NCBI GenBank assembly: GCA_030627385.1
Contig: DAOUSF010000004.1
Location: 1 to 33,177 of the forward strand
Direction: 5' to 3'
Length of the DNA: 33,177 nt
From: Methanosarcinales archaeon
GTDB lineage: Archaea; Halobacteriota; Methanosarcinia; Methanosarcinales; Methanocomedenaceae
The position numbers and the translations under genes are program-made. The notes beneath the pieces were generated by a model. That model did no database searches and was not told the origin of the DNA. It saw nothing but the letters and a program-made list of their open reading frames with translations. Shown here piece by piece: positions 1 to 33,177 of this stretch; within the stretch, counting starts at the first letter, position 1, and each line of letters starts with the position of its first letter.

Positions 1-2040
1 CCCCACAACCAGGTGCCCGCCGCCGTTGATACTGGCCTCAGGTATTTCCTCCTGCAATTCCCTCACCATCTGAGGAATATTCATCAGCACACCCCGGCTC
101 CGCAGCACAGTAAAATCCGGGCCGTAACCCAGTGTCACGATCGCCTTACCAGGATACTTATGGCACAGTCGGTCATGCACCTCACCGCTGGTCTTACCCG
201 GCGGCGGGAACGTAAACTTATGAGCAAAATTCTCCACATCCAGTACATGCAACAGCGCCCCGCTTGGCAGTTCCTGGGTCTTGACCGACGGCAGTGAAGC
301 CTCAAGCTGCCTCTCGATGGCCTCGTTGGCCTGCTTCACCAACAGCGGCACCAATTCCCTGTGCCTCTTCAGATTACCCAGGTTCAGGACATCATAGTTA
401 ATACTCTTTCCCTCACTGAACCGCAGCCAGAAAGCTTCATAATCCAAAGCCAGCGCCATATCTTTCAGGTCATCCAGGCTGTAGCGCGATGCCACCAGTT
501 CAATATACTTTGCGGCCTCGGGCGCTTCAGAGCGATCGCCCACAGCCGAAACTCCTGGCAAATGTTTAATCTCCTCAGTCACATCAGGATTTATCATCCT
601 TGCAATCTCGGTACCCAGCATGCCCGTAGTTATGCCGAAATCCCCGCCCGCATGGGCCGGGTTCACATGGGCCAGCAGGTACTGGTCTACCACATCGTCG
701 GGATGGTGATGGTCCACCACCACCATGTCCATACCGTACACCTTGGCCTGCAGCATAGCAGGCACATCCTCCTCAGTACTCCCGTTATCCATCAACAGCA
801 CCAGCGGCATTTTCTGCCCGTGCCTCTCATTATCAGCCGTGGCAAAGGAAATGTCCCTGGTAATATCCACCATCTCATAGAACGGTGCCTTGCTGGGTGA
901 ACGTCTGTAAAAATGATATCCTGCATCCGACCCGCCCACTTCCTGTATCAAAGGTATCACCGCTTTCTCGATAGCAATGGCAGAAGTGATGCCGTCGGCA
1001 TCTGCATGATGGCGCAATACAATAGGTCGTGAATGGAAAATAGCCCTGCGTATCTCCTTGGCAACCTGGCGCATCTTTGGTCGCAGCGCTTCCAGTATCG
1101 GGCTATCGACCAAGAACTCAATTTCATGGGGCAGGGAGCGCTTATCCAGGGCATTCTCTATCTCCCCTTTGATAGCAGCCGACTCCGCCCCCAACATCTG
1201 CCTTATTTCCCTTATCTCGATCTGCAGTTCGCTGTTCCTTACGCTAAGCTCACCCACCACCTTTGCGATCATATCAGATTCTATCTCAGGATATGAACGC
1301 TGGCCCGCCTTTTCAAAGGCCGCACAGGGTACTGCCCCGGTCTCATCCGCCAACGTAAATATTGTCGGGCCGCCTGTTTGCTTTATCTGGATGACCTCAC
1401 CCGAGATATGCACCAGTTTGCTGATATGATCTCGAAGCCCGGATACCTGGGTACGGGGTATATCCTTTTCAATCTGGAGCAACTGGTATTCCCGGAGGCT
1501 CACAGGCACAAGGTCTATGTTGCCGTTAGATGCAATATTCTTCACCTGTACAAAGATTGTCTCCCCCACTTCAGGGGTTCTAGTCAGGTGCTTCTCGTGT
1601 GCCAGCCCGCGGGTACGCGGGTTCAGGTTCACGAAGGCACCGAAATTGGCCAGGCTGTCAACCACTCCCTCATATATCATACCCATCGCCAGGTCAGAAG
1701 TATCGCAGGCAGGACTCAGTTTATGAACCAGCGGTTTTTTGGCGCAGGAAGCACATACATCACCTTGTGTATCAGCATCAAGGGGCTGGCCGCATATACG
1801 GCAGTTTGCCAACTCACCCCTGCCGCCGCATACCTCGCATTTTTGCTTCACTGTAATGGTCCCGGTTCCGCTACACTTCTGGCATTTTCCCCCGCCTTCC
1901 AGCAGGCTTCCCAGGTCATTTTCTGTCATTTTGGTAAGGTCAAGACTCTTAGGTTTGCCTGATCCCTTGCAGTCTGGACATTCCTGCTTAGAGGTATCAA
2001 TATATCCTGTGCCCTTACATGCTTTGCATTGTTCGCTCAT
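1..2040 (-). CDS. RecJ-like DHH exonuclease with N-terminal DnaJ-type zinc finger and S1/OB domains (COG1107/HAN type); 3' end runs off the window
   Basis: Absent from the ORF track because it has no stop in the window. Manual translation from ATG 2040: MSEQCKACKGTG..CPDCKGSG..CQKCSGTG..CEVCGGRG (CxxCxGxG repeats), S1-like GVVDSLANFGAFV, RHHADADG, VDHH, and DHHA1-type NGGGHLVVG at the window edge. Confidence 0.93.
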   Translation of the reverse strand, partial: MSEQCKACKGTGYIDTSKQECPDCKGSGKPKSLDLTKMTENDLGSLLEGGGKCQKCSGTGTITVKQKCEVCGGRGELANCRICGQPLDADTQGDVCASCAKKPLVHKLSPACDTSDLAMGMIYEGVVDSLANFGAFVNLNPRTRGLAHEKHLTRTPEVGETIFVQVKNIASNGNIDLVPVSLREYQLLQIEKDIPRTQVSGLRDHISKLVHISGEVIQIKQTGGPTIFTLADETGAVPCAAFEKAGQRSYPEIESDMIAKVVGELSVRNSELQIEIREIRQMLGAESAAIKGEIENALDKRSLPHEIEFLVDSPILEALRPKMRQVAKEIRRAIFHSRPIVLRHHADADGITSAIAIEKAVIPLIQEVGGSDAGYHFYRRSPSKAPFYEMVDITRDISFATADNERHGQKMPLVLLMDNGSTEEDVPAMLQAKVYGMDMVVVDHHHPDDVVDQYLLAHVNPAHAGGDFGITTGMLGTEIARMINPDVTEEIKHLPGVSAVGDRSEAPEAAKYIELVASRYSLDDLKDMALALDYEAFWLRFSEGKSINYDVLNLGNLKRHRELVPLLVKQANEAIERQLEASLPSVKTQELPSGALLHVLDVENFAHKFTFPPPGKTSGEVHDRLCHKYPGKAIVTLGYGPDFTVLRSRGVLMNIPQMVRELQEEIPEASINGGGHLVVG

Positions 2041-2105
2041 AGTACTTGAAACAGAATTTTATTATTGGAATCTTCAATAATTGTAATATTTAGTAATTAA
2101 AATTG

Positions 2106-3071
2106 TTAAAATTTTCGTTCTATCATATAATCCGCCAAAGCCAGCAGTATATCCTTAGCTTCAGTATCTGGTAGAATGTCCAGTTTAGCCTTACCCTCGG
2201 CAACAAAATTCCGTGCCGTAGTTAGGGCATAGTCGATAGAACCCGAATCCTCAAGTGTCTTCAGTGCATGGTCAATCTCTGCCTTGGTAGAGTTTCTTTT
2301 ACCGAACACATCCAGTTCCACATTATTCTCCCTGGCATGAATGGCAATCAGGGTCTGTTTACCTTCCCTCAGGTCGCTGCCCCTCATCTTACCCAGTACA
2401 TCCTCAGGTGTGACCAGGTCAAGCACATCATCAAATATCTGGAAACCCACACCGGCCAGGCGTCCGTAATCCCAGAGTGCATCAGCTTCTTCCTGGGTGC
2501 TGCCACCCAGGATCGCACCCAGTTTTGCAGATGCTGCATAGAGTACGGCAGTCTTTTTCTCCACCATTTCCATATATTCCTCCTCCGGAACATGTTTCCT
2601 CTTCTCGAAACTAATATCCATCCACTGTCCTTCGCAAATCTCTATACAGGTCATAGACATCACTGTAAGGCACTCGACCATGTGGACAGGGTCTGTTTTA
2701 CACTGGCTGAGGATATGGAATGCCTTGGAATACAACGTATCACCTGCAAGTATTGCACCCGATAAGCCCCACTTAACATGGACTGACGGCAGTCCCCTTC
2801 TTAATTCATCCTGGTCCATGATATCGTCATGTATCAAAGTGAAGTTATGGACCAGTTCAACAGCAGTTGCAGCCGGAATTACGCTGTCCGGATTCCCGCC
2901 TACAGCTTCCGTCGCAAGTATCAGGGTTGCGGGACGCAGTCGTTTTCCGCCGGCATCAAAGAGGTAGCGCATCGCACGGTAAAGTTCATCCGGGCGCCCG
3001 ATAGGCATTAGGTTGTGGATAGAACCATTTACCCGTTTTCCTCGTTTATCAATCTCCTTGATCAAGTCCAT
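2106..3071 (-). CDS. idsA: Geranylgeranyl diphosphate synthase (polyprenyl synthetase)
   Basis: GGKRLRP, first Asp-rich motif HDDIMDQDELRRG, GQWMD, KT, second Asp-rich motif FQIFDDVLD; last gene of the isoprenoid cluster. Confidence 0.95.
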   Translation of the reverse strand: MDLIKEIDKRGKRVNGSIHNLMPIGRPDELYRAMRYLFDAGGKRLRPATLILATEAVGGNPDSVIPAATAVELVHNFTLIHDDIMDQDELRRGLPSVHVKWGLSGAILAGDTLYSKAFHILSQCKTDPVHMVECLTVMSMTCIEICEGQWMDISFEKRKHVPEEEYMEMVEKKTAVLYAASAKLGAILGGSTQEEADALWDYGRLAGVGFQIFDDVLDLVTPEDVLGKMRGSDLREGKQTLIAIHARENNVELDVFGKRNSTKAEIDHALKTLEDSGSIDYALTTARNFVAEGKAKLDILPDTEAKDILLALADYMIERKF

Positions 3072-3101
3072 GAAAGTACCTCATTTACCTTATTAATATA
3101 T

Positions 3102-4442
3102 TTATTCGATAAGTATTTCTTCGCCGTTTCGCATAAGGTGGGTATTCTCACCAAAAACGTATCCTGCTTCCTCTGCCATTTCCAGATAATTACTATGCAT
3201 CATAATGTTCCCGTGTGCTGGTATCACGTGCTCGGGATTGATCATCCTTAGCAGTTCCCAGTGGTCTTCCCTGTATGCATGGCCTGAAACATGAACATTA
3301 TCATATATCCGGGCACCCTTCATCTTCAGTTTGGTCTCAAGTGAATATCGGTTCGCCCGGGTCATTGGATTCGGTATGATATTTGCAGAGAAGATCACCT
3401 TATCACCTTTTTCGATCTTATAATCTGTAGTGTCATGAGATATCCTTGTTAATATGGCACCCGGTTCGCCCTGGTGTCCGGTAACTATTGGCAGGTACTT
3501 TTCCTTTCCTTCCTTATTAATTCGTTTCAAGGCCTTGTCAATGGAATGACGTTGCCCGTACATCTCCAGGTTATCAGGGAATTTTAAAAATCCCATTTTT
3601 TCGGCAGTACCAACATACCTCTCCATAGAACGGCCCATTAATACAGGTATGCGGTCCATCTTTACTGCTGCTTCAATTATGGATTTTATCCTGGCAATAT
3701 GGGAAGAGAACGTTGTAACGATTACTCCGGATTCTGCCTCTTCAGTACCCAGCATCACATCAGAAACCATATCAGCAGCTATTTTTTCAGAAGGTGTTTT
3801 ACCAGACATTCCCGAGTTAGTACTTTCAGTGAGCATGGCAATAACTCCTTCTTTCCCTATCTGGCGCAGCCGGTCAAAGTCAGGTTGTTCGCCTATAACG
3901 GGCGTTCTGTCAAGCTTAAAATCATTAGCATACAGTATGATCCCTTCGGGTGTATGTATGGCCGCAAAAGAAGCATCGATGATACTGTGCTGTACCCGTA
4001 TCAATTCAATTGAAATATTCGGGCTCACTTTATGTATCTTCCCTGTTGCAAGAGCTTCTACTTTATTTTTAACCTGGTATTTCTTTTCATTCTTTACCTG
4101 TTGTTTAATAAGCTCTGATGTATATGGTGTTGAAATGATCGGGGCATCGTACCTGTGTGCCAGTTTTGGCAGGGCACCGATATGGTCGAGATGACCATGT
4201 GTACAAACGATTGCCTTTACATTCCCGTCAACCTGTTTCATAACCATATCATCAGGGATCACGCCCATTTTAATTAGGTCCCTGGAACTTTTCCTGTCTA
4301 TCTCGACATCTTCATGTATCTGTACCATGTCAAGTCGAAGTCCCATATCCATTACAACTATCTCATTACCCACTCTTATTGCTGTCATATTGCGGCCCAT
4401 TTCATTATAGCCGCCTACAGCTATGATTCCTATATCTGTCAT
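3102..4442 (-). CDS. rnj: Ribonuclease J (beta-CASP metallo-beta-lactamase)
   Basis: GGYNEMGRNM, THGHLDHIG, QHSI, DFK, ESTN, HVSGHA, PAHG; usual position between fni and idsA. Confidence 0.95.
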   Translation of the reverse strand: MTDIGIIAVGGYNEMGRNMTAIRVGNEIVVMDMGLRLDMVQIHEDVEIDRKSSRDLIKMGVIPDDMVMKQVDGNVKAIVCTHGHLDHIGALPKLAHRYDAPIISTPYTSELIKQQVKNEKKYQVKNKVEALATGKIHKVSPNISIELIRVQHSIIDASFAAIHTPEGIILYANDFKLDRTPVIGEQPDFDRLRQIGKEGVIAMLTESTNSGMSGKTPSEKIAADMVSDVMLGTEEAESGVIVTTFSSHIARIKSIIEAAVKMDRIPVLMGRSMERYVGTAEKMGFLKFPDNLEMYGQRHSIDKALKRINKEGKEKYLPIVTGHQGEPGAILTRISHDTTDYKIEKGDKVIFSANIIPNPMTRANRYSLETKLKMKGARIYDNVHVSGHAYREDHWELLRMINPEHVIPAHGNIMMHSNYLEMAEEAGYVFGENTHLMRNGEEILIE

Positions 4443-4492
4443 TAAAAATTCTCCTTCTAAATATTCATATATTCTACAACTGTTTTTCTCAT

Positions 4493-5587
4493 CTATCTAC
4501 ACGCAAACCGGGTAGTATCAAACCCGCGTTCATTTAAATACTCATTAGTTTTTCCTGTTATTACTACCCTGGATTGCATAAGCTCCCCAATGGTAGCATT
4601 GCCGGTCAGGAACATGGCAGTCTTCAATTCTTCCAGGAAGACACCAAGCCCGGCCTTCACATCTTCCGGTCCATTTAACGCCGGAACCACAAATGGCAGT
4701 GCTGCAGCGCATACGCTGGCACCTATTGCCAGGGATTTCGCCATATCTATTCCTGTGCGTATCCCTCCGGTTGCAATAACCGGCACTGAAATGTTACTCT
4801 CTATCACACTGATGGCCGTAGGTATACCCCAATCCCAGAACAGTTTACCCTGTTCTTCGTTCCTGGTATCGGACTGCTGCCTGGCCCTGTATACCTCCAC
4901 ACCAGCCCAGGTTGTACCACCCATGCCTCCAACATCTATGGCAGACACGCCGGCATCGCACAACTGTTGCGCTACCTCGCGGCTGATACCTGCTCCTGTT
5001 TCCTTGACTATTACAGGTATCGTAAGTTCGTCACAAACCTGTTTGATAAGTCCAACCCCCCCTCTTGCATCTGTATCACCTTCGGGCTGTACGGCTTCCT
5101 GCAGGAAGTTCAGGTGTATGGCCATGGCATCGGCATCTATCATTTCAACAGCCTGCCTGACCCCCTCAACCCCGTATTCCTTAAGCTGGGGCAAGCCAAT
5201 ATTCCCGTAAACAAAAGCATCGGGAGCGGCATCCCTTACTATCCTGAACGATTTCTCCTGGGTAGGGTCTTCGATGGCAGCCCTCTGGCTGCCTACACCG
5301 ATGCCTATTCCCATCTCCTGTGCGGCAAGTGCCAGTGCCTCATTCACTTTTGCAGTATCGGGATGGCCCCCGGTCATGGAAGCGATCAATAGGGGGAATG
5401 CCAACCTGTGACCAAGAAACTCAACAGAAGTATCTATCTCCTGCCTGTTGATCCCTGGCAGTGCATTGTGTACAAGTGTTATTTCCTCAAACCCTGTGCG
5501 CCTGAAATTGTGCTCATCCCTGTTTGCTTCCACATTTTGGTTAGCACACAATTCAAGATGTTCGATCTTCCTGTTTGATGTACTCAT
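4493..5587 (-). CDS. fni: Type 2 isopentenyl-diphosphate delta-isomerase (FMN-dependent)
   Basis: RKIEH, SMTGG, GVGSQR, HLNFLQE, VKETGAG, GGTTW, WGIPT, GGIRTG. Confidence 0.96.
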   Translation of the reverse strand: MSTSNRKIEHLELCANQNVEANRDEHNFRRTGFEEITLVHNALPGINRQEIDTSVEFLGHRLAFPLLIASMTGGHPDTAKVNEALALAAQEMGIGIGVGSQRAAIEDPTQEKSFRIVRDAAPDAFVYGNIGLPQLKEYGVEGVRQAVEMIDADAMAIHLNFLQEAVQPEGDTDARGGVGLIKQVCDELTIPVIVKETGAGISREVAQQLCDAGVSAIDVGGMGGTTWAGVEVYRARQQSDTRNEEQGKLFWDWGIPTAISVIESNISVPVIATGGIRTGIDMAKSLAIGASVCAAALPFVVPALNGPEDVKAGLGVFLEELKTAMFLTGNATIGELMQSRVVITGKTNEYLNERGFDTTRFACR

Positions 5588-5635
5588 GTTTCCCTTATTA
5601 TTATTATTATCCTGATTATTATTATTGTTAAGAAC

Positions 5636-6439
5636 TCACTTATCCTTTTGTATAAGTGTACCCGGTGTCGCACCATCCAGGAAGGCACGAACATTCCCTG
5701 GTATCGATGCATTGAATATCCGGCTGCTGATGCCCGACCTGTCAGCAAGGTCCACCAGTTCGGTTACTTTTCCCAGCATGCCACCGGTAACATCGATATG
5801 TGAAGACCCGCCAATATGGATCTTTACCTTCTCAAATGATGCAGGTGTTATCACAGGTACTGTGTGTCCTTTGTCATCCAGTACACCATCTGTCACGCTG
5901 GCGATACCGATACTTCCGGCACCTAGTTTTTGTGCAATATACGGCACAATCTGGTCACCGCTTAAGACGGCTGCACCTCTTGTTGCATCCATTACCACAT
6001 CACCATGAAGTACAGGAACCATCCCCCTCTCAAGCATTACAAAGATGTGACTGGTAAGCATTTCACTGATACGTCCGCAATCAAGCAAAAAACTACCGAA
6101 TGGATGCACAGGAACCGCTGGCATTCCAGCCCGGTTCAGGGCATCGACAACTATGTTGTTCAATATCCTGACACTACGGTGTGTTTCAATGACACCTTCC
6201 ATATCGAATTGTTCAGTGAGCCGATATTCCCTTGCAAGAGGATGCCCGAAAGAACCCGCACCGTGAACGACAATCAGGTTGCCTTTATTTGCACCTTCCA
6301 CAGCCATGCCCGCAATCTCACCTGCAATGCGATCGATCTCACCAGGCAGGGCCTTTGGGGTCTGGCTGGATTTTTCAGTAATAATGCTACCGCCTATCTT
6401 CAGTACGGTCAGGTCGGTCCGGTCAGTCAGGTATTTCAT
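5636..6439 (-). CDS. ipk: Isopentenyl phosphate kinase (amino acid kinase family)
   Basis: LKIGGSIITEK, VHGAGSFGH, HGDVV, SGD, DVTGGMLGK. Confidence 0.94.
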   Translation of the reverse strand: MKYLTDRTDLTVLKIGGSIITEKSSQTPKALPGEIDRIAGEIAGMAVEGANKGNLIVVHGAGSFGHPLAREYRLTEQFDMEGVIETHRSVRILNNIVVDALNRAGMPAVPVHPFGSFLLDCGRISEMLTSHIFVMLERGMVPVLHGDVVMDATRGAAVLSGDQIVPYIAQKLGAGSIGIASVTDGVLDDKGHTVPVITPASFEKVKIHIGGSSHIDVTGGMLGKVTELVDLADRSGISSRIFNASIPGNVRAFLDGATPGTLIQKDK

Positions 6440-7338
6440 TCAACTTTCACCCCTTCGTGAGTAGGACTTGTGATAATGGCCTCCCCGCCTGCAGAACTAA
6501 TCGCATCCGCCACTTCATCCGGGTGATCAGTGATAGCGACCATACAGCCCCCTCCTCCTGCACCTGTGGTCTTGGCACCCCATGCACCGGCACCCCTGGC
6601 AGCCCAGATAAGGTTTGAGAGTTCCCGTGAACCTACACCCAGTGCATCGAGCAGACCGTGGTTTATATCCATAAGACCGCCCAGTGCAGCGTAATCCCTG
6701 TCTTTGATTAATACTTCACCGTAACCGGAAAGGCTGCCAATGGTATTGATGATCTGGTCAATTGCTACAGGGTAATCCTCCTTGACCGACCTGACTAAAG
6801 CCACCAGTTCCCTGGTAGATGAAAACCTGCCTGTATAACCTATGACAATGGGACACCGGGGTAGTGACAAAATTTTCCTGCCAGGTATGGCCACCACGCC
6901 GCCCATTGTGGACACAAAGGTATCGGTGGGACTTGCCGCACCCTGTACCTTGCTTTCAATGGCATGCCCGATAGCAGCGATCTCATCAAGGGTATGGCCA
7001 GTATCGAATTGGATGGATAATGCATACAATGTTGCAATTGTCACCGCAGCCGAGGAACCGAGTCCGGAACCCACGGCTAAGTCGGATGTTATGTCGATCC
7101 TTACGCAACCGTTAAAGTATTTTTCCATTTCCCTGATACATTGGGTAATATAGGGGTGTCTTACAGTATCAAGGCCTGTTGTACCCAGACTTGAACTGAT
7201 AACGTGGTCGTTAGATGGCTGTACACTCACCCGTGTTCGCAGGTCCACTGCACACGCAATGGCCTTCTCACCATATACCACCGCATGTTCGCCAAAAAAA
7301 TATATCTTGCCGGGCGCGCTACAGGTAGTTATTGTCAT
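6436..7338 (-). CDS. mvk: Mevalonate kinase
   Basis: GHMP motifs APGKIYFFGEHAVVYG, GSGLGSSAA, GAGGGGC; 4-bp overlap with ipk. Confidence 0.96.
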   Translation of the reverse strand: MTITTCSAPGKIYFFGEHAVVYGEKAIACAVDLRTRVSVQPSNDHVISSSLGTTGLDTVRHPYITQCIREMEKYFNGCVRIDITSDLAVGSGLGSSAAVTIATLYALSIQFDTGHTLDEIAAIGHAIESKVQGAASPTDTFVSTMGGVVAIPGRKILSLPRCPIVIGYTGRFSSTRELVALVRSVKEDYPVAIDQIINTIGSLSGYGEVLIKDRDYAALGGLMDINHGLLDALGVGSRELSNLIWAARGAGAWGAKTTGAGGGGCMVAITDHPDEVADAISSAGGEAIITSPTHEGVKVE

Positions 7339-7350
7339 ACTAAAATTTTA

Positions 7351-8157
7351 TCACTCAATAATTATGCCCGCATATCCAACCACAGCAGATGTGTTACCAG
7401 TTACGTCACCACTGGTAGTATAGTTGAGCAGGGTACACTTTGAAGCACCCAGTGCTTTGGATGCCGTAAGCATTGCCGAGATGGGACCGTACCCGCAAAC
7501 CGATGCGTTTCTTTCTGCCAGACGTTTGTAGAACCCATCCACATCTAGTTCCAAGACCGGTTCGATAAGATAGTTATCGGTCTTTTTTGCCACACTATCT
7601 TCCACGTAATGGCTAAAGTCACTGGAAGCGATGATAACGATCCTGTCATCGCTGTCCTTTATTGCCTGTGCCAGCTGGTTCCCTACTTCTGTGGCAGTCT
7701 CCTGGTCCTGTAATCCCATGCATATGGGGACAATACTGAATTCATGGGAAAAACGGTACTGCAGGAAAGGTAGCTGGACCTCAATGGAATGTTCATACTG
7801 GTGTGCGCTCTCATCCAGGTCGATTATCCCACCAAGAAGTTGTTTCACCAGTTCTTTGTTGACAGGCACATCCCCGAATGGTGTATTCCATGTTTCCCTG
7901 GAGACAGCTACTACAGAGCCCAGTCCTGTATGGTTCGGACCCAGCAGCACGTATGTGTCAGCTTCCGGTAAAACAGAATAGACTTTAGCGGCAGTTGTAC
8001 CGGAATAAGTATAACCCGCATGGGGTACCACAGCTCCGGTAACGTCCCTTACAACTCCAGTGGTATTAGTGAAACACCTTTTTAATTCCCTTTTAAGGTA
8101 TTTCAAATCACTGGGGTAGAACTGTCCTGATACAGCTGTTCTCCTCAAATCCTGCAC
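7351..8157 (-). CDS. MEMO1/AmmeMemoRadiSam protein B family
   Basis: AVSGQFYP, PHAGYTYSG, GPNH, EHSIEVQLPFLQ, SSDFSHY, CGYGP, VVGY; GTG start. Confidence 0.93.
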   Translation of the reverse strand: MQDLRRTAVSGQFYPSDLKYLKRELKRCFTNTTGVVRDVTGAVVPHAGYTYSGTTAAKVYSVLPEADTYVLLGPNHTGLGSVVAVSRETWNTPFGDVPVNKELVKQLLGGIIDLDESAHQYEHSIEVQLPFLQYRFSHEFSIVPICMGLQDQETATEVGNQLAQAIKDSDDRIVIIASSDFSHYVEDSVAKKTDNYLIEPVLELDVDGFYKRLAERNASVCGYGPISAMLTASKALGASKCTLLNYTTSGDVTGNTSAVVGYAGIIIE

Positions 8158-8186
8158 CGCCTTACATAGTATGTTATTGGAATTAC

Positions 8187-8801
8187 TTATAGTTCTGTTT
8201 CAAAATCCTCTAACTTGTAATTAAAGGGAATGCTTTTCAATTCAGTGGTCTGCCTGGCTATCAGGTAATATACCAGTGAAAGGGCCTTTCGTCCCTTATT
8301 GTTTGTGGGGATTATCAGGTCCACGTTGGATGTGGAGTTGTTAGTATCACATAGTGCAATAACCGGTATGCCGATACTCACTGCTTCCTTAACCGCCTGG
8401 TTATCTCCATGCGGGTCTGTTACCACCACAATATCCGGTTCCGTATATAAATCCAGGCTCGGATTCGTAAGTGTCCCTGGTATGAACCGGCCCACTATGG
8501 CCTTGGCACCGATGGTCTTTGCCAGCATCTGGACAGGATGATGCCCGTACTGTCTTGCAGATACGATCAATATCTTAGTGGGATCATATTTTGCAAGTAG
8601 TGCTGCTACCAATCGTATCCTTTCATCTGTGGACTGGATGTCCAGTACATAAAGCCCATCTGTCCTAACCCTGTAGACAAACTTCATCATATCCTTTGTC
8701 TTCTGCTGGGTACCGATATGGATACCGGCTGCAAGGAATTCGTCCAGAGGAACTATGGAATCGTAACCTGCGTCCTTTACTACTTCAATATCACTTTCCA
8801 T
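8187..8801 (-). CDS. rps2: 30S ribosomal protein uS2
   Basis: [36 protein letters not shown]. Confidence 0.97.
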
Positions 8802-8887
8802 TTTTACACCTTTGAAATTATATTATTACTATTCAATTATTATTCAATTGTATTATTATTATTATTATTTAATATACTAATAATATA

Positions 8888-9079
8888 CTAATATTGTTTC
8901 ACTGCACTCAATCGTTTGACCGTTATAGGGATTGTTCCCATTTCAAGTTCCCTTAATGCAATATCAATTGGCTCGCCTGAGTCATCTTCCAGAAGCACAG
9001 GTGCTCCCATTGATATCTGCAAAGCACGTGCGCCGATAATGCGTGCACGTTCATAACGGGTTAATTTATCTTCTTTCAA
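8888..9079 (-). CDS. rpoK: RNA polymerase subunit K (Rpo6)
   Basis: [22 protein letters not shown]; TTG start preceded by GAGGTGG Shine-Dalgarno. Confidence 0.97.
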
Positions 9080-9130
9080 TTATTCCACCTCAAAAATAAA
9101 CAGGAGTAACTGCATACTTTGAATGACAGT

Positions 9131-9210
9131 TTTAACTGATACGTTTAACTGATACATTCAAGTTATTCGTTCAACTAATACCTTACACTAAATACCTTAC
9201 ACTGAATACA
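9131..9210. repeat. Degenerate 13-14 bp tandem repeat, 6 units
   Basis: tttaactgatacg / tttaactgataca / ttcaagttattcg / ttcaactaatacc / ttacactaaatacc / ttacactgaataca, read directly. Confidence 0.8.
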
Positions 9211-9305
9211 TTTGCTCCCGGAATCCCTCCGGGAATGGTTACATATATTGTACATTGTATGTTTATTTTCCTTTTAGGGGTTTTGGATAATCATGATAAC
9301 CTGAA

Positions 9306-9380
9306 TGGGGTTGCTGAGATTCGAACTCAGGTTGCGGCGTCCCGAACGCCGTAGGATGGTCCAGGCTACCCTACAACCCC
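9306..9380 (-). tRNA. tRNA-Pro(CGG), intronless, CCA not encoded
   Basis: Acceptor stem GGGGTTG/CAACCCC plus A discriminator, anticodon arm CGGCG-TTCGGGA-CGCCG, T arm CTGAG-TTCGAAT-CTCAG. Confidence 0.96.
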
Positions 9381-9568
9381 TACTGGTATGGAGCGAAGGT
9401 ATCCACCAGTTTTATGTGGGAGAGCAACATCCTGCGGCAACAGTATCTATCAATACCAAGGTCGTCCAGGACTTTTCCCGGATCCTCAAATTCTGACACG
9501 CGCCTTTCATACTCTTCCCATGAACTGGCAATGACCTTCCCACATGTGAAACATCTTACCGGAATCAT
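9380..9568 (-). CDS. rpoN: RNA polymerase subunit N (Rpo10)
   Basis: [11 protein letters not shown] and [11 protein letters not shown] signatures. Confidence 0.98.
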
Positions 9569-9577
9569 CTTAATGGC

Positions 9578-9982
9578 TCATCTATATGATTTCTGGGACT
9601 TGGCTCTTGCACCTGGTCCACCGAACTTCTTTGTTTCCTTCTGTCTGGAATCATTGACCAGAAGGCTCCTGTCATAAGCAAGCATGGCGTCCTTAACTGC
9701 CAGATCCCCGGTCCATTCTACGACACCTTTTCCAATTGCAGTCCTGATGGCATTTGCCTGACCCATTACTCCCCCGCCGCGAACATTTACATTAATGTCG
9801 ATCTTTGAGGATACACCATCTCCGATAAAGGCCACAGCTTCCAGTATCTTGAGTCTTGCTATGTCCGGTTCGTATATTTCTATGGGTTTTTTGTTAACTC
9901 TTATGCGGCCTACGCCTTCTGTGATCTTGGCCCTGGCAACGGCAGTCTTATTTTTTCCTGATGTATTGATGATTTTGACCAT
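9578..9982 (-). CDS. rps9: 30S ribosomal protein uS9
   Basis: [33 protein letters not shown]. Confidence 0.98.
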
Positions 9983-9997
9983 TCATCTTCCTCCTGT

Positions 9998-10417
9998 TTA
10001 GGATTTAGCACCCAATCGTTTGCTGAGTTCCTCAAGCCTGATATACTTGACAGAGCTCAATTTATCCATATTAGCTTCGGCAATGGATATTTTCTCTTCA
10101 CTGCTCAGTGCATCGGGCACTCCGATAAAGGTTTTCAGTCTTGACATGGCATCCTTGCCTCTTGCTCTTTTATAAGGCAACATGCCACGTATTGTTCTTT
10201 TTAATATATGGTCGGACCGTCTCGGGAAGTATGGCCCGAATTCTCTATTACCCCTATCAACGGCCTGTTTATATTCACCAAATGTGGAAACCCTTGAGCC
10301 TGAAATTACAGCTTTCTCGGCATTTACGATGAATATCTCTTCACCTTCAAGAAGCTTTTTGGCTACAACACTGGAAAGCCTGCCCAATATCATTCCATTT
10401 GCATCTATAATTGTCAT
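9998..10417 (-). CDS. rpl13: 50S ribosomal protein uL13
   Basis: [35 protein letters not shown]; start moved to ATG 10417, which follows GAGGTG. Confidence 0.97.
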
Positions 10418-10428
10418 TTCAACGCACC

Positions 10429-10794
10429 TCACTGCATTATCTTCACGCCGGAACCATTTGGGTTCTCTTTAACCAGGTCCTCGATGTTCAGGCAGGACCC
10501 CCCTTTTTTCGTGATCTTTTCCCTTGCACTGTCGCTAAATCCCAGTGCAGCCACTATTACCTTATGCTCAATGTTACCGGAACTTAACACTTTTCCAGGG
10601 ATGATAATTGTTTCATCCTCACTGGTATATCTATTGATCTTGCTAAGGTTCACGTCAGAATAATTCCTTGTGGGGCGTTCAAGACGCTTTGCAATGTCCC
10701 GCCAGATATTCACTCCATTATCGCGGGATAAGGCCTTGAGGTCGACGATAAGGCCTAATATGCGTGGATTTGTTTTTCTGATTATTTTACTCAA
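10429..10794 (-). CDS. rpl18e: 50S ribosomal protein eL18
   Basis: [27 protein letters not shown]; TTG start after GGAGG. Confidence 0.97.
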
Positions 10795-10802
10795 TTATTG
10801 TT

Positions 10803-10950
10803 CCTCCGTATGACCCTAAAAAAGGGCCTGACTCACGCAGATTCGCTGCGTTCGGGTCCGTACTGCCCATACGCCATAGGATGTTCTAATCCCTACGGTC
10901 AGGTTATTTGGAAATAAAAACCAAATTAACTCTGATGCATCTGTGAGTTA
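10803..10950 (-). promoter_or_regulatory. Candidate structured 5' leader RNA of the rpl18e-rpl13-rps9 operon
   Basis: GC-rich non-coding island with hand-folded helices CCTGAC/GTCAGG, CGTAGGG/TCCTATG, ACGCAG/CTGCGT, GCCCT/AGGGT and TAACTC/GAGTTA, ending at the SD. Regulatory function is inferred. Confidence 0.6.
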
Positions 10951-11080
10951 TATTAATTACTTAATACTACGACGGCTTCATATTACTTGTCAATATAAAT
11001 AATTTGTTATGTATGGGGTCTTTTCATTTGAAATGAGATTCCGGCAGTTGCAAAAAATCGGTACCGATAGTGGAATGAAT

Positions 11081-11282
11081 TGTTTAATATCTGGAAGAAA
11101 ATTACCTGAAGACAGGTGAGCTTAACCAAAAACTTATACACTGGCTTGATACCTGCCGAATCGAACGCCACTAAACCCTTTATGGATTGGAACATTTACA
11201 AATCAGTGCGCATGATGCAAGCACAGCAATTGATTCCATAAAAACCTTTTCAGGCACTGTAAAAAGATTGGCAGAAGCATAG
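11081..11282 (+). pseudogene. HEPN-domain gene remnant
   Basis: Frame from 11091 reads LEENYLKTGELNQKLIHWLDTCRIERH*TLYGLEHLQISAHDASTAIDSIKTFSGTVKRLAEA*, a HEPN-like RxxRHxxxY helix with an internal TAA at 11172-11174 and no intact 5' half. Confidence 0.6.
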
Positions 11283-11365
11283 AATTCAAAATCACTCTTC
11301 TTCTGGAATTTAATATTGAAAATGAGTATATTCTACATAAAGAGTATGACATTCAGGATGGTAGC

Positions 11366-11399
11366 ACATCAGATATCCACTTACATCAGATATCCACTT
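11366..11399. repeat. Perfect 17-bp tandem duplication spanning the uvrB stop codon
   Basis: acatcagatatccactt at 11366-11382 and 11383-11399. Confidence 0.92.
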
Positions 11400-13359
11400 C
11401 TTCCAGCTTTGATTTCAATTCCTTTATCCGGTCCCTCAATGCAGCAGCGTCTTCAAATTCAAGCTGTTTGGCTGCCCCTTGCATCTTAGCTTCCAGGTCG
11501 ATGATTATATTCAATATCTCTTCTGCAGGTATATCTTCAAACAGTTCCGCCCCGATCTCTGCCTTCTTGCCTGGTACGATGTCAGCCCTGATAGCCTTAC
11601 TAATAGACTTGGGTGTGATGTGATACTGCCTGTTATATTCCATCTGGATTTTTCGACGCCTGTTTGTCTCATCAACTGCCTTTTTAATAGAACCAGTGAT
11701 ATTATCAGCATACAGCACCACCCTGCCATGCACATTCCTACTGGCACGGCCAATAGTCTGGATAAGTGAGCGATGAGAGCGCAAGAATCCTTCCTTGTCG
11801 GCATCCAGGATAGTAACCAGGGCCACTTCTGGCAGGTCCAGCCCTTCCCTGAGCAAATTGATGCCCACCAGCACATCGAACTCCCCCAAGCGCAGGTCCC
11901 TGATAATCGCTACCCTCTCCAGGGTAATGATGTCAGAGTGCATGTACCTGGCCCTGATATCAAGTTCAAGAAGATACTTTGTCAGGTCTTCTGCCATACG
12001 TTTTGTAAGAGTAGTGACCAGGACCCTAAAGCCATTTTCAACACAAAGCCGTATCTCACCTACCAGGTCGTCCACCTGCCCCTCAACCGGCCGTATAACT
12101 ACTTCCGGATCCACCAGTCCTGTAGGCCTGATTATCTGCTCCACCACCCGGGTGCTGTGCTCCAGTTCGAAATCACCAGGGGTTGCCGAGACATATATCG
12201 ACTGTCTTACCCGGTCATGGAATTCATCAATGCGCAGCGGCCTGTTATCATAAGCACTGGGCAGCCTGAAACCGTTGGACACCAGTGTGTCCTTACGGGC
12301 ACGGTCCCCGTTATGCATGCCTTTTACCTGGGGCAGGGTGACATGGCTTTCATCAATGACCAAAATGTAATCGTCAGGGAAGAAATCAAGCAGGGTATAG
12401 GGTGGTTCACCAGGGGAGCGATCATCCATGTGGCGGCTGTAGTTCTCGATACCTTTGCAATATCCGATCTCCTGCATCATCTCAATATCAAACCTTGTCC
12501 GTTGTTCCAGCCGCTGGGCTTCAAGCAGTTTCCCCTGGGAACGAAACAGGGCCAGGTTTTCCTCAAGTTCTGCTTCAATTGTAAATATAGCCTTTTCGAT
12601 AGTCTCCACAGGCATAACATAATGCCTTGCCGGATATATGGCCGCCTTTTCAAGTTCGTGCAATGTATAACCTGTAAGCGGATCGAATTCGCATATCCGT
12701 TCTACCTCATCACCGAACAGTTCGATCCGTACCCCTGAATTTGACATGGCAGGGAAGACTTCAACTGTGTCACCCCTGACCCTGAACGTTCCCTGTGTAA
12801 AGTCTACATCATTACGTTCATACTGGATGTCCACCAGCCCACCCTGGATATCCTTTCTGTCTATGGTCTGTCCCACTTCGATCATTAAGGTCATCTGTCG
12901 CCATTCTTCAGGACTGCCCAGTCCATATATGCAGGATACGCTGGCTACCACAATTACATCCGGCCGCTCCATCAGTGACCGGGTGGTGGCCAGCCTGAGT
13001 CTTTTGATCTCTTCATTGATGCTGGCATCTTTTTCAATATATGTATCAGTGACAGGTATGTATGCTTCGGGTTGGTAGTAATCGTAATAACTGACAAAGT
13101 ATTCCACGGCATTGTCAGGGAAGAATTCCCTGAACTCGCTGTATAGCTGGGCAGCGAGGGTCTTGTTATGGGCGATGACCAGGGTGGGGCGCTGTACCTT
13201 TTCGATCATTTTGGCAATGGTGAAGGTCTTGCCCGAACCTGTAACTCCAAGTAGGGTCTGGTGGCGTATCCCTTTGGTGATGCCTTCTGACAGGGACTTG
13301 ATGGCAGGACCCTGGTCCCCTGTGGGTCCGAAATCTGATACTACACAAAATCGAGGCAT
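11386..13359 (-). CDS. uvrB: Excinuclease ABC subunit B
   Basis: [55 protein letters not shown]-terminal UVR domain [11 protein letters not shown]. Confidence 0.98.
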
Positions 13360-13471
13360 TGGTCAGATGTATGTAAAGGAGTAGTATTAAAAGGATGGAG
13401 GTATGATGGGTTGGATGAGATGCTTTTTCTCTATATGGTCATATGGGATAAATTTATCTTGTTAATTGTTC

Positions 13472-14446
13472 TCATATCCACTCATAATGCGCCATGACCT
13501 CAGGCTTGAAATCATACAGCATACTCCCTTCCGCATAACCAAAGAACAGGCAGCCTTCACACTCCTTCGTGATCCTCCTGCGTTTTTCCCGTGAACTCTC
13601 CCACACATTCACCAATCCGTCCCTGATATGCCCCAGATGTTCCTTCTTCGACCGGCAGTTTTCTATCCAGCCATCAGATGTGACATTAAGGATGATATCG
13701 CTGGCATGGCATCTGAAATCCATACTCCCGTCCCTTACCATTTTCAGGTATGTCAATGAATTAATGATAGGATAACCTTCCCTCTTTAAACTGATGACCC
13801 GGTCCAGCACATTTTCGTACTTAACATTATCACGTATTCCAATAATCTCCCAAACATCAGGGTCAATACCCTCAGATTCATCCAATGGCTCAAAAGATAT
13901 CCAGACTCCCAACTCCCTGGCCAGATGTACCAGTGGCACAACATCCTCAAGGTTTTGTCCTGATATGACACAATTTATCAGGATTGGGTTCCTGCGCCCA
14001 TACTTTGCAGCATCTATCCCGGCTAAAAGATCATCAAAATCCATGCCCCTGATGTCCTTATAGCTATCTATCCCATCAACTGATACAGACAGGTAATCCA
14101 CATCATCCAGTTCATGTGCCCGCTGCCTGAGCAGTTTCCCGTTGGTTATCATGGATGTAATTAATCCAAGGCTGCGTGCATAAGCCATTATCCGGGGCAG
14201 GTCCTCCCTGAGCAGAGGTTCCACAGTCCAGGCATTATAATACTTGATACCGAACTTCTTTGCCTCATCCAGCAGGGCCAGGATATCCCCGGTTTCCATC
14301 TCGTCCTTTTCTTCCTTCCAGTACTCGCAAAAATCACAGTGCATATTGCATCTGGCATTGATGCCGTGGGACATTACAATGGGCCGTTTTTTAACACGCA
14401 GCTGCCAGAGGGCCCTGGATGCAAGAATAGGTGAAAACGTTCTCAT
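13472..14446 (-). CDS. Radical SAM protein with SPASM/twitch-like C-terminus, function unknown
   Basis: CNMHCDFC (CxxxCxxC), EPLLR, ITNG, SVSVDG; C-terminal C..G...C..CxxC. Confidence 0.88.
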   Translation of the reverse strand: MRTFSPILASRALWQLRVKKRPIVMSHGINARCNMHCDFCEYWKEEKDEMETGDILALLDEAKKFGIKYYNAWTVEPLLREDLPRIMAYARSLGLITSMITNGKLLRQRAHELDDVDYLSVSVDGIDSYKDIRGMDFDDLLAGIDAAKYGRRNPILINCVISGQNLEDVVPLVHLARELGVWISFEPLDESEGIDPDVWEIIGIRDNVKYENVLDRVISLKREGYPIINSLTYLKMVRDGSMDFRCHASDIILNVTSDGWIENCRSKKEHLGHIRDGLVNVWESSREKRRRITKECEGCLFFGYAEGSMLYDFKPEVMAHYEWI

Positions 14447-14585
14447 GTTGACCAGATCTGATTATAGTACTTATGGTAAGTCCTGGGTTATATCTATCAC
14501 GATTTAATCCCTTTGTAACCTAATCCCAGGTCCTGCCAGTATTCTGACCTGAGAATTTATAATCAATCATATTATATGTTAGCAT

Positions 14586-15491
14586 ATGCCTGCAGCACTT
14601 GAACCACTTGTGGATGAACCAGGTCTTGTTGTTGAGAATACCATCAGGGTACTGGTGGTGGCAGATATCCACCTGGGTATAGAGTGGGACCTGGGCAATA
14701 GCGGCATCGTAATCCCAAGCCAGTCCGCCCGGGGGCTTGCAAAGATTATGGAATATATTGACGCTGTTTCACCTGAGCGGGTCGTGCTGCTGGGGGATGT
14801 GAAACATAATGTACCACGGATATCCTGGCAGGAAAGGGAGGAAGTGCCCCATTTCCTTGAAAGCATAGCAAAAAGGGTATCGGTTGACATAGTCCCTGGC
14901 AACCATGACGGAGACATGGAATTTCTGGTGCGGCGCATTTTGCCCGGACTTGAGGTTACACTGCAACCTGCCAGGGGTTTTGTGCTGGACGGCGTGGGGT
15001 ACTTCCACGGCCACACCTGGCCCGACCCTGTTTTGCTCTCCTGCGACCACATCGTAATGGCCCACAACCACCCCACCATCAGGTTTACTGATCCCCTTGG
15101 TTCCAGCAATGCCGAACCTGCCTGGATACGCACCCGGTTGAACCGCAAGGTACTGGAAGCACATTTCAAGTCAAAAGCAGGAGACCTGCCATGGTCTGAC
15201 CCTGAAGTGGTGGTCATGCCAGCCTTCTGCCAGCTCTGCGGCGGCGTGGCATTCAATGAATCGCTGCACGACGACCTGCTGGGTCCTGTGTTCTCCTCGG
15301 GGGCCGTGGAACTGGACAGGGCGCAGGCATACTTGCTGGACGGCACCAGACTGGGAAAGCTGGGCGACCTGAGAAGACTGGGTATTACGAATAAAAGACC
15401 TGATACGCGGAGTAAGAGGAGTAAAAGAACAAGAAGTAAAAGAAGCACAAATAGTATTAATCTTCACGATAAGGAATCTCGATCTCCATGA
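14586..15491 (+). CDS. Calcineurin-like metallophosphoesterase
   Basis: ADIHLG, GDVKH, GNHD, HGH, AHNHP; low-complexity C-terminal tail overlaps rnz. Confidence 0.9.
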   Translation: MPAALEPLVDEPGLVVENTIRVLVVADIHLGIEWDLGNSGIVIPSQSARGLAKIMEYIDAVSPERVVLLGDVKHNVPRISWQEREEVPHFLESIAKRVSVDIVPGNHDGDMEFLVRRILPGLEVTLQPARGFVLDGVGYFHGHTWPDPVLLSCDHIVMAHNHPTIRFTDPLGSSNAEPAWIRTRLNRKVLEAHFKSKAGDLPWSDPEVVVMPAFCQLCGGVAFNESLHDDLLGPVFSSGAVELDRAQAYLLDGTRLGKLGDLRRLGITNKRPDTRSKRSKRTRSKRSTNSINLHDKESRSP

Positions 15492-16374
15492 ACTCGGTGG
15501 CGATACTAACGTTCCCGAATTCTTTTTTCGCATCTTCCAGCAGTTGGGAAGTATCATCCGAATACCTTGAACTGATATGTGTCAATACAAGTTGATGCAC
15601 ATTTGCCAGGGATGCCAGGGATGCAGCCTCGCCTGCTGTGGAGTGTTGGGTTTCTTTAGCCCATTCTACCATATCATCGGCAAAGGTACCATCGTGGATC
15701 AGCAGGTCCGCCTTATTGCCGGCAACAAAAACTCCGCTGCAGGGTCTTGTATCACCTGAATATACTACCTTCCGTCCCGGCCGCGGATGTCCCACAATAT
15801 CACTACTTTTTATGATCCTGCCGTTTACCTCTACATCTTCTCCATTGTGCAGACGCTTGAACAGGGGGCCTGGCGGTACACCAAGTTCTACAGCCTTTTC
15901 ACGGTCAAACTTTCCCAGGCGTTCTTTTTCTACCAGTGCATAACCAAAGGATGCCACACTGTGTTCGGTCTTCAAAGCTTCGACATAATAGTCACCTCTG
16001 TCTACCTTATCCCCGGCATGTAATTCGATTGCCTTGATATTAAACTTCAATTTGTAAAATCCCAGGGCTGTCAGCATCCTGACGAATTCTTTTACCCAGT
16101 GGGGGCCGTATATTTTTAAGGGGTCGGTGCGGCCGTTAAAGTTCATTGTCTGTATAAGGCCGGGTATGCCAAGGATATGGTCGGCATGGAAATGTGTGAT
16201 AAAGATCGAGGTCAGGCTGACCATACCTGTCCTGGCGCGCATCATCTGCTGTTGGGTACCTTCACCGCAATCGAACAGCATAAGCTCACCTTTCCTGTTC
16301 ACCAGTACGGCCGGAAGATTGCGCTCGGGTGTGGGAACACTGCCTGCCGTGCCAAGGAATGTTACTCGAAGCAT
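15457..16374 (-). CDS. rnz: Ribonuclease Z (tRNA 3' endonuclease)
   Basis: FLGT, FDCGEGTQ, THFHADH, exosite GVPPGP, YSGDT, HST, THISSRY. Confidence 0.97.
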   Translation of the reverse strand: MLRVTFLGTAGSVPTPERNLPAVLVNRKGELMLFDCGEGTQQQMMRARTGMVSLTSIFITHFHADHILGIPGLIQTMNFNGRTDPLKIYGPHWVKEFVRMLTALGFYKLKFNIKAIELHAGDKVDRGDYYVEALKTEHSVASFGYALVEKERLGKFDREKAVELGVPPGPLFKRLHNGEDVEVNGRIIKSSDIVGHPRPGRKVVYSGDTRPCSGVFVAGNKADLLIHDGTFADDMVEWAKETQHSTAGEAASLASLANVHQLVLTHISSRYSDDTSQLLEDAKKEFGNVSIATEFMEIEIPYRED

Positions 16375-16528
16375 TAAGTGGTTTTATATCATTTTTGTTA
16401 TTAAATGATATCTATAAATTATTACATTATACCCATATCCGATGTGGCAGCGAAGTTATTATCATGAGATAAATTTTAACATTCTTCTTCCATAAACCAT
16501 ATGTAAAGGGGAGTGCTATTCGTTACAG

Positions 16529-17881
16529 ATGGCAGAAATATATCCAGGCCCTGAGATAAGGTCACTGCTCGTCCAGCTGGGCTACAATGAAGCAATAATA
16601 CAGGATATCCAAAACGGACTCAATACGTTGTTCAGGGATACAGGATTCCCTGAAATTAAAAGATCAATTTTTTCTGCCAGCCAGAAAAAGGATATAATAC
16701 GACTGGTGGATTCGTTGAAGAAGTTGATGGTCTCACTGGAAGACAAAGGCTTTTTCCGGCCTGATATTCCCCAACCACTGCTCAAGCTTCTGGTGAACGG
16801 CCTTAACCTGAACAGCGAGGATATTTTTGCAATCCTTGACAAGTCAGGTATACCTGATGAAACAAAAAGAAATGAAAAGGAATTCCTTGTTTCATGTGCC
16901 GCTTTAACCCAGCTTGGTTACATTCTTATACAAAATATGATACAAGGAGTAAAAACGCTCAGTGCCGGACGTCATGTATGTATCATGATCGATAGTTTTT
17001 CGCCCGGTTCAATGATGTTCATTGATTTCAGCCTGGATTCGGTCAGGGAAATAAATGTCAGGCAGGCATATAACTGCCAGGATAATTTTTATTTCCTTAA
17101 AGATATAGATGAAATACCTGGAATGGATGAAGAGACATTTGATTTTATAAACGAATATTACTCATTCTTCCAGGTGTCAACAGATATTGGTCTTAGTCAT
17201 ATTATCCATAATAACCTCGGTATTGCCTATGATACAACTGGCATGTACAGGGAAGCCTTTGCAGAGTTTGAAAAAGCCCTCAAACTTGATCCGGATTATA
17301 TTGAAGCCCATAATAACCTGGCTGTGATCTATGACAGGATGGGCAGGAATGAAAAAGCTATAGGGGAACTCCTGGAGGTATTAAGGCTCAACCCCGGATA
17401 CACAGAGGGACACAGCAACCTTGCACATGTTTATACCAGGATGGGGCAATACGATGATGCGATCTTTGAGCTCAAGGAAGCCCTGGGGATTGATCCTGAC
17501 TATGTGCCGGCACATAACAGTCTGGGCCACATCTTTGCCGGACAAAAGAAATACCAGGAGGCAGTAAAGGAATTCCAGGAAGCTATCAGGCTTGACCCTG
17601 GATATGGCCTGGCCCGTAATAATCTTGGACATGTCTATTTAGAGCTTGAAAAATATGAGGATGCACTAAAGGAGTTTGAGCAGGTCACAAAGCTGGACCC
17701 CAACTTTATCGAGGGACATCAGGGTATGGGATTGGCCTGTTATAACAAAGGCAGGTATGATAAGGCAGCCCACGCCTGGGCCAGGGCGGTCTATCTAAAG
17801 CCGGAATTGATGGACAGCGTGCCTGATGAGTTGAAACTCAAAGTGAACATGGGCGTTTCAAGGCTCAGGTTCTCTAAATGA
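16529..17881 (+). CDS. Tetratricopeptide-repeat protein with an uncharacterised N-terminal domain
   Basis: About 6 TPR units with 34-aa periodicity (HNNLG..Y...G.Y.EA...F.KAL.LDP.Y) in the C-terminal half. Confidence 0.9.
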   Translation: MAEIYPGPEIRSLLVQLGYNEAIIQDIQNGLNTLFRDTGFPEIKRSIFSASQKKDIIRLVDSLKKLMVSLEDKGFFRPDIPQPLLKLLVNGLNLNSEDIFAILDKSGIPDETKRNEKEFLVSCAALTQLGYILIQNMIQGVKTLSAGRHVCIMIDSFSPGSMMFIDFSLDSVREINVRQAYNCQDNFYFLKDIDEIPGMDEETFDFINEYYSFFQVSTDIGLSHIIHNNLGIAYDTTGMYREAFAEFEKALKLDPDYIEAHNNLAVIYDRMGRNEKAIGELLEVLRLNPGYTEGHSNLAHVYTRMGQYDDAIFELKEALGIDPDYVPAHNSLGHIFAGQKKYQEAVKEFQEAIRLDPGYGLARNNLGHVYLELEKYEDALKEFEQVTKLDPNFIEGHQGMGLACYNKGRYDKAAHAWARAVYLKPELMDSVPDELKLKVNMGVSRLRFSK

Positions 17882-17973
17882 AGTTAACTGCAAACCGATT
17901 CGCAGTCAAAGTAAAAAATATATATAATCCATGTCTTCTTCAATATATGAATATTAAGAATGGAGATGTCAAA

Positions 17974-18498
17974 TTGATAAAGAAATCAACAATCCGGTTA
18001 ATCGTAATGATGATCATTACTTCACTAATTATGCTAAGCGGATGTACACAGGCTCCCGATTCAGCCAATGATTCAGATACGCAGGATAACGAAAGTGAAT
18101 CACAAGACGGGGATTACATTTATAGAACAGCTGTTGTCGAATCCACTGAAATACTGGTTCTCGAATCATTTCCTGTACAGATACATGTAATCGCAATAGG
18201 CTACCTGCCTGACGGCTGCACCGAGATTGACAGAGTTGAAGAGGAAAGAGACGGCAATGTATTCACAGTTACGATAACAACAAAACGACCAAAAGATATG
18301 ATGTGTACACAAGCCATTGTACCCTACGAAGAAGAAGTCCCACTCTATGTATATGGCTTGAAGGCGGGTAGGTATGACGTTAATGTCAACAGTGTGACAA
18401 ATTCCTTTGAACTCACCACTGATAACATCATCGAAGATGTAGGGGGCGTTTCCGGGACAAATGTCTTTACAGAGGATAACAACGGCAGCACAGTATAA
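17974..18498 (+). CDS. Putative lipoprotein, truncated before its C-terminal inhibitor domain
   Basis: TTG 17974 after GGAG; basic N-region, hydrophobic stretch, lipobox LSGC, acidic linker, then a domain with LESFPVQ..GYLPDGC..CTQAIVPYE. The ORF track start at 17878 is probably too long. Confidence 0.75.
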   Translation: MIKKSTIRLIVMMIITSLIMLSGCTQAPDSANDSDTQDNESESQDGDYIYRTAVVESTEILVLESFPVQIHVIAIGYLPDGCTEIDRVEEERDGNVFTVTITTKRPKDMMCTQAIVPYEEEVPLYVYGLKAGRYDVNVNSVTNSFELTTDNIIEDVGGVSGTNVFTEDNNGSTV

Positions 18499-18768
18499 CT
18501 GGCAATGGGCGATACCTTCCGGATCAAAATGAATAAGAACCCCACAACAGGATACCAGTAGTCCCTGGAGACAACCGGCGGTCTTGAGATCATGAGCGAT
18601 AATTACTTACCTTCCGCCTCCGGACTGGTGGGTGCGGGCGGCATTCACGAATGGGATATTAAAGCCACTGCCAGCGGGACGCAGCAGGTGACGGGCGTGT
18701 ACAGCCGTTCGTTTGAGAACCTGACCGGCAGCGAGCAAAGGTTTGTACTGACAGTGGAAGTGGAATAG
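18499..18768 (+). pseudogene. Chagasin / protease inhibitor I42 domain, in frame with the upstream lipoprotein but interrupted by TAA (18496) and TAG (18559)
   Basis: LAMGDTFRIKMNKNPTTGYQ*SL..GLVGAGGIHEW..YSRSFE..FVLTVEVE* matches the I42 motifs NPTTGYxW, GxGG and the RPW-like loop. Confidence 0.85.
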
Positions 18769-18811
18769 ATCCATTTAAAATATCGCACATACCAGTACTT
18801 GAGGTGAAAAA

Positions 18812-19519
18812 GTGATAATACCCGAACATGAACGATCCGCTGAACCCCTAATCGGTGAAAAAGTGATAAAACACCCTGATATGGTCAAGGCTGTTGAATG
18901 GGTTCTCACCGAATATGAACCCCCAAAGCGGGAGATATGTATTTTCGTTCCATGTTCAAAAGCAAAACCATATCATGAAAGTCCTTCCCACAAAATGTTT
19001 GACAGTATTATATTCAGGCATCTCACTCATGACCAGGTCCACGTAGTGGTATTTGGTACCTGCGGCGTAACGCCCAGGGAACTGGATACCGAATATCCGT
19101 TTATGGATTACCAGTTCATGCTGGGGCGTTGTGACATACCAAAGGTCAAACGGGAATTCCACAAGTTAGAGAGCCAGAGACTGGCACGTTATCTTGAGTT
19201 AACGAAGCAGCATTACAGACACAGGATTGCGTATTGTCTGGGAGATTTCAGGTTGGCCATGGAAAAAGCAGTGGAACTTAGCCAGGTCAAGGTGGACATT
19301 GTACCAAAACCCGGGACAATGGAAAAACTCCATAACCCTGACCTGAAATTCAGTTTCGGAAGTCTTTATCACCAGGAATACCAGAGTGATTTCGATGAAG
19401 CTATCTGCCGGGCGGTTGGCCTGGATACTTCAAATGATACGGTAACAGATATCCAGGCATCAAATGTTCAAACAACAAATGTTCAGGTAACGGATGATTC
19501 TGATTGGTATATTAAATGA
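18812..19519 (+). CDS. DUF5591 domain protein (stand-alone archaeosine synthase ArcS-like catalytic domain)
   Basis: FVPCSKAKPYHESPSH and GVTPRELDTEYPF resemble the ArcS middle domain; GTG start after GAGGTGA. Confidence 0.8.
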   Translation: MIIPEHERSAEPLIGEKVIKHPDMVKAVEWVLTEYEPPKREICIFVPCSKAKPYHESPSHKMFDSIIFRHLTHDQVHVVVFGTCGVTPRELDTEYPFMDYQFMLGRCDIPKVKREFHKLESQRLARYLELTKQHYRHRIAYCLGDFRLAMEKAVELSQVKVDIVPKPGTMEKLHNPDLKFSFGSLYHQEYQSDFDEAICRAVGLDTSNDTVTDIQASNVQTTNVQVTDDSDWYIK

Positions 19520-19527
19520 TAAATTAA

Positions 19528-19998
19528 ATGATAATGGAAAAATATGCAATGGATTGCTTTTTTGCTAAAAATGTGAAAAGGTGGGTGGCTGTAGAAGCAA
19601 ATAGTGTATCTATCAGGTCTGTGAAGTTATTTGAGCAATGTCCTGGTGATGAGAGAATGACCTTCCCGGTAACCCATGACCTGCAAAGATACTTCATGGG
19701 AGAAAAAGTAGATTTCTCATCATATGATGTGGACTTATCTGGTTTTACACCGTTCCGGCAGGAAGTGCTTACTGCCACCAGGTCCGTCCACCGGGGCACT
19801 TGTATTACCTATTCCCGGCTTGCCGGTATGGTCGGCAGGCCAAAAGCAGTAAGGGCAGTGGGAAACACCCTTGGGTTGAACAGGGTGCCTGTAATTATCC
19901 CATGTCATCGCATAGTCTCAAAACATGGGCCTGGCGGCTATTCCCTTGGAGTTGGACTTAAACTGGAACTGTTGAGGCTGGAATCTATCGAATTCTGA
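19528..19998 (+). CDS. ogt: Methylated-DNA-protein-cysteine methyltransferase
   Basis: TPFRQEV, TYSRLA, AVRAVG, active site IPCHRIV, LRLE. Confidence 0.93.
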   Translation: MIMEKYAMDCFFAKNVKRWVAVEANSVSIRSVKLFEQCPGDERMTFPVTHDLQRYFMGEKVDFSSYDVDLSGFTPFRQEVLTATRSVHRGTCITYSRLAGMVGRPKAVRAVGNTLGLNRVPVIIPCHRIVSKHGPGGYSLGVGLKLELLRLESIEF

Positions 19999-20310
19999 GT
20001 GTTTGCCCTGGGTGTTCCACCTCAGGCGGCATAACATTGAACCAGTCCATGTAGGTCTTATGCTGTACAATCAATTCCTGGAATAACCTGACATTAACAA
20101 TCATGTGCCGGCATCATACCTGACTGAAGTAATTAGTACACAACTTTACAGGGCTGACAATATAATTTTGGATATGTGAAGTGTGAATTTGACTGATTGG
20201 AGTTACTAAAAAGGTTAAGGAAATTATTTTCATTCGGAACTACAATCGAAAGTACTGATATTTTCGGAGCATTTAAATATATTATATCATATTGCTCATC
20301 TGGTGTAATA

Positions 20311-20646
20311 ATGGAAGGAATTGCCATAACAAAAGATTCAACATCTGAAGATTTAGAACCAATAGCAATGGCCATCTATTCAGCAGTTGGTCTCCCGGTA
20401 ACAATAAAAAGTAAGAATAATAATGGGATAAGGATTGAGAACAATCAGGTCATAGATTACAATTACACTGGCAAGTATCTGGAAATGGCAATAGAACAAA
20501 AAAAGACCATCCATGGCTTTGCCGAACAGGGGCCATATAAGGATGTTCCTGTAGTTGTTTCACCGATCAAGGATAAAGAAGGTGAGGTTGTAGGTGCCAT
20601 CGGAATAGTCAACCTTGCGGGTTTTATCGATCTTACAAGACTTTAA
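20311..20646 (+). CDS. DUF2111 family protein (methanogen-associated small sensor-like domain)
   Basis: DLEPIAMAI..GLPVT..G.R.E..V.DYNYTG..LE..GPYK.VPV.V.PI..GAIGIV; ATG 20311 after GGTG preferred over 20197. Confidence 0.75.
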   Translation: MEGIAITKDSTSEDLEPIAMAIYSAVGLPVTIKSKNNNGIRIENNQVIDYNYTGKYLEMAIEQKKTIHGFAEQGPYKDVPVVVSPIKDKEGEVVGAIGIVNLAGFIDLTRL

Positions 20647-20689
20647 TTCCAAAAATCTTATATTCTAACCTGTGCTTTTTATTTTTATT

Positions 20690-21703
20690 ATGCAGACAGG
20701 CTATGTATATCACGATGACTACTTGAAGCATGACACTGGCCTCCATCCTGAAAGTGGTGGTCGGTTAAATGCTATAATGGACGGTTTGAAGAAAAGTCCT
20801 TATTTTAGCAGGTTAATCCTGATCGAACCCGTACCTGCCAAAACAGACCAGATCAATTATATCCATACCTATGATCTTATCCAAACAGTCAGGGATTTTT
20901 CATCCCGTGAGATGCACCTCGACCCGGATACTCCTACTTGCAGCCGCTCGTATGAAATAGCCTTGCTGGCTGCCGGTGGAGTTATTTCGGCAGTTGATGC
21001 GGTGATGGACGGGATGGACAGTGTATTCGCACTGGTCCGCCCGCCCGGACACCATGCAGAGCCGGACAGGAGTATGGGTTTTTGCCTGTTCAACAATATA
21101 GCCATTGCTGCCCGGCATGCACAGAAGAAGGGATTGGAAAAAGTGCTTATCGTTGACTGGGATGTCCACCACGGCAACGGTACACAGGAAGCTTTCTATA
21201 AGGACAGTTCTGTGCTGTATTTTTCCATCCATCAATTCCCTCATTATCCAGGCACGGGCAGTGTGGACGAAACTGGTGCGGGAGATGGTAGTGGATATAA
21301 TATTAACGTGCCGCTACAATCAGGTGCAGGAGATCCGGATTACCTGTATATATTCAACGAGATACTGGAACCGGCAGCCCGTAAATTCAAACCTGATATC
21401 ATTTTTGTCAGTGCAGGACTAGACGGGCACAATGACGACCCGCTGGCAGGTATGAACCTGACATCAGAAGGATTTGGACAGATGACGGGGGTGGTGCGCT
21501 TGCTGGCAGATGAACTATGTGGTGGGAGGCTGGTACTGGCGCTGGAGGGAGGATATGATCACCGGGCACTGAGCAGTTCAGTAAATTCAATATTCGAGAC
21601 ACTGATCAATGGGGTGGATCTGAAATCAGGCATACCATCTAACACTACGATTGAAGTGGTCCGGCAAATAAAGGAACTGCACCGATCGTACAGGGTTTTT
21701 TAA
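20690..21703 (+). CDS. Histone deacetylase / acetylpolyamine amidohydrolase family Zn hydrolase
   Basis: HPE, RPPGHHA, GFCLFNN, DWDVHHGNGTQ, DGHNDDPL and LEGGY all intact. Confidence 0.95.
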   Translation: MQTGYVYHDDYLKHDTGLHPESGGRLNAIMDGLKKSPYFSRLILIEPVPAKTDQINYIHTYDLIQTVRDFSSREMHLDPDTPTCSRSYEIALLAAGGVISAVDAVMDGMDSVFALVRPPGHHAEPDRSMGFCLFNNIAIAARHAQKKGLEKVLIVDWDVHHGNGTQEAFYKDSSVLYFSIHQFPHYPGTGSVDETGAGDGSGYNINVPLQSGAGDPDYLYIFNEILEPAARKFKPDIIFVSAGLDGHNDDPLAGMNLTSEGFGQMTGVVRLLADELCGGRLVLALEGGYDHRALSSSVNSIFETLINGVDLKSGIPSNTTIEVVRQIKELHRSYRVF

Positions 21704-21936
21704 TAGTATATGGAGTTATACTCTATATGCTGACTTAAGTTTGTAATCAATCATTTATTACTACCCTGGTCACAATCCTGTTCTTCACCACACTAAACTT
21801 TAAGAAATCCCCTATACCTTTAATCATCCGGGTAAAAATCTTGCGAAGATGGGTAATCGCTGCAACTTGAAAAACTCTATATATCACTAATTACAAGTTA
21901 AGCCTAAAAACGGCAACAATTTGCACAATACAAACA

Positions 21937-22010
21937 GGGCCTGTGGTCTAGTCGGTTATGACATCGCCTTTACACGGCGGGGATCCGGAGTTCGAATCTC
22001 CGCGGGCCCA
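21937..22010 (+). tRNA. tRNA-Val(TAC), intronless, CCA not encoded
   Basis: Acceptor GGGCCTG/CGGGCCC plus A, anticodon arm TCGCC-TTTACAC-GGCGG, T arm CGGAG-TTCGAAT-CTCCG. Confidence 0.96.
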
Positions 22011-22190
22011 CTTCTATTCCTAATCTACTCTGGTCAGTAGCAGAATTTCATGATAATCTGTATCGAATCACTGAAAATTTTAAGTACAATCAGTTAATAA
22101 AATGATAGTTAATTAAGTGGTTTATAATGATCTGGCGGGTTCCGGATATCCTGGGCCGGTCCGGTTATTTTCAAAATATGAGGAAATAAT

Positions 22191-22766
22191 ATGTCTGGTA
22201 ATTTCTCACACCAAAAATACCTGGTACGCAGGAAGATACTGAAATTGTTCGGGGCTGTCTTCCATATTTATGACCCTGACGGTAATGTTGCCTTTTATTC
22301 CAAAATGAAGGCATTCAAACTGAAAGAAGATATACGCCTGTATACAGGCGAGGACATGCAGGAAGAGGTACTGACCATCAAGGCCAGGAAAATACTGGAC
22401 TTCTCTTCCGCCTATGATGTGGTGGACCCAACCACCAATGAGAACGTGGGTGCCCTGAAGCGAAAAGGTTTCAAGTCCATTTTGAAAGATGAATGGATAT
22501 TCATGGACGCAGGCGACAGGGAAATCGGACTTATCAAGGAGGATAGCATGTTTTTGGCCCTGTTCAGGCGTTTTTTAACCAGCCTGGTTCCCCAGACCTA
22601 TAACGGGTTCATAGGGGACACACAAGTGTGCACGTTCAAGCAGAACTTCAACCCTTTTGTCATCAAAGTAACACTTGATTTTTCCCTGGATACACAGGAC
22701 CTGCTTGACAGGCGCCTGGGAATTGCGGCAGCAGTACTGCTGTGTGCAGTTGAAGGAAAACAGTGA
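22191..22766 (+). CDS. LURP-one/scramblase-like (Tubby C-like) protein
   Basis: F.IYD.DG..AF..K.KAFKLKEDI..Y, ARKILDFSSAYDV, LDRRLGIAAAVLL; GAGG SD. Family call is by recognition. Confidence 0.7.
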   Translation: MSGNFSHQKYLVRRKILKLFGAVFHIYDPDGNVAFYSKMKAFKLKEDIRLYTGEDMQEEVLTIKARKILDFSSAYDVVDPTTNENVGALKRKGFKSILKDEWIFMDAGDREIGLIKEDSMFLALFRRFLTSLVPQTYNGFIGDTQVCTFKQNFNPFVIKVTLDFSLDTQDLLDRRLGIAAAVLLCAVEGKQ

Positions 22767-23033
22767 TAATATCCGGGAAATTGTACTTTACAAGTGGCCA
22801 TGGGACAAGATTTACTAATGATCCGATCAAGGCAAATGGGTTTTAGTTTCTTTTGTAATCCTGAGATGCCCAAATTTTCAAATAACATGCGCAACCAGTT
22901 TAATCCGTGTTTCAGTTTACCTTGTATCGAGCCTTTTACATTGAGGAACACTACCCCCTCCTCTGAAATATATGGATAAATGAAAATGATAAAAAAGATT
23001 CCAGGGTCGCATAAGATTATACAGGCAGTAAAA

Positions 23034-23099
23034 GCAGGAGCCAGAAGAACCGGAGGAACAGAAGGAACAAGAAGAACTGAAGGAATTGGAAGAACTGGA
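23034..23099 (+). repeat. Degenerate purine-rich 9-bp tandem repeat, about 7 units, directly before the map core start
   Basis: gcaggagcc agaagaacc ggaggaaca gaaggaaca agaagaact gaaggaatt ggaagaact gga. Confidence 0.75.
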
Positions 23100-23954
23100 A
23101 TGGATCCTGAAATCCTGGAATACTACCTTGAAGCAGGCAGGATTGCCTCAAGCGTCAGGGAACAGACAATGAACGCAGTGGAAGAAGGGGGGCGGTTACT
23201 GGATACAGCCGAATATGCCGAGGAACTTACCAGGCAGATGGGAGGTGAGGCGGCATTTCCATGCAACATCTCCATCAATGATATCGCATCCCATTATACA
23301 CCATTGAAAGGAGATAGTAAATTTGCATCCGGAGACTTAGTAAAGATCGACATTGGTGTACATATTAACGGTTATATCGCTGATACGGCTAACACCATTG
23401 AGGTAGATACCAACAACAACACGATACTTGTTAAAGCTGCACGGGAAGCCTTGAATGCGGCCATCAATGAGATACAGGACGGTGTCAATACCAAATACCT
23501 TGGCAAGGTTATAGAAAATGTTATCAAATCCTGTAACTGTATTCCAATGACTGATTTAACAGGTCATAGTATGGGAAGGTACATGATTCACAGCGGTGTC
23601 AATATCCCGAATTATGGCAGCGCAAGTTTCGGGAATATACTTCATGCAGGGGATGTGGTGGCTGTGGAGCCTTTCACAACACTGGGACATGGCAGGACCA
23701 GGCGGGGAGAGGTAAGGATATACAGCCTGGTGGGCAGTAAGGGTTCAAAAAATCTGTTACGCCAAAAACTGTTGTCACAGTTCAATACTCTCCCCTTTAC
23801 TACACGATGGATGGACGAGCCCGACGAGCTTGATAAAATGATGACAAATTTGCATAAGTATCCTGTCCTGATAGAGTCAGACGGATGTCCGGTGGCACAG
23901 GCTGAACATACTGTTATCGTTGAAGATAAGGGTTGCAGGGTAATAACCGGATAA
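23100..23954 (+). CDS. map: Type II methionine aminopeptidase
   Basis: AFPCNISIN, SHYTP, KIDIGVHINGYIADTA, LTGH, AVEPF, LPF, AQAEHT; conserved core starts at ATG 23100, alternative start 22980. Confidence 0.95.
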   Translation: MDPEILEYYLEAGRIASSVREQTMNAVEEGGRLLDTAEYAEELTRQMGGEAAFPCNISINDIASHYTPLKGDSKFASGDLVKIDIGVHINGYIADTANTIEVDTNNNTILVKAAREALNAAINEIQDGVNTKYLGKVIENVIKSCNCIPMTDLTGHSMGRYMIHSGVNIPNYGSASFGNILHAGDVVAVEPFTTLGHGRTRRGEVRIYSLVGSKGSKNLLRQKLLSQFNTLPFTTRWMDEPDELDKMMTNLHKYPVLIESDGCPVAQAEHTVIVEDKGCRVITG

Positions 23955-24125
23955 CATCTAATATTTTTTAAGATATACTGACAGATAACTGATGGCAGTA
24001 AACAATATTAGTGGCTGGTAGTGTACTACTTAATGTTTTTACAATTCCCACAATAAAAAAACATATCTACAATAGACAATCACAACATAAGCCATTAATA
24101 ACCGAAAAACAATGAGTGTACAAGA

Positions 24126-24719
24126 ATGTCGGATGACACTATCGCAAAAACATGGCCTCCGGTACGGGGTGACTACACAGTGGTCGACCCACACTCGCGA
24201 ATTTGTGTAGCCACCCTTGCCAGTGACATGGAAGCATTCCCCGGTGCATGTATGGTCGGTAGCTGCAAGACAGAGAACCTGGGTATTGAGAAGATCATCA
24301 TAAATACAATTTCAAATTCCAATATCAGGTTCATCTTAGTATGCGGCACCGAGTCAAAGGGACACCTTTCAGGTAACACACTTCTTGCAATACACAAAAA
24401 CGGTATAGATGAGCAGGGCAGGATAATCGGATCAGATGGTGCAATTCCCTTTATAGAGAATATACCAGCTAAGGCCATTGAACGATTCAGGCAGCAGGTG
24501 GAACTAATTGACAGGCGGGGCCTTATTGAGACCAATGAGATCCTGGAATTGATCAATGAATATCGGTCAAAGGGTAATCCCTTCCCTGAACCGCCGATGG
24601 TCCTTGAAACCAGGAAGAAGAAACAAAAGATCGAACGCAATATCACAGGCAGGGACATGATGATAGCTCCCGGAATCCTGATGGATTCAACATCAGGGGT
24701 CATTTTTGCCGAGACCTGA
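24126..24719 (+). CDS. mtxA: Soluble MtrA paralog (corrinoid protein MtxA)
   Basis: WPPVRGDY, CKTENLGIEK, NSNIRF, ESKGHLSG (His corrinoid ligand), GAIPFIEN; no C-terminal membrane anchor and no mtrEDCB/FG nearby. Confidence 0.85.
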   Translation: MSDDTIAKTWPPVRGDYTVVDPHSRICVATLASDMEAFPGACMVGSCKTENLGIEKIIINTISNSNIRFILVCGTESKGHLSGNTLLAIHKNGIDEQGRIIGSDGAIPFIENIPAKAIERFRQQVELIDRRGLIETNEILELINEYRSKGNPFPEPPMVLETRKKKQKIERNITGRDMMIAPGILMDSTSGVIFAET

Positions 24720-24760
24720 AACAAAAAACAGGACTGATAAACATATTCACATTCCAGAAA

Positions 24761-25675
24761 GTGCAGGAGATTGTCAATATCGCCAATATCAAGATTGGCG
24801 GCCAGCCCGGCGAGTACCCGAGCGTACTGGCAGGTACTATCTTCTACAACAAACACAGCATAGTCTCTGACCCGGATAAAGGTATCTTTGATAAGCCTGC
24901 TGCTGAAAAACTGATCAACAGGCAGCAGGAACTCTCTGATGAGACCGGCAATCCATGCATGGTACATATCTATGCAGAGAGTGGTGATGCGGCAATGCGC
25001 TACCTGGACTTTGTGAGCAATGCAACCGATGCACCCCTTTTGATTGATTCTACACAAAGCTGTGTACGAATGGCTGCAGCCAGTTATGTCAGTGAGATCG
25101 GCCTGGCCGATAAGACTATTTACAACAGCCTGAATATGGCAGTGACCGAAGAAGAGATCGAGGCACTGACTTTATCTGATGTGGATTCTGCCATCATCCT
25201 GGGCTTCAATGCGATGGATTCAAGCCTGGACGGGCGTATGAAACTGTTGGAGGACGGTGGAAAGGTACTGCCTCATGGTCTGCTTGAGACAGCAGATGAA
25301 TGTGGCATTAAAAAGAAGCTCATCGACCCCAGCATTACCCCCATGGGAAACGGTGCCGGAGTAGCGCTTCGGATGACCATTGCTGCCAAGGCAAAATGGG
25401 GCCACCCTGTGGGTTCAGGTATCCATAATGCCCCGTCTGCATGGAACTGGCTTCGAAATATTGGGAAAGAGGATAAACTCATTTACAGGATATGTGATAT
25501 CGCATCCACTGGTATCCAGCTAATGGCAGCCGGCGACTTCATACTGTATGGTCCTATCGAAAATGCTAAATATACATTCCCACTGTCAGCCATGACTGAC
25601 ATCATGATATCAGAAAGCGTGGCAGACATGGGGATAGAACCTGTGGAAGGTCATCCGATATGGAAATTGGTTTGA
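24761..25675 (+). CDS. mtxH: MtrH paralog (pterin-binding methyltransferase MtxH)
   Basis: IGGQPGEYP, GTIFY, LLIDST, IYNS, GSGIHNAPSAW, LYGPIENA, HP; GTG start. Confidence 0.87.
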   Translation: MQEIVNIANIKIGGQPGEYPSVLAGTIFYNKHSIVSDPDKGIFDKPAAEKLINRQQELSDETGNPCMVHIYAESGDAAMRYLDFVSNATDAPLLIDSTQSCVRMAAASYVSEIGLADKTIYNSLNMAVTEEEIEALTLSDVDSAIILGFNAMDSSLDGRMKLLEDGGKVLPHGLLETADECGIKKKLIDPSITPMGNGAGVALRMTIAAKAKWGHPVGSGIHNAPSAWNWLRNIGKEDKLIYRICDIASTGIQLMAAGDFILYGPIENAKYTFPLSAMTDIMISESVADMGIEPVEGHPIWKLV

Positions 25676-25746
25676 ATGGATCGATAGTGGGGCATGTGAA
25701 TATACAGATGCACATAAATTTTTATAGCATACTATGATATTGGTAT

Positions 25747-25800
25747 AACTTTATTAGTAGAACTTTGTTAATAATAGAACTTCATTAATAGAATAGAAGT
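25747..25800. repeat. Degenerate 14-17 bp tandem repeat, 3 units plus partials
   Basis: aactttattagtag / aactttgttaataatag / aacttcattaatag / aatag. Confidence 0.6.
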
Positions 25801-25825
25801 CTGGTTTTATTGGACGTGACATGTT

Positions 25826-26878
25826 GTGAAAAAGCTGGGATTTTTTAAACGCAGGAAACTTAAGTCCGTATTGAAAAGATCACAAAACGGACTGACAATA
25901 CTTATCAGGAAAAACCCTACTGTAGATTCTCTTGCAAGTGCCTATGCCCTTACAAGGATTGCTAAACATTTCCATACAAATTCCAAATGCTATTATTCCG
26001 GCACCATACAGCATAAGGGCCTGCTTAATATCATGGGTTATGATATAGAACCTTTGCCTGATGTGATCACAGATGAACTTTCAGGCACTCTTGCTTTGGT
26101 GGATGTGGTTCCAAGTGAACTGCCTGAAGATATCAGTGCTTTAATTGGCATACCTGCGATAATCATTTCACATTCCAAGATGGCGACTAAGGATATAGAA
26201 TGCCATTATAAGGATATAAAGGCAAATGTTGAAACAACTTCAACCATCATGGTCCAGTATTTCAGAAGCCTGAAGGTACCAATAGACAGTACCATAGCAA
26301 CCATTTTCCTGTTCGCAATCAGGGACCGAACCAGGACTTTTTTAACCAACATGAATAAACACGGACTTGAGGCGTACCTCTTTGTACTTGAACAAATAGA
26401 CCATGACCTGCTCCTGAAATTAGAGAAACCTGCTGTAAAATCAGAGACATTTAATGATCTTGCAAAAGCACTGAATAACAGGGAGATAAAAAATACATAC
26501 CTTTTGACTAATACCGGTTATATCAAAGACCCTGGTACTCTGCCAAAGGTATGCAAATATATGCTTGACCTGGAAGGGATATCTACGGCCCTTGTCTATG
26601 CAGTGGACACTTCCAATATATACGTATATGCAGTATCCAATAATATCGAGATTAACCTGACACAGATATTTAAAAAAGCATTCGGACACTGTGGTAATAT
26701 AATCGGCAATTCGTCTTATGCATCAATTACCATTCCACTGGGGCTGTTTAGCGTAATTACCAAAAATAGCAATAATATCAAAAGTAAAGAGTTAATGTTA
26801 GGTACCATTAAAAATTCAATCTCATCAAGGTTTTCCATGACCATTAAGGAAGGAGAAGGAAAACTGGAAAACAAATAA
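25826..26878 (+). CDS. DHH/DHHA1 phosphoesterase-fold protein with degenerate catalytic motifs
   Basis: Layout matches archaeal NrnA-like DHH proteins (NP..D..ASA.AL, LALVD, TSTI...Y, LEGIST..VY), but motif residues are substituted. Confidence 0.78.
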   Translation: MKKLGFFKRRKLKSVLKRSQNGLTILIRKNPTVDSLASAYALTRIAKHFHTNSKCYYSGTIQHKGLLNIMGYDIEPLPDVITDELSGTLALVDVVPSELPEDISALIGIPAIIISHSKMATKDIECHYKDIKANVETTSTIMVQYFRSLKVPIDSTIATIFLFAIRDRTRTFLTNMNKHGLEAYLFVLEQIDHDLLLKLEKPAVKSETFNDLAKALNNREIKNTYLLTNTGYIKDPGTLPKVCKYMLDLEGISTALVYAVDTSNIYVYAVSNNIEINLTQIFKKAFGHCGNIIGNSSYASITIPLGLFSVITKNSNNIKSKELMLGTIKNSISSRFSMTIKEGEGKLENK

Positions 26879-26907
26879 CCTGCTTATTCGATAGAAAGGT
26901 AACATCA

Positions 26908-27075
26908 TCAACTAAATACGGTATCGACAGAACCCAGCCCAGGTCCACCTTTGCACTGGACACAGACTCCCCTTGTAGTATCAAAGCAATTGCTGCATAC
27001 GAGACGGCCACATAACTGGCATGTATACATTGTAGCCGAATGGTGACATATACTGCAGATTCCTTTTAATTCCAA
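26908..27075 (-). CDS. Small Cys-rich zinc-finger protein (55 aa), not in the ORF track
   Basis: TTG start; MELKGICSICHHSATMYTCQLCGRLVCSNCFDTTRGVCVQCKGGPGLGSVDTVFS contains four CxxC pairs. Confidence 0.82.
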   Translation of the reverse strand: MELKGICSICHHSATMYTCQLCGRLVCSNCFDTTRGVCVQCKGGPGLGSVDTVFS

Positions 27076-27139
27076 GACATATCGCCATCATTTGTGGTTA
27101 ATTGATATAATGTCAAATAATTGAATCCTGAAATATACT

Positions 27140-27286
27140 TCAGGATGCCTGGTATGGGGAGTAGAACTCTTCGATTATCCATTGGCTCAATTCATCTTCC
27201 CAGCTTTTGTCAATGTTTTTCTTGTCGACCAAGAGGGAAGATTTGTGTTCATCACGTCTTTCGATTTTGCATTTCATGATATTCAT
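27140..27286 (-). CDS. Hypothetical small protein (48 aa), not in the ORF track
   Basis: MNIMKCKIERRDEHKSSLLVDKKNIDKSWEDELSQWIIEEFYSPYQAS; fills the gap co-directionally between pdxS and the zinc-finger ORF. Confidence 0.5.
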   Translation of the reverse strand: MNIMKCKIERRDEHKSSLLVDKKNIDKSWEDELSQWIIEEFYSPYQAS

Positions 27287-27393
27287 ACCATTATTTTATA
27301 CATCGTCCTCTGAAAAGCCAACATGTATTATGCCTTAAATAGTTGTCGATTTTTTCTACAGTCATCGTATGAAATAATCAAAGTGGGTGGTAA

Positions 27394-28290
27394 TTACCAC
27401 CCTCGGGTCTGCAGTATCTCCTGTTCGGGAATACTGCTTACACTGATACCTTTCATCTGGTCGCCCAGACCCTTGGAAATCTCGGCCAGTACACCGGGAT
27501 TGTCAAAATTATTAACAGCTTCTACAATGGCCGAGGCCATTATGGCCGGTTTCTCTGATTTGAAAATACCACTGCCTACGAAAACACCATCAACACCCAG
27601 CTTCATCATCAATGCCGCATCTGCGGGAGTGGCAATACCCCCTGCTGCAAAGTTCACAACCGGAAGGCGCTGTCGTTGGGCGGTCTCCACAACCAGTTCG
27701 ATCGGAGCCTCGATCTCACGGGCTAAGCGTTCGATTTCATGAAGGTCCATGCCTTTTAACTTAACGATCTGCTCATTGATCTGGCGCATGTGCCGCACAG
27801 CTTCGCTCACATCACCAGTGCCTGCCTCGCCTTTAGTGCGTATCATAGCCGCTCCTTCATGTATCCTTCGCAGGGCTTCGCCCAGGTCCCGTGCTCCGCA
27901 TACGAAGGGGATGGTGAACTTCCTTTTATCTATATGGTATTTAACGTCAGCCGGTGTAAGCACTTCTGACTCATCGATCATATCCGCGCCTAATGATTCT
28001 AATATCTCAGCTTCTACAAAATGCCCGATACGGGCCTTTGCCATAACAGGTATAGTGACCGAATCGATGATCTCGGCTATGATCTGCGGATCAGCCATCC
28101 GTGCTACTCCACCGATTTTCCTAATATCGGCCGGAACCATATGCAGAGCCATAACAGCAACAGCTCCGGCATCTTCTGCTATATGTGCCTCATTTGGAGA
28201 AGTTACATCCATGATAACCCCGCCCTTTTGCATTTTAGCAAACCCGCGTTTTAATAGTTCAGTACCGTGTCGTAATTTTTCAAGTTCCAT
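27394..28290 (-). CDS. pdxS: Pyridoxal 5'-phosphate synthase lyase subunit
   Basis: [68 protein letters not shown]; ATG 28290 preferred. Confidence 0.98.
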
Positions 28291-28582
28291 TTTATCAACC
28301 TGCACTCTAAATGTAATTCATGCCTATTATCTTTATTTCTGGCAGCACATGAAGTATAATTCCGAATACTCATGTAAGGATGTATCCATATAATTCAGGC
28401 TTAATCTAATATGATAAATGATAAAACTTGCTTTTTATTACCTGAATAATGTGCAAACTTTATATATTTATGAAAACTGAAACATAAAACCCCATAATCA
28501 CTTATTTTGCACAATTCTTTCTTGTTTTACTTGATTTGTCGAAATTTTTATATTGTAGTAGCGTGGTTTATTATCTTTAGTT

Positions 28583-29032
28583 ATGGACGAATTGGATATT
28601 TCTATTCTTAAATTTCTTTCAAGGAATTGCCGGATGCACAGTACTGATATGGCAAAAAAACTTGGAGTTGCCACTTCTACCATACACAAACGCATTAAGA
28701 ACCTTGAATCTGAAGGTATAATTGAGAATTTTACAATAATAACTGACCCGTCCAAACTTGATCTCAACATTACCACATTCATCGGCCTAAATATAGACTC
28801 AAGCCGGAGGATCAATATAATCAACAAGCTCAATAATATCGAAGATATTCTTGAGATATATGAACTGCTGGAACCCTATGACTTATTTTTAAAAGTAAGG
28901 ACATTTGACATAAATTCCCTCAAGAACAATGTACTTCGTATAATCAATGAGATAGATGGGGTACACGGGTCAAACAGCCTGATCACCACACAAAGACATA
29001 AAGAAAAAGCATGTAACATTTTATTAAAGTAG
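28583..29032 (+). CDS. Lrp/AsnC family transcriptional regulator
   Basis: MDELDISIL..L, HTH ending RIKNLESEGII, C-terminal RAM domain with YDL. Confidence 0.93.
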   Translation: MDELDISILKFLSRNCRMHSTDMAKKLGVATSTIHKRIKNLESEGIIENFTIITDPSKLDLNITTFIGLNIDSSRRINIINKLNNIEDILEIYELLEPYDLFLKVRTFDINSLKNNVLRIINEIDGVHGSNSLITTQRHKEKACNILLK

Positions 29033-29118
29033 GTAAAGTAAAATGATTTCGGGTCTGGAAACAATTATGATCCTGACTGTGATAGTATATCTTCCTGTTC
29101 TTGATCCCTGCCTTTTTC

Positions 29119-29586
29119 CTAACCCTTACCTTTTCTCACTGCAACAGCAGCCCCGCGGTTAAAATCCTTCATCTCGGCTGCACAAAGTAGCGCCTGTCCT
29201 GTTACCAGCAGGTTGTTTTCCAGGTCCACCAGCAGTACTTCATCCATAGCCCTGATAGAAGGGTCAACATCAACAACATGTTTGGCAAACAGGGTTTTGC
29301 CCTGAAGGACAAAAGGTACTGCATCTGCATGCACCGTGACCCTATATGCAGGCAATTCCAGAAAATTATGCAGGCTGAGGGCACCTTCTCTACTCAATGT
29401 AAGAAGTCCGTCCCTGGCCCGGACAGTAGCGATCCTGGTCCTGTTAATACTTACCTGCCTGATCCTGTTGGTCCTGGACATGAGGAACTCTGAATCGTCA
29501 GGGAACAGGGCACGGCCTGCCCCCCTGCCAAACTGGAAATCCGCAATGGTCCTGGCACGTTTAAGGTTGCTGGATATAAAACTCAA
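29119..29586 (-). CDS. Stand-alone TGT C2-PUA protein (small subunit of split archaeosine tRNA-guanine transglycosylase)
   Basis: IADFQFGRGAG, RIRQV, ATVRARDGLLTL, PUA domain FAKHV..D..IR..DEV..G.A..VRKG. Confidence 0.85.
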   Translation of the reverse strand: MSFISSNLKRARTIADFQFGRGAGRALFPDDSEFLMSRTNRIRQVSINRTRIATVRARDGLLTLSREGALSLHNFLELPAYRVTVHADAVPFVLQGKTLFAKHVVDVDPSIRAMDEVLLVDLENNLLVTGQALLCAAEMKDFNRGAAVAVRKGKG

Positions 29587-29598
29587 GAATATAGCCCC

Positions 29599-30609
29599 TC
29601 AATGGCTGTTTTTGCAAATTGCGATAATATCGCTCAATATGGCACTGGCAGTCTCTATTGACCCGGCCCCTTTTCCTGTCACACATACAGGACCTGCCAT
29701 GTCGGTCTTTAACAAGGCTACGTTAAGTGTGCCTCCCACTGCAAGTGGATGTTGTTTTGGCACCAATTTGGGCGAGACCATGATTTTGCCGTTCTCACCG
29801 TCTCGAACCTCTCCGATAAGTTTGATAACCATTCCTTCATCCCCTGCCAGGGTGAGGGCTTCGGGTGTGATCCTGGTAATGCCTGTGATCTCTACATCAT
29901 CGTAGGTCACATCCATCCCGAAAATGGAATTGGCAAGTATGACAAGTTTACATGCAGTATCGATGCCTTCAACATCATAGGCGGGATCGGTTTCTGCATA
30001 TCCCAGTTCCTGGGCCTCACCCAGCACGTGCTGGTATGATAAGCCCTCCTCTGTCATCCGGCTGAGTATGTAGTTGCAGGTACCGTTCAATATCCCTTCA
30101 ATACCTTTGATCCTGTTGCCTGCCAGGGCATCATGTGCCAGGTTCAATATTGGCATGGCTCCACCCACTGTCGCTTCATACCTGAAATGGACAGCATTAT
30201 TTTTTGCTTCGGCACATAACTGGTTGTACTTTAGTGCAAGCGGACCTTTATTGGATGTCACCACATGCCGCCCATGCCTGAATGCCTCCAGCATATAGGT
30301 AAGACCAGGTTCTCCGTCATCTATATTTGTCGGGGTAACTTCCACTACCAGTTCATGGTCTACGTCGCTGATCACTTCAAGGGACATAACATCAGATGTG
30401 GCAACCGAACCCGATTCTTTTTTCCTTTCCAGTGCAGCCTTAAGGTCAACTCCATCAAGGTCGATGCATGCACCCCGGCTGTCAGATATTGCAACTACCT
30501 TGAAGTTTAAACTTGCACTTTCCAGATAATCCTCTTTATACAATAATGCATTAGCCACGCCCTGGCCCACTGACCCGAACCCGATTATGGAAAGTCTTAT
30601 GGTCTTCAT
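29599..30609 (-). CDS. hom: Homoserine dehydrogenase
   Basis: [55 protein letters not shown]. Confidence 0.97.
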
Positions 30610-31124
30610 GTTTTCACCGATAATTGATCCTTTTCTATGGGTTCTATGACAAGCAGGTCCTTTTCCGAGGCAACCCGTCTTAGAATATCCAGTGCTTTAC
30701 CAAGCTGTGCTATGCCTATTGCATTTATGACCAGGGATGCTGATGAGGGGGCATTTATCCCGGGCATGGAGATGGACAGGCTCACCACTTCGGCAAAGCC
30801 TGTGTTGTCGATCTGGTCAATTGTATCACCCATGTCACTGTGGACTATGTGGCCTATAAGAATGACCGTTACTTCTTCGTACATTAGTTTTTTTCCCACA
30901 CATACTATCCGTACCCCTCCTTTTTCCAGTTCGGCAATAATATTATCCAATTTATCATTGGTCAACTGGAAAACGACTTGTACGGGTATGGCACCCCTGG
31001 GTGTGCGCTGGTCGTGGTGGTGCAGTACACTCATTATATTGGCACCGAACGTGGAAAGTGGTTTGAGGGCCTGGACAAGCTGGCCGGGTCTATCCTTCAA
31101 CTCAAGGTCCATTGAAACAATCAT
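30606..31124 (-). CDS. ACT-domain allosteric regulator of homoserine dehydrogenase
   Basis: [12 protein letters not shown]...[17 protein letters not shown]; 4-bp overlap with hom; start reassigned to ATG 31124. Confidence 0.9.
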
Positions 31125-31536
31125 AGAATATATTCCTGGGAGATATTTCAGGCATTTAATGCCTGTGGCGTTAAAATTTGTTTCATTTACGCCCTTGTCA
31201 GTATTAAGCGTTTTGTGTATTTGGTTTTTAAACGCTATTGTATCAATAAACCGTTGGATGACTCTATGTGTTCCAACGTGATCAAGCATCGGAAAACATA
31301 TTCCTAATTTCAATATAATGATTTTGATTTTGTTTTTGTCAGAGATTACACGGATTTGGGTGGTACAACACACCCTCGCCCTCCTGAAATGTGACTCAGG
31401 CTGACTGTATCATTCAGAAAACATAAAAAGTAAACGATAGTATAATTCAGAATGTTAAAAATGAACGATAGTATACTTCAGAAATACCATAAAGTGAATG
31501 ATATAGCTATATACTTTAACACGCATCTGACCCATC

Positions 31537-32826
31537 ATGAAAAATGAGCAAATAATCGAGATACTCGAAAGCTGGAACTTCTGGACAAGCAACAGGGAGA
31601 CAGGAATTGATAGAACAGGATATTTGGATAAGCTGGAAAAGCTCTCCAAAACAGGACAGATAATAGCAATAACCGGTGCAAGAAGGACTGGAAAATCTAC
31701 ACTGATGAAACAGTTTATAAAAAAAAAGATATCCACCGGAACTGCCCGTAGATCAATCCTCTACATCAATTTTGAAGACCCGGGATTCTCGGGTATGCTC
31801 TCCCTGGAATTCTTACAGCAAATATATGCTGCCTACATTGAGATAATACGGCCCTGGGAAAATATCTGGCTTTTTCTGGACGAAGTACAGACAGTCCCCC
31901 AGTGGGAGAAGTTCGTAAGAAGCCTGCATGAGAAAAACGAGGCACACATATTTGTCTCAGGCTCCACATCCAGGCTGCTCAGTAAAGACCTGGGAACTTT
32001 GCTCACAGGCAGATGGCTTGATCTGAATATGTTTCCCCTGGATTTTAAGGAATTCCTCCAGTTCAAGCAGATGAACATTGAGGATCAGCTGGACATAATC
32101 TCCCTAAAAACAAAGATCAGGCAATATCTAAGAGAATACCTGGAATTTGGAGGATTCCCCCTTGTAGCACTGAATGAAGAGAAAAAAGAAATACTTATAC
32201 GATATTTTAGTGACATCGTAGAAAGAGACATTGCGATGCGCCAGAAAGTGCGAAAACCTGATAAATTAAAATCACTGGCCAGATATTATCTCACAAATTT
32301 CTCATCAAGGATATCGTATAGGCGGATTGCCAAATACATTGGCCTGAGTCTTGACAGTGTCGGAAGATTTTCGGATCACATGAAGGAAGCCTACCTAGTA
32401 TTTTTTGTCCCGAAATTCTCATATTCTTTAAAAGAACAGGAAGTAAACCTTCGAGCAGTATATGCCATTGATGCCGGTCTGGTAAACATTGCTGGTTTCA
32501 GGTTCAGCGAAAACATCGGTAAACTATACGAAAATACAGTTTTTCTCTCCCTGATAAAAAATGGAAAAGATATCTACTATCACAAAACCGATAGAAGTGA
32601 ATGCGATTTTGTCATAAAAGAAGGTCAAAAGATAACAGAAGTTATACAGGTATCTTACGAACTAAAAGAAAACAAAGACAGGGAAATAAAAGGTTTGCTG
32701 GGTGCAATGGATGCATACAATCTTAAGGAAGGCTTCATAATCACAGAAGACCAGGACGAAGAAATAATGGTCGGCAGCCTTAAAATAATAATAAGGCCAC
32801 TCTGGAAATGGCTTCTGGGTTTTTAA
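31537..32826 (+). CDS. AAA_14 ATPase with C-terminal DUF4143 (COG1373)
   Basis: GARRTGKST, YINFED, LDEVQ, SGS, LTGR, GGFP, Y.ID.GL, ENTV, ECDFV, IQV. Confidence 0.93.
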   Translation: MKNEQIIEILESWNFWTSNRETGIDRTGYLDKLEKLSKTGQIIAITGARRTGKSTLMKQFIKKKISTGTARRSILYINFEDPGFSGMLSLEFLQQIYAAYIEIIRPWENIWLFLDEVQTVPQWEKFVRSLHEKNEAHIFVSGSTSRLLSKDLGTLLTGRWLDLNMFPLDFKEFLQFKQMNIEDQLDIISLKTKIRQYLREYLEFGGFPLVALNEEKKEILIRYFSDIVERDIAMRQKVRKPDKLKSLARYYLTNFSSRISYRRIAKYIGLSLDSVGRFSDHMKEAYLVFFVPKFSYSLKEQEVNLRAVYAIDAGLVNIAGFRFSENIGKLYENTVFLSLIKNGKDIYYHKTDRSECDFVIKEGQKITEVIQVSYELKENKDREIKGLLGAMDAYNLKEGFIITEDQDEEIMVGSLKIIIRPLWKWLLGF

Positions 32827-32892
32827 GGTTTGTGTGCCTGCCCGATCTTCGGGTTACCCGCTCTTGATCATGCTTCCGGAGCGCGCATTTTC

Positions 32893-33177
32893 TTAATCAG
32901 CAGGTCCCTGGATATCATTAAAAAAGTTCATCAATGAGTATTTTACTTTATCCGGTTCCACATCTATGATCTCCTCACGCTCTTCCTGTGGAAAAGCATT
33001 AAACACCGAATATTTTTTCCACTGCCTTGGTGATGTGGTGGTGAACCTGCCGTCCAGCAGGATACGCACGCCATGGTCAGTCGGGGAGCGTATGACCCGC
33101 CCCATCGCCTGCCTGATCTTACGTATGGCAGGCACCTGGATTGCGTAATCCCAGCCGTGCCCGGCAAACTCATGCTC
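32893..33177 (-). CDS. XPD/Rad3/DinG-family ATP-dependent DNA helicase, C-terminal part (5' end outside the window)
   Basis: Frame open to the edge: GWDYAIQVPAIRKIRQAMGRVIRSPTDHGVRILLDGRF (helicase motif VI). Confidence 0.92.
   Translation of the reverse strand, partial: EHEFAGHGWDYAIQVPAIRKIRQAMGRVIRSPTDHGVRILLDGRFTTTSPRQWKKYSVFNAFPQEEREEIIDVEPDKVKYSLMNFFNDIQGPAD

Follow-up and report, generated by a model that had tools for sequence, protein, structure and literature searches.

The 33,177-nucleotide stretch of methanosarcinal DNA analyzed in this study (hereafter the window) carries, on its minus strand, a region between uvrB, which ends at 11386, and rpl18e, which begins with TTG at 10794. 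An initial annotation of this region proposed a structured archaeal ribosomal protein leader (r-leader) with a possible Shine-Dalgarno (SD) switch, and thereby raised the question of whether it is a regulatory RNA and, if so, which protein it would bind. The gene cluster runs from rpl18e through rpl13, rps9, rpoN, tRNA-Pro, rpoK and rps2 to a MEMO1-family gene, and continues with mevalonate kinase, isopentenyl phosphate kinase, IDI-2 and RNase J. All the motifs named in the annotation are present on the minus strand, such as CCTGAC at 10903-10898, GTCAGG at 10832-10827 and GGAGG at 10807-10803, together with both inner hairpins, GGG/CCC, CGTATGG, TCATACG, two TACGG copies, the upstream hairpins and TTG at 10794. 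The features of the leader and the first genes, as they stand after the analysis, are as follows.

10992..10999, minus strand: TATA box (TTTATATT) with an A-rich BRE-like flank, near-invariant in 14 of 14 aligned family members, with a downstream spacer that varies
~10969, minus strand: predicted transcription start, placed at +30 from the start of the TATA box
10927..10950, minus strand: accessory upstream hairpin 1, seen in the sequence, genus-specific and not conserved outside the genus
10907..10925, minus strand: accessory upstream hairpin 2, seen in the sequence, similar in three of four family genera and missing from one
10894..10898, minus strand: anti-SD arm CCGUA, 5' strand of the outer helix P0 (OFF) or of the extended P1 (ON)
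10878..10893, minus strand: P1 hairpin, which folds and in the predicted ON state extends to 10898/10874
10873..10876, minus strand: UGGC, 5' strand of the closing helix Pc, matching 23S 655-658 at the top of helix 27
10869..10872, minus strand: 4-nt linker R-N-A-U, in which G10872 is the equivalent of the eL18-pocketed nucleotide 659
10854..10868, minus strand: P2 hairpin, with a base equivalent to helix 28, 97% paired
10852..10853, minus strand: GA linker between P2 and P3, GA in 74 of 75 parsed leaders and AA in one
10835..10851, minus strand: P3 hairpin, equivalent to helix 31, 97.3% paired, with a loop of 3-47 nt
10833..10834, minus strand: GA linker after P3, in which A10833 is the equivalent of the eL18-pocketed A746; invariant in both alignments, partly by construction, since the parser and the search pattern demanded it
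10829..10832, minus strand: GUCA, 3' strand of Pc, equivalent of 23S 747-750
10812..10828, minus strand: P4 hairpin, 91.2% paired, missing in Methanogaster-like genomes
10806..10810, minus strand: UACGG, 3' strand of P0, which shares two G with the start of the SD
10803..10807, minus strand: Shine-Dalgarno GGAGG, 8 nt before the TTG start, conserved
10429..10794, minus strand: rpl18e, which heads the cluster and encodes the predicted ligand eL18 (PRK04005 above cut-off; 1S72 chain O, E 9.5e-32)
9380..10432, minus strand: rpl13, rps9 and rpoN (open reading frames with family matches), closely spaced and possibly coupled

A start near 10969 gives the window a predicted 5' UTR of about 175 nt. 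A TATA-like box lies upstream of the motif in 74 of the 75 parsed leaders, at a distance specific to the family, and in Methanogaster-like genomes the predicted start is only 4-12 nt before Pc. Assembled contigs of relatives were obtained from 8 of 24 RNA runs and cover the element in all eight; some runs join leader and gene on single contigs. Several contigs end at 10937-10970, near the predicted start, and those of three runs extend past the TATA box to 11011. No 'L18' entry was found among the published start sites in the supplement text of PMC5378194 (17,521 characters) and PMC5499594 that was searched. In the window, folding of the region 10795-10940 beats 200 of 200 shuffles (z -2.73), with weaker values for shorter pieces (z -1.06 to -2.0).

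The regions upstream of 93 rpl18e loci were parsed, 62 found via protein search and 31 via the core pattern, so that the total is biased towards carriers. A junction core was found in 75 of the 93; the parser overlooked one further Methanoperedenaceae locus, whose core has a P3 of four pairs. The conserved fold is a three-way junction composed of a closing helix UGGC/GUCA, a 4-nt linker, the hairpins P2 and P3 and two GA linkers, enclosed by the outer helix P0 that covers the SD. All 75 parsed leaders have a purine at position 1 of the 4-nt linker, and 74 have A at position 3. Fifty loci share an order termed form A here: YGGC, the 4-nt linker, P2, GA, P3, GA and GUC, with YGGC pairing to GUCN. 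Covariation was evaluated on 25 of these 50 leaders, leaving aside Methanogaster-like loci, a genus without P1, the GoM-Arc1 locus, long insertions and near duplicates. With the model P0-Pc-P2-P3-P4, 95.5% of 599 cells are paired and eight pairs show double changes; the covariation score of 0.313 is reached by none of 500 shuffles, and slid controls pair 22-37%. These counts are not probabilities, because kin are not independent. Pc is 98% paired, with three invariant pairs and one with a double change, while double changes occur in three of four pairs of P2 and three of six of P3. P0 is 94.4% paired in this alignment, and is weakened or missing in five of 19 members of the window's family. 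The register of P1 varies between families, and the covariation count leaves this hairpin aside.

Parts of the annotated structure are retained in this fold and others are replaced. The hairpin P3 and the GGG/CCC stem are conserved. The CCTGAC/GTCAGG pairing, put forward as the closing helix, proved genus-specific (60.7% of cells paired), and CGTATG/CATACG pairs in 74% of cells; neither covaries above shuffles. The long first hairpin of the annotation is 80% paired on the form A alignment and corresponds to the predicted open state. Rfam models gave no match on the window element at gathering score or at E up to 10, and none in 18 related loci at E up to 1, including the L4-Archaeoglobi, eL15, S15 and bacterial L13 models. 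The annotation had called for this comparison and for cross-genome alignment with covariation, and its view of a structured archaeal r-leader with a predicted SD switch outside the named families agrees with both outcomes. A conserved structured cis element before rpl18e is almost certain.

The junction appears to be one arm of a switch. The energies given here are nearest-neighbour predictions from which tertiary contacts are excluded. In the folded 5' UTR of the window the SD is open (0.4 kcal/mol to open) and CCG is paired with UGG; when the junction is imposed, at a cost of 4 kcal/mol, CCGUA becomes available for pairing with UACGG and the SD-opening cost climbs to 2.3 kcal/mol. Imposing the junction increases the SD-opening cost by more than 0.5 kcal/mol in 46 of the 50 form A leaders. 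In models of the free RNA the junction is a minor conformer, with a probability of 0.0003 in the window and family medians up to 0.1. Of the 50 form A leaders 30 retain CCGUA/UACGG, and all four Methanotrichaceae have CCGCA/UGCGG instead, a double change; in this tally one Methanocellaceae locus was mis-parsed at the SD. In Methanogaster-like genomes, which have neither P1 nor P4, Pc continues over the SD. The CCGTA switch of the initial annotation is real, except that the conserved alternative partner is UGG of the closing helix and not the inner TACGG, a copy variable even within the genus.

A comparison with rRNA suggests what might stabilize the junction. Since the window's assembly has no 23S gene, a genome of the same genus was used. 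Its helix 27, in the Rfam structure, ends with UGGC/GUCA and is followed by GA, helix 28, helices 29-30, helix 31 (CGUA/UGCG) and UGGA, and the leader reads as this junction minus helices 29-30. Shared with the 23S helix 27/28/31 junction (Haloarcula 655-662, 730-750) are UGGC/GUCA with its G-U wobble, the purine after it, the GG/CC base of the next helix, the CGYA/UGCG helix and the A before GUC. The leader differs in its first linker, which has 4 nt instead of 2, and in its last, which is one G shorter (UGA against UGGA), and the outer Pc pair does not track each lineage's own rRNA.

With a profile built only from form A leaders, the best match in 23S plus 16S rRNA is the helix 27 junction in three of three rRNA sets. 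It scores 39.9-43.9 bits with the first gap ranges, which were set after the match had been seen, against shuffle maxima up to 33.7 (0 of 150 in each set). When pairing was required and up to 70 nt were allowed at each of the three linkers, the best match in every set coincides exactly with the ends of helix 27; its score was attained by 3, 0 and 0 of 200 dinucleotide shuffles. With gaps of 0-70 nt everywhere and no pairing, helix 27 is still the best match in real rRNA, at 39.9 against 35.5 +/- 2.0 for 60 shuffles with a maximum of 40.4; profiles with permuted columns score no higher than 34.4 on real rRNA. Tested by itself, the 12-nt 3' strand gives no significant mimicry, its score being reached by 109 of 500 shuffles. 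The likeness to 16S rRNA suggested in the annotation did not hold up, the best 16S score being 27.7-30.8 bits against 39.2-43.9 for 23S helix 27.

According to Table 4 of PMC3009514, L18e in the Haloarcula ribosome (1S72) pockets two extruded bases, A659 and A746. Two haloarchaeal 23S genes agree with 20 of 21 numbering anchors taken from that paper, and in both of them 659 immediately follows the 5' strand of helix 27 and 746 immediately precedes its 3' strand; two other genes fit 14 and 11 anchors, and none of the first 30 haloarchaeal genes fitted the 1S72 numbering fully. Position 659 is G in methanosarcinal rRNA and in the first haloarchaeal rRNA set compared. By alignment to the halophile L18e, eL18 of the window keeps the pocket residues Asn49, Lys68 and Leu70, with Asp47 in place of Glu. 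As the best rRNA match is the junction whose flanking bases 659 and 746 are pocketed by eL18, this protein, one of the candidate ligands of the initial annotation, is now the favoured one, and we infer with good confidence from the sequence match that it is the ligand of the leader.

The following mechanism is proposed. Without protein, folding predicts that CCG pairs with UGG in a long P1, leaving the junction open and the SD free. Free eL18 would bind the three-way junction, the match to the top of helix 27, and would supply the 3-4 kcal/mol that the junction lacks. Once formed, the junction would pair UGGC with GUCA and release CCGUA to pair with UACGG over the SD, in a four-strand exchange. 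Closure of the SD would likely repress translation of the rpl18e-rpl13-rps9 cluster. Because the leader is predicted to copy the rRNA site of eL18, spare eL18 would likely shut off its own synthesis. Based on these models, eL18 probably represses initiation through closure of the SD by the leader junction.

A different order of the same parts was found in the family to which we assign the name Methanosarcinaceae. None of its 25 parsed loci has the 5' YGGC and P2 hairpin of form A. They read AUGUUC, GA, P3, GA, a GURAGA hairpin closing with UCUUGC, GGAG and GRACAU, and all 25 fit the permuted form and none the unpermuted one. In this order Pc is folded as a hairpin that keeps the terminal G-C and U-G pairs, the closing strand of P2 comes from the 3' side, and the place of the 4-nt linker is taken by the SD (GGAG in 23 loci, AGAG in two). 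In an alignment of 23 of the 25 loci 98.9% of 374 cells are paired; covariation of the permuted P2 rests on one double change together with 10 cells with wobble changes. Model R2 gives one match in each of 97 Methanosarcinaceae genomes with E at most 3.2e-11, adjacency to rpl18e being checked for the fetched loci. High scores of the permuted form in four of nine Methanogaster-like loci fall in coding region without an SD and were treated as chance.

The Methanosarcinaceae junction is thus an apparent circular permutation of form A, by which GGAG of the SD becomes a linker and would place its first G in the pocket of eL18. Form A is present in other orders and another class, and the taxonomic ranks suggest that it is the ancestral order. 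It already has GU...AC-GGAG-G downstream within the open state, a plausible raw material for the permutation. In one Methanosarcinaceae genus (L063-L069) a second AUGUUC with UUACU was observed 20-30 nt upstream of the permuted core. Pairing of this segment with the Pc strand or with the SD region is possible, which makes it a candidate competing open state of the permuted form.

Another protein than eL18 could be the ligand, namely uL13, uS9, uS2, uL4 or uL15, and rRNA imitation is lacking in many r-leaders. For uL13 there is a bacterial parallel, as it controls the rplM-rpsI operon and L13 leaders are known (PMC7247131), but the Rfam L13 models do not match the leader and the uL13 contacts listed in PMC3009514 lie elsewhere in 23S rRNA (G2815 and tetraloop 1238). 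Both uL4 and uL15 bind near the same rRNA junction, and uL15 is homologous to eL18. The contacts listed for uL15, tetraloop 691 and A700 (PMC3009514), are neighbours of the helix 27 junction but are missing from the leader, and neither uL4 nor uL15 is among the genes identified in the rpl18e cluster. With the best rRNA match at the eL18 pocket site, and not in 16S, a ligand from this list is unlikely. A more distant reading takes the tandem GA linkers, almost invariant on both flanks of P3, as a kink-turn-like junction bound by L7Ae, by which the operon would be tied to L7Ae and not to its own product. A GA-linker junction presumably recalls the k-junction motif. A K-turn consists of tandem G-A/A-G pairs beside a 3-nt bulge between two helices, but in the leader the place of the bulge is occupied by the 4-nt linker and the P2 helix, which covaries. 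The second linker A is moreover the equivalent of A746, which is extruded into eL18 in the ribosome, and conservation spans the equivalents of helices 27 and 31, which L7Ae binding would not explain. An archaeal L7Ae autoregulatory leader is known (PMC7247131 supplement), and yet its protein is a very improbable ligand here.

Alternatively, eL18 might bind with mRNA cleavage, decay or premature termination as the outcome, or the leader might be a protein-free stability element or thermometer. The processing of mRNA is described as controlling r-protein synthesis in Methanolobus (PMC5499594), by itself the junction is unstable, and a U-run occurs in the P4 loop of the window's genus. This U-run is a loop and is not conserved, however, no terminator-like site was found in the leader, and the three family architectures all end on the SD, through P0, through Pc extended over the SD, or with the SD as linker; we consider such outcomes quite improbable. 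That the leader is a non-functional relic, either a decayed tRNA-Leu or a stray rRNA fragment, might be suggested by the tRNA-Leu that precedes rpl18e in nine of 20 loci of other families. Given compensatory changes across two classes and freely varying loops, its chance is close to nil; the tRNA candidate was rejected, with no ARAGORN or Rfam cloverleaf call on the element. The preferred reading remains repression of initiation by eL18 through the junction.

The leader was found in Methanosarcinales, Methanotrichaceae and Methanocellaceae. Almost every carrier genome has a single copy, which precedes rpl18e wherever its position was checked; in the window's genome it is single-copy, with one match to model R1. 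Of 201 genomes of the order, 157 contain the core pattern, most of them in one copy, against about 31 for a reversed control. A stricter pattern over the species collection gave at least 119 stretches; among the matches listed, 100 of 119 are directly before rpl18e, and the remaining 19 have no rpl18e, the 11 with titles shown being bacterial. Three fetched pattern matches (L042, L043 and L047) without rpl18e were dropped. Model R1 matched six of six genomes of the Methanotrichaceae family and 10 of 10 of the Methanocellaceae family, and weakly 11 of 18 Methanosarcinaceae. In 23 other families only one of 115 genomes was matched (E 0.047), away from rpl18e. The other model matches adjoin rpl18e wherever both positions were listed.

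In 15 of 20 loci of other families rpl18e is preceded by tRNA-Leu or by an rpoD-like ORF end, the latter recognised by eye; this placement is an arrangement described in PMC10833476. The other five of the 20 loci lack it, and no leader was found in them either. From this pattern of leaderless loci, the leader occurs only where the operon is split, and the split alone is insufficient.

Archaeal r-leader candidates in Table 1 of PMC7247131 are those for L4, eL15 and S15 only, with none for rpl18e, and its main text has no match for 'L18'; the portions of PMC9932298, PMC5499594 and PMC5378194 covered hold nothing on a leader before rpl18e. None was found in the literature searched, where subscription journals are sparsely covered, and absence from print is unproven. 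The S15-Methanomicrobia, S15-Halobacteria, eL15-Euryarchaeota and L4-Archaeoglobi motifs (PMC7247131) are likewise structured and covarying RNAs before archaeal r-protein genes, and those for S15 share the imitation of an rRNA site as well, in lineages that overlap with those of the rpl18e leader. The rpl18e leader differs from them in its genes, its predicted ligand and the lack of a model match. In bacteria (E. coli, Firmicutes, Bacteroidia) the orthologous L13-S9 genes, rplM-rpsI, have L13 leaders that control them, whereas here rpl18e is the first gene, the apparently mimicked site is that of eL18, and Rfam gives no match. The logic is likely that of the L1, L20 and S15 operators, which mimic rRNA and are autoregulatory, a reduced mRNA copy of the rRNA site competing for free protein. 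The L20 and S15 cases are also found in PMC7247131. Compared with them, the rpl18e leader has a new fold and a new putative ligand, a five-way rRNA junction cut to three-way, and a predicted four-strand exchange.

Natural circular permutations are listed in the introduction of PMC10085705 for hammerhead, twister, 5S rRNA, group II intron, tmRNA, rRNA, tRNA and SRP RNA. As in those RNAs, the Methanosarcinaceae form keeps the junction nucleotides and pairs and changes the strand order. The list has no cis-regulatory mRNA element, and the permuted leader would in addition move the SD into the binding site. Judged from sequence comparison, the rpl18e leader is a new r-leader family of a known kind, with a well supported fold and a specific ligand prediction. 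The complete picture, in which a three-way miniature of the five-way 23S junction binds eL18, works as a four-strand switch, is the first of its kind for eL18, and has the SD as a permuted linker, is slightly favoured over its failing in some part.

Few archaeal r-leaders are known, and none for eL18 in the literature searched. This ribosomal protein is specific to archaea and eukaryotes, and the leader would, if the assignment is true, be its first autoregulatory RNA and, if eL18 binds, define a minimal eL18-binding RNA. The permutation, if true, shows a regulatory RNA rewired so that the ribosome-binding signal doubles as a protein site. The Methanosarcinaceae include genetically tractable species. 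With a named ligand, two named nucleotides and the leader present in this family, feedback on archaeal r-protein synthesis becomes directly testable.

Several further observations were made at these loci. The start codon of rpl18e is TTG or GTG throughout the window's family (TTG at 10794 in the window) and mostly ATG in other carriers. tRNA-Pro(CGG), at 9306-9380 in the window and also seen in L021 and L025, stands in the cluster after rpoN in nearly all relatives and, in some Methanosarcinaceae, is interrupted by an intron. About 17 nt are duplicated in tandem across the uvrB stop codon (window 11365-11399, minus strand). One contig titled Anaerolineales bacterium (L173) has both leader and rpl18e and is likely a mis-binned archaeal contig. 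In one genus (L022, L026 and L027) a conserved sequence of its own lies about 60 nt upstream of rpl18e; it could not be parsed as the leader and may be a diverged or independent element. In L087, L091, L102, L101 and L265, a tRNA-Leu(GAG)-like gene just upstream of rpl18e has a long D-arm insertion, possibly an intron at a non-canonical position; such genes are mostly missed or miscalled by ARAGORN. Matches to the P3 pattern (GAACAC..ACGAACTC..GCGTGAGT) are multi-copy in some Methanoperedens-like genomes, with 10 in G128 and five in G120; the same sequence, also present in G073, G052, G061 and G156, is probably an unrelated repeat.
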